64,000 nt of DNA from Octopus bimaculoides (Eukaryota): positions 39,760,898-39,824,897 of the forward strand of contig NC_068998.1 of assembly GCF_001194135.2 (NCBI RefSeq), in the 5' to 3' direction. The notes beneath the pieces were generated by a model that was not told the DNA's origin, did no database searches, and was given only the letters and a program-made list of their open reading frames with translations. A program made the position numbers and the translations under genes. Numbering within the stretch: the first letter of the stretch is position 1; every line of letters starts with the position of its first letter. Of this stretch, positions 1-64,000 are shown piece by piece.

Positions 1-54
1 TCCACCGAGTCGGGTACGTCTCCTACCCGTTAAAAGACGAAATAATGCCGACAT
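1..54 (-). CDS. Possible first coding segment of a gene running off the left edge (MSALFRLLTGRRRTRLGG...)
   Basis: ATG at 54-52, 18 open codons to the window edge. A strong polypyrimidine acceptor (ctctcttttttctctctgtacttag) at 142-143 would start the exon at 141. A CpG-rich, 5'UTR-like region lies at 800-1080. No homology recognised. Confidence 0.3.
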   Translation of the reverse strand, partial: MSALFRLLTGRRRTRLGG

Positions 55-245
55 TGCTGCTATCTTTTCAACATAGAAATAACTAGTTAGTGACAGTAAT
101 AACAGTAATATTACTACTAATACTATTTAAAGCAACGGAGACTAAGTACAGAGAGAAAAAGAGAGTGAGAGCTCTGGATGTGCGTGTGAGAGAGAGAGAG
201 AGAGAGAGACACGGCGAGTAAATGTTACTGCATTAAACTTTCTTT

Positions 246-277
<32 letters not shown>

Positions 278-1545
278 TATATTGTTTCGGGTGTTCTTCC
301 GTGTGTTTATACTGTTGCTTCTTTCTCTCGCCTTTTTTTAAAATATATATATATATATATATACCCCGGTTAGTGGGTGTACGTCATGGATGAGAAATTC
401 AAACAAAGGCAGACGACAATAATGGGTAATTCAATCAGCTCTCCAAGAGGTTAAGTCTACTGTAAGTATTTTTTTTTTTCGGTGATTATCCACGTATTTT
501 CACGTCCTTGGTCTGTGTATGTGTGTATTTATTTAAATAATTTTTCCCTAACTTTTTCTTCCTACTGAGCAACAACTTCCTGCCTCACGATATCTCTTTC
601 TATATATTTGTGTATATACACAGTTTGTGTCTTCATAGACATATAGTAGAAGTTTTTAAGGAGGTGGTTCCCCTTATTTTCCCCCCTTATATTATTATAA
701 TCACAGTCCACTGCTTTGTAGTAGTAGCTGTATTAGTAATGGTATATGGATATAGTTATACTTATAATGGTGTTGTTGCAGTTATTGTCAGCAAGAGTTT
801 ACGATTTGTGTTGCTGTCCGTCATGGTAGCGCCTGTAGGCTGATTCGGCTCCGCCACACTAAATCCACAGTACTCGGTTCAGACAGGTGGTGGGGGGGGG
901 GGCAATTGTCGATACTGCTGCTGCTCGCGGTGACTCGGACGAGTAAAGCAGGAGGAGGGGAAAAGTTGAGCACGAAGCTGATACACAAGAAGAATAAGAT
1001 AATAACAGCTACAATAGAGTAATAGTAAGAGGATGATGATAGAGTAACAAGAAGCGAAGAAAGGTGCATTTCTCACGGGCTTGTGCATGTGTGTGATTAT
1101 ATGCGGGTATATGTGTGTGTGTGATCCACACTCCCCCCCTCTGTCTATCTTTCACATATATACATTTATTCTTTGTCTCATTTTGTCTTTCTTTACATCT
1201 TTTGCTCTCTCTCTCTTTCTTCTCTCTCATTGGTTTTACTCTTTCACCTTTTCTCTTTCCCTACCCTATACTCTTTCTTTTCCTATTTACACTTTCTCCG
1301 CTTTATTCATGTCCCTCACATTTACCCTCCACACTCGCTCTCTTTTTTCTTCCCCGGTTGTCATTGTTTCTCTTTCTCTATCTGTCTTACACGTTCTCTC
1401 TCTCTCTCTCTCTCTCTGTCTTTTTCCTTCACGCTTAACTACGCCATTCTTATATTCCAGTCTCTCTCTTTGTCTTTCTGCCTTAACTTTTACATAGAAT
1501 TCCCAACTTATATTTCCTTATTTCAGTATTTCGTTTACTATTCCT

Positions 1546-1550
1546 AATAG

Positions 1551-1581
<31 letters not shown>

Positions 1582-1813
1582 CCTGTTTGTCTCTTTCTCT
1601 CTCTCTCTCTCTCTATCTATCTAGCTATCGAAGTCTGTCTGTCTCTATGTCTGTCTGTCTATATCTCAGTGCCTCTCTGTCTCTATCTATCTGTCAGTGC
1701 CTCTCTCTCTCTTTATCTATCTATCTATCTGTTTGTGTCTGTGACTCTATCTGTCAGTCTGTCTATCTCTATCTGTGTATCTGTCTGTCTTTATGTTAAC
1801 TGTCTGTCTGTTT

Positions 1814-1869
<56 letters not shown>

Positions 1870-1892
1870 CTATTTATCTATCTATCTCTATC
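1546..1892. repeat. Compound microsatellite (TCTA)n/(TC)n/(TCTG)n
   Basis: Directly visible; source of several spurious S/L-rich ORFs. Confidence 0.95.
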
Positions 1893-1894
1893 TA

Positions 1895-3044
1895 CAAGGA
1901 GGTATCAAAAAGTTCCAGGAATAGTTGTTTAATAAAAAAATAACTTATTTACCTAAGTTTTAATATCACCTCCTTCAAAATATTTACCTTGCGCAGCAAC
2001 ACAGTGGTCCCAACATTCCTGCCACTTTTGGAATCCAGCTTGGAAGTCAAGGACCTTCTGCCATTCACTCTAGATCACAACAACAGTGTTAAAACAGCAA
2101 TCTTTGGGCTGCATTTTCATCTTAGGGAAGACATAGAAGTCCACAAGTGCTGACGAATACGGCAGGTGCGGAATGATGACATGAGCAAGGAGAATTCAGT
2201 GACAGGGTTCATTGTCATCATGAAGGGTCCGATTCTTTACGCTCAACAGATCTGGTCACTTTCACCAAATGTCCTCCCTCAAACACTTAAAAATGTCACA
2301 GTAAAACTCTCAATTGACGGTTTCGCCTCAGGAGACAAATTCTTGATGCACAATACCATATTTCCAAGGGTAACACTTGTGGCAGATCTTCTAGATCAGG
2401 GGTTTTCAAACTTTTTGACTTGCGGACCCCTTTATATTTCAGGCTTTTTATGAAATTTATACATAAATATTTGCTTAAAATAACATATTTTTACATTTAT
2501 TTATTTAACAGTATTTAACAAATAGGTTTATTGTCAATTAAAAGATTTCGATTAAAAAAACATATATAAAATCAAATTGCCCATAAAAAGTATTTGCTGT
2601 CCACGGAACCCCTGTCTTGTCCTTGTGGACCCCCTGTGGTCCACGGACCACAGTTTGAAAACCCCTGTTCTAGATCGCTCATCATTTTCCAGAGATGTTC
2701 TTCCAATTTTGAAGTGCCTGCACCACTTGAAACATTGTGTACAACCCATTGCCTCATTGCCATAAACTTGCTGAAGCATGCTTAATGTCTCTGCAGCAGA
2801 CTTCCCAAGTTTAATGCAAAATTTCACATTGGCTCTTTGGTCCTGTCCATAACAAAATCGCAGACTACAGCATACATGTGATCTCAAAAACACAAATTTC
2901 ACAACTTGCAAAGTAAACACAGTGATGTCACTCGGCACACTGCCTCATGAAGGCCACTGCTAGCTGTCATTGCACATGCAACTAGTTGCTACAATCAGTT
3001 GGTGCACTACAGAATTAGTCTAGGAAATTTTTGATACCACCTTG
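1895..3044 (-). mobile_element. Internally deleted mariner (Tc1/mariner) fossil
   Basis: TIRs CAAGGAGGTATCAAAAAGTTCC / GGAAATTTTTGATACCACCTTG with TA on both sides. Minus strand encodes the mariner HTH N-terminus (QRANVKFCIKLGKSAAETLSMLQQVYG...SLENDERS) and decayed catalytic pieces (GIVHQEF, LHDDN, HLPYS..L.DF). Confidence 0.9.
2397..2667. mobile_element. hAT (Charlie-like) MITE nested in the mariner
   Basis: Termini CAGGGGTTTTCAAACT / AGTTTGAAAACCCCTG and a perfect 8-bp TSD TTCTAGAT at 2389-2396 and 2668-2675. Confidence 0.93.
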
Positions 3045-3172
3045 TATCTATCTATATACCTATCTTATCTAGTCTGTCTGTCTACCTATCTATCAATCTG
3101 TCTTCTTCTTCTGCCTTTCTCACTTCTACTCTTCTCTCATTCTTTCAATTTATTTCACTCATTACTCAACAC

Positions 3173-3221
<49 letters not shown>

Positions 3222-3628
3222 CCATTCAAACTTTCTTTGCCTCTACCAACTCATACATCAGGAGTTCAATTCCACTGCTGCTATCACATTTTTGTTCTTC
3301 AACCCCAGGTTGTTGCTAATCCAGTAAAACCATGATTAAAAATGTTTCACTTGGTGCTATTCTAATGCACAGTAGTTATCCAGAGGCACCACTGATCAAG
3401 GAGGGAGCTCAATGCAAATTTTTGTATGATTTTGTTGTGTGGGACCACTCTCACCATGCATTATAGACCCAGGTGCCCATTATACAGTTTAAGACAGCTT
3501 CAGCCTATGCAACAATGCCAAAATCTTTAAACATTGTAATATATCAATAAAACCTAACATATATATACATACATATAAGATGAGGTGTAGGCATGGCTGT
3601 GTGGTCAGAAGCCTGCTTCCCAACCACA

Positions 3629-3638
3629 NNNNNNNNNN
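3629..3638. other. Assembly gap (10 N) next to (TA)n
   Basis: N run. Confidence 1.
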
Positions 3639-3693
<55 letters not shown>

Positions 3694-3769
3694 CATACAC
3701 ATATATATATACATACATACACATATATATACATATATACCACATGTGTGGTGTGTATTCATATATATA

Positions 3770-5026
3770 CAGGGTGTGTAAAGTATTTGAGGACATACCT
3801 TTTTGGGATCATTGCTGCATTTTTTGCTTACTTTGGATAATCTTTGTTCCAGAAAATAATAATGGCAGACCCTCAGCTTACTCAAGAAATGAAGAGGCAT
3901 GCTGTTATTGTGGTTTTAAAGGCTGGGTATAGTGATTTAGAAATATTTTGATTTTTAAAAGTTGCCAGATCTTTCGTCTACAAAGTTTGTTAGGAGCTAG
4001 AGACTGAAGATGGAAACATATCACCAGTATCAAAACATAAAAAGCATTCTAAACACTCTGAAATCATCAGAACACCTGAATTTATCCAAAAAGTTCAACA
4101 GACCATTGATTACAATGCCAGAAAGTCCATGAGGTCAATTGGAAAACATCTCCATGTGTCGAGGAACAGTCAGAAATTCTGTCCACGAAGACATCAGATA
4201 TAAGTCTTGTATGATGAGGAAAGGTCAATTTGTCAGAAAAAGCAAAAGAAAATCACTACATCAGATCTAAAAGGCTCTTAAACAAACTGAAAAATCCAGC
4301 AGAAGATTTGATTTGGTTTTTCTCAAATGAGAAAATCTTCAACCAAGATCAAAAAGTTTACAAAAGAAATGACAGATGGTTATGTGCAGAACCCTTCTGA
4401 AGTTCCAAATGTTATGTGTACAAAATTTCCTGCAACTGTCATGGTTTTAGGGGTTGTCAGCAATGAAGCACATGTGATGCCTCCTTACTTTCCACATGGC
4501 CTTAGAGTTAACTCTGCTGCCTATATTAAGGTCCTGGAAATAATTGTTTAGCCTTGGATAGACAGTGTATGCAATGGAAGGCAATGTGTGTTTCAGCAGG
4601 ACTCTGCACTATCACACATGGCTCTAGTAACACAGGAATGGATGGCTGAAAATTTTCGTGATCACATAATCCCTAACATTTGGCCTCCTAATTCCCCAGA
4701 TCTCAATCCATTGGACTATTACATGCGGAGCGTTGTTGAGAGAGAAGTCAATGAACACACCCATAACACCAACGATTCTTTGAAAGCTGTGAGAGTCAAA
4801 GTAATGTCCAAAATGAATCAGGACCACTTGATTCGAGCATGTAGATCATTTAGATCTCATATAGAAGCAGTAGTTGAAGCTGAAGGTGGCTTTGTTGAAT
4901 AACATTATAGAAAAGTTTTATTTTTATCCTCGTAGCATTTTTTGATAAATAAAGTTATCATCTGTTATTATATATCTGTTTTTTTTTTATAAACATAATC
5001 TGGCCTTAAATATCTTACGCACCCTG
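3770..5026 (+). mobile_element. Full-length but decayed DD37D (maT/mori-type) Tc1/mariner transposon
   Basis: TIRs CAGGGTGTGTAAAGTATTTGAGG / CCTTAAATATCTTACGCACCCTG with TA flanks. Transposase remnants run 3862-4902 with stops and frameshifts. There are 37 residues between the D of FQQD and the D of NPLD (WPPNSPDLNPLD). The first catalytic D appears mutated (FSNEK). Confidence 0.9.
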
Positions 5027-6299
5027 TACACACACAGAGTGTATGGCGTTATTTCGCATGATTTATGCGTGCAGACTGTAGTGAACTTCCTTAGGCAAGG
5101 TAGATTACTCTGGTTGTCCAAGACGACTTTAGTTAATCACATCCATGCTGGATTAATTCTGTCGTTCGTTATAGGAAGAACAGTTAGCTGTAAACTTTCT
5201 CTGATGTTCAATGTACAAATATCCGAATGTTTCTACCCCCGGTAAAGCTCTTGATACACAACAAAATAGAACACCCTGCTGTATTTGCTAGGCGTTTGTT
5301 GAATCGATCGTAAACCCACGGAACACGACCGAGTATGCTGTGGTTCTATGGCTATGATACATACCACCTTTAGCCAGTGTTTAATTGCTGCTTACACTTT
5401 TAGATGTGATTAAAGTATGACTAATTTATCTTTATTTTTATGGTGGTTTCACCTGAGCTGGGAGGGGTTACCTGACTACACGATGATGGACTTTTCGACT
5501 GCTATAAGCTCGGAGAGAAACCTTTGTGATATGTGCATGTCGGGCAATGAAACGAGTTTTAATACTAGAGAAAAGTATTTTTATGGCTTACAGTCAATGC
5601 AGTTTGCGTAACACACAAGAGAAAGGCGGGTGGTCATAGTGGGAACGTCATTACTCATGGGTTTTCACCGTTGGGATTGACCCGATGTCAAAAGAGCGAT
5701 GCTCTGCGTGGTCGTTCGAATATCAGCTAAATTTCTCTATAAGCATACCCTACCGCCTGAAAATAGAAATTAAAATAAATAGATATTCAATAAAGCAATT
5801 TAAGATTGATTGTATTTGAAAAGATGGGATTGTCGCAGCTCGAATGTCTTTGATTGATCATGCATAGGTGTACTCAATGGTTGCTGACCCCGGGTTAAAC
5901 ATCAAAGAGTAATAAAGCGGTAAGCGGCATTAGAGTATAAGAAAACATCTCTCATTACTTTAAGATAATATTAGTTATTTTATTATTGTTTAAGTGATGT
6001 TAAATAATTAGTGCCACCTTTTGCTTCGGCCATAACCTGAATATGTTTTCATATATTAAAAGGGATGCACAGGTAAGGGTTGTTCGAGATACAACCCCCA
6101 CCCCCAATAATGATCTAAAACTTCTGAAGTTCAGGTGAGAAAAAACTGGAATGATAAAACTGAAGATTTTGCGCCGCTAAAATATATTATACCATTACTT
6201 TAATTTAAATTTTTCATAAAATCATTTGAAAAAGCATTTTCTCTGCTCCAAATATAAAATTCAGAGTTTTACTTGTTCACAGATGCGAAAATAAGGACT

Positions 6300-6423
6300 G
6301 GCTTTCATTTAGTAAACAAACATGTCAGCGCCCTTGTAAATGGCGTGGTTTTGCAATGTATAATCTACAGTTTCCTTTCTTTGACATGGTTATTTGATCT
6401 CATTCACTGCTGCTGCTATTATA
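6300..6423 (+). other. TMEM177: Candidate non-coding first exon / promoter region of TMEM177
   Basis: CpG-containing segment ending in a GTAAGT donor at 6424. A 67-nt intron to an acceptor at 6490 is plausible. The start is approximate. Confidence 0.3.
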
Positions 6424-6490
6424 GTAAGTTATTTACTCGAGTTTGGTTGTAGTTTTGATGTTGTTGAATATTAATTAAGATGTTATTTAG

Positions 6491-6591
6491 TTTCCGCCTT
6501 GAGTTTGAAGTTGTCATTAACTATTTCCGAAGGTCGAATAAGTGCCATGTCTAAACAGGTGTGCCCTGCCGAATCGAACACACTTGCTAAG
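6491..6591 (+). other. TMEM177: Candidate 5' exon of TMEM177 containing GCC-ATG ORF MSKQVCPAESNTLAK (6547-6591)
   Basis: Acceptor ttatttag at 6490, good Kozak context, donor AAG|GTATGC at 6592 in phase 0. The 14961 acceptor needs an upstream exon. Confidence 0.4.
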
Positions 6592-6675
6592 GTATGCCGA
6601 TTCCTTTATTAATTAGCCTTCTATCTTTCGTTGAAAGAAGTCAATATCATCTTCTAGTTCCTTGAGTATTAATAT

Positions 6676-6783
6676 GGTAATTTTGGCGGAGGTAAAGAAT
6701 ACGTACATCACCCGTTTTCGGCGTAACAAAAACCCTAACCCTAAACACCGGTTGTACGTATTCTTTACTTTCGCCGTAATTTC
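6676..6783. mobile_element. Short inverted-repeat element with internal telomere-like AACCCTAACCCTAA (possible Helitron/Helentron-type remnant)
   Basis: About 29-bp imperfect inverted repeat (…GGTAAAGAATACGTACA / TGTACGTATTCTTTAC…) around the motif. Family assignment is a guess. Confidence 0.35.
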
Positions 6784-9330
6784 TTACGTAAGCACACGAT
6801 CAGAAATTTGGAAATAAGGGTTTAGTCGATTAAATTGGTTCTAGTAGTTGACATGTACTTTATTTTATCGACCCAGAAACAACGATAAACGAATAAACGC
6901 TTGACTGGGTTTGAATTGAGAATATAAAATGATCCAAGAGAAATACGACGCTCTAATGATTCTAACAAGTCACCAGCTTACAGTTGTTTCTAACATAGGC
7001 ACATAGGGTTGTAACGTAGTTAAACTTATGAGGGAGGAGGCCAATTGATTAAATGAATCTCCTGAACTTACCTGGGATTTTGTTTTATATAGAGGATAAC
7101 TCCTCTAGACTGGATAAAATAAAGTCCAAAATTACGAAGATAAAAAACCAGAACAAATACTGCAAAGTATTTTTACCCCGACGCTATAACGATTCTAGCA
7201 ATCCACCACCCTTCTGCGTAATGATATAATAATGATATATCCTCTTATTGATACGGATTCAAATTCGTTGAAGGAGTGGTTTCACACAGGTTCACAAGAA
7301 TACTGAAAATTTACTAATCTATCCGTCTCCTCCGCTTACTCTCCTTGGGACAGTCGTGGGGATAGTGTCCTCAGACACCCTCTCTTTAGGGTTGTATAAG
7401 AAGAAACCATTGTTAGACTTTCCGGCTGCATTCCAAACCGTGACCAACTGAGGCTATGAATATCCAACCATCTTAGTCCTAATCTACCTCTAGGTCTCCT
7501 GTCAGCTTACCCTGAAGAATCTGTTTTGCAATTTTTTCCTACGACACGCTAATCACATGTATGCAGTACTGGAGCTGTAACCTGTCAGTAACAGGAATTA
7601 AAAAAAAAAAGTCCAAGATTTATTGTATGAAATATGTCATTTTATTTATTTATACTTTTAGCATGTTATTGCTGCAACACAACCTAGACACGAGTAGGTT
7701 TGATTTTTAGGTAAGAAATATAATATTCGATAGATTAATTACTAGTTAGTAGGTTCAGGCAAAAACTACGCTTTTTTCCCACATTAAGACTTTCTTACTG
7801 CTTTTTCGTTTCTAGGACACTATGAAAGTGAAAGCATTTATCTCGTGAAAAGTAGGTGTTTTCCGAGCCAAAAGACACGAGTGATTTTTCCTTTATTATA
7901 AACAATGAAAACATTTTCTGAGAAAATGAAACTATTAAAGAATGAATGTGAACCGTAATGTGCCTGTTAAATACAGTAGTGCTGTTCAAACTTTTTTTTA
8001 CTATCGCCCCTAACACTGTTTCTAGACCCCGTAGCTACATTCAATGCCCTCCCACCCCACATTTTTAACATACATGCACGTAATATCAGGCAAAAATAAT
8101 TTAGTTCCAAGTACTGGTCTAATGCTGGTGACTACTTCCACAACATTTCCTTACTTCCTGTAAGGGAATGCTATAAGAATAGATGGTATATATTCAGTTT
8201 TGTTTATTTGCTTATTTACATTTCAAAGTCTGATGTCGTGATTATGCCTAACAAGCATTTTATTACCGTATTAAAAAAGTTTTCATTTGATACTTAAATG
8301 GAAAACAAAGACTTTAAAAAAACTATACAGATGCACCCAGCCATGCCCTCTGTCTCTGATACTCTTGTAAATTTTCCCACTGTTCCACTTCCAGCAATGC
8401 TGTACAACATCTAATATGTTGTTCTCATTATTAAGTTAGCTCTGCCAAATGTTTAGTGATTGCATTCATAACTAACATGATTATTGTTTAAAACCAAGTG
8501 GACTCTACTAAAGGCACCCAAGGACCAGTTGATAATGTTAAATTGGGCAACAGTTTAAAGATATTATTCAAGAACATAGGACACAAAGAAATGGAATAAA
8601 TATCATAATCTGTCTCATCCAATGCTTTACTAATTCTGCTCTGGAATGACATTTTATTTTATTGACTCCTGCAAAAAATAAAAGTAAAATTTATATTGGC
8701 ATGATTTGATCTCACTGTGCAGAGAATTGTAATAGGATATTTCATCTTACAATCTGCCAACAACCATACTCATTTGTCATCTTGGATAAGTTCTTATGCT
8801 GGGCAAGAGGTGGGTGTCTGATGTTTTGGGACTGACCCTTTGTCTAAAAGGGAAAGGATTTTTCAATTCGGGTTTCTATATAGTAGTGAGAATGAGAATA
8901 TAGCAAGACAGGGCCAGGAGAGAGGGGATGAATATAGGAAATGTTTGGAGCTGTTGTATAAAATAAAAACGATAAAAAGTAACAAGTTCCATATTTGCAT
9001 TGTTATAACAAAGTTCAATGAGTGTATGTATGTGTGAGTGGGGTAATGAATATGGATGTGTAGTTAGTGGACAGGTGACGAAATTTAGGGTGTGTGCTTG
9101 TGAGAACAACGAAAATAATTGCTAGATGCAGGGTAAAAGTACACCAGTGACAATGTTCAGATTGTGTGTTTAGTTGAGTGGAATACCATAGTTTTAATAA
9201 CAACACACTCTGTGATTCTGCTCTTAAACCTTTCCGTGAAAATAATAATACAGAGCTCTTTGTTAAATTTTTCGAATTAATCGACAGTTCTGCTCTTCTA
9301 AACCTCGTCATATTTTTATTTTATCTATCT

Positions 9331-9630
9331 TTTACTTGTTTCACTCATTAGATTGTGACCATGCTGGGGCACTTCCTTAAAGGGTTGTGGTTGAATCAAT
9401 TTACCCCACTACTTCTTTTTAAGCTTGGTACTTATTCTATCGATCTCTTTTTACCAAACCACTTAGTTACAGAGATGTAAATGAACACCAGATGTCAAGC
9501 GGTGGTGGGGGACAGACAAGCGCATTTCAGTTTCCGTCTACCAAATCCATACACAAGGCTTTGGTCGGCCCGGAACTGAACTCAAAATCATGTCGTTTGA
9601 AAACAAATTTCTTTCTATACAGCCACGCAT
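9331..9630 (-). mobile_element. tRNA-derived SINE (family A, octopus-type), degraded
   Basis: Shares core CAAAGCCTTGTG..GATTTGGTAGACGGAAACTGAA and tail with the copies at 11.4, 11.8 and 28.7 kb. Confidence 0.8.
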
Positions 9631-10426
9631 AAAAATAATTTTCTATTGCCTTGGTATTTTTATTTACGAAAGGAATCCCAGACAAACAATATTCCAAGAA
9701 TTAACATTTGCCTTTTTTTTTTTTTTTTTTTTTCCGAATTAGTAATTCTGATTTTGGTATTAAAAGGGTTAATTATAAATTAACAATCGATATAAAAATG
9801 CTCTGTTACGGGTTAGTAGTAAGGGTTTGAAAACTATGGAAAATCATTTCCTTGGGAAAGTCCATCTAGAGTTGTCCCCCCTTATAGAAAGTGTTTAACT
9901 TATAAAAGCTGGTAGTCCTGTGTTGTGAATTGGCAGATTTGTTCGTGTCTGATAAGATAACTTGCAGTATCTGTTGTGGCACTTTGTGTTCTAAGTTTAA
10001 ATTATGCCTCTTTGCGGTGAGGAACGGAGCATTCAAGCCCCAGCTAACAGTGACAGACCTCCAATATCAGACAGATTATTTATTATTATTTTTTCAATTA
10101 TGGCTGGGTTCCAACCTGAGCCGTTACTGGAAAGAACAGTAAGAATGCAGAGGGTTTGGGTTTGGCACCTGTGTAGCAGACAGGTATGTATAAATGCAAT
10201 TGTGTGTGTGAATATATATATATATATCGCCTGTGTTAGAATGGGGGCAGCTGATGAAGGAAAATGTTCTCTATGTGGCCTGTGAGTTTTCTGTACTCAG
10301 GTTATTATTATTTTTTTGTCTACGTTTTGTTTGCAATGTCCTGTACCCAGATATGCACCTATATATACAGGTAGATGTAGGTATACACATACTTGTACGT
10401 ATATATGCATATACTCATTTATTATT

Positions 10427-10463
<37 letters not shown>

Positions 10464-11420
10464 CACACACACATAAACAGACACGCGCACACATATACAA
10501 CTTTAAAGAGGAAATTTATGTTTTGTTATTTTGACTGTGTCTCATAAAGCCTATCTCAAATCTCATTGAGAGATTCAAAAAAGAAAACAAGAGATAGGTT
10601 TATAATTTACTGGTGATGTCTATTAGTTACAGGAAGTAAAAACAATTGGCTATATTTTGGTAAAGTTTAGTAACTAGAATTATTTCTGCTTCTTGTAACA
10701 AACAAACGTTTTGCCATTTATAAGCCACAAATAAGGTGGCCCATCCAAGTGGGCAAACATTCATCTTCTCAACACAAACAAAAATCCACTGATAATTACC
10801 ATATTAACTCCTTTATTTATTTATTTATTTAGTCGTTTGTTCTCTCTCAAACAGTAATACTCACCTATCTTATGGTTGACCATTAAGTCAACCCTTCAGT
10901 GGTAAATGTTACATGCTGACCTTTATTCAGAATCTCTCTTGTCTACAATGAAACGTGAACCTTGTGTCAGTTAGCTAATTTTATTCCTCTTGTCAAATAG
11001 GAGCCAACTTTCACGAAGAAATTTATCTCTTGAAGGCCAAGATGTCATCACGTTGGTTGGATTATCCTCCTTCATCTTCATGCTGTTCTTGTTGTTGTGC
11101 TTGATGTAGGCTTACTTGGCCAGCAATTTGTGTTGTGGGTTTTAACACTTCCAACCAATTTCAAGTTATTTCATGTTCATGGGAAAAACTTTTTGTTTTC
11201 AATAGTTGTGATTTTTTGTTTGTTTGTTTTTTGTATTGTTAACTTCATCAGTAGAAATGAAAGCAGCTAAATGACCTAAATGTGCAACATTAAATATATG
11301 TGTCAGTGGCCTTGTAATTAAGAATGTTACTACCATTAGTTTAAATATAACAGTCCCAAATTCAAATCGAGTCTAGTACTATATATATATGTATATATAT
11401 ATACAAACACACACACACAT

Positions 11421-11770
11421 TCTTTTACTTGTTTCAGTCATTTGACTGTGGCCATGCTGGAGCACTGCCTTTAGTCAAGCAAATCAACCCCAGGACTTAT
11501 TCTTTTTAAGCCTAGTACTTATTCTATCGGTCTCTCTTGCTGAACTGCTAAGTTATGGGAATGTAAACACACCAACATTGGTTGTCAAGCGATGGTGGGG
11601 GGACAAACACACATACACACACATGACTGGCTTCTTTCAGTTTCCGTCTACCAAATCCACTCACAAGGCTTTGGTCGGCCCGAGGCTATAGGAGAAGACA
11701 CTTGCCCAAGGTGCCACGCAGTGGGATTGAACCTGGAACCATGTGGTTGGTAAGCAAGCTACTTACCACA
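11421..11770 (-). mobile_element. tRNA-derived SINE (family A), near full length
   Basis: tRNA-like head with B-box (GGTTCCAGGTTCAATCCC), conserved core, tail CCAGCATGGCCACAGTCAAATGACTGAAACAAGTAAAAGA. Multiple copies in the window. Confidence 0.9.
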
Positions 11771-11820
11771 TAGAAATGAGAAACCTGATAGATTTTCTTT
11801 TGTGATGAAACACATTATAG

Positions 11821-12115
11821 TGGTTCTGGGTTCAGTCCCGCTGTGTGGCACTTTGGCCAAGTCTTCTACTATAGCTTTGGGCTGACCAAAGCCTTGTGAG
11901 TGGATTTGGTCGTTGGAAACTGAAAGAAGCCCGTCGTATATGTCTATATCTAAATGTGTGTCTTTGTGTCTGTTTGACCCTTCTATCACTGCTTGACAAC
12001 TGGTGTTGGTGTGTTTACATCCCCATAAGTCCTGGGGTCAATTTGTTTAACTAAAACCCTTCAAACTGGTACTCCAGCATGGCTGCAGTCAAATAACTGA
12101 AACAAGTAAAAAGAA
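11821..12115 (+). mobile_element. tRNA-derived SINE (family A), inverted relative to the adjacent copy
   Basis: Same head, core and tail on the + strand, with an internal deletion. Confidence 0.88.
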
Positions 12116-12339
12116 GAATCAATGCATGAGGACGTCTGATAGTGGTTAATAAAGAGATATGTATTGAGTACTTTTTCCTCTATCCATAAATTCAGCCCCA
12201 CCCCCACCCATGCATACATGCACACACACTAACAAGTATTGCTTATGATAAGACATTATATATACATTTATTCATTATGTATTTGATAGGTCTTTCAGGT
12301 TTCCATATATAAAACTTGTTAAACTGTTGCTTTGGTTGT

Positions 12340-12570
12340 ATAGCGTGCTGCCATATCTGTGCTGGTGCCATGTAGTAATGCCTGTGCCAGTGCCACATGA
12401 AAAGCACCTAGCACACTCTAGGTAAAGTGGTTGCTGTTAGGAAGTGCATCCAACCATAGAAACCAAACCAAATCAGATTGGAGCCTGGTGCAGCTCTCCT
12501 GCTTGCCAGTTCTGGTCAAACCATCCAATCCATGCCAGTATGGAAAATAGATGTTAAATGATGATGATCA
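12340..12570 (+). mobile_element. SINE family C (GGAAGGGCATCCAGC core, (TGA)n RTE-like tail)
   Basis: Matches copies near 14.0-14.3, 36.5-36.8, 40.7-40.9, 43.2-43.4, 53.6-53.8, 57.6-57.8, 58.8-59.0, 61.55-61.88 and 63.0-63.4 kb. Confidence 0.8.
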
Positions 12571-14639
12571 CACACACACACACACACACATTCACAAAGG
12601 CTTCTGATGTGACATTTGCCAGTGACAACTGTTTCATTTTAAACTACCCCCCCCCATCCCCTCGTCATTTTTATTTATATACACTCCCTTACTACTCCCC
12701 ACTACCACCACCATGACTGCTTCTCACTTCAACACAGCAGTTGTATGTAATAAGTAAGTTGCCATCATCACAAGTTTGTTATTATCCATCCACATTGCTC
12801 CTGTCTTGAGATTCCATTAAAATAGGAGACATTGCCTCCCTCAAGGGACATTTTTTTCTCCTTGTAGTCAATGTTATCTTTAGGTTGATCTTGTCATTTC
12901 ACAGCTGTGCAAAATCTTGCCACATATTGAAGCAAGGAACTGATGTCTTTGACAGACAAATTCCAAGCCTGCTTTTCTATTGACTGGCTTGTTGAAACTG
13001 TCTAGAAATGTAATTTTTCTCCTAAGATGGCAGAAATGGTAACATACCAGACTTAAGTTTATTATACATTTGTAGCCAGTTAACAACAGTGCTATTGGGT
13101 GTAGGTTTTCAATGAACCAATCACTTGCTCATCGTATTTTTAACAGTGACTAGGGAATGTCTCTGGAACTTGGGATGGAACAAATACCAGAGGGTATTTT
13201 TATTAGAAAGCAACAGTTTGCGTTGGCTTCTATTTTGCTGGTGTTTATATTCTTCACTGATGCACACCAAACCCCACACGTTCATTTGTTTTATGTCTGT
13301 TTATCTATGTTAGCACAAGTTAGATGAATACATATTATTGAGACAACCTTTTACAGCCAGGTGACCTAGTTGCTAACTCTTAACTGTTTTTCAAGTAAGG
13401 AATATTTTCATCAAACTTCTCACTTGTTTACAAAAAAAGACAGAGCTAGCATATAATTTGTAGACAAGGAATTAAAAAACATTGCATGCACACACACACA
13501 CTTTTATGTGTACGTGTGTGTGTGTTTAATATCATCAATTTAATGTCTACTTTTCCATGTATGCATGAGTTAGTTGGAATTCATTGGGGTAGAATTTCCA
13601 TGGCTGGTTGCCCATTCTGTCACCACTCTTCACCCGTTTCTAAGTAAGGTAATATTTCCCCATGGCCAAACATGTTTCCATGGAAGATTGGAAATGAAGG
13701 ACACAGCTTGTATGAAGGTGACACTCATTTACAGATATCACATAATGTCCGGGCAAGGGGACTCACACACACACACACAAATCTGTAGGTAGATATATGG
13801 TGGGCTTCTTCCAAGTACCCTTAGTTAAAAAGTTCAATTAAGTGCTCCAGGCTTTATTCAGTATGGAGAGTGATGTAATTCATTCATGGAGAATTTCTCT
13901 ATGATTCACTGATTGGTTCAACCCAACGATAATATCCATTGAGTAGAAATGATTCTGTGCGTCTGAGAGAAGTAAAAGCTCTGTGAATAAATTGTATGTA
14001 TCATCATCATTTGGTGTCCATTTTCCATGTTGGCATGGGTAAGATGGTTTGACTGGGGCTTGTAAGCTGGAGAGCTGCACCAAGCTCTAGTCTGTTTTGG
14101 CTTGGTTCTGCAGCTGGATGCCCTTCGTATCGCAAACCACTCCACAGAATGTGCTGGGTGTCTTGTGTGTCACCTGCACAGGTGCCTTTTACTTCTCACC
14201 GGCACTGGCCATGATCACGATTTCACTTAGCTTGATGTGTCTTCTCAAGCACAACAAATTACCAGAAGTCTCAGTCACTTGTCATTGCCTAGAATAGGTG
14301 CAAATATCTATGTATGTATGTACATGGATGGATGGTATATATGTGTACACATATATATATGTATGATGTGTGTTTGCCATGAAAAACTGTACTCTGTACA
14401 CTATGTAAAGTAGTTGACCGTATATCTGGGCCTATTTTTGTTCAGCATGTACCTTAAGACAGTAGGGTGTGATCTGAGGAAGATTTATCTGTTATTTCTA
14501 GCAGGTCAAGCAGCTTCATAGAACCTCCTTTGTTGGCTTGTTTAGGACTTGGGGTTAGCAGTGAGGTGAAGCAGAGGTGGGGATGAGGATGGAACATGAA
14601 ATGAATTTTAGTTATAAATGGTGTAAATAATGATAGTTG

Positions 14640-14880
14640 TGATAGTGACGACGACGATGATGGTGGTAGTGGTGGTGATGCTGATGCTGATGATGTTGTC
14701 GGTGGTGGTGGTGATGATGATGATGAGGGTGCTGAACTTGATACAGAGATAATGATGAATGATGATGTTGATAATAATGGTGGTGATGACAATGGTATTG
14801 ATAGTGGTAGTGAGGAGGAGGAGGACACTGACACAGGTAGTTATGATGAGGATGATGAAGTTGATAATGGTGGTGGTGCA
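14640..14880. repeat. Degenerate (GAT/GGT)n trinucleotide tract
   Basis: Directly visible, intronic. Confidence 0.85.
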
Positions 14881-14987
14881 GCCAGGAGAAGGAGAAGGAG
14901 GATACTACAATTTTTTTTTTTTTTTCATCTTTAATTTTTGTTTCCTTTCTACCATTTCAGCTGAGTAAAATCAAGAATCTTTAGAAG

Positions 14988-15164
14988 ATGGCATCAAATA
15001 CTTTTCGCAGCCAGGCCATTGCTGCAGTTGTTGTCTCTGTCACAGCTGTCATCAAAGCCATTCCTGAGACTTTGGGAATTAACAAATACAAAGAATTTTT
15101 CCAGTTCTATGATGCAACAAAACCAAAACCAATAGACAATGACACCAATGAACTTTTAGAAGAG
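14988..15164 (+). CDS. TMEM177: Transmembrane protein 177, first main coding exon (MASNTFRS...NELLEE, 59 aa)
   Basis: Acceptor tttcag at 14960, ATG at 14988, donor GAG|GTAGGT at 15165 in phase 0. Joins in frame to 16270. Resembles the TMEM177 N-terminus (hydrophobic stretch, P.T.G..Y..F.Q.Y). Confidence 0.85.
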
Positions 15165-15361
15165 GTAGGTTTCTCTGTAAGACATGCAGCCAGGTTCTCT
15201 TCCTCTTCTTTTCTTCTTCCTCCACTCACTCCCCTTCCCCTCCTCTTTTTCTTATTGAGTCAAAAAAGTAAAACACCAGTCAATTACTGGGATCACTAAT
15301 TGTCCACTCTCTCTCTTTACAAAAATTACTGGCCTTGTGCCTATAATAAAAAAAGAAGAGG

Positions 15362-15945
15362 ATTATTGTTGTTATTTTATTGTCTTTGCACAACCTCTAA
15401 TGCTGGAGATGTACTATGGTATGAGCTGTTCACTACCACTGAACTAAGATAACACCCTTTAGTTTTCAAGCACCATCCAGAGTTTTCAAGCGATTCCAAG
15501 CAGTGCTGTTTTCTGCAATTGCTCCAACCTTATTGCAGCCCCTATTTGTTCCAGGTACTTCTCAAGATTTTTACTCACTGTTCCTGGGGCTCCAATAATT
15601 ATTGGTACTACAACCACCTTTTTCAGCAACCACAACTGCTTAACCTCCCAAGCTAACCTGTCAAATCTATCAACTTTTCTTTCTTCTTTATCATATACCC
15701 TGTTGTCAGCTGGGCATGCTATGTCTCTGACCCAGCATCGTTTGCTTTCTTTCTCAATTAACACTATGTCTGGTTTCCTTTTCCCTCTCATGGTCACACT
15801 GGATCATAAAATCCCATGGGATATTTGCATTATCATATTCAATGATGCCTTTGGGTTTATGTTCATACCACTTTTTTGCTCTGTCAAGTCCTTACTTGTT
15901 GCAAAGTGTCCAATGGACAATCCTTGCTATGTTGTGTCTATAGTA
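15362..15945 (-). mobile_element. 3' fragment of an R4/Dong-type LINE with a restriction-like endonuclease domain
   Basis: RHNIARIVHW..C, WYEHKP, WDF.IQCDH, KPDIV...DIACP, VVPIIIGA.G and LQKTALLG motifs, followed by a short 3'UTR and AAT-rich tail. Intronic in TMEM177. Confidence 0.88.
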
Positions 15946-16269
15946 GAAAGGTATCTAAAGATGGCAAGCTGGCAGAATCTTTAGCATGCCAGGCAAAATC
16001 TTAGGGCATTTTGTCTGTCTTTACATTCTGTGTTCAAATTCTGCCGAGTTCAACATTGCCTTTCATCTTTTCGGCGTCAATAAAATAAGTACCAGTTGAG
16101 TACTGGGTCAATGTGATTTACTAGCACCCATCCCCAAAATTGTAAGCCTTGTGCTTATAATAGAAACAGTTATTATTATTATCATTATTATTATTTTGTT
16201 CAAATGTTTTATTGTTGTTGTTTTTTGGCATTTATTCAATGTTCTTATTTTTCTTCTTTGTCTTTACAG

Positions 16270-17013
16270 ACACTTTTCAAAATAAACCTTGATCCTCAAT
16301 TGGAGAGCAGACTTGAAATGTTTGTTAACTATGGCCAGGACATCATACACAAAGGTAGTTTACACATGAAGAGTGGTGCCATAATCGGCCTCCCGATCTT
16401 CTTCAGCTACAAAGAATTGTCAGACATCCATACAGCACACCTAAAACTGAAAAACAAATCTATTGATTGGAATACTGAAAATGGACAGAAATTTTCAAAT
16501 TCTATAATTATGAGCAACAAAGCTAAAAAGTTTGCTATTGCACGAGAAATTCATTATGTTGCAGACCACAACATCGCCATTGAGTGCGGTCTATTGGTGT
16601 TCAACATGAGTGCTGTTTATTGTGCTTATTTTGCAATGGATGGCCTTTATCGCCTCAATCAAAAGATGAAGTTGTTTGGCAAGGTTTTCTTGGCTAGTTC
16701 CTTCTACCTTATGGCCTTAGGAAGCTACTTATTTATGTATGATATTTACCAGCGCCGGAGAGACCGGCATGCCGATTCAAAAGCTGCAAAATTAGGGAAG
16801 GATTATATTGAAGGAGGAATAGAATTTTATAACTTGTTGCTGCAAAGAAATGCAGCATTGTATGCTTTGCTTGGTGAAGATGGCAAGAAAATTTACACAC
16901 CATTTGGCAACACAAAGATTTCTGTTCGAATGAAATCTCTACCAATAACTGCTCGAAGAGATTTTATGAAAGAAATTCTTGCTAAAGAATCAGAGGAGAA
17001 ACTGCAGAGTTGA
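16270..17013 (+). CDS. TMEM177: Transmembrane protein 177, last coding exon (247 aa; total 306 aa), mitochondrial inner-membrane complex IV assembly factor family
   Basis: Acceptor tctttacag at 16269. Diagnostic motifs GAIIGLP, IDW, AKKFAIARE, GGIEFY..LL..N.AL..LLGEDG.K.YTP.GN and LP.T.RRD. Confidence 0.95.
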   Translation, partial: TLFKINLDPQLESRLEMFVNYGQDIIHKGSLHMKSGAIIGLPIFFSYKELSDIHTAHLKLKNKSIDWNTENGQKFSNSIIMSNKAKKFAIAREIHYVADHNIAIECGLLVFNMSAVYCAYFAMDGLYRLNQKMKLFGKVFLASSFYLMALGSYLFMYDIYQRRRDRHADSKAAKLGKDYIEGGIEFYNLLLQRNAALYALLGEDGKKIYTPFGNTKISVRMKSLPITARRDFMKEILAKESEEKLQS

Positions 17014-17040
17014 TGTTGATCCAATTATTTTGAAATTAAT

Positions 17041-17046
17041 AATAAA
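17041..17046 (+). terminator. Candidate polyadenylation signal of TMEM177
   Basis: AATAAA 27 nt after the stop. An alternative lies at 17594-17599. Confidence 0.4.
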
Positions 17047-17679
17047 AAAAAAAATGAAGTATCTTTGAAACATGTCAGCTTGAGAAGGCATCTGAGACAA
17101 GAACTTTTGGTGTTTTGTTTTTAACCCATTCACTACCATAATGTTCACAACTTGGATCTCTGCTGTTCATTCATTTCACATTTATTTTTCTATAGTAACA
17201 TGAGTAAGATGAACGCATATTATTGAAGTATTATTTTACAGCTGATACCGTTCTTGTTACTAACCCTTATCTGTTGTTCACGTAAGGGACCTCTTTTGTT
17301 TCACTCATCTGAAAGTGCTGACCTAGTGAACAAGAAATTTCACTAACTTACACTGTTTCTAGCTCAACACTTTCATGCAGAGACACATGTCCATGCCTAC
17401 ACAGACATAGATATTTATTATATATATGACAGGCTTCCAAACAGTTTCCATCTATCAAGTCCACACACAGGGCACTGTTCGCTTTTGGGCTACAGAAGAT
17501 GCATTCCTAACATGCCATAGTGTGAGATAGAATTCCTTGTCAGCTTAAAATATCTCATTTAAAGTCTGTCATTTTCCCATGTATTAACTACAGAATAAAT
17601 CTTACTTAACTAAGTAAATATGGCAGTATGCTGGTTATTGAACTCATGTTACTTACAAAAGTCTCTTAGGGAGTCAGAC

Positions 17680-17850
17680 TAAAGGGACATGCAGTAATTT
17701 ATCAGGGAGTTAAAGAGACAAACAGTAGATTGCTGGGAAGATAAAATAAAGGGACATGGTTGTCTGTTGGGGAATTAAACTAAAGGGACAATAGTTTATT
17801 AGGGAGCTAAATTAAAGAGGCATACAGTAGTCTGTTGAGATAATATAGAA
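17680..17850. repeat. Degenerate minisatellite, about 5 x 32-36 bp (TAAAGGGACA...)
   Basis: Recurring TAAAG(G/A)GACA heads at regular spacing. Confidence 0.7.
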
Positions 17851-18140
17851 GTAAATGTTATCTGCTATTAGATTCAGAAGGTTAGAAAGAAATGAAGTGT
17901 AGCATCATCTGTGTGGGAGTGGGCATTATTGGAGTTGATGGTAAGTCATTCATGTGCCAGAGGAAAAGTGTTATGGAACAAAACTGAACCTTGAATGAAA
18001 GAACTAAAATACAAATATTAAAAATCAATAGTCATTATTTAATGAATGAGTTTATTGCTTAAAAAAATCCATCAAAATCTGATTTCCCCAAATAACTTCA
18101 ATCATTTTCTTTGATTTAGCTTCCCACTGCTTGTAAATTA

Positions 18141-18499
18141 TCTTCTTTGGCACTCCATCAGTCACAACGACGAGGGTTCCAGTTGATCCGATCAACAGAA
18201 CAACCTGCTCATGAAATTAACGTGCAAATGGCTGAGCATTCCACAGACACATGTACCCCTAACATAGTTCTTGTGGAGATTCAGCATGACACATAGCGTG
18301 ACAAGGACGGCCCTTTGAAATACAAGTACAACAGAAACATGAAAGAGTACGGCAGGGTTCACCACTACCACCTGCCGGAGCCTCATAGAGCTTTAGGTGT
18401 TTACGCTCAATAAACACTCACAATGCCTGGTCTGAGAATCGAAACCGTGATCCTATGACCACAAGTCCGCTGCCCTAACTATTGAGCCATTGTGCCTCC
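18141..18499 (-). mobile_element. tRNA-derived SINE (family E)
   Basis: Minus strand begins with a tRNA-like head, GGAGGCACAATGGCTCAATAGTTAGGGCAGCGG...GGTTTCGATTCTC (A and B boxes), followed by a non-tRNA body. Confidence 0.75.
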
Positions 18500-18833
18500 A
18501 TGCTTGTAACTATATATTGTAGCAGTGTTGCTACAATATACAATACACATGCAATGTTTCATAATTGTAAACAATACAGTGTATACACTAACCATAAGAT
18601 GCCTTGGGGCTAAGTCTTCAATATCTTCATTTTCATAAGTTTGCATTAGTTTTTTTCTTATCCTCAAATGCTAGGCTATCTCATTTCCCCCCAGTTTGAC
18701 CATGGTTATTTTTAAGAGTGGAACCCAAAGTAGACGAAAGTATAAAGAATAGCTTATAAGATATTTTGTTAAAAAACTCACTGGATAGAAAATGTTGAAG
18801 GGTATCCTTCAACTTTTTCTATTATCCAAGGGT

Positions 18834-18839
18834 TTTATT
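18834..18839 (-). terminator. Candidate polyadenylation signal of the Ly6 gene
   Basis: AATAAA on the minus strand about 1 kb after the stop. One of several candidates. Confidence 0.3.
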
Positions 18840-19811
18840 TTTAACCTAATATCCTTCATACTTTTATTTATGGCTTTACCTATTTCAAATTCCACTGTTA
18901 AGAATAATTTACTTCATATCTCTCAAAATTACTAAGTTCATATAATGTTAAACATGTTTATCTTATACAGGAGGCATTGTATTTAATAAAATATCTTGTA
19001 ATCTGAAGTTCTTTAATGCAAAATTAATTTTCCTATTGATTCCATGTATATGGAAGTCAAACAAAAGATATGTTTTGCATTATGGAACACCTGCTTATGC
19101 AAAATTTTCATAAATGCAACATTTCTGCTCTACTGGGAATCCTGGAATTAAATTTCTCACATAAATAGATATGTTAGGTCATCTAACAAGCAAAAGATAT
19201 GTGGTCCTGTTTCTTGTTTGTGTTTATAATGAAAAAAACTATGGAAGCCATACTGGTGATGAATAAGGCAGGAGAGAGGTACATGTTGCTGTTAATAGGC
19301 ATTTCCATCACCATTAAGTTGTTTGAAGTGGGTACAATATGATGGTAGTTAGAACCAGAACCAGAAGTATTATGTTTCTTGGGTATTGAACACTATTTCC
19401 AAAGATTGGGATATTCCCCAAGGGAGAGAAAGAGAGAGATTGAAGTATCTGGTGCAAGTTGGAGGGTGTATTATTTCAAGATAATAGAGCATTGTCAGGG
19501 CAGGTATCCTTGTTGGTTTGAAATGACTGAAGTTATTTTCATACTTGGCATGTATGTATATATGGTGGTGAGTTTGATGGAATGGAGATTTCCCTTGTGT
19601 GTAGTGTGGAGCATGATGTATAGCAAGCGACAAATGGGAGAACTTCTTATAAAACCATCATCATTAAGAAAGTGGGGAAAGGTAAATTCCACAAAGTTAA
19701 CAGAGATCCTTTGTGCAAGTGACCAAAAGAAGGATCAACTGTAGTTTGGAAGATGGGAATACTTGTGGATTACCTAATGTAAAGAGTCATTCTTCATGGG
19801 TGACTGGATAA

Positions 19812-20047
19812 CTAAAATAAGATATAGAATAATAAGAGTGAAAAGGAAAATTTCAGTGCCAGAATGTCAAATTTTCCTTTTGAAGCTCTATTGCAAAGAT
19901 TTTCTAAACAAAAGCAATAGAATTTAGGTTCCTCAACAGTTGGAATTTGGCTAATATTGCGACATCCTTCTTGGTAATTTATATCTAAAAGATCGAAGTA
20001 CTGTTCCTGTTCAGAAGTGACACATCTGCGATCAGCTTTAAAAGGAT
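19812..20047 (-). CDS. Ly6/uPAR three-finger (quiver/sleepless-like) protein, last exon
   Basis: Acceptor ttattattttcag, phase 1. Encodes DPFKADRRCVTSEQEQYFDLLDINYQEGCRNISQIPTVEEPKFYCFCLENLCNRASKGKFDILALKFSFSLLLFYILF*, with CxC...LCN followed by a GPI-type hydrophobic tail. Confidence 0.88.
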
Positions 20048-20239
20048 CTGAAAATAATAATAAAAGTAATCAAGCTTGTAAAGAAATGTTATCCAATTAG
20101 TTAAATTATATTTCAGTCAATATGTGAATATATATCTCAACATGTCGTAACCTTGACTACAGAGAGAGACAAAAGATAAAGTTAATCTTAACAGGATTTG
20201 AACTGAAAATGTAATGATCTGGAGCAAAAACTGCTTTAA

Positions 20240-20446
20240 CCCTTCAGCATTTAAACTGGCCCTATCTGGCCAAAACATTTTATCTGCTTTATGTTCAAAT
20301 CAACTAGATGTGTCCTCTCATACCTACACTATGGTCTTATTCTAAAAATAAACAATCACATCATTAAAATCTCAAAGCTATGAGATAATGCATGATTAAT
20401 TCAAAACAATGTGAATAAAGAAGCATTACTTCTGAATGCTAAAGGG
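20240..20446. mobile_element. piggyBac-type MITE
   Basis: TTAA|CCCTTCAGCATT ... AATGCTAAAGGG|TAAA (right TSD degraded). Confidence 0.75.
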
Positions 20447-20560
20447 TAAATCATTCACCAGGATACCAGGAATGAAATTCTGGGAGAGAAAGTTGATTAA
20501 ATGAACTTCAGAACTTGATCCTGAAGAGATAAGTGGGATTTGGACTCCCAATATAAGTTA

Positions 20561-21820
20561 TTAGGTTGTCCAGAAAGTTCTGAGCGTTTTTGAGCTAAAT
20601 CTTTTAACTCTTCATTGAACACACCTGAAATATAACAGTTAAAACATTAGTGTTGCTTGAAGTGGTAGTGCATCTCTTCTTTGTTCCTGATTAAAAATTG
20701 ATTTATCTTTCATTCCGGTTACCCTTTATTGACATTTGAAATGGATAACCAAAAACTTCATATTCGCTTTGTAATGCTTTTCTTTTTTAAAAAAGGAGAA
20801 AATACTGCAAAGGCTTGCAAAACCATTTGTGAAGTTTATGGTGGTAGTGCTGTAGGTGAATCAACTGTTCAAAGATGGTATGTAAAATTTTAAGCTGTAG
20901 AGTTTAGCTTGGAAGATGACAGTCACAGAGGAAGACCTTCAAAATTGGATGAAGATGTTTTGAAGGCAAAAATCGAAGAAAACTCAAATGTCATGACTAA
21001 AGAACTTACAAAAGAGTTGAAGGTTTCTAAAAATGCAGCTCATGAACACCTAGTGAAGCTAGGATACATTTCTTGCTATAATGTATGGGTCCCTCAAACT
21101 CAGAAAAGAATTGCTTGGACTGGTTTTCCATTTATGATATGCTTTTGAAACAGAATGCAAGCATGCCTTTTTTGAAACAATTTGTGACTGAAAATGAAAA
21201 ATGGATTGTGTACAAAAACGTAGGGTAAAAAAGATCCTGGAGTTTGTGTAAGGATCCCCCAAAACAGCAACCAAAGATGAAAAGCCATGCTTTGTGTCTG
21301 GTGGGATTATAAAGGCATTATTTATTATGAGCTCTCACAAAACCAGACCATTAATTCTGACGTGAACTGTCATCAGCTGACTAATTTGAACTAAAAAATC
21401 AAAGAATTGAGGCCAGAGATTGCCAACGGGAAAGGGGTAGTGTTCCAACAAGACAATGCCTGACCACATGTCTTTGGCTACCCAAATAAAGTTACATGAA
21501 CTTGGTTGGGATCTCTTACCCCATCTACCATATTCTCCTGATATTGCACCATTCAACTACCACTTATTTTTGTCTCTACAGAACTCACTGCAAGGAAAAA
21601 CATTTAATTATTTAGATGGAGTCAAAATGCATCTAGATAACTTTTTTCTTCAAAACCAGTCAAATTTTATGCTGATGGAATATTTAGATTGCCTTATAGA
21701 TGGACAAACGTCATTAATAATAATGGAAATTATTTCATTAAATAAAATTTATTGAAAGGTCAATTATTTACATCCCTTTTTGCATATTAAAAAATGCTCA
21801 AAACTTTCTTTGAAACCTAA
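20561..21820 (+). mobile_element. Full-length decayed DD34D mariner in the Ly6 gene intron
   Basis: TA|TTAGGTTG...AAACCTAA|TA. Transposase from 20741 (MDNQKLHIRF...) to about 21755 with stops and frameshifts. Motifs WVP, FQQDNA and YSPDIAP; the third D appears as N. Confidence 0.92.
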
Positions 21821-22473
21821 TACAACAACTGCAAGGCATTTTGCCCAATACTCTAACAATTTTGCCACTCCTCTTCCACAAACAGATTGATCTAAGAATG
21901 CTATCAAAAAGAAACAAAAAAAAAAGCACCAAAACAAAAAAATGTATCATTATCATCATCATCATCTTAATGTAGGTATAGACCTAGCCATGTGATTAAA
22001 AAATTGGTTTCACAATCACTTGATCCTACTGTATAAGATACCTTATGTGTCTTATACCATAACATTGAATCAACTATATAATATTGCTTACAATATTGAT
22101 ATGGGAAGACAGAAACTGGAAAGACTTGCTTGTCAGTTAATTGGCTATGACCATTTGAGCATGTCCTTTAATGGCTGACAATTTCTGCATCTCTGATCAT
22201 GAGCAGGAGTAGTGGGGGAGCATCAAAGCAATGTATTGAGAAGGATTCTTTGGGGTTCGAATAAATGTAACAAAAGCAGAGTTTGAAGGAAATATTAGCC
22301 ATTTTTCATACTTTCTAGGGGTAAGCAAATAGAAAATAACAGTTGCTACCCAAGGACAAAAATCGTATTTGTGTATTGCTTAATATCCACTCTGAAATAA
22401 ATGGAGTCTGTCCACACACCAGAAAGAAAAGAGAATAATATATGAAACTTAGAAAAGATCTTCAATGTCTTAC

Positions 22474-22590
22474 CACTATAATCCACTGTTGTTTGACATT
22501 TATTGCAGCCAGAGACAACACTGTACTTGTCAATGGTGAAGTTTAGCAAATATGAACAACGGTGACACGCATAACAATTGATGTTGACCA
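22474..22590 (-). CDS. Ly6/three-finger protein, middle exon (VNINCYACHRCSYLLNFTIDKYSVVSGCNKCQTTVDYS)
   Basis: Strong acceptor tcttcctatatttcag and donor G|GTAAGA. 117 nt, phase 1-1. CxxC start typical of Ly6; joins in frame to 20047. Confidence 0.88.
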
Positions 22591-23129
22591 CTGAAATATA
22601 GGAAGAAACATGAGAATGATCAGGCAATGTAGAGTATTGGATATAGATTCAGTGACACTATCTATTCATGTCAGGAAAAAATACTAGGTAACTTTGAATG
22701 TATTTCAACATTATTCTGACCTCATCATTAAAGTATAGTCTTCTCCATACTTGCTACAAAAAAGTGATGAATGAATTTAATATTAGGAAACTAGAAATTT
22801 ATTATGTTGTGAAGCAAAAAATAAAACTTATTAATCAATAACTAATAGTTTTCTGTTTATGAAGTTTTAAATATGGGAAGACATCTCTCGAACTTTTTCT
22901 GGCCCCCCATTGAAGTAAATCACCAACCCAGTATTTTCCATGGTAGTTACCAAAGAATCACTATATAAATACAATTATACATTTATTTATGTGTAGGAAA
23001 AATATGATCATTTGGAGGTTAAAACTCACAAACACTAGCCACTATACAAGAAAATAATAGCTTAGTCATAATATAATTAATGCATGGAGCATAAAAAAAA
23101 ATAAACATGGTGGAAAAAATTTTCATTAG

Positions 23130-23334
23130 CCCTTTTGATGCTAACACATCTGAGACTACTGGTTCTTTGATACAAACTTCTTGTTTTAAAAAGCATTTAA
23201 TTAAAACATTCCATCAAATTTTCATTTCATGTTCCAAACACCAGTTTAATAAAGACAAACTAAAGTCTTAATTATTTTCAAAATTAATTCAAACTAAGGC
23301 AATGTAATTCAGCTGAAATATGGTAATAACTGTG
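23130..23334. mobile_element. Degraded piggyBac-type MITE (second family)
   Basis: TTAG|CCCTTTTGAT ... GTG|TTAA. Internal similarity (ATGTTCCAAACACCAG) to the region near 51170-51200. Confidence 0.4.
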
Positions 23335-23411
23335 TTAATCAATGTCAGGTTTTATTTTCATAGTTCCAGCAAATACAGAAGTATCTAGACATGTTTTGGA
23401 CTTATACTGAC

Positions 23412-23448
23412 CTCTGCAGAGAAATGCAGCTAAAAATCTAATATATAT
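23412..23448 (-). CDS. Ly6 protein, probable signal-peptide exon (IYIRFLAAFLCR)
   Basis: Acceptor ttttattttatag, donor GAG|GTCAGT. Phase 0 to phase 1, matching the 22590 exon. Confidence 0.55.
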
Positions 23449-23564
23449 CTATAAAATAAAACTTGAAATTTTAAAAGAATTGCATGATGTGCCTCAGTAA
23501 ATATATGTGCAGTATCTGTTTTATTATTTTTCTAATTAAACTCCAATATAATCATAATCTACAC

Positions 23565-23800
23565 CGTCTGAAAGGTATTTGTAGAAAATTTCATGACCAA
23601 ATACCAATTTTTCTGAAAGTTATGAGGAAACAAATTCAACTCGTGTGAATTATCTGAAACTCTCACCTACCTACCCTAGGGAAAAAATTTCACAACAAAT
23701 TCTGATATAATTGGAATTCACACCATATGAAAGGTATTTGTAGAAAATTTAATTATAAAACACCAATTTTTCTGAAAGACGTGAGGAAGCAAAGTTAAAG
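23565..23800. repeat. Two direct copies of an about 70-bp unit (TGAAAGGTATTTGTAGAAAATTT...), about 160 bp apart
   Basis: Copies start at about 23569 and 23728. Confidence 0.75.
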
Positions 23801-25513
23801 GATACACTCGTGTAGCTATGTCGAAAATAGGATATCATTTTGAAGGAATTTAGTAATTATTTCTAACAGGTCAAATAGTCGCTGAAAGACTCTTGCATGC
23901 CAGCAAAATTAGCCGACACTTGGAAGTCCTAATCAACGTTTCTTTTGTAAAAATTAGTAAATACTGCTAAATTAGTAAACACTGCTAAAAAAAGGATTGA
24001 ATAATCCTTTAAGTTTAATGTTAAGATTGTTTTTTGTATGCAATTTGACATAAAATCAGACACTTATATAATATATATTATACAAGAATTTTATTCGAAC
24101 GAATTAATATTAGTATTTCTTTTTCTTAAGCTTTTGACGAATTGCTAAGTTACGGGGACATAAGCACACCAATACCGATTTTCAAGAGGCAGTGGGATAC
24201 ACGTGTGTGTGTGTGTGTATAGGTGAGGGGGTAAAATGGGGTGTTTTTATGTATTTTTGACTTTGAGACAAAATATATTTTTTTACAAATGTTCACTACC
24301 TTACAAAAACTATATCAGCTAAGCAAATGACCTTCTCTAAATGCATTAAAAATACTGTCACACATTCAGAGCATTATTTCAGAAAACTGTCAGTTCCCTT
24401 TGAGAATATAAAAGACAAATTTAGCTGGGGTAAAATGAGTAGACCAAGATAAGGTAAATTTTTGCCTCTTCAATTCTCCAGAATTACATTTGGAAACAGA
24501 CTCTTGTACAACACTGTCCATCAGAATGATGAGAATTGTAACAAAAAATTTAAATATCCAGGTCAAATGACAGAGGATCATGGTAAAACAGCACATGATA
24601 CGAAATTAACAAGAATCAGCTAAATCAGAAAAGTCAAAATATTCTCTATGGTTTCTTCACTAACTGCTGGAATAGCTGTTCCCGACATATTTACGAACCA
24701 TGAAGAGAAACAATTATTTAAAATAGTCATTACTCATTTTACCCCATTTTAGACATTTTTTTTCTTTAAAAAAATAAATTGAAAATTATGAAATTAGGCA
24801 TTAGGGGGGTGGGGACAAATGACTTAGAATCCAACAGAGAAAAGAATATTGATTGTTAAATACCAAAAATTATCCAGATATTTTGTTAGTAACCTCAATT
24901 ACGATTGGGTCAAAGCTGAAAAAAATTTCTTGAAAAAAAAAAAGTACCTGTCACCTGACTATGTTCCAAATTCTCTCAGCTTTAACAATAACAACTGTGC
25001 TGACTAATTTTTACTCGTAAAGATGATGCAGCAGTACAAAGTTATGATGCAGGACTTGCAATTTCAAACAGGTAAGGAGAAAATAACGAAATCAGAAATT
25101 ACTCATTTTACCCCGCTTACTAATTTTGCACCCCCTTCGATTTATTATACATACACGCACACATATATATACAAATAATTATATATTAGATATATAATAT
25201 GATACATATTATATATAAATAATATATATTAAGTATAAAGAGAGAGAATGATTGCTATGCGTGCATAGGACTGTGTATATATTATACGCACCATAATTTA
25301 TTTTACTGTAAAGAAAACAGGAGATAATAAAAAATCTAACAAAAGCAGCCATATAAACAGTATAAAAGAAAAAAATTCCAAACACTAGGATTTCCGGTGG
25401 TTACTGTTTCATTCGTTATTTATGTTGCTGTAAGCTGCAGTCTTGTAATAGTTCCGTGATATTTTATGGTTAACTTACTCTATATCGTTTATTTTTAATT
25501 AAGCGCTATATAC

Positions 25514-25525
25514 CTTAATTGCCAT
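25514..25525 (-). CDS. Ly6 protein, putative start exon (MAIK)
   Basis: GTC-ATG GCA ATT AAG|GTATAT in phase 0, next to an ETS-type motif. Gives a 133-aa product. Other start exons cannot be excluded. Confidence 0.4.
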
Positions 25526-25537
25526 GACAATTATCTA

Positions 25538-25545
25538 ACTTCCGG
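25538..25545 (-). promoter_or_regulatory. ETS/GABP-type motif CCGGAAGT (second CCGGAAAT at 25390-25397)
   Basis: Motif match just upstream of the putative Ly6 ATG. Function inferred. Confidence 0.35.
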
Positions 25546-25637
25546 CCAGGTGAATCAATGTTTTTTACCTTACTGATCTGATTATAAACAATACCAACAA
25601 CAACTCAGTTTTCATCGACCTTATTCAAGTTTATGCT

Positions 25638-25676
<39 letters not shown>

Positions 25677-25678
<2 letters not shown>

Positions 25679-25922
25679 TAATCTTCAAGTTTAGGGGGAT
25701 AAAAAAATAAATAAAAATATTCAAGGGAAATAACTGAACGACTTACCAGTATTATCCGTTTTCTTCTAGCTGTTTATAAATAAATCACACCCTAACGTCA
25801 ATCAAATCACGTGTGTGATTTATTTATAAACAGAGATGTACGGAGAATACTGGTAAGACGTTCAGTTACTTCCCTTGAATATTTTTATTTATTTTTTTAT
25901 CCCCCTAAACTTGAAGATTACC
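25677..25922. mobile_element. Foldback MITE (about 110-bp arms, about 22-nt loop) inserted in (TA)n
   Basis: Arms are identical for the first ~53 nt (GGTAATCTTCAAGTTTAGGGGG...). Flank phase implies an odd-length TSD (3 or 9 bp), so Harbinger- or Mutator-like rather than Tc1. Confidence 0.85.
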
Positions 25923-25959
<37 letters not shown>

Positions 25960-28674
25960 ATACACATATAAAGAGAGCGAGGGGGCAGTGGGGTTGCCAT
26001 ACGGTTCCGTTTTGAAGGGTCTGCTGCTGTGTACCATCCGGTTAGTATATTTGTCCCGCTTGGTACTGAAATGTCTCGATAATGAATGAAAGACTTACGT
26101 TCTTTCAGAGATAGGGGCTGACTGGGACACTGCTCAGAGGGTTTCCCAGAGCGACCCGAGTAAAAACGGACAAATGATATGTGCAAGGACACGCTGCAAC
26201 CGATGGTAAGTCAGGTTAGATATTGGGACCCATACTCTCGTATGTGACCAGACTCGACTCACCTTATTTGTTTTAAATAATGAGTAGTCACCTAAGCATG
26301 TTCTAGCATTTTGTTTTGAAGATCAGAGTTTTATTATAGGAGAGAAATGGACGCACATTGCGCATCAGGAAAATTATTATAAAAGTTCTTCAAACAAGTA
26401 TCTATACCTATGATACCTCCATAATTTGAAGGTTGTCCCCATTTGATACTTAGACATTATGGCAACCCTCTCTCTCTCTCTCTCCCCCCCCCTCTTTCTG
26501 TGATGCATGTACGTATTCATGCAACTGTGACGATTATATGTAGCAATGATTAACATGAGAGAAACAATAATTGATATGGCCTTTATTTTATCGTTACAGT
26601 ACAGGAATCGTCTTCTTCGAGTTGTTGTACAAGGATAGGTTAAAATCCTACGGTTCATTTTGTAGGTTGTTAAGCTTATCTGTAAGTGATCGCTAGAAGA
26701 TGGATGGAAGAAGGAGAGGGAAAGTAAGAGAATTTACCTCTCTGCATTGACAAGTTGAGAGGGTGACAATTGTGTAGTCCTGTCGTGACGAGTCATTACT
26801 GAAATGTTCCTTTGGGTAAGCACCAAGCGAAAGAGGTGGTATTAAGTTTGGGTACTGTATTTATACATGTTGGAAAGCTGGATGTAGGTTACAGAACAAT
26901 GGAAAGTAATGAATTTATCTCTATTGACTTGGATTTAACCCAAGAATGTTCACTTGAACAATAGAACTTAACTGTGATAGTCGAACCTCATGAATTTGTA
27001 AGTGTTAACGCCGAGAACAATAGGAAGGAACTCGTAGAAAAATCTAGGCTAGGTTTCGAAACTCGGCTAAGAATCTACGAAGCTATTCGCTACATGGTTA
27101 CCAAACGATTTCACTTCAGAAGACGGATGATTGGATGGTGCAGAAGATCTAAATTGTTTAGGTAGGCTTAGATAGAGTATGCAGTTAAATGTTTCAAAGA
27201 AACAGACAACATTACAGCAGTGATTATAAGTAGAAAATGGAAACAGGATTTTCTGTATTGATGAATAAATAATTGCTTATCATTCGAATATCTTCGTTTT
27301 GAATGTTGTCTAGGATGTGAATATGTGTATGGGCATCAATAGCATTGTGCCAGATATGATGTTCAATGGGAAAATATGAATATTTCCAATAAATTAGACT
27401 TTCTACGTTTGTTACGAAAATACTTTAATATCATTTTTAGAGTATGAACTATTTTTTTTTTACATCCTTTCTGGTAGTAGGTAATTTGAAGACAACATTT
27501 AAAAGCTGCTAACGAAATGTTAAACTATTTGTAAAAAACATTTTTTCAAATGGAAAGTAATCATTAAAAAATATTGTTTTATTGACTTTCTCACGAAATA
27601 CCTTAATATCAATAATTATATTACCATCTATACCTCAATCTATCGATTTCTTATAACGTCGTTTATCATACATTTGTAGAAACGACAGGAGGGAAATAGC
27701 AAGATAGCTACGGCTTTATTGTTTCTGCTTGCAGTATATTTGATTTGAGACTGTGCTATTAACCAACACTGTTGTATCATCGTAAAAGTAATTTCCATGA
27801 TTTAAAATACACAAATAAGCTATTACTGCCGTCATTATTACTTTTCCAATTGACTTAAACTTGCAAAGTACCTTCATTGTTAAACCATTGCAATTCTTTA
27901 TCTTGCTGCGTTTGGTTTCCTTCTCCCCATATTTTTTTTCCTTTTTCAATTTTGTGTTCTTTTGTTCTCTTGTTCGTATTCTACATGTTCTGAATGTTGC
28001 ATATAAATGGCAATTTGTGTTATTATATTTCACTACGTATCTTTTTTTCACTTCCAAAAGCACCTATTACTACGAGGATTATTATTTTTTTTTTCTATTA
28101 TCACTCTTCTTATTTTACATGTCCTATATTTCTTGGTCGCTATATTTCAACAGTTTTTCCATTTCTGGATATATCGATCTGTTCAGTTTCGCTCACAGAC
28201 GTTTTAATAATAATTTTTTTTTTAACTAGACACTTTGAAACTTCGTATGCTGGTGCAATTTCTCATGCTCAACATAATTTACTTTCAACATTTTTGACAA
28301 AATTTCGTATTTTAGAAGTTATTTCGTGTTGAAGTTGTCGTATTTGGGTAATTTTTAACCAATCAACGACGTGTATTCAGTTGAAGAAAGCCACAGCTGT
28401 TTCCCATAGTAATCGAAGAGCAACAACTTCCGTGTCTTCTCGACTAAAGGTCATCACTCTGTTCTATTTTATTTTTGTTTACTGCCTGTGTTGCACATTA
28501 CACACTTTTTTTTTCGGTTCCCGCGTCGGAATAACCAGTAAACATCGAAGGATCAACGCCAAGAAGAAAGAAATATTATTAACATATATGTATTCGTTTG
28601 CCCGACATGTAGTGCTCTGGCTGCGTATAAATGGTGTCGAAAGGATGAAATGGACTTTTTCTTTCAATTTTTAT

Positions 28675-29012
28675 TTTTACTTGTTTCAGTTATTAGACTG
28701 CGGCCATGCTGGGGTACTGCGTTGAAGAATTTTTAGTCGAAATAATTGACCCCAGTACTTATTTTTGCTAAGCCTTGTACTTACCCTGTCTCTTCTCTTA
28801 TGCCAAACCGCTAGTTTTACGGGGACGTAAACACACCAATACCGGTTGTCAAGTGGTAGTGGGGGACAAACACACACATGCGACCGGCTTCTTTCAGTTT
28901 CCGTCTGCTAAATCCACTCACAAGGCTTTGTTTAGCCCGTGGCTCCAGTAGAAGACACTCGTCCAAGGTATCACACGGCGGAACTGAGCTCGGAACCACA
29001 CAGCCATGCCTG
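28675..29012 (-). mobile_element. tRNA-derived SINE (family A)
   Basis: Same core and tail as the 11421-11770 copy. Confidence 0.88.
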
Positions 29013-29367
29013 CGTCTGCGTGTAAATGACGAGCAACACTTTGCGAACTATTAACAGAAACTTTATTCACCGCACAAAACATTTTCCATGTTGGTCAGGA
29101 ATTAATAAGACAACAAAACATACACACTGGAAAAGACAATTCTATAAAGTTTGTTAAAAGGCTCTGTGAATTCGCAGCCAAGACTGTAGATAAATTATAC
29201 AAAATTCTTGACTGTAATACTGTCACATGTGCGCGCGCGTTGAATGAGAAGTTAAAACAATTTTCATAGCGGCGATTCCCCGCACTTTTCGACAAGAGGT
29301 GAAATGAATCGGCCGGATTTAGTTTGTAGCAAGACTAGAAACTGTTATAATCCTTTTAATGTTGGCC

Positions 29368-29960
29368 TGTTATTACGCCCACTTCGGTATACAGTATACT
29401 TAGTAAAACCAGTAAAGACACGACTATCTCTGACCGCCTACTATGTACTTTGGTACTTCTTTTTACTTATAGTGACTATGTTATTCCATTCGTCACGTGG
29501 GAGGAGTGCACCATTATTACTAATTCCCTACAACATCTCCCTTTTAAAGTTGTTCCTAGGAAGAATCATTCTGTTTAGCAATAATTTTTTTATTCACTCC
29601 ACTTCCCTTTTTGAGTATTTTTCGCGCTTGGAATCTATTTTCAGGAACTCTGTATGTTTTCTTTTCTTCTCACTTGTACGCCTGGGTTCAATCACCTGCA
29701 GTGGCGTTGGTACTTGGAACGTATCGTACAACCATTCCATCGGTCTCTCCAACTTCTTTGGTTCGCTCTCCACGAATCTCTTTTTCAGTTGGTTCCTGTG
29801 TCTCTTTTGTATACATTTTCTACTTTTTACCTAATACATCATTTTACCTATGCATTTGTTAATTACGCCATCTTCCCAACTCTGCTTTCCATTCTTGTAT
29901 GTCCTCATAGATACCTTTTCATCAACTTTTAAAAATCTTGCTGTCTTTTTTCTTCTTTTT
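29368..29960 (-). mobile_element. Gypsy LTR retrotransposon 3' remnant: integrase C-terminus, PPT and 3' LTR
   Basis: Minus strand reads KVDEKVSMRTYKNGKQSWEDGVINKCIGKMMY*VKSRKCIQKRHRNQLKKRF...MEWLYDTFQVP...PRRTS (stop at 29594-29596). PPT AAAAGGGAGA at 29536-29545 abuts TGTTG...TAACA (LTR about 29368-29535). Confidence 0.8.
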
Positions 29961-30864
29961 TTTTTTGTAACTCAATGGACTGCTTTAGTTTTTCCATACA
30001 TATTCCTTTGATTCACCTGGATACGTCATCAATGGTGTTTCTTGGGGTCATTAGGTGTTTTTGGTCTTTCAACATCAGACATCCACACCCTGGTGAACCA
30101 TCTTGTGTCCAGTTAACATCACACCTGGTAATGCTGCCTCTTTCAGGGCTTGCACCTTCTGATTTACAGCCACTATCATGCAGTTTCCGCTGCCTCCACA
30201 GTCAACCCGATAATCTTCTGACTACTGAACCCTTGTTCAGGGTCATGTAAGCTTATGATTAAAGGCATTCCAGTCGTGACATCCTATCATTTTGGGGCTT
30301 TCTAGGATATTTCCCAATGAGTTCTCTCGTTTTTAAAGATTCTTAGGTGAGTTGAGAGAGATTTGTGGGCTATTGCAGACAAGTGGGGAGTATATTGTTT
30401 TTGTTGGTGATTTTATAGTTTTAAAATATCTTCTCTGTTTCAGCTGGAAATAAAAGAAACAACAAGCCTTGGATATATTAGCGAGAAAAAAAAAAGCTAA
30501 TATGTACAAGGCTTGTTTTCTGCCTATATTACAACGTTCTCTGAATATTCCATCTCGCTCGAAGGACCCAGTTCACAATTCTAACAGAACTCTCTTGAAC
30601 TTTTTCTCTGCCCATGTTTTTACGTTCAACCACCGCTTACTAACAATTCCAATCTAGCATTAACCATGCTAGCATCCTCACTCCGATTTCCTATTTAAAG
30701 TGGAAAAAAAAACCTTGGTATAGTGACACTAGAAAAGCAATATAAAGCCGAAGTTGTCGCCATGCAAAGTTTCAATAGAATTATCTCCCTTAGAATCGAC
30801 TACTCTTTTACGTTGTGAATCACGTTCGCTATGCTAAGTGCAGTTGGCCATCACAGTGAAAAAC

Positions 30865-30927
30865 ATGAATAGTTTAACGAGGCTATTTTATATCTGTCTT
30901 TTCACAGTTTTTGTAACAGTCGTAACT
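30865..30927 (+). CDS. TMEM9: TMEM9 family protein exon 1, signal peptide MNSLTRLFYICLFTVFVTVVT
   Basis: AAAC-ATG, hydrophobic core, donor GTAAGT at 30928 in phase 0. Fits exon 2, which starts AQYED. Confidence 0.85.
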
Positions 30928-31031
30928 GTAAGTTGATATTTATTTGTTTCATTCTTTAATTGTTCTTCAATTTGTACTGAGTAATAATTACTTGACTTTT
31001 TTTTAGCTGTGAATTATTTCATCTGATATCA

Positions 31032-31077
31032 ATGTCAGACGACACTTGTAGCAATCTGGCAAAGTGTCGTCTGACAT
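31032..31077. other. Perfect 16-bp inverted repeat with a 14-nt loop
   Basis: ATGTCAGACGACACTT / AAGTGTCGTCTGACAT. Confidence 0.9.
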
Positions 31078-31336
31078 AGATTTACTAAAATTTGTTACCC
31101 GAATCTTGCTTCAGACTATTTTTGTATATGCAAGTATTTTATTGGCCCAGTCTCTAATTGTGTAGAATCTATCATTCATTTGCTCTTTATTTCTTTTTTT
31201 TTTCCTTTTTAAAACACAACAAAAGTATATAAACCTTATTTATAATTTTTACATCATCACGACGTCGAAGACTAAATCTTTACCCTTTTGTGCTGCTTTC
31301 CTGGCAAAAAAATCTCTCTTTACCCTTTTCTTAACT

Positions 31337-31392
31337 TTAACTGTAATTAGGTTTCGTCTGGTTGTTACCAGACGAAACTTAATTACAGTTAA
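31337..31392. other. 26-bp inverted repeat with a 4-nt loop (one G-U pair)
   Basis: TTAACTGTAATTAGGTTTCGTCTGGT-TGTT-ACCAGACGAAACTTAATTACAGTTAA. Confidence 0.9.
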
Positions 31393-34289
31393 CAAAACAA
31401 AAATTTATCAAACGCACAACAATAACAGATTGTTATGTCAGAATACGAAAATATTCGTAATCCTTTTCTCTGAAACCATAGGAATTTATCGAGCGAACAA
31501 GAAAATGGGGCTCAGCGAATCCTTTGACCTGTGAGAAATAGCAACCAAATTCTTTAAATGACACCCTATTTTTTTGAGGAAAAAAAAAAGGAAAGATGCA
31601 TTGGAGAATGTAGAACCTGTAGCAAGAACAACTTTTAATAACATGAAGGTGCTCCTTTCGGGGTGTCCATAAAACAAGCACTAGTTGAGCACTGGGGTCA
31701 GTGTAATCGACTTACCCTCTCCCCCGAAATTGTGCCAAAATTTTAAATTAATATGTCGGTGCTCATCAACTTAAAGGGTTTCCAGAAGAATCATGGGGAG
31801 GTAATCAATCAGGCTCTATATAACTAAAATAGCCTTTCCTCCCCCTATACTTTTTGTAAATCACGGGGTTTGTGTTGGTTAAAAGGAATTGTATATATTC
31901 AAATATACTGCTTTAAAATAAAATCTTGGAGCACAATAAAATTAATAAAGGTTAATATTTACAAGTACACCGGCACGAAAATTCGACCTTTTAAAAAAAA
32001 AATTTTTTTTTCTTAAATAATGATTAAAGAAAGGTTGATAATTAAAGACGGCTAAAGTACATTAAAAATCTAAAATATTTAGTATCATTTTCCAAATTGT
32101 TTTTCTCTTCTTACAGACAACAATCGGCATGTGTTTATATGTGAACAATACTTAATTAGTTTTAACTGTTAACTAGGAAAAAATATTGTGTGGCATGTAA
32201 GCAATTACTTATCAAGTGATTTGGATGAATTCATCTGATGTAAATTACAGAAAAAGTTATACCCCGATCTGTTTATGTAACCGTATTCCATAAGTTGATG
32301 GAATTAAATACTCTAGCTACTAAATTACAAGAAAAAAACAACCAATCTGTTTATTAAACTATAAATTATGTTTATGAACAATTTTTTCTTCTGATAACAT
32401 TTATGTGTATTTTGTATACATAAAGTTTGATCGAAGAGAAATTTCTAAATTTCTCGTCCGATTCTAAAGGTTTTTTTTCTTTCTTTTATTCAAAGAATTG
32501 GCTGCATCGCAATTATCACACCTTGTCTTGTCTACTGATCCTATCAGTGGATGCGTACCCACCCATATGCTTGGACAGAGTTGACTGGGGCTAGATAACA
32601 TGTTTAGAATGAGAGAGAGAGAGAGGATGAGGATGAGGATGAGGAGTTATAGTACAATACTACATGGAAGCTATAATAAAATTGGATATATTACAATGTC
32701 TAGTTTCCTAAGATTATTCTTGTTAGTTCAGACTACAATCTTGGGGGCCAAATAAAATACATACTGACAGCCAAGCCTATGCGGTCGTTTGACTTGTTAG
32801 ATATTACAATCATATCTGAGTCGATTTCACAAAGAATAAATTTCTCTATTGGTCTGGAAACCAGAATCAATCTCATCAAACGTCTCTTATATAATAGTTT
32901 GATATTTGGTCAAAAGAAATACCCCTCCCCCTCTCTCTCTCTCTATCTATCTATATGTGTGTGTGTAATAAGCATATATTAGTTATGCTGTTATTGTTTA
33001 GCCCCTGGTCAGCCCTGATCTGGAAGAGTTGTAAATCATACTAAGAACTACTATCTGGATGAGTGGATGTGATAGATAAAATATATGGCAGCAATAGCAA
33101 CAGAATCTCATTAAAATCACACCCTACTAACTGTGAATGCATAAAAAAACCTCCCAGAAAATACTTTAGAGAATCTGCTGTCCCAGATCAAAAAAATACT
33201 AGATGGTCATGGCTGGAATGCCATTGATAATCCTATGTAATCATAATGTTCACATGAAGCTTAGGAACAACATTTATAAGTAGTAGTGCTGTAAATTGAT
33301 GTATTGAATTACAGAGGCATCAATAAGTGGAACTGTTCAGTGTTAAGGAATTTCTCAATAGAGAATGTAGAAGCATATTTAATGAATCAATGAGAGAGCT
33401 CTGTACTTTTGGCAGGCATTCCTATTAGAGATAACTGCTAAGTCTCCCTCAAATTAAACCCTACTGTCTTGAAAAGAGAGGGACACATTGCACAATGCTG
33501 TCCCATATCCGAGAGAAGAATGAGATGGGCATAGCTGGAGTGTCTTTGATCATGGGTCTGCTCAGTCTAAGCCTGCTCTTAGGCTAAACAATGACAATAG
33601 TAACTTGTTCATTTATGAGATGACAAGGTTGCCTGTTTTAGATTACTTAAACTGCACAGTATAATGGTGAAGTATACTTCTTTACCATATAGCTATACCT
33701 GTTCCCAATATTATGTATTCTTTGCATTAATATCTATTAATTTCATCCAACTCTTCATTTAACAGCAGTTGGCTGGTTATATTGTGTAAAATAAAAACAT
33801 TTTTAAATGCTGGTATATGGAGGGCATTGTGAATGAAAGGTGTCAACCAATGATGAAGGGGTTTTTCTATTATTCTCAAACGCCTAGTGCAGTTGCCAAC
33901 TGTTTGAGATTTTACTATCAGAAATAGTCATCAACAGAGACATAGTGACTTCATAGGCTAGGAAAATGAAGTTTATTATGTTAATTTCTTTCTTAAAAGC
34001 ATTTGTGCAATAAATAAAATAACTACACTGGGAGAATTGACTTTAGCCCATGGAATCAGTTTGTTGGGAATGTACAGCTTGTCGTTTATGACTGTGCACC
34101 CTATGAATTATTGAGGTAACCTTTAGGTGAAGGCCCAACCTGCTTGAAACCTCCATTAAATGACAAGATGGTCTTAATTGAAATGATCAACCCCTGACAT
34201 GAAAACATAATCAAAAGCATTGATTCCAGATGTGATCACCCAATCTTTAAGTTTTAGGCTATGCAGGAATACATTGTTTAATGTCTTTT

Positions 34290-34715
34290 CCATATTTAAG
34301 ATAGTAAGAGCATAATGTGTGAGAGATTTTACTGCTATTTTTAGTAGACAAAATTACCATGTTCAGACTTCCTCTTAATTGGAAATTTATGTGTGATTGC
34401 TTTTAAACACTCGTCCTGGGTTTATAAACCTTCAAGGAAACCAGTTGGACCTGCCTCAAATAATATCAGATTTTCTTGATATGTGATCAGCCTGGTGCAC
34501 TTTTGATCAGATGTCAGAAGATGTGGCACCCATTGAGCAGAAACCTTTATCATGCCAAGTTTATTGTGCTGAATATTCTCAACTATCTCACAAGATATGC
34601 TAATAGCATTGGCTATTTGATTTATTGTCAATCACTTGTCATCCATCAACATGTGGTGAATATGATCAATGTTTTCCTCAGTGGTGGCAGTTGCTGGACG
34701 AAACATTGAAATGAA
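34290..34715 (-). mobile_element. Mariner transposase fragment
   Basis: RPATATTEENID...TINQIANAISIS...KVSAQWVPHLLTSDQK motif. TIRs not found. Confidence 0.8.
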
Positions 34716-35191
34716 TGCATATAAGATTTCACAACTCCAGCATTAATCTGTTGTAGTGCTGTTATACTACTCTCTGTTTCTTTCTCTTTCTAATACTGTA
34801 GGAAAAAATGAGTTTCTTATCCTCATGATATATTTGTGTGTGTGCATACACACACACACACACACAAAGTGGATGGACTAAAAACGAAGAAAATATTGTT
34901 ACATAAGGTTCAAGGTTATGACTGTTTCAAATGGCTTGATGAACTGTTTCATCACTATATAATTAATTGATTAATTAATGAAACAGTTAGCCCTCAACCA
35001 ATCTTGTCAGACCTTAAATTCATGATAGATTTTCAGTTTCCAACAAACATGTATTGTAGTTATAAACATCAAGAACTCTTCATTCGGATAATACAGTAGA
35101 AAATGTAGATGACCGACATATCCGATTATTACCTTCCTTGATTTAGTATAAACTATTTGTTGTGTGTACAGCTGTTGTAGAACTGTTATGC

Positions 35192-35230
<39 letters not shown>

Positions 35231-35232
35231 TA

Positions 35233-35574
35233 TAAAAAATCAAAATAAGCAACACGGATTTTAAAGATGATTGCAGTACGCACGTTTCATACTACTCCAT
35301 TTATTTAAGTAATGCGAGCATTACATTAAATGCAATATGTAGAGCAATCTTCAGCTGCACGAAAATGTAGAAAATCACAGTAGAATAGACATAATTTTGC
35401 CACAATTATAATATGTCTATTCTACTGTAATTTTCTGCATTTTCGTGCAGCTGAAGATTGCTCTATATATTGCATTTAATGTAATGCTCGCATTACTTAA
35501 ATAAATGGAGTAGTATGAAACGTGCGTACTGCAATCATCTTTAAAATCCGTGTTGCTTATTTTGATTTTTTTAT
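35233..35574. mobile_element. Long near-perfect palindrome (about 160-bp arms), probably a young foldback MITE
   Basis: Arms differ by three substitutions and one indel in an A run. Confidence 0.85.
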
Positions 35575-38500
35575 CACCTCGTTTTTGGAATGGTTTTTGT
35601 ATAATACCATACCACACTATATTCTGGTGCCTAAACATAAGTACCATATTCAATTTTGAATCTAAATCTAAACCTTTTATATATATATTATATCAAATAT
35701 TTATATATACAGCCATAGCAGTGGTACTGTTTTGCTACTATCTGTATGTGACAGTTTAATTAATGTCCTGTCACAGCACTGACTGTTTTCCCAATATTTC
35801 TACTTGACATCAAACTGGATAGAACCAGCATTGCTGTCTTCTACTCCCTCTATCTCTCTGTCTCTATCTATCACACATCATTAATTCCTCATTTTCTGGT
35901 TGTTCTCTCTTTTTCTATTCTATATTTACAGTGTTTCTATTATTCTCTCTCTCTCATCATGTAGTGTTCTACCTGTCTTCATCCCTGTATTCTCTGCACC
36001 AATTCTCTCTGCTGGCTCGCTATTTCTCCTCATTCAGTCATCTCCTCTACCAATTCATCTCTCAATTTCAATGAGATTAACTTGTGATTTACATTTAGAT
36101 AGTCTCATCTATCTCTCCCCTCACTCTTTTCTCCCTTCCTTTGTCTATTATACTCTCTCTTTCATTTCTCTACAACACCCCCTCTCTCTCTCTTTCTCTG
36201 TCTGTCTGTCTCTCTCTCTGTCTCCCACACACTTCTTTCCCAGCCCCCATCCTCTGCAAACACTTTATGTCTCCGTTCTTTACCTCATTATTTATTCTCC
36301 AGGTTGTGAATTTACATTTATTAGAACATCAGATACAATACCTCCTAGTAATTGTTCTGACTCTCTAGGCTCTGAGATCAAATCCTGCTGAGGTCAGCAT
36401 TGCCTGGTCAATAAAACAGTGCACCAGTGAAGAGTAGTGGGTTAGAGGAACTTTAAGAATGGTGGACCAGGTGCTTTGCTGTATTTAGTTCTGGCTCAAA
36501 GAGCCATCTTGTCATAGTCTAAAGGAGTTGTTGTCATCATCATAATCATCTTTTAACATCCTTTTTCCATTCTGGTTAGATGGTTTGACTGGGACTGGTA
36601 AACTGGAGAGCTGCACCAGGCTCCAATTGTTCGCTTTGGCTTAGTTTCTATGGCTGGATGCCCTTCCTAATGCCAATCACTTTACAGAGTGTACAAGGTG
36701 TTTTTGATGTCACCAACACTGGTACCTGTTATGCATCACCCAGTTTAACGCAATCACCACCACCTGGAACCATGGGTTCCTATAATGGATGGACCCCACT
36801 CTGTTTTAAGCATTTAGGCAGATCTCTGGTTTGAGAATATCTTCTTCCTACCAGTCTCCACTCCCTGTAAAAGTGTCCTAGGTACTGCCCTTCCCCCTTG
36901 ACTCAAAAAAAAAAAAAAAATTCCCTTTCCTCCATCACCCTTCTTTAACTTCTCTGCTGTTATATCTTTCCAACTATTGTCTTTTTCTCCTTATCACTTT
37001 CCCTCTCGCCTCTTTCTTTTTTCCTTTCTTTTCATCATTATTTATTCTTGCTCTCTTATCGATTCTTTCCCCTCTCTCTTTCTCATTCTATCTTTATTTC
37101 TTTCTTCCTTCTCCTCCCCCTCCTTTCCTCCTACCTCCATCTCTCACTCTTACTTTGGATTCCTCCACTCCACCCGTCTGTCACAACTGCCTCACTGTCT
37201 CCACCACTGCCACTATATTTCTCTACATTTTGGCATCAGATGCCCCTCACCCCCAACTGCTCTGCTCCACTCCTGGTGCTGTCATTCTTTCTGCTGCTGC
37301 TGATGCAACCTGTCACATGTGAATCAATAGGGAATGGAAATCAGAGGTAGTGGCGACGGGGTGGGGTGGAAGGACTCATTAGTTCTTTATTTTTTGTTCT
37401 CAATAACAGCAATGACAACCAATGAGGAAGCTTTTATGAGGCTGCTGGTGGACCTGCTAGAAATAGCAATGAAATATCTCTCTGATTTTCACTCTATAGT
37501 CTGATAAAGAAAAGGAATGTTGAACAATGTAGTCTTTGATTAAAAAAGAAAAAAGAAAAAGCAATAAAGGATAGTTGTGGTTGGAAAGCTTTTGATCATA
37601 AATCTGCTGGATTATGTCTGACCAATGGTTAAATAACCAATGTCAACAGCAGCAGTAACTTTTTGTTTTGATCTAATCAGTCTGTTCCTATTCAAAGGAT
37701 TTAAAGTATTGATTATGTCTGTTTGTCCATTGGACACTGTCCATTTGTATGTCATCATCACAATCACCACCACTGTCATTATCATCATCATAACCACTAT
37801 CACCATCATCACCATCTATAGGAAGCTAGACACTTCAAATCTATACTGTAGTCTCACACAGCCATCTATGTGAATATCTGTGGATGTCAGTGGATATAGT
37901 AGTAGTAGTAGTAGACTTTTCTGAGATTTAAGACCTAAGTCCTGTTTATAAAAATACCACAAGATGATATTTTCTCAGAAAGAGAGGAAAAGAAAATAGA
38001 AAGATTGGTATTCTGAATATTTGGAGTTTTTCATATTTCTTGTTCTACCAAGGTCAACTTTACCTTTCATTCTTCCAAGACTGATAAAATCTAGTAGCAG
38101 TCCAATTCAGTGTCAGTGGTGTCAACGAATTCCTTCCCCTCAGAATTGCTGGACTACTTTGTCCCTAAATCAGAAACCATAAGGACAGTAAGCTGACAGA
38201 ATCATTAGAGCATTGGGAAAATTGTTTTGTGGTTTTTGTTTCAACTCTTCATGTTTTGAGTTCAAATCCTGTTGAGATCAACTTTGCTTTTTATTCCTCT
38301 AGCAGTCATTAAAATGAAGTACCAGTCGAATACTGGGATCAGTATAAAAAAACTTTCCTTACACACTCATAATTGCTGGCCTTGTGTTAGAATTTGTAAC
38401 CACTGTTATTGTTGCCATCATCATCATCACCAGGGTAGAGATGACATAATTAGTGGAGCATTAAACAAAATACTTTGAAGAATTTAGTTATGTTGTCTTC

Positions 38501-39660
38501 ATGTTCTTAGCTTGAATCCATCAGGGATAACTTTGCCACTAAATTATCATCAGGGGTAACATTGCTGCTCAATCTTTGCTCTCTTCATCAGGAGTAGCTT
38601 TGCTTTGCCACTCAAATGCAATACCCACCTAGTCACCAAACATATGGCCTTCCTATGCTAGAAACCAACATTATTTCACTACTATTATATTGCCAAAGAC
38701 TGAGTCTTTGCATTCTCTTATACTCAATTCCTCACAGTGATGCCTGGTGCATGTTTTTAGGCCCTACTTTTGCATCATCTGAAAGGATGTAAAAACTAAA
38801 TGTTATAATCAGACATATTGGTTTCAAATTTTGGCACAAGGCCAGCAATTTCAGGGAAGTTGATTATATTGACCTCTGTGCTCAACTGGAACTTATTTTA
38901 TTATCCCTGAAGGGATGAAAGGCAGAGTCAACCTAGGTGGAATTTGAACTCAGAACATAAAGACGGAGAAAATGCCACTAAACATTTTGTCCAGCACACT
39001 AACATTTCTGCCAGCTCACCACCTTATTATAATCGGACATTTAGTTATAGATATCAAATCACATCAAGAAAACAATATCATGTGAAAGGAGAACTATATA
39101 CATCAGTCTGTGGCAAGTGTCTAGTCATGATTGTGAATCTAAGATGTCAGAAATATTAGTCAAATAATATCATGAGAAAATATAACTATATATATATGTT
39201 GTGTGCCCCTGGCAGTTAGCTATTATAGAGGTAACAATCTCTTATAAGTTAATTTGAGGCAGAAAGCAAAGTTTGGAATTTATATCAAAGAGTAAAGTAG
39301 GTGTACATAGAATATACATTTAATATAGTTTTTTTCTACACATTCTAAAATTCTTAAAAGTTTCTAATTGTTGGTAGCCATGTATAGTGTCATTTCATTC
39401 TTCTTTGGAATCATCATCATAGCATAACTTGAGACAAATGAAGCCAAATTCAGCTTTTTTATGAAGTTAGACATTTCTTATAGAAAGGAAATACTTCACC
39501 CTGTGGTGAGTGTTTGGTTACCATTGTGAGTCAGTCTTTCCAGTTAAACAATAATATAAGAAAGCAAGACTTTATACTTCAGGCTGTGGCTAGTGTGTGA
39601 TTGCTGTTGTGACATGATTTATAGTAAAACTTAACCTCTATCTTCTTTTTTGTTCTACAG

Positions 39661-39770
39661 GCCCAGTATGAAGATTACCGTTGCAAGTGTGTCTGTCCAT
39701 CACAGACTGTTGTCAATGCCACAGAAACTGGACGCAAGGTTTATATAAAGAAGGTCAACCCTAACCAGTG
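39661..39770 (+). CDS. TMEM9: TMEM9 exon 2 (AQYEDYRCKCVCPSQTVVNATETGRKVYIKKVNPNQ-C)
   Basis: Acceptor ttctacag, donor GTAAGT, and the family motif ED.RCKC.CP. Confidence 0.95.
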
Positions 39771-40483
39771 GTAAGTTTTGTCTGTTGGTCATTAGAGTGG
39801 TTGTTGGTCAAATGGTTGACTGAACTGATCATGTTGTAGCTGAGAGTGTTGTGTTGGGTCACTTTCTAACTATATATAGTCACTTACATAAGTGTCTAAG
39901 TTTATGTTACTGTAGTTCCACTGATATAACTGTATGTCTGTAGTGTCTCTGATATAACAGTGTGTGTCTTTGTGAGACTAGTTTTACTAGTATGTCCAGT
40001 GTGCGTGTGCGCGTGTGAGAGAGAGAAAGAGAGACTGATATAACAGTGTGTGTTTGTATGATTGTACTGACTGTATTATTAATATAACTGTGTGTGAAGG
40101 TTGTTGCTTCTTTGCTATATGACTGGTGCTATTTTAATATAATGCACATAAAATGGCAAGCTGGCAGAATCATTAGCACCCTGGACGAAATGCTGCTAAG
40201 CATTTTGTCCATCTGAGTTCAAATTCCGCTAAGGTAGATTTTGCTTTCATCCTTTTGGGGTTGATAAATTAAGTACCAGTTGAGCACTGGGGTAATTGAC
40301 TAGCTCCCCTTCCTCAAGATTTCAGGCCTTGTGCCTAAAATAAAAAGAATTATAATATAACACGTGTATTACAGTATAATGTTTGTGTGTGGTGTAATTA
40401 GATGTAGAAGCTGTTATAGTTGTGATGATATTCTTGAGTATGTAACAAAAGATTGACTTTTATTGTGTTTTTTTCTTTTGTAG

Positions 40484-40583
40484 CAAATGTGAAGATGTTG
40501 TCTGGCCTCTGCCTGAGAAGGCCACAGAATTCTGTCCTCGCTGTGAGTGCAAGTATCAGAGTAGAAATGTCACTCTGATAAAG
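40484..40583 (+). CDS. TMEM9: TMEM9 exon 3 (KCEDVVWPLPEKATEFCPRCECKYQSRNVTLIK)
   Basis: Acceptor ttttgtag, donor AAG|GTAAAC, motif C..CEC.Y..R...IK. Phases match. Confidence 0.95.
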
Positions 40584-41155
40584 GTAAACTCTGGTTTATT
40601 ATTTACATTAGTGGTAGTGGTGGTGGTAACAGTGATGATTGTAGTTGTAGTAGCAGTGGTAGTCTTCATCATCATCGTCACATGGCTGCTTTCTATGCTG
40701 GCATGGGTTGGATGGTTTGACAGGAGATGCCTCAGGCTCCATTGTCTGTTTTCGCATAGTTTCTACAGCTGAATGTCTTTCCTAACTCCAACCACTTTAC
40801 AGAGTGTATTGGGTGCTTTCAACGTGGCACCAGTACATTTTACATGGCACCAGCACCCACAGGGTCACCAAGTGCTTTGCAAGTCAAAAACCCCTCAACT
40901 GGGAGTGGGGAATAGTGTTGTGGGAGTGTGGCTTTGTACCAGTTGAAGCATTTTCTCCAACACCTTCATGATTCTTTCTTTGCTTTTCCATCAGTCCAAA
41001 AAGAAAAAAGAAACCAAAAAAAAAAAAATGAAGGGAAAGGGGAAAAAGAAAAACCTTATATTTTCAGTTGTCTTTTTTCTTTGCTATTTTGTTCATGAAC
41101 GATTTATTTATCAACGGTTGTTTTTAACCGATGTAATCTCTGTTTTGTTTTACAG

Positions 41156-41278
41156 ATTATGGTGACCATTATAATATGTGTGGTGTCATTGCTGTTTGTC
41201 TACATGGTGTTCCTGCTCTGTCTGGATCCTTTGCTTGTCAAGAAACCAGGTCGCTACCAAGAGCAGACAAATGAGGAG
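41156..41278 (+). CDS. TMEM9: TMEM9 exon 4, transmembrane helix (IMVTIIICVVSLLFVYMVFLLCLDPLLVKKPGRYQEQTNEE)
   Basis: Acceptor ttttacag, donor GAG|GTGAAT (alternative at 41288), motif YM.FL...DPL. Confidence 0.93.
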
Positions 41279-41504
41279 GTGAATTTGGTAAACACTATGG
41301 CAACGGATTATGACGCCTTTTTCTTCTTACTAAGCCTTTCTTTTCAAGTTCCGTGCCAACTAGCTGCAGACCAGTCAGTTAGGGGTTCTAGCAGATCTCT
41401 GTCTGTCTCTCTCTATACATATTTAGGTGCTCTTGTGGTTGGTTGATTAATGTTGTCTTTGGTTTCATATTCCATGCTAGCCATCAGGAGACCACTCTGT
41501 TAAG

Positions 41505-41505
<1 letters not shown>

Positions 41506-41539
<34 letters not shown>

Positions 41540-41613
41540 NNNNNNNNNNNNNNNNNNNNNNNNNNNNNNNNNNNNNNNNNNNNNNNNNNNATATGTATGT
41601 ATTTATGTATATG

Positions 41614-41666
<53 letters not shown>

Positions 41667-41743
41667 ATATGTATGTATTTATGTATATGTATGTATATAT
41701 ATATATATATATATATGTGTATATGTATGTATTTATGTATATG

Positions 41744-41781
<38 letters not shown>

Positions 41782-42073
41782 TATATATATATGTGTATAT
41801 GTATGTATTTATGTATATGTATGTATATATATATGTATATGTATGTATTTATGTATGTGTATATGTATGTATGTATATATGTATATGTATGTATTTATGT
41901 ATATATATATGTATTTATGTATATATATATGTGTATATATATATATGTATATATATGTGTATATGTATATAAGTATATGTATGTGTATATATGTGTGTGT
42001 ATATATATATATACATATGTATGTACGTGTATATACATACACGCATATATAGATAGACAGACAGACAGGTAGG

Positions 42074-42108
<35 letters not shown>
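41506..42108. repeat. Complex (TA)n/(TATG)n/(GATA)n microsatellite containing a 51-N assembly gap (41540-41590)
   Basis: Directly visible. Confidence 0.95.
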
Positions 42109-43976
42109 ATTTAGAGGCTCTTAGTTTGTGTCTCATTAGTTTATTTTTTGTTTTGTCTGTTTGGATTCACATTCCATACTAGCTCACAGTAAACCAGTCT
42201 GTTAAGGGAGCATATATATATATATATATATAGGAACTTAGTTAATATTTTACTAGTTTATTGATTCATTTTGTCTGTGTTTGGTATCAGTATATTTATT
42301 ATATTTGCTGTATTATTTGTGACGTTTCAGTTAAGGTTTAACCATATAAGGCAATAAATAGTGGCTAAGACCATTGGCAATGACCAAGGTTGGAATTTAT
42401 GTCATAAGGAAACAATAATATTAGTGAAGAGCAAGTGTCATTTTCATGTTTTTTGCAAGTATAGGAGACAGCTCTGGATATGTTTTAGTTTTATTCTAAT
42501 CCCATCAGTGAAGCATAGCTTTACTTTATTTGCTGAAGTTGGGATGAATGACTCCTTATGTAACAAAGGTACAAGATTGTATATTTATTACTCTGCAGAA
42601 AAATAGAATTGCTTAGAGATTAGCTGAATCAAAGATGCCATTCAATTGAAAGGTATTAGTTAATTTGGTGTAAACATATTTGATGTAGTGAATATAAAAA
42701 AGCTAAAATAATAATATTGTGGTAATGAAAGAAAATATTTTTCTATCTGACAAATATTTGTCTTTTCACATGGAGCAATTAAGAGAGACAACTTCAGACA
42801 TGTTCATCTGTTTAGAGCTTTTTGGGGCAAACTATAGCCTGTAGGTCACATATGGTCAGCAGAACTTTCTGAATGATGTGCCTAATGGAAAATTACTTTC
42901 AGATTTCTTAGTATAGCAGCCTGCCTGATGATGAGTCATGTCTTGTGGATTGCATTTCTAAAAAGGTTGCCCATTCCTGGTTTAGAGGTTATTTATAATA
43001 TTCTGCAGAGAATATTCTAGAATTCAGGAATGGCATGTCTTGTGTATTCTACTGTCACATGTGACAACAATGTTGATATGGTGTAGTATAGGTATTGTTT
43101 GTATATATTAAGTTTTGGGCGTATTCACTGCACTGTAGTATGCTATATATCATCATCATCAAGTAATGTCCATGTTCCATGCTGGCATGGGTTGGATGGT
43201 CAAGAGGATCCAATGGGTCCAGGGACTACATCATGCTCCAGTATCTGCTTTGGCAAGGTTTCTGCACTTGGATGTCCTTCATAATGCCAGCTACTTCACA
43301 GCATGTACTAAATGCTTTTTTCATGCTACCAGCACTGTTAAGGTTACTATGCAGCTCACAAAGATACAAACCCTGAGGGCGCAGGAGCTGCTTTATCCTA
43401 AGGGATGATGGGTTAAAGCATGAAAGAGGTAGTGGGGTGCAGCAGGTTCTTGTTCAGCTACTCACATTTATTTAGAAGAGGGGGAGAGAACTGCCAGTAG
43501 GAGTTGTGAAGAGTTAGTGGAGATGAAGTGTATGGTGAGCAGGAGGCAGGCTGTGACTGTAAAGATTGGGTAAGGTTAAAGGGTGGTTAGCAGGATAGTA
43601 ATGATGGTACAGTTCTCAGTGGGTTGGAGGACAAGAGAGATAGAGATGGCGTATTGGGTAGTGTGGTATTTTTCACTGTGATGTAGTGTGGTATGGTTTA
43701 TTCCACTGTGTTGTAGTGCAGTATTTCCCTTTGTGGTGCAATAGTAGTGTTGTATATTGTATTGTGATGTAGTGTTAAATAATCTACTGTAGTGTTGTAT
43801 ATTCTATATTGTAGTTTAGTGTATTGCGATGTGATCTGGAATATCCTAGAATGGTCCTTTGTAAAGTGGTGTTATGTGGATTACCAGTGTTAGTAAAAAA
43901 TAATGGTGACGATTGCAGTTTCAGATTGCCAAGATGAAGATTCTGTCATTTCCTTGTCATTCTTCTGAGTTTAAAC

Positions 43977-44237
43977 CTGTGTTTCCAACTGGGGTCCATA
44001 TGACCCTTGGGGTGAGGTTTGGGTGGTTTCCATATAAGATTTTGTTATTAATGATTATGTGTAATAAATGGGTTACAATACACAAAATATTTTAACAATT
44101 TTTTAATACAATTCCTAATAATATTTAATTATAAAAATTGAATAGGATATTTTTAGACACTGAATGGGTACAAGGGTTAATCAGAGTAAAATAGGAATCA
44201 AGTGGGTCCATAGGTAAAAATTGGTTGAGAAACACTG
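43977..44237. mobile_element. hAT-type MITE
   Basis: Termini CTGTGTTTCCAAC / GTTGAGAAACACTG and an 8-bp TSD GTTTAAAC / GTTGAAAC (one mismatch). Confidence 0.75.
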
Positions 44238-44756
44238 GTTGAAACTGTTTAATCTGTCTTTTTCCATTGATGGAACAATGTCCAACCTGTAGAGAAAAAG
44301 TCACATCAACTTTATTTTATCTGATAGTTTTTCTTTTAGCTATAGTATGTTAAAGGAATTTAGTTCATTAATGAAAAAAGTTAATTGTTTGGGGGAATTA
44401 TCTCCTTTTAATTGCTAATTCTGATATTGTATTTCTTTTGTGTTCATTAATTCATGGACAAGATCATACAAATGTCAGTACAGACGTAGGAAATGCACTA
44501 TTGTATCAGATGTTTTGGTTTATTATAGTCTCAAGTATAGGTTGAAATATTGCCTTGTGTAGCGGTTAAGGTATCGTCTAATGTTAAAGGAAGAGGTATA
44601 CCACAGCAGCCATGTGTAGTTATAGCTTTACTATACTCCTGTAATATTTCTTGTAAGATTTGACTAAAACAGGAGTAGATAATGATTTTGTTAATTTCCA
44701 TTGCGAAGCAAGATAGTTGACATATGTGTGTTTGTGTGTATGTATATATATATATT

Positions 44757-44792
<36 letters not shown>

Positions 44793-44846
44793 TGTATAAA
44801 TATGAATATATATATAGATATACATAAATATATATATATACACACA

Positions 44847-44906
<60 letters not shown>

Positions 44907-45611
44907 TTTAAAAGTTCTGGTTAGCTGTGACTTAAGTTGGCTCTCTTTAATGTGTAGTGGTGGTGGTTTTGGTGGTGGTAGTGATGATGTTGTTGAGTTG
45001 TCCTCATTCATTTCTGCTTGAGCAGGCCTATAGCATGGCATGAACAATAGCAATTTGTACTGTCTGGAGCAACCCTAGGTGATGTTCAGCATGTTGGTTT
45101 TGGTTAAACTTTCGAGTGCCTAACCCTGATTCTAAACTATAACCACCCTAGCTACCTTGATCTTTACTATGGTGCATGTTGCCCAAAATTTTTTACCTTT
45201 AAACTATGTGATCCTTATTTGTTATGGGAGATTTGGCTGTTACATTGACCATGTCAAGTGACTACTCAGAGGCTCTATCTCCATAAATTCATGTGACCCC
45301 TATATTGTAGAGTTGGTGTGTTTTATTGGAAGTGGTTCAGGTATTTATTTTTATGTTGGGTTTTGTGAACAGAAGTTTTGTTGGTTGTATGTTTTCAACA
45401 GGCCAATCTTTAGTTCACTAGTATTTCTGAAGGTGAGGATAACAAGGGAGTATTTGCACAACTATGGGTAAACAAATATCACTAGGGATTTTTGTTCTGA
45501 AAGATGTTTACATTTTACACCAAAATACTCACATTAAATTGTTACTAGAGAAAGGTTAACTGACTTTGAAGTTTTGGTCAAGTATTTGATCATAGTTCCT
45601 CGATTGTTGCT

Positions 45612-45780
45612 GTATAGTCTCAGTTTTGAGGACTTATACTGTATAGTCCCAAATTTAAGAGCTTTTACTATGAAGTCCAAAAGTTAAGGACTTGACTACT
45701 GTATAGTCCAAATTTAGGGACTTACACTGTATCCCAGTTTTAAGGACTTACTCTACATAGTCTCAATTTTAAAGCTAACT
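45612..45780. repeat. Minisatellite, about 6 x 28-30 bp (GTATAGTCC...GGACTTA.ACT)
   Basis: Visible periodicity. Confidence 0.75.
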
Positions 45781-45949
45781 TGTTTACAAGAATTTGATTG
45801 CTACATTGACAGGTCAAGAACCTATGCAGAAGCTCTTGTGTTGACATTGAGTCCCTTGTTGGCTCAAGAAACCCTGTCAGTTTGTCATGAAAAATGCTCT
45901 CTTAGAATTGTTGGAGTGTCTGAAAAATTTCTCTGTGGTGTTTCATTCA

Positions 45950-47395
45950 GATGTTTATGTTCTGAGTTCAAATTGCACTGACATCACTTTTACCTTTCAT
46001 CACTCTGGTGGAGTCAATGAAATATAGTTCCACTCAAATACTGAGGTTGATGGTATCGCCTAGTCTCTTCCCTCATAATTACTGGCCTTGAGCCTTAATT
46101 AGAAACATTATTATTATTATTATTTTATTGAGGAAATGGACTCAAAGAAATGGTAGAATGATAGGCAAACAACCATTTGTTCCATAATAGCATTGGTTGG
46201 ATGGGGACATGATTGAGGGAAGATTTTATTGCAAATTGACAGTATGAGTCTCCGTTCTGATATCCTTCAGCCTCTCACTTGAGCTGTTGTGTTAAGTGCA
46301 TCCATTACCACAAGAATAATTGTCACCTTTGTTACTGTTAGTAAGGTAGAAATAAGGGTAGTGGTTTGGCAGAATCATTAGCATATCAGACAAAAATACT
46401 TTGCAGTACTTTTGGTTCTTCATGTTTTGAGTTCAAATCCTACTGCTGTCAACTTTGACTTTCATCCTTTCGAGAATCAATAAAATGAAGTACCAATCAA
46501 GTACTAAGGTTGATAGAATTCAACTAAATCCTTCCCTCAAATTTTTAAACTTGTTCTTAATTTAGAAACATTTAAAAGACAAATAAAATTGTTAGAGCAT
46601 TGGACAAAATACCTTGCAACATTTGTTCCAGCTCTTTACATTCTGAGTTCAAATCCAGCTAAGGTCAACTTTGTCTTTCATCCCTTCAGAGTTGATAAAA
46701 AAAAGTGGGGTTGATATTATTAACTAAACCCCTCTCCTCAAAATTATTAGCCTTGTGCCTAAATTCAAAGTTATTTAAGACAAAATAATAGAAAGTCCAC
46801 TGATAGGGTTGAAGTATTTTGTTCAGATTCTGGCAAGGCTGAGTTTAACTTTCATCCTTGTGGATGGAGGATGTTTAATAAATTAATTACTAATCAAATA
46901 TTGAATTTAATTTAATTAATAACACAGTACGCCTGCCTACCAAAGTTTGTTTTTGTGACAATATTAGAAATATCATTATCATTATTATTCTTAGCTTTAT
47001 TATTATTAAATGCCCTTGTGGCAAAATTTGAAACCATTATTATTTAATCATTAAGGTGGTGAGCTAGCAGAATTGTTAGCACTCTGGGCAAGATGTTTAG
47101 CAGCAGTTGCTCTGTCTTTACATTCTGAGTTCAAAGTTTGCTGAGGTCGACTTTGCCTTTCATCCTTTTGGGGTTGATAAAATAAGTACCAGTTGAGCAC
47201 TGGGGGTCAATGTAATCAACTTACCCGCTTTACTGAAATTGCTGGCCTTGTGCTAAAATTTGAAACCACTATTATTATTGCTGCTACTTGGGCAGTAGAT
47301 TGGTAGAGTCATTAGAGTGTCAGACATGGCTCTTTATATTCTGAGTTCAAATTGCTGGCCTTGTGCCTAAATTAGAAACAATTATTATTGCTGCT
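45950..47395 (+). mobile_element. Cluster of 5-6 same-orientation SINE family B copies (TGAGTTCAAAT...TTTCATCCT...AAGTACCAG...GGCCTTGTGCC core)
   Basis: Repeated core at about 45960, 46430, 46645, 47125 and 47340. Further copies lie near 15960, 38230, 38830, 40150, 48360 and 50330. Confidence 0.8.
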
Positions 47396-48573
47396 GTTAC
47401 TGCTTCCTAAGCCAATGAATAAACCTCTATGTAGCCACTCAACCTGCTAGAAATAACAGCCAAATCTCTCTCCGTTAACATTGTATCACCTTGAATAAGG
47501 AGGGGCATATTATATAGTGTGGCTCCTGATGTGTTGTGTCTGATGAAAAGATGGGATGGTCATGCTGGGAAAAAAAAATCTTTTATCATAGGTCTGCTCC
47601 TTCAGAGCTGAGATGGGGTTTATCAACAACAATTACTACTGTTGTACTTACTGATCTTCTGTAATTTGAATGCTAATATCTGCTATATTTCTCTATCTGC
47701 CCTTCCTTTCTGGCCTCATTGATTTGCAAATGCTTTTTGTTTATCCAATCCTAATCTTGAAATGAGTTTGTAATGGTTGTGGGTTTTATGATGCATGATG
47801 CTGTTATTTACTAATACATTTTCAGCCCTAAATCTCATTTAACCCCTGCACTAATCTAACTTAATCATTGCAGTTCTTCACTCCTCTAACATGTCACATA
47901 CAGATTCTGAATGAAGAATTTTGTATCTTCCTCACACATACAAACATAAAACACAATGGCATCTAAATTAAGATGGTTTTTATTATTTATATTTCGCATT
48001 TTAATTTTAATTATTTGTTTCTTATCCATGTTTCCATGGCAACATAATAATTTGAAAGGGTTTTTTTTTTCTTTACATAAAATAAATCATTTGGGACATT
48101 TTGCATAACAATGTTTTTCTATGAGTGGAAAACATACCATAATTACTCGACTATGATGTATAAAATGAAAGCTATTATCAGCCACACCAACTGCAGCAAG
48201 CTTAGTTATATGTCTCACTCTGGAGCACATTGGAAGAGCATATAGTTTAGTGGTTGTTTACTGGTAATTCAGTAGTGCAAACCAAGTGGTCGGTGGTCTA
48301 GCAGCTTGATTACAGAAACATTGCATCTCTTAATAATAATAATAATAATAATAATAATGAAGCCTTTCTACTATAGGCACAAAGCCTGAAATTTTGTGGG
48401 AGGGGGCTAGTCGATTAAATCGACCCCAGCACTTGACTGGTACTTATTTCATTGACCCTGAAAGGATGAAAGGTAAAGTTGACCTCAACAGAATTTGAAC
48501 TCAGAATGTAGTGACAGATAAAATATCACTATGCATTTTGCCCAATGTGCTAATGATTCTACCAGCTTGCTGC

Positions 48574-48604
<31 letters not shown>

Positions 48605-48650
48605 TAATAATAATATAATAATAATATTAATAATAATAATAATAATAATA

Positions 48651-48880
48651 ATGGGGACAGTATCAGAAGGCATCAAGGGGAATATAAAGGAAATTGGAAT
48701 AGAGTGTCCAATGGAGCTGTTACAAAAGGTTTGCCTCTTTGGCATGACCAGAATAATCAGCAGAGTATTAGACTGTTGAAAAGAAGAGAAAGCATGGTAC
48801 TGTTGGCTGCAGGTAGCAAGCCCACTATGCATGAAAGACTCCAGGAGTTCCAACAAAACCCGAGTTATAAGGAATAACAA
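48651..48880 (+). mobile_element. Short 3' end of an R4/Dong-type LINE after an (AAT)n tract
   Basis: Reads MGTVSEGIKGNIKEIGIECPMELLQKVCLFGMTRIISRVLD, matching the LQK..L.G..RI.R.VL C-terminus. Confidence 0.65.
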
Positions 48881-51800
48881 AAATAAGGACTAAAATTTTT
48901 GTGTCAAGAAATACATTTGTGATAATAGAGATGTAATAAGTATTATAGTGTGAAGAAAATGGAGTTATATACACATACATATACACACACATGTAAGTTC
49001 TTCCTTCAGCAATATAGATCTTGCATATGTTATTGTGATAGACACAGTCTGTATAATGTTGATTGCACTTACATTTTGTATATATAAACTGGACACACCA
49101 CTGTATGTATGTATGTATAGACTGGTTATGTTGTGTCACTTTATATAAGAAGAGCACATCCTGTGTGTATAGACTGAACACATCATTGTATATATATATA
49201 CACACACAGACTGGTTATGTCACTCACTGTACATAGACTACACACATCACTGTATACATGTGTTTACTGAATGCATCACTCAGTGTATAGAGACTGGTCA
49301 TGTTATCGACTCTTGTGTACAATGTGGACATATGTCTATTGGACACCCTATCTGCCACTAACAAGAATGGACCTTGGCTGTTGTCTGATGCTTTGCACCT
49401 CCCTCAATCAGTGATAGTTATTGCTATATCCTCTTTATCCTTGATGTTTACTCTACCAACCGACTCTGATTGAGACTTGAACCAACAATCCCTGAATTCA
49501 AATCTACTCCATTGTTGCTGTCACACTAATGTTACTGAAATTTTATTTTATATTTATTTCTGATTCCTTCATTAATATCTTTTTTCATTCATTAACGAAC
49601 CTTTAATATCCTCTTCCATTTCCATCCTGTTCTGCCCCTTTTATTTTTCTCATATATTGAACCTGGATTTTGTGATTCCTGCCTTTGGTCTCTTTCTTCA
49701 AAAGAGTTCTTTTTTCTCCCACCAAAAGTACAACATTCTGACCCTCCCCAATATTCATTGCTGCTTCACCTAAAGTCTGGTCATTAGGAACAAACATCTG
49801 CTTTGGTTCCATTCCATTTAACATACATCAGTTCTAATCCTCTTCTTGTACTTTCTTGGTCTCCCTTCAAGGAATCTCTGATAGTAGCATGAAATTCCTT
49901 CATCTGGAATCACCATATGTAATGAATTTGTTCAAAGTCCATGGTTTATCTTGGCAATTAAGAAGCTTTCATAGAAGTACTTCTCTTTACTCTGTCTCGG
50001 CTTTATAAAGTTATTATATAATAATAATAATAATAATAATAACAACAATAACACTGCTACCCACATAAATTCTGTCAGGAATAAGAATGAATCTTAGTCA
50101 AATTACCAATAATAATAGCAATGATGATGATTTCATTTATTTGCCACCAGAGTGAAGGATGAGGAGGACAATACAAAACAGGCATAGTTTTGGGGTTTAA
50201 CATATAATGAGATGATAAAATAAATAATAAAAAAAAAGTGGGTCTTCCTGATACAGGATGATCTCTATGGATAATCAAGGAACTGCACTGTCTAAGATTA
50301 CACTGAACAGCAAGGGCAAGTGCAACAATGATGACATTTCAAATTTTGTTACAAGGCCAGCAGTTTTAGTGGGATGGGGTTCAGCTATCATATTGACCCC
50401 AGTGTTTCACTGGTACTTAATTTTATCAGCCCTGAAAAGATGAAAGACAAAGACAACCTTGGCGGAATTTGAAATCAGGATAGTGATGTTGAGGCACTGC
50501 CTTGAAGGGTTTAGTGAAACAAATTGATTCCAGTAGTCTGGTGCATATTTTATTGATCTCTTTTATCATATTGCTAAGTTAGACATAAACAAACAATTGG
50601 CACTGGTAATCAAATGATGGTAGGGTGAACTCAAAGACACACACACACACGACAAACTTCCACACAGTTTCTGTCTACTAAACTCACCCACAAGGTGTTG
50701 GTTGGTCTGGGGTTATAGAAGCCACATGTCAAAGGTGGTATGCAGTGGGATTGAACACAAAACCATGTGGTCGCAAAGTGATCTTCTTAATCACACAAGG
50801 AGACCTACACCTATATATATATATATATATATATATATAATGTTTTATTGCAATAGAATTTAGAAAAACAGAACAATCAATTAACAGTTTTTCTCAGTTA
50901 TTTTGCTTTATTTTTGAAAGACATTTTTGAAATGTGTTACATACCATAACTAGATAAAGTTCTGTTGAAATGAGGATTGAGCTAGTTCTGATCTTTGCAA
51001 CCTGTTTACATCATTTAGGGTGTTCATCTTTCTGATACCAAGATAATGACTTGCCTACAATCACCTAGAATCGTTCCCCAACTTTAGTTCTCAGATTCTC
51101 TGATAGCTTCATGTTTTTAAACTGTTCATATTTAAAGTAAAATCAGCAATTTTATATTAGAATCATTATGTTATGTTCTAAAACACCAGCTTAATCATGA
51201 ACAAAGTTATTTTTAATAAATTCTTCATTAATTTTGAACTTAATGAAAGCATGTGGGACCTGTATATTTTGTTAGAAATCTGATCATTGAAGAAATAATA
51301 TTTCTAGAAAAAGATGTGAATGAAATAGTTTCATCCCTTTCCCTTTATAAATATATCTAGGAACCCATAGTCATCTCATTTACAAAATCTAAAATCACTA
51401 GGTATAGGTTAGTTTCAAAGTTCATCAAAAGATTTTCTAGGAGCTTCACTATACGGCCGTTATTTATTTATGTTTTTGCTTTTTTTTTGTTTCTCTCTCT
51501 CTTTCTTTCCACCTTTTATTTTCATATTTTTTCTGGCCAAAAAAAAAAAAAAGTCTCTACATCTTTCTGTTGGATAAAGAAGAGACAAGTTCTTTTATCG
51601 TACGTATTCCACCAGCTTCTCGTAATATTTTCTAATGAAGCCTCAAACATTTAACAGGTTACTTTCACGGCTGGAAAAACATGGACCTTGTTCGAAGTAA
51701 GTTCTTTTCTTGAATTCTACCCCAACCCCATTCCCAACTTTCATCATCTCTAAAACTGAGCACAATTCAATTTCAAGACAGAAACATCTGCTTTGAGGAG

Positions 51801-54388
51801 CATTGGTGTGACCTGACACTCACACCCACCACTTTCTTTGGTTCTCTGTAGCTAAGCAAGCAGACTCTTTCTGATGTCTATCTTCTTCTCATCAAAAACA
51901 TTTGTCTATCTATTTTGTTCTTTAATTTATTTTCAACATTTCTAACCCACAAGCTGTTATAATTTTATCATCAACTTAGTGTAAACTGCTTCAATACACT
52001 TTTACTTTCTTATTCTTACTTCCCTCCATTCAACAATTTAATAAGAACGTAGAAAAATACAAGAATCTCATAAAACAACATAGGGGTTGGTTCAAATGGT
52101 TGTGTTGAATGAGATGGCTTACCTTTTTTTTTCAACTGATATCTCCCATTTCTGTATTCAAATGTTAGTGCTGGCTTCGACTTTCATCATTTCAGATGTT
52201 GACAAAATTAAGTACCAGTAATATACTAACAAAATGTTCAATAAAATATCTGTGATATACAATAAAATATTTAATCCATAATCATTAATCCAACAAAATA
52301 TATTTTGTTGCGTCTTTCCTAAGAGCCATAGGCTAAACAAATTATATTTTGTCAGACTAACAATTATGGATTAAATATTTTTGAATATCTTTGAATATTT
52401 TATTCTAAGTGGCCAGGGATAGCTTCTTATGAACTTGTTACTCCACCTTACTTGGAATGTTGTCTGATATACTGAATAAAATGGAGTCGATTAACCATGC
52501 TACTTTCAGGAGGAAGCAGCTTATGTAGTTAGTTGATTTCTCGTGTATATTACTGGGTATTCTGTCCACTTTGGAGAAATGAATGAAAGATAAAGTTGAA
52601 ATGTTGAGAGGGATGGCTCAAATACCATAAGGCATTAATGCTGGTTTGCTACTCCCTTAGAATCACTAAATATTTCCTAATGACCCTTCATAAATGTCTT
52701 TGGGACTTTCTCCTCTAACTAAACCTCCACTTAGTGACCATGTCATTGCTGATTGTTTGCATGTGCACATTCTCCTGTAGATGCTGCTTAATGTCTGCCT
52801 TAGTGCACCTATCCTAACTCTGTGGGGATAATTCATCCTTTAATTATTTTTGGTGGTGGGGCAATGGATGATGGGGAAAGTGGGTAGGGAGTATGGTTAG
52901 TCTTTAGACAAAAATTACTGTCAAATATATTTGTTGTTCAGCGTAGCCTACATTGTAGGGGAGCTACACATAAAAAGTTTCCTGCACACCCTTCACAAGG
53001 GATTATCATTGCTTAACAACTTATTCTGAAACTTTGGACAAAACTTTGATCTAGCTTTCATAATTTTGAATCATTTTTTTTTTCTTTAATATGAAAATTC
53101 CTTTGCAGAAATTCTGTATAATGTTCCTTTCCATCTTTTTTTTTTATTGTAACTCAGTTCTGGTCATGTTTCAGCTCTACTGTGTATAATTCAGCATTGA
53201 TTTACAACAAAATTACCTTTCAGATTTAATTTACTGAGATTTTTGAATTGGTTAAAAAAAAACAACTTTTTCAGCTCCAAATCATCTCTGCTGATGCAAA
53301 CTTATCAAAAACCTTGATCATCCTGTCATTTTTGTAGTACCTAAGACTACATGATCCAATGTGTCTTACCTGTTAAGCCCATATGAGAGATTCTCTCATG
53401 GCAACTATTGCAGCATTCTAACACAACATCCACTTGTAAGTGGGGATAAATGTTACCTTTTGGTATTAATACTGCTTCTGTTGCTAATAATTTGACACAC
53501 ACACATGCAAACATTGGTAGAATGTAATACCGAGTGAGATTTTAGCTTAATTTTGATTTTGAAGCTTGTATTGGTCAGTCCCTTATTGCTATCAGCTGAC
53601 CAATTTGGAGAACAACAGTTATTAATACTTACATAAGAATCTTTCTATGGCTGGATGCATTTCCTAATGCCAACCACTTTACAGTGCCTTGTTGTTGGCA
53701 TTAACTTGTATCTGTAGCAAGTAACTGAGCCTGTTTATCCTGTTGGGTGTGAAGGGTGCCAGTGCCTGAAGTTGCTATTCAGGCTAATGGAGAACTGCTT
53801 TTTCCATGCCACTGGCATTAGTAGGATCACCAAGTAATTTGCTAGAAAAGAAAGTACTATAGAAGGGAAAAAACTGAAGGCTCCCTTAACCAGGTGAGAG
53901 GGAAAGATATCAATATTTGTAAAAACTGTTTTAAAGAGCCATTTGAATGCAAACTGGAAATAAGAGGAGATGAAAACAGAAGAAAGAAGGATGAAACAAC
54001 AGTAAATATTTCTGTATTTCAGAGTTAAAACACCTTTATTTTAATTATCCTCTTTTTTCTCTTCATGAAGGAGTTTTAATTTGGAATATTGAAATGTCTC
54101 CTATATTTCCAACTTGCATTGTACAGACTTTTTAAAACAATCTTAACAAATCTGCTTTATTTAAATTCCACTCCTACAGAAAATGCCGACGTGCATCATC
54201 ATATTATACCAAATGATAAATACATATCAAGTGAATATATAATTTGATAATGATATGTGATAATACTAATTATCACACATGTAATTATTGTTAATGATCA
54301 GACAGCTGTTTTATTGTAATTTCCTGTAAGACTAACATTTCTTCTTTCTTTTTGTCTTGTTTTTTTTTTTTGTCTGTCCCCGTTAAAG

Positions 54389-54592
54389 GATGAGCAGACA
54401 TTACCTCCACCAACCAGCAGTGTAACACCAGAGCTTGTTGCACCACCACCTCCACCACCACCGCCACTATCCTCACAGCTTGGTAGACAGCGCTCCATTC
54501 TCAACAGAGTCAGCGACGAGCAGAAGAAGTGGAAAGGCACTGTACAGGAGCAGAGACGTAATATCTATGACCGTCATTCCATGTTGAATTGA
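54389..54592 (+). CDS. TMEM9: TMEM9 exon 5, cytosolic tail to the stop (DEQTLPPP...SILNRVSDEQKKWKGTVQEQRRNIYDRHSMLN*); total 199 aa
   Basis: Long pyrimidine tract with aag acceptor. Conserved WK..VQEQR....DRH.ML C-terminus. Confidence 0.95.
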   Translation, partial: DEQTLPPPTSSVTPELVAPPPPPPPPLSSQLGRQRSILNRVSDEQKKWKGTVQEQRRNIYDRHSMLN

Positions 54593-55772
54593 AACTACTA
54601 CCCTGTCTCTCTCTCTTTCTCCTCCCTATAAACATCTCACTCTGCTGTCCATTGGTCAGCTGTATGGTGGAGGAGATAGAGGCTACTTGGGGTTTGTGGT
54701 TGTGTGCATGTGTTAGATTGACCTGTTGGCCGTGTTAATGAGGTGTGTGTATTTAGTGAAGAGCTTGTTGTGCTGTCCCTTTCATCTCTCTCCCTCTATC
54801 TTTCTCACTGCTGACACTCAGCTGTCTACTCTTCTCTTTTGTTTTCATGAATCAGTGTTACCTGTCTAGTTGCATCTAACCAACTCCTTCCCCCATCCTC
54901 TGTCACCTCATCAATCTCATATAATACTACGATGGTAAATATCACATTTATTATATACACACATATCTATAACTTATGCAGTCGGAAGGGCGGGTAAATA
55001 ACAAGCATTACTGTATATACAAAGATATATAATTTTATGTCCATTTTTATGCAAATGAAGTATGTTATGTTTCATTATTTAACTTATTAATTAATATATT
55101 TTATGTTACACCAAAATGACAGCTTTAATCTAACAATTTACCAAAACTGAGATCTTTGTACCTCTCTCTACAATTATATATCTGAAATGTTTCAGTATAT
55201 TTTTTAGGTATTGATGTATAATATTAAGATATAGGCGATGAATAATAACAATATTTACTAACTTTTCCCCTTCTTTCATTGCGACAAATCCCCGACATTA
55301 ATATTATTGTATAAAAGTCTTGTAATCCCGTGTTTGGATTGAATAACAGATGAATGTAAAACTGAGAAGGTGGATGCATGTGCGAACTTATACCTGTCAC
55401 TGAATTATCAATTTGTAAATAATAGAAATAACTAAGGAGAGTGAATGAGAAGTGGAGGCTTTAAATATTTCCTCATAACTGAGGATTGGATTTATTATTT
55501 TAGTTTTAACTGTTTGTACAGAAGCTTCCATTAGTTAAGAACAGTGTGTAGCTGGGTGCCTGGTTCTCTTCCTTGTTTTATAACATAATTATATGTGTGT
55601 ATGCGTCCAAAGTTTTGCCAGTGTTTGTGAAACATGAAACAGTTATTGTCAAAGAAAAATTCCAAATGTTATAATTAATTATTATGAAACAAATTCCTCA
55701 AAGGAACAATATTTTATCTGAAGATGAGATTGTGTTAATATGTTAAAATTATTATTATATATATATATATTG

Positions 55773-55778
55773 AATAAA
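55773..55778 (+). terminator. Candidate TMEM9 polyadenylation signal
   Basis: AATAAA followed by a U/GU-rich tract about 1.2 kb after the stop. Confidence 0.5.
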
Positions 55779-56170
55779 AACTGAAATTCCATTATTTTGT
55801 TGTTTTTGACTCTTTTACTGGAAAACAGCTCACCTTATGCCTGGCTCAATGCAAGGGAAATAACCTAAGCTTTAAAAGAAAAAAAATTCAAGTATTTTAC
55901 GTGCCAATTAACAATTCCATGAATGGCAAATATTGAAGAAAGAGTGGAGAAGACAAAAAAAAAAAAAAAAAACGCAAAACAATGTTTGGAAAATGCATTT
56001 TCTTGAAAATTTTTATTGTTTAAATTTCTAGCTTGAATTTCAGAAATTTTAACAATTTGAACTTTTAATCAACAGGTATATAGAGGGGCGAGAGTGTTAA
56101 AGATTTTTTTCTAATGAAAGAAGAATAAGAAATTTAGTTTCGTTATGTTTGGTTGTAGGGTGGAATTCAT

Positions 56171-56280
56171 ATTTTGATAAGGAGTGGATGGGATTGTGTT
56201 CATTAAAAAAAAAAAAAAAAACCCCTTAAAAACTGTCAGAGCAGTTCGATGAATGGTAGGTAAAATCTCATTAAGACTAT
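56171..56280. repeat. About 100-bp dispersed direct repeat, copy 1 (copy 2 at 57477-57573)
   Basis: ATAAGGAGTGGAT.GGATTGT.TTCATTAAAA..CCCTTAAAA.CTGTCAGAGCAGTTC.ATG.ATGGTAGGTAAAATCTCATTAA occurs in both places. Confidence 0.9.
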
Positions 56281-56539
56281 CCATGGGCAATATTAGTAGC
56301 AAGCTGACTTTCGAAGGATTGTATGGGTCACCAGCGAATTATTTTAGGGATTGTGTAGTATATAGGGATCATACTGGCCAAATGTATAAACATAGAGGGA
56401 CCACTTGGGTTAATGGAGAGGTGTTTTAGAGGCCTGATATATATATATAGTAATCATGCAGAGATTTGCTGTGATAAACATTAGAGGAATCACATGGGTT
56501 AACAGAACGTCTTTTAGTGGCTTGATATATTTATATATA

Positions 56540-56743
56540 CAGGGTATCCACAAAGTCTGGGTACATGGAGTAAATAAAATCATAACATAAACAATTAAAT
56601 ATAAGAAATAACAATTTGTTAAAGTATGTGTTATTCCCCATGTGGGTACATGGAGTAAATAAAATCATAACAAACAAATATAAGAAATAATAATTTCTTA
56701 AAGTATGTTAATCCCCATGTACCCAGACTTTGTGGACACCCTG
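56540..56743. mobile_element. Tc1-type MITE with an internal tandem duplication
   Basis: TA|CAGGGTATCCACAAAGTCTGGGTACATGG ... CCATGTACCCAGACTTTGTGGACACCCTG|TA. An internal unit of about 85 bp is present twice. Confidence 0.9.
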
Positions 56744-57296
56744 TATGTATGTGTATACATATATACAGGAATCATTACTGGACGACAGTATAAGCAGCAG
56801 GAATGATGTGGAGTAAACTAGTCAAAAGCGCAGTATTAAGTCAGCTTCGCATAATCTTACTGGTAGGTCAATAAGACAACCTTGATTTTTAGGGTTAACA
56901 AGAATGTGTTATGTAAACCCCATCCCATTATTGAAGTATCACAAGGGTCAACAATGGGTGTATTGTGTCAAACCCAACAACACTGAAGATATCACAATGT
57001 CTCCTACCCATTTTTTAAAAATCTCCTTTTCTGACCCATCCACTTCTTTGGCCTCTCCAAAACAGAACGTTGTTTACATGTGAATACAGCATGAGTAGAT
57101 AATCAGTCCAGTCACTAGGCAGACAATACATTGTTGTTTAACATTTACCTCTAACAGCAGAATTAGACATTTTGTTGAACTGTATGACTCTATGCGTTAG
57201 TTGTTGTTGTTGTTGTTGACGTTGCGGTTGTTGCTGACCTTGATCCTCAACCTTTTGGTCTATTCTTGTTTATTTTTTGGGATACAGCTGTTGTTT

Positions 57297-57332
57297 TTAG
57301 CCTGACCCTGAATTACATATAAAACAAGAGAT
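57297..57332 (-). CDS. VPS41: VPS41 last exon (ISCFICNSGSG*)
   Basis: Acceptor ttttctttccag in phase 0. Supplies the final CxxC of the RING-H2. Confidence 0.88.
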   Translation of the reverse strand: MSCFICNSGSG

Positions 57333-59216
57333 CTGGAAAGAAAAAAAAAAAGACAAACATTCAGGGTTGATTTTTGTAAGGACCAAAAGCAGTTCTTTGA
57401 CACACAGTATGTGTGCGAATGTGTAGTCAGAATGAATTTTTTAAAGGGTCAAAGCAAGTTTTTTTTACACACACACATTTTAATAAGGAGTGGATAGGAT
57501 TGTATTCATTAAAAAAAACCCTTAAAAGCTGTCAGAGCAGTTCAATGGATGGTAGGTAAAATCTCATTAAACTAGTAGATGTGTGCAGGTATAACATTTA
57601 TATTTAAATCTTAATATCATCATTTCATCATGGCATGGGTTGGAGAGTACAACAGGATCTGATGAGGCTATAGCTGGATGCCCTTCATAATGCCAAGAAC
57701 TTTACAGAGATTACTGTGCTTTTTTTTTGTGGCACCATCTCTAGTGAGATCACCTCAAAACCTGTAAAACTAAGGCCCTAAAATAACCCCTGTAACTGAA
57801 GGAAAATAAAAAAGAAGGGTAAAGATGAAAGGAAGAGATTTGTAGTAGTGAGAGAGTAGTAGGGGAGAGAATAAAGTAGACGCTATTGGGGGAGGGAGAA
57901 TCGCAGGGGTTTGAGAAAGGGGGAGGGATTAGTGTCAAGGGTAAGTGATAAATGGAGGGACAGAGTGGTAAGGTGGTGGGTTGTGTAGTGTGAGTACGAG
58001 GGTTTCCAGAGCTATCCTAGATTATAAGAGATGTTATGGATAGATGTGAGGTAAAGAGAGACAAGAAAGGAAAAGATTAGGATAGTGAAGAATCTAGAGA
58101 AACGTGGGATCAGGGGTGTAGGCCAGAAGGGAGCAGAGAAGCTGTGAGAAGAGGACAGCAAGAGAAAATGAGGCAGAGGATGGATTGGGGCAGTAGGTAA
58201 GAGCAGTTAGAGACACTGGAGGGTACCATGAAGAATAATAGGGGAAGTGCAGAGCATGATTGTAGAGAAAACAGCTTGGTGGGGGAAGGTGGTTAGAGAA
58301 AGGGATAGGAGGAGCAATGGGCGAATACAAAGCAAGAGCAATGAGAGAAAAAAATGTAAGCGGTTGAAGGGTGGGTAGTGAAATAAAAGCAGTAGTTATA
58401 GTTGTCGGGTGGCAATGAAAGTGGATAAAGATGTGAGAGCAAAGTGAAGTGGACGATGAAGATGCAGTCTGCCTAGGTGATTGAGAAATGAGATGGGATA
58501 GGTATGGATGAAGAAGAAACAGGAGTCATAGAAGGGAAGGGATACAAAGTAAGAGGAGAGGTGGTACAATAGGTTTGGAATATATATGTATATGTGTGTG
58601 TGTGTGTGTGTGTATACATGTATATATATATGGTGGATCTTCAAATATCTTTTGAGGCCTCCTAGATTTGCAGACCTTATGGCATACATGGCATTGAAAG
58701 GTGTGCACAGATATATAGGCAGAGTAGTTGGTGGAAGTTCGTTTTTCATGTAAAAAAACACCCAACCTCTCTATAAAGTGGATGACATTAGGAAATGCAC
58801 CCAGTCATAAAAATCATGATGCTGGTGCCATGTGAAAATTCCCCAGTCCAATCTGTAAAGTTGTTGGCATTAGGAGGGGGCAGCCAACTGTGAAAACCAT
58901 GCCAAAACAGACAGTGGAGATTGGTGCAGTCCTCTAGCTTGCCAGCTCCTGTCAAGCCATCCAACCCATGCCGGCATTGAAAACGGATGTTAAGTGATGA
59001 TGTCAGGCTGTTATTTGCTAATTGTGGCTGGCTGTGTTTTTGTAGCATTACACATTGTTAGTCAGTATGGTCCTTAGTCAGCTCTTCCCTTAATCATTAA
59101 TATATATCAAGTAGTCTTTGACATTTACAAACGTTAGCCCTGTGTGAGTGTGTGTGTCTGAAAGAGAAAGAGAAAGAGAGACACACATACATACAGAGAA
59201 TGAGAAAAAGAAGGTA

Positions 59217-59257
<41 letters not shown>

Positions 59258-59312
59258 CATACATACACAGACAGATAGATAGTAAAGTGGGTGAGAAAAA
59301 GAGGGTACTTAC

Positions 59313-59392
59313 CGATCCATTTCCCTCCATACAGTCACGGTGGAAAGAGTGGCGGCAGAAGAAAATGTACAAGTCTTGAGCACATCTTTGAT
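59313..59392 (-). CDS. VPS41: VPS41 exon (QRCAQDLYIFFCRHSFHRDCMEGNGS)
   Basis: Acceptor gttttag, donor TCG|GTAAGT. The F.CRH.FH..C motif is characteristic of the VPS41 RING-H2. Confidence 0.92.
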
Positions 59393-61258
59393 CTAAAACA
59401 TGTCAACAACAGTAGACATTAGACAGTAAAATAGAAAGATTGGTCTCCTCCACTCGCCTGCCATTACCAATCCAATTCCTTACATTTCCACCCTGTTACA
59501 ATCAACACTCGGGTGTAGACTTAGGCCAAAACAATAGACACAAGCATACCCCACTTCCTTTCCCATCATACCCTCTTGCACTTCTGCTTACAGACAGATC
59601 TTAGGCGAGACTAATCATACATAGTCAACTTTCCTCAAGCCTACAAAGTTATGACGATACAGGAGCATATTGAGACTGAAAGTACACAATCTCTGCCCTG
59701 AATAGAACACTAAACTGTTTTGGGGTTAACCTGTTGTTGTTGGCAGTCATTTTCAGTTGAAGGGACTGGCACAATGTGAAACAAAGTGCCTTAGTCAAGA
59801 ATACAATGCACCACCTGTCCCTGACCAAATGATTGTGGACACCAATATCTAGGCTATGGGCCTTCACTCTATTTTGTTTACCTGTTATTATTCTGGTTAT
59901 GACCCTTTATGCCTAGGTTGACTTTGTCTGATAATTGTTTTGTCAATATCAGAAGCAAAAAAGGCAGAGTATTGTGATTGGGTGAGGATGGTGAAGACAC
60001 TTGCTCAAGACAGCACATAATGGGATTGAACCCATGACCACATGTTTGTGAAGCAAATTTGTTAACTACTTGGACATGCCTTCATTCATAAAAAGTAACT
60101 ATTATCCACAGTAATTCCTCTCCTCCCACTACCAGTACCACTACCACCCTTCTAATAATCAGGATGTTCATGATCAAACAGAACTATGCTTAAAATCATT
60201 CTAGCCACGACAATCCCATCTCACTCAGGTAAAGTATTCATCCTGGACTACATTATCCAACATTGTCTTTTACATTTAAGTCATAAAACGTGTGGTTTGA
60301 GGGAAATTTTTGCTTCTATTTCTAGGAGGACAAACAGCCACATAGAAACTTCTTGTTGACTTGTGTAACCAGTGCGGTAGTCTTAAGCAAGACACATCAC
60401 TCTACTTGTTGCAATGATTACTGCTTTCCTGGTACAGGCGTGTGAGGGACATGGTTGATTGCAACAACATCTGTTGCTCACCTAAGACAATCCTTGTAAA
60501 TACTCAACACTTTAGATGTTCATAATCTTAACAGACAGAAGTATAGAGGATTTAGTTGACTCCAGAAAAATAAAAGGTAAAGTCAAACTCAAGAAGTGTA
60601 TGAACTCAAATGTAAAGGAACATAGCAGTAGCAGTAGTAGTAGTAGTTTCTAGTCTTCACTGCACAAGACCACACATTAATTGGGGAGAAGCAGAGGCAA
60701 TTCAATTGCCTCTATTTGGAAGTCATGATAGTGAAAACCTAACTGATTTTGGTAGGCTTTGAACTCAGATGATAAAGGGACCTAAGTGAATACAGCAAGG
60801 TATTTCATTAGGTGCTCCACTGAATTTATCATCTATCTCAATAAATAAACTGATTACAAGCTTCCAGATGAGTGAATGATGATGCTGCTGCTAATGCAGT
60901 CACTCAGCCTGCTAGAATCCCCCTTAAATCACACCTTATGTCTTAAATAAAATAAATAAATAAATTGGATCATGTGATCTTGGATGAACTGTGTGAAGGG
61001 AAAAAAAAATGAAAACCTGACGATCATGGTTGGATTGTCTTTGATAGTAAGTCTGTCTGTGGATCAGGGCTGACCTGGAGAACTATAATAGCATTAATAT
61101 CAAACAGTCCCGACAGTTAAGTAAGCAACTTTGTTCCTTGGGAGGTGGCTTTGAGCAGAGAACAACCTCACAAGAGTCTATGATAGAACTCCTCCACCAA
61201 TACCACCACCACTTCAAAGGTCAGTAGGTTACATGATGAAGTAGTTTATTTCACTTAC

Positions 61259-61303
61259 CATTTTCAATTACAGGTTTCTCACAGATACCACATTTTTGCC
61301 CGT
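61259..61303 (-). CDS. VPS41: VPS41 exon (Y-GQKCGICEKPVIEN-D)
   Basis: Acceptor ctgtttcag, donor G|GTAAGT. 45 nt, phase 1-1, first CxxC of the RING. Confidence 0.9.
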
Positions 61304-61550
61304 CTGAAACAGAACCTATATCATATATGAAGTGTTAATAAAACTGTAAATTAAATGAGTTTAGACATTATATGATTTAATTTCATTTAAAAAAGAAACA
61401 ACAGACACAGTAACAAGATATGAATCCACATAACTATCACTTGGGTCACATATCTATCAATTGACCTGCATATCTATCCACTGACCCACATATCTGTCAT
61501 TTGAACCATGTAGCTTTCATTTGAAAGATGACTACAATATTAATTTATGG

Positions 61551-61879
61551 CTTCCATGCTTGTGGCACGTAAATAGCACCATTTGAGGGTGATTGTTGCC
61601 AGTGCCGCTGGACTGGCTCCTGTGCAGGTGGCACGTAAAAGACACCATTTTGAGCATGGCCGGTGCCAGTACCGCCTGACTGGCCCTCGTGCCAGTGGCA
61701 CATAAAAGCACCCACTACACTCTATGTGTGGTTGGCGTTAGGAAGGGCATCCAGCTGTAGAAACAGCCAGATGAGATTGGAGCCTGGTGCAGCCATCCAG
61801 TTCACCAGTCCTCAGTCAAATCGTCCAACTCATGCTAGCATGGAAAGCGGACGTTAAACAATGATGATGATGATGATGA
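61551..61879 (+). mobile_element. SINE family C, well-preserved copy with (TGA)n tail
   Basis: GGTTGGCGTTAGGAAGGGCATCCAGCTGTAGAAAC core and CATGGAAAGCGGACGTTAAA tail. Confidence 0.85.
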
Positions 61880-61894
61880 CTGCAGAGCATCTAT

Positions 61895-62380
61895 CATTCT
61901 TTCATCTAAATTTAGATATTATAAATATTTCAAGTCCTGCTTGATGGACTATTTCTAATTTTTGTAGCAAAAAGTAGACTCCCACAAGATTATCCACCAT
62001 CTTCTCAACAACAACCTTGGGCACCTTTTTGACTTCCATGTGTCTAACGCTCATGGACATGTTTACAAAATCAAAAAACAGCACAGCACCCATGGCTTTC
62101 AGAAACATTTTTTCACACACAGAATTGCTGAAGCATGGAATAAACTACCCACATCAGATGTTAGCTGTCAGGACACAACAACCTTCAAAATTTCCATGAT
62201 TTCTGAAATCTGCCAGCAGTACACCTGATGCTTCCCACCCCTACTTTTGAAGACTTATTTACTGTTCACTTCCTGTGAATTTTCTATGTACTGTTCATGC
62301 AGTTTTGGTTACTTTTTCTGATGAATTGTAGTGCACTTGAGCACTGTATACAATAGGTTCATTATTATTATTTATTATTA
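61895..62380 (+). mobile_element. CR1-clade LINE 3' end
   Basis: GHVYKIKKQ...QKHFFTHRIAEAWNKLP...FK matches the CR1 ORF2 C-terminus. Ends in a (TAT)n tail. Confidence 0.8.
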
Positions 62381-63589
62381 AATTGGTACTTTTCAATGTT
62401 AGCATAAATCGGATGGATGTCACCCTGTTGTTTCACAAATTTCAGTCCGTCATCATCTGCCAAATACAGAAACTGAGAAAACCCATCAAATAGCTATTGT
62501 GTATGTCATCTTTTGTCTTGAGCAATGTTCATACACCAGGAGGCCTTTCATATTACCAACCCATGTACAGCATGGACTGTGTGTATTTTATCATACTACC
62601 AACATGAGAGAGATTGTCTGTGACAAAACTGAAGAATCTCTATTCCCTTAAGCCTGTATTTGTACTGAGTGACTGCTCTTTGAGATAAGCTACCCTCACT
62701 GTGGCTTACTAAGACCATGTCTATGTCACTCTTATTTCTTTTTGGCATCATTGTTTTTACAGCTGTGGTTGCTTCCTAGCCATGTAGTTTCAGACTCAGT
62801 CCCACAGTGTGACAATTTGGGCAAATGTCTTCCACTACAGCCCTGGGTCAACCAATGGTTTGCTAGTGGATTTGGTAGACAGAAACTGAAAGAAGCTTGT
62901 CGGACATGTGTGCATGTATATGAGATTGTGAACAACTTTGTCTTGACACTGCATGATAGTTGTAAACAAATATCATCATACAAGCAGTGTCATTCATCAT
63001 CATCATCGTTTAATGTCAGTTTTCCATGCTGGCATGGGCTGGATGGTTTGACAGGAGCTGGCTCCAATTGTCTGTTTTGGCATGGTTTCTATGGCTGGAT
63101 GCTCTTCCTAATACCAACCATTTTACAGAGTGTGCTGGGTGCTTTTTATGTGCTACCGGAAAGAATGCATTTTATGTGGCACCAGTATGAGTGCATTTTA
63201 TGCGTCACTGGCACCTGCAAGACTAAGACCTCTCAGCTGGGGAAAGGAGTGGGGCCATGGCCATAAAGGACATGCCTCTAATTATGAATGGCTACGATTT
63301 CACTTAGCTTGGCATGTCTTTTCACCAGAAGTCTCAGTCCCTTGTCATCTCCTCAGTGACAATGTAGACCCAGATATGCTATTTCTGAATAAAGGATGGA
63401 ACATTTACAGCAGGTACATCTTTTATGACAAGTCAGCTGGACCAGGGCTAATTCATGTCTAAGCAACAACAACAACAACACGGATGTTCTCATAAAATGT
63501 GTAGAATGCTGCAGGCTTGCAAGCTCCTAGGAAAAGACAGATGTTAAAAAAAGAGAGATATCTTAAAGTAGTGCTATGGTTCTACTTAC

Positions 63590-63689
63590 AATCAATCATA
63601 TATCCTCGCTGTCGAGTCTTGATTTGTTTTGTCAGTAAACTATAACTGTCTTTGACAAGGATCTTCTGACAACCTTCCAGCAGGGCAAT
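63590..63689 (-). CDS. VPS41: VPS41 exon (IALLEGCQKILVKDSYSLLTKQIKTRQRGYMID); the gene continues beyond the right edge
   Basis: Acceptor ttattgcag, donor T|GTAAGT. Matches the VPS41 L.EGC.KILV.DS.SLL segment preceding the RING. All four exons join in frame. Confidence 0.92.
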
Positions 63690-63895
63690 CTGCAATAATA
63701 AGAGGCACAACAATAACAACTTGTATATATAGACAACATAATGATTGGTGTGTGTGTGTGTGTGTGTGTATGTGAGTGTGTGTGTGTGTATATATATATA
63801 TAAGTTAAAGATAATAGTCATTACATATTTTTCCTTTATTAGAGCAAAGTCGGCGGTGCATCAGCATGGCCGCAGCTCTGAGCTGAAACTATAGA

Positions 63896-63941
<46 letters not shown>

Positions 63942-64000
63942 TCGCCATGATAGATTGCTAACCACTACACATTCCTTTTTTTTCTTTCTCTCCTTGTTTC

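What the first reader, a model, noticed from the sequence alone, without database searches (positions are those of the whole stretch)
19812..25525. Hidden Ly6/three-finger (quiver/sleepless-like) GPI-anchored gene not recoverable from the ORF track
Seen: phase-compatible exons give a 133-aa protein with a signal-like N-terminus, ten mature-domain cysteines (CxxC start, CxC...LCN end), two N-glycosylation sequons (NFT, NIS) and a hydrophobic GPI-type tail. It has an unusually long acidic finger (EQEQYFDLLDINYQEG). Established: Ly6 proteins such as Drosophila Quiver/Sleepless and vertebrate lynx1 modulate Shaker K+ channels and nicotinic receptors and share the fold of three-finger toxins. Octopus chemotactile receptors derive from nicotinic receptors. 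Inference: this is a candidate lineage-specific ion-channel or chemotactile-receptor modulator, or a secreted-toxin-like relative.
Basis: partly seen in the sequence, partly recalled or inferred. Interest (0 to 1): 0.75.

Follow-up and report, generated by a model that had tools for sequence, protein, structure and literature searches.

The report
Octopus quiver-like Ly6 surface protein gene
This is a real, expressed three-exon octopus gene for a small cysteine-rich, probably lipid-anchored surface protein related to the insect "quiver/sleepless" Ly6 family, but it is already in public annotation and is an ordinary family member whose function is untested.

Summary
The gene is real and lies on the minus strand. 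RNA contigs from six runs and raw reads from two runs confirm the 22474>20047 splice. Three RNA contigs fix the first donor at 25292. The protein is 137 aa, not 133, and starts at ATG 25352. The ATG at 25525 is an 8-codon upstream ORF in the 5'UTR.

The protein is identical to Octopus bimaculoides XP_014789546.1 (LOC106883152). UniProt auto-names it "Protein quiver". Orthologues with the same neighbouring genes exist in O. vulgaris and O. sinensis (dN/dS 0.13-0.23).

Pfam finds no family. Three other lines link it to insect QVR proteins (PF17064):
- a profile-profile match (91.5 %, score 43.7; shuffled controls reach at most 24.5);
- all ten Cys, the CFCxxxxCN end and a loop-1 glycosylation sequon align;
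- both phase-1 introns sit at the same positions in octopus, Lingula and Anopheles.

Structure models were of low confidence (pLDDT 54). Fold searches gave no significant hit, though three-finger proteins were over-represented among the top hits.

The "acidic finger" is the conserved C6-C7 segment, not a finger. Channel or chemotactile-receptor modulation remains untested. The finding is already annotated and of low interest.

The parts
25292..25536 (-). Exon 1: 5'UTR (25536..25353) plus the first 61 coding nt (ATG 25352..25292; aa 1-20 and the first base of codon V21). Encodes the signal peptide.
   Evidence: RNA contigs end at 25478 (X4) and 25536 (X9). Contig lengths imply ends near 25502 (X2) and 25523 (X10). 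All contigs that reach the donor stop at 25292 and continue with the exon 2 sequence. The translation equals P0001.
25499..25525 (-). Upstream ORF 1 in the 5'UTR (MAIKVYSA*).
   Evidence: Sequence. It lies inside the transcribed exon 1.
25401..25412 (-). Upstream ORF 2 in the 5'UTR (MKQ*).
   Evidence: Sequence.
22591..25291 (-). Intron 1 (2701 nt, GT..AG, phase 1). It splits codon V21, 5 residues before Cys1.
   Evidence: Same phase and same distance to Cys1 in Lingula and in Anopheles qvr.
22474..22590 (-). Exon 2 (117 nt): Cys1-Cys5, loop 1 with sequon N37-F-T (22543..22535) and the first half of loop 2.
20048..22473 (-). Intron 2 (2426 nt, GT..AG, phase 1). It splits codon D60, 8 residues before Cys6, at the loop 2 tip. 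It contains transposon debris.
   Evidence: The junction is seen in six RNA contig sets and in 13 raw reads. Anopheles qvr has the same phase and the same distance to Cys6.
19812..20047 (-). Coding part of exon 3. It holds the second half of loop 2 (20047..20025), the C6-C7 segment (20021..19965), sequon N90-I-S (19958..19950), CFCLENLCN, the candidate GPI attachment site N112 (19892..19890), the hydrophobic C-terminal signal (19889..19815) and stop TAG (19814..19812).
   Evidence: N112 aligns with the predicted GPI site N127 of Drosophila SSS (PMC4735452).
18248..19811 (-). 3'UTR, at least about 1.56 kb. It runs into the high-copy repeat at 18044-18445, where assemblies break.
   Evidence: Spliced contigs continue below the stop codon: X2 (2129 nt) to about 18248, X10 to about 18405, X9 to 18450.

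Best explanation
A single-copy, three-exon gene on the minus strand (O. bimaculoides LOC106883152) encodes a 137-aa precursor of a GPI-anchored, N-glycosylated, single LU-domain (Ly6/uPAR) protein of the insect quiver/sleepless (QVR) type.

Shown here:
- the exon structure and that the gene is expressed;
- purifying selection and conserved neighbouring genes in three Octopus species;
- remote homology to insect QVR proteins, with all ten Cys aligned;
- the CFCxxxxCN end, a loop-1 N-x-T sequon, a P[FY]xxxRR-C motif in loop 2, and identical phase-1 intron positions.

Inferred from the family:
- The N-terminal hydrophobic stretch directs the protein into the ER.
- Five disulfides (1-5, 2-3, 4-6, 7-8, 9-10) lock a three-finger beta-sheet.
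- The C-terminal hydrophobic peptide is exchanged for a GPI anchor, at or just after N112.
- The protein sits on the outer leaflet and binds another membrane protein through its loops, as an accessory subunit.

The partner is unknown. A Shaker-type K+ channel or a nicotinic-type receptor, as for Drosophila SSS, is the leading guess. I put that guess at about 0.3.
For: Gene model:
- Both splice junctions are seen in RNA.
- The translation is identical to XP_014789546.1.

Constraint:
- Exon lengths of 61/117/236 nt are the same in three Octopus species, and dN/dS is 0.13-0.23.
- The flanking genes, a TMEM9-family gene and a 306-aa gene, are the same in all three species.

Homology to QVR:
- hhalign of the octopus/Lingula profile against 14 insect QVR orthologues (all PF17064) gives Prob 91.5 %, E 8.8e-7, score 43.7 over 89 columns.
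- 200 column shuffles score 13.0 +/- 2.7 (max 24.5). 200 shuffles with the Cys columns held fixed score 13.6 +/- 2.7 (max 22.3).
- An HMM of the octopus family scores up to 22.8 bits on insect QVR sequences.
- MAFFT on its own aligns C26, Y27, C32, N37, C49, R66, R67, T70, C88, S92, C104-F-C106 and C111-N112.

Gene structure:
- Both introns are phase 1. The split codons lie 5 aa before Cys1 and 8 aa before Cys6 in octopus and in Anopheles qvr, and 5 and 6 aa before in Lingula.
- This matches the published LU-gene rule of three exons, phase-1 introns and an intron at the tip of loop 2 (PMC6600238, PMC4839075).

LU signature:
- 87 residues with ten Cys and Asn after Cys10 (PMC6600238).

Fold:
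- 13 of the top 50 Foldseek hits are three-finger proteins. They include LYPD6 (6gbi, rank 1), uPAR, Lynx1, bucandin, cardiotoxins and ALK1/ALK3 ectodomains.

Anchor and glycan:
- SSS is GPI-anchored and N-glycosylated. Its predicted sites N57 and N127 align with octopus N37 and N112 (PMC4735452).
Against: - Pfam-A gives no hit to UPAR_LY6, QVR or any toxin family at E<=10 for the octopus, Lingula or L001 proteins.
- Profile searches of PDB sequences give only non-significant hits: CD177 at E 0.1-0.6, and zinc-ribbon ribosomal proteins.
- hhalign against CD59 and against Lynx1 aligns only the C-terminal C..CN motif.
- Both AlphaFold2 models have low confidence (mean pLDDT 53.9 and 53.8), and loop 1 is essentially unmodelled.
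- No Foldseek hit reaches E<0.5.
- Identity to insect QVR is only 23 %, while insect orthologues share 60-90 %. Orthology to qvr itself is therefore not shown.
- The signal peptide and GPI signal were judged by hydropathy and alignment only.
- No tissue information and no functional data are available.
Confidence: 0.85

Rival explanations
1. It has the same fold and anchor, but works like the Drosophila Ly6 proteins Boudin, Coiled, Crooked and Crimpled. In this reading it helps assemble septate junctions and epithelial or glial barriers, or has another non-channel role, and does not tune ion channels.
For: Four GPI-anchored single-LU Drosophila proteins are needed for septate junctions, and the 45 fly LU genes have very diverse roles (PMC6600238, PMC3058042 abstract). 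The gene is detected in RNA contigs of many runs from at least five studies, which would fit broad expression. No paralogue cluster or neural neighbour gene points to a channel role.
Against: The only family members it could be compared with here are qvr orthologues, and it matches them over the whole domain. The match includes the C-terminal arm of loop 2 (octopus DPFKADRR-C, insect SPYEVVRR-x-C). Loop 2 is the part of SSS required for binding Shaker and nAChR (PMC4735452). One raw run shows no reads on the exons while a sister run does, so expression is not uniform.
Confidence: 0.3
2. It is a secreted toxin-like three-finger protein, for example a salivary-gland product. In this reading the C-terminal hydrophobic stretch is not a GPI signal.
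For: It has the same cysteine framework as three-finger toxins, and toxins appear among the weak Foldseek hits.
Against: The hydrophobic C-terminus is conserved in three Octopus species, in Lingula and in the L001 homologue. dN/dS is 0.13-0.23, not the diversifying pattern of toxin genes. The gene is single-copy with no tandem array in the window. RNA depth is low to moderate.
Confidence: 0.04
3. It is not an LU domain at all. In this reading it is an unrelated cysteine-rich secreted or membrane protein whose CxxC...CxxC pattern and C..CN end mimic Ly6 by chance.
For: There is no Pfam hit. The structure models have low confidence. PDB profile searches pick up zinc-ribbon ribosomal proteins through the CxxC pairs.
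Against: The hhalign score lies far above both shuffle controls, including the control that keeps the Cys columns fixed. The intron phases and positions are identical to a bona fide PF17064 gene. The protein also has an aligned sequon, a signal peptide and a GPI-type tail.
Confidence: 0.05

Closest known systems
Drosophila QUIVER/SLEEPLESS (QVR/SSS) and its insect orthologues (Pfam PF17064, QVR)
   Same: - Signal peptide, a single 10-Cys LU domain and a GPI-type tail.
- The framework C-x2-C ... C-N-x-C ... RR-x-C-TS ... C-F-C-x4-C-N.
- A loop-1 N-x-T sequon at the aligned position.
- The Asn after Cys10 aligns with the predicted GPI site.
- Phase-1 introns at the same two positions.
(PMC4735452)
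   Different: - Only 23 % identity.
- It is not found by the Pfam QVR model.
- The Cys2-Cys3 spacing is 2 residues instead of 7.
- The C6-C7 segment is 5 residues longer and acidic, and loop 3 is 5 residues longer.
- Loop 2 is mixed-charge rather than strongly basic.
- Insect qvr orthologues are 60-90 % identical across orders, so this is a relative and not a demonstrated orthologue.
- Its function is untested.
Lingula anatina LOC106162295 (XP_013394977.1, uncharacterized)
   Same: It is the closest full-length relative outside Octopus: 31 % identity, the same ten Cys, CVT[SA] after Cys6, CFC...CN, three coding exons and both introns in phase 1.
   Different: Loop 1 is shorter and carries no sequons. 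The C6-C7 segment is not acidic. The neighbouring genes are not shared.
Vertebrate GPI-anchored LU proteins (Lynx1, CD59, LYPD6)
   Same: Three-exon gene with phase-1 introns, ten Cys, Asn after Cys10 and a GPI tail. They are among the top Foldseek hits (LYPD6 rank 1, Lynx1 rank 14) (PMC6600238, PMC4839075).
   Different: No detectable sequence similarity beyond the terminal C..CN motif. The end is C-x-C rather than CC. The loop spacings differ, and the domain is 87 residues long against about 70.
Drosophila septate-junction Ly6 proteins (Boudin, Coiled, Crooked, Crimpled)
   Same: The same protein class, a GPI-anchored single LU domain with ten Cys (PMC6600238).
   Different: They could not be compared directly here because no sequences were in hand. 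Their function in junction assembly is the main functional alternative.
Snake three-finger toxins
   Same: The fold family. Several appear among the weak structural hits.
   Different: The toxins are secreted, lack the GPI signal, mostly lack the 2-3 disulfide and evolve under diversifying selection. This gene keeps its tail and has dN/dS of about 0.2.

Membership tests
Ly6/uPAR (LU) domain superfamily | 60-90 residues with ten cysteines in the plesiotypic order (PMC6600238) | tested here: met
   C26..N112 spans 87 residues and holds exactly ten Cys. All ten are conserved in three Octopus species and in Lingula.
Ly6/uPAR (LU) domain superfamily | A non-glycosylated Asn directly after the tenth Cys (PMC6600238) | tested here: met
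   C111-N112-R-A. This is not a sequon. The position is invariant in all 18 aligned octopus, Lingula, L001 and insect sequences.
Ly6/uPAR (LU) domain superfamily | N-terminal Leu-x-Cys-x-x-Cys and C-terminal Cys-Cys-x4-Cys-Asn motifs (PMC4839075) | tested here: inconclusive
   The N-terminus reads I-N-C-Y-A-C, with Ile in place of Leu. The C-terminus reads C-F-C-LENL-C-N, with one residue between Cys8 and Cys9. This departs from the vertebrate CC but is the same as in insect QVR (CFCEEDMCN).
Ly6/uPAR (LU) domain superfamily | Three-exon gene: a signal-peptide exon plus two LU exons, phase-1 introns, and the internal intron at the tip of loop 2 (PMC6600238, PMC4839075) | tested here: met
   Coding exons are 61, 117 and 236 nt. 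Both introns are phase 1. Intron 2 lies between Cys5 and Cys6.
Ly6/uPAR (LU) domain superfamily | Three-finger fold | tested here: inconclusive
   The AlphaFold2 models have mean pLDDT 53.9 and 53.8. Foldseek gives no hit with E<0.5, but 13 of the top 50 hits are three-finger proteins, with LYPD6 first.
Ly6/uPAR (LU) domain superfamily | Disulfide connectivity 1-5, 2-3, 4-6, 7-8, 9-10 | not testable with these tools
   Model coordinates cannot be read and the models have low confidence. This needs mass-spectrometric mapping or a solved structure.
Ly6/uPAR (LU) domain superfamily | A match to the curated family HMMs (Pfam UPAR_LY6, QVR and related models) | tested here: not met
   The full protein, the mature domain, both Octopus orthologues, the Lingula protein and the L001 protein all give no such family at E<=10.
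QVR / sleepless-type Ly6 proteins (PF17064) | Sequence homology to bona fide family members | tested here: met
   hhalign gives Prob 91.5 %, score 43.7 over 89 columns. Shuffle controls reach at most 24.5, and at most 22.3 with the Cys columns fixed. The octopus-family HMM scores up to 22.8 bits on insect QVR.
QVR / sleepless-type Ly6 proteins (PF17064) | One-to-one orthology with Drosophila qvr | tested here: inconclusive
   Identity is 23 % against 60-90 % among insect orthologues. No other fly Ly6 paralogues were available for a tree. Neighbouring genes were not compared with insects.
QVR / sleepless-type Ly6 proteins (PF17064) | GPI anchoring and N-glycosylation in loop 1, as shown for SSS (PMC4735452) | not testable with these tools
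   At sequence level, N37-F-T aligns with the SSS N57-Y-T sequon and N112 aligns with the predicted SSS GPI site N127. A spacer and a roughly 17-residue hydrophobic tail that ends the protein follow N112. No GPI or signal-peptide predictor was available.
QVR / sleepless-type Ly6 proteins (PF17064) | Modulation of Shaker K+ channels and nAChRs through loop 2 | not testable with these tools
   Only the loop 2 arm motif P-[FY]-x3-R-R-(x)-C is shared. This needs co-expression electrophysiology.
Secreted three-finger toxins | No membrane anchor, and rapid diversifying evolution in gene arrays | tested here: not met
   The hydrophobic C-terminal tail is conserved. dN/dS is 0.13-0.23. There is no paralogue in the 64-kb window.

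The most novel reading that the evidence does not exclude
This single-copy lophotrochozoan QVR-like protein could be the cephalopod working counterpart of Drosophila SLEEPLESS. In this reading it is a membrane-tethered 'prototoxin' whose loop 2 tunes Shaker-type K+ channels and nicotinic-type receptors, possibly including the nAChR-derived chemotactile receptors of the suckers. It would then bear on octopus excitability or sleep. Nothing here excludes this reading, and nothing beyond family resemblance and a shared loop 2 motif supports it.
Probability: 0.08. Interest if true: 0.6.

Novelty: already known. Interest (0 to 1): 0.2.

Why it matters
As it stands, the finding matters little. The gene model is in RefSeq for three Octopus species, and UniProt already labels it 'Protein quiver'. 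LU-domain proteins are numerous in all animals.

What this check adds:
- transcript evidence for the exact exon borders and the upstream ORFs;
- the point that Pfam models miss the protein while profile-profile comparison and intron positions tie it to the insect QVR type;
- a brachiopod homologue, which shows the subfamily predates cephalopods;
- a correction of the 'acidic finger' reading.

If someone wanted to study Ly6-type modulators of octopus Kv1 channels, nicotinic receptors or chemotactile receptors, this would be one reasonable candidate to clone. It has no special claim over other octopus LU genes.

Tried and rejected
- Pfam-A scans at E<=10 of the full protein, the mature domain, the orthologues, the Lingula protein and the L001 protein gave no relevant family.
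- The word-indexed search of 5.8 billion proteins found only the Octopus cluster, Lingula and one Logan contig.
- The full HMMER scan of 1.84 billion representatives added only spurious bacterial repeat proteins.
- PDB sequence searches with two profiles gave nothing significant. CD177 and zinc-ribbon proteins came up by CxxC pattern.
- hhalign against CD59 and against Lynx1 (both sequences verified) aligned only the terminal motif.
- AlphaFold2 with 5 and with 33 sequences gave low-confidence models.
- Foldseek against the PDB gave no significant hit.
- An alternative exon 1 donor at 25307 (132-aa model) was rejected, because all RNA contigs use 25292.
- A search for paralogues in the window by tblastn and by a Cys-motif regex found none.
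- tRNA and Rfam scans of the window were empty.
- Tissue of expression could not be obtained. Run metadata are coded, library words carry no tissue terms, and no PacBio RNA run was listed.
- No paper mentions the gene identifiers, and no cephalopod Ly6 literature was found.
- The 22 nt upstream of 25536 in one contig match nothing in the window.

Full report
**1. What is in the sequence**

Read on the minus strand, the region holds three coding exons with canonical splice sites:
- Exon 2 is 22590..22474, preceded by ...tatatttcag and followed by gtaaga.
- Exon 3 starts at 20047, preceded by ...attattttcag, and runs to the stop TAG at 19814-19812.
- Exon 1 holds the ATG at 25352.

For exon 1, the sequence alone allows two donors. 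A donor at 25307 gives 132 aa and a donor at 25292 gives 137 aa.

**2. Transcript evidence**

Twenty-four RNA runs of the same organism hold the 3' exon. The evidence for each feature is as follows.
- **Exon 2-exon 3 junction.** The joint 20047<->22474 skips 2426 nt, with CT..AC on the + strand, which is GT..AG on the gene strand. It appears in assembled RNA contigs of X1, X4, X9, X2 and X10. It also appears in raw reads of X19 (5 reads) and X20 (8 reads).
- **Exon 1 donor.** Contigs of X1, X4 and X9 all stop matching at 25292. They continue with GGTGACACGCATAACAATTGATGTTGACCA, which is the reverse complement of the start of exon 2. The donor is therefore 25292.
- **5' end.** Contigs reach 25478, about 25502, about 25523 and 25536. 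The 5'UTR is therefore about 150-185 nt.
- **Upstream ORFs.** A second mini-ORF, MKQ*, lies at 25412-25401.
- **3'UTR.** Spliced contigs run on below the stop codon to about 18248-18450. The 3'UTR is therefore at least about 1.4-1.6 kb and ends in or beyond a high-copy repeat.
- **Variable expression.** Run X21 has no read on the exons, while X20 of the same study has reads. Expression therefore differs between samples. The tissues are not disclosed.

**3. The protein**

The 137-aa product is:

MAAFVRFFIISCFLYSKINYVVNINCYACHRCSYLLNFTIDKYSVVSGCNKCQTTVDYSDPFKADRRCVTSEQEQYFDLLDINYQEGCRNISQIPTVEEPKFYCFCLENLCNRASKGKFDILALKFSFSLLLFYILF

Its features are:
- a hydrophobic N-terminus at residues 1-16;
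- ten cysteines between C26 and C111, followed by N112;
- sequons N37-F-T and N90-I-S;
- a C-terminus made of a short polar spacer (RASKGKFD) and a hydrophobic stretch that ends the protein.

It is wrong in the length (133 aa) and in the start of the first coding exon.

**4. It is already annotated**

- The product is identical to XP_014789546.1, 'uncharacterized protein LOC106883152 [Octopus bimaculoides]'.
- It is also UniProt A0A0L8FIE1, which UniProt names 'Protein quiver'.
- O. vulgaris (CAI9735691.1, also 'Protein quiver') and O. sinensis (XP_029646070.1) have 93 %-identical orthologues.
- The locus is on CM046618.1 at about 39.77-39.80 Mb.
- In all three species the gene lies between a divergent TMEM9-family gene and a convergent 306-aa gene.
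- The coding exons are 61, 117 and 236 nt in all three species, and pairwise dN/dS is 0.13-0.23. This is a constrained, functional gene.
- No paper in the library cites its identifiers.

**5. Family assignment**

Pfam-A gives no UPAR_LY6, QVR or toxin family at E<=10 for any member.

Exhaustive protein searches find only two real relatives outside Octopus:
- Lingula anatina LOC106162295, with 31 % identity and the same ten Cys.
- A Logan contig of unknown origin (L001), which carries the exon 3 equivalent behind an intron in the same phase.

I then recalled the Drosophila QVR/SSS sequence. I checked it in two ways:
- A search with it returned 343 insect proteins, all carrying PF17064.
- Its numbering and the published primers agree with PMC4735452 (N57, N127).

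The comparison with insect QVR gave these results:
- A profile of the octopus family against a profile of 14 insect QVR orthologues gave hhalign Prob 91.5 %, E 8.8e-7, score 43.7 over 89 columns. All ten Cys were in register.
- Two hundred column shuffles gave 13.0 +/- 2.7 (max 24.5). Two hundred shuffles that kept the Cys columns fixed gave 13.6 +/- 2.7 (max 22.3). The reversed alignment gave 11. The match is therefore not only a cysteine framework.
- The octopus-family HMM scores insect QVR sequences at up to 22.8 bits.
- MAFFT independently aligns CY.C, R-C, the N-x-T sequon, CN.C, P[FY]xxxRR, C.TS, CFC and C-N.

**6. Gene structure as independent evidence**

| Species | Intron before the LU domain | Intron within loop 2 |
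|---|---|---|
| Octopus | phase 1, splits V21, 5 aa before Cys1 | phase 1, splits D60, 8 aa before Cys6 |
| Lingula | phase 1, splits T22, 5 aa before Cys1 | phase 1, splits G56, 6 aa before Cys6 |
| Anopheles bellator qvr | phase 1, splits T30, 5 aa before Cys1 | phase 1, splits P79, 8 aa before Cys6 |

This is also the published signature of LU-domain genes. They have three exons, phase-1 introns and an internal intron at the tip of loop 2, with the GPI signal in exon 3 (PMC6600238, PMC4839075).

**7. Fold**

- Two AlphaFold2 runs, with 5 and with 33 aligned sequences, gave mean pLDDT 53.9 and 53.8. Loop 1 was unmodelled. The region from Cys5 to Cys9 reached pLDDT 55-77. It was predicted as two strands for loop 2, a helix at aa 71-79, and two more strands.
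- Foldseek against the PDB gave no hit better than E = 0.5.
- Thirteen of the 50 best hits for the second model are three-finger proteins: LYPD6 (6gbi, identified via PMC6600238), uPAR, Lynx1, bucandin, calciseptine, MT7, cardiotoxins and ALK1/ALK3 ectodomains.
- I count this as weak support and not as a passed test.

**8. The 'acidic finger'**

The primers in PMC4735452 define SSS loop 2 as the stretch between CCV and MCTSQ, that is Cys5..Cys6. Loop 3 is the stretch between Cys7 and Cys8.
- In octopus, loop 2 is aa 53-67 (QTTVDYSDPFKADRR).
- The acidic stretch EQEQYFDLLDINYQEG (aa 72-87) lies between Cys6 and Cys7.
- It aligns with insect TSQLQINLFMVDHV and with Lingula TAMGEAYLRTLGIDTGPG.
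- It is predicted to be partly helical.
- It is 5 residues longer than in insects, and it is acidic in Octopus and L001 only.
- It is therefore a conserved core-adjacent segment with a lineage-specific charge, and not an extra-long finger.
- The part of SSS shown to be needed for Shaker and nAChR interaction is loop 2 (PMC4735452). Its C-terminal arm is the best conserved loop element: DPFKADRR-C in octopus against SPYEVVRR-x-C in insects.

**9. Mechanism**

Shown here:
- a spliced, expressed and constrained gene;
- remote homology and shared gene architecture with QVR-type LU proteins.

Inferred from the family:
- ER entry via the signal peptide and five disulfides;
- N-glycosylation at N37 (aligned with SSS N57) and possibly at N90;
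- GPI attachment at or near N112 (aligned with the predicted SSS site N127);
- action on the cell surface as a loop-mediated binding partner of another membrane protein.

The identity of the partner is open. A channel or receptor modulator of the SSS or Lynx1 kind is the leading guess, at about 0.3. A junction-assembly role of the Boudin/Coiled kind (PMC6600238) is about equally plausible. A secreted toxin-like role is unlikely, given the conserved tail, dN/dS of about 0.2 and the single copy.

**10. Verdict**

The family reading is supported, but it is not new. The 'hidden', 'lineage-specific' and 'acidic finger' elements are not supported. The functional ideas are untested. The finding is an ordinary, already annotated member of a large family.

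Noticed in passing
window 25499-25525 and 25401-25412 (minus strand): Two very short upstream ORFs (MAIKVYSA*, MKQ*) lie in the 5'UTR ahead of the real start codon at 25352. That start codon has a weak -3 context (T).
   Followed up: partly
window 25536 (minus strand, transcript 5' end): One RNA contig (X9) carries 22 further bases upstream of 25536 (CAATGAAGTCGCAGGGTTGGGG in mRNA sense). They match nothing in the 64-kb window, and there is no AG acceptor at that point. This is either an upstream exon outside the window or an assembly chimera.
   Followed up: partly
window 20202-20569, 22042-22409, 21456-21755 (intron 2): Intron 2 contains two high-copy repeats whose RNA-contig depths run into the thousands. 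It also contains a mariner-like transposase remnant (99-aa ORF on the + strand, antisense to the gene).
   Followed up: partly
window 15900-16300, 18044-18445, 24066-24249: These are further high-copy repeats that are heavily represented in RNA assemblies. The 15900-16300 element has six diverged copies elsewhere in the window (38.8-50.5 kb). The 18044-18445 element breaks the assembly of the 3'UTRs of the two convergent genes.
   Followed up: partly
window 14988-17013 (+ strand): This is a convergent neighbour gene for a 306-aa protein with no Pfam family. Its large second exon is the 269-aa ORF at 16204-17013. It is expressed, and it sits in the same position in O. sinensis and O. vulgaris.
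   Followed up: partly
window about 30865-35352 and beyond (+ strand): This is a divergent neighbour gene of the TMEM9 family (PF05434, 215-aa product). It sits in the same position in all three Octopus genomes.
   Followed up: no
window 2552-2938 (-) and 4588-4902 (+): These are more mariner/Tc1-type transposase fragments. The second gives a weak DDE_3 hit (E 1.7e-4).
   Followed up: no
window 17377 and 19806: Two variants appear in RNA contigs: a 26-nt insertion after 17377 in run X4, and G>T at 19806 (6 nt past the stop codon) in run X9. No A-to-G type differences were seen in the coding exons.
   Followed up: no
window about 3.6 kb and about 41.5 kb: Runs of N (assembly gaps) lie inside microsatellite-rich sequence. 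They show up as X in the ORF translations.
   Followed up: no
L001 174-761 (Logan contig SRR29346471_267893): The gene caller read through a TGA codon, so the 195-aa 'protein' P0003 is an artefact. The real homologue ends ...LLLLLLQQFVR* and begins at an intron acceptor (ttttcag|AT) in the same phase as octopus exon 3.
   Followed up: yes
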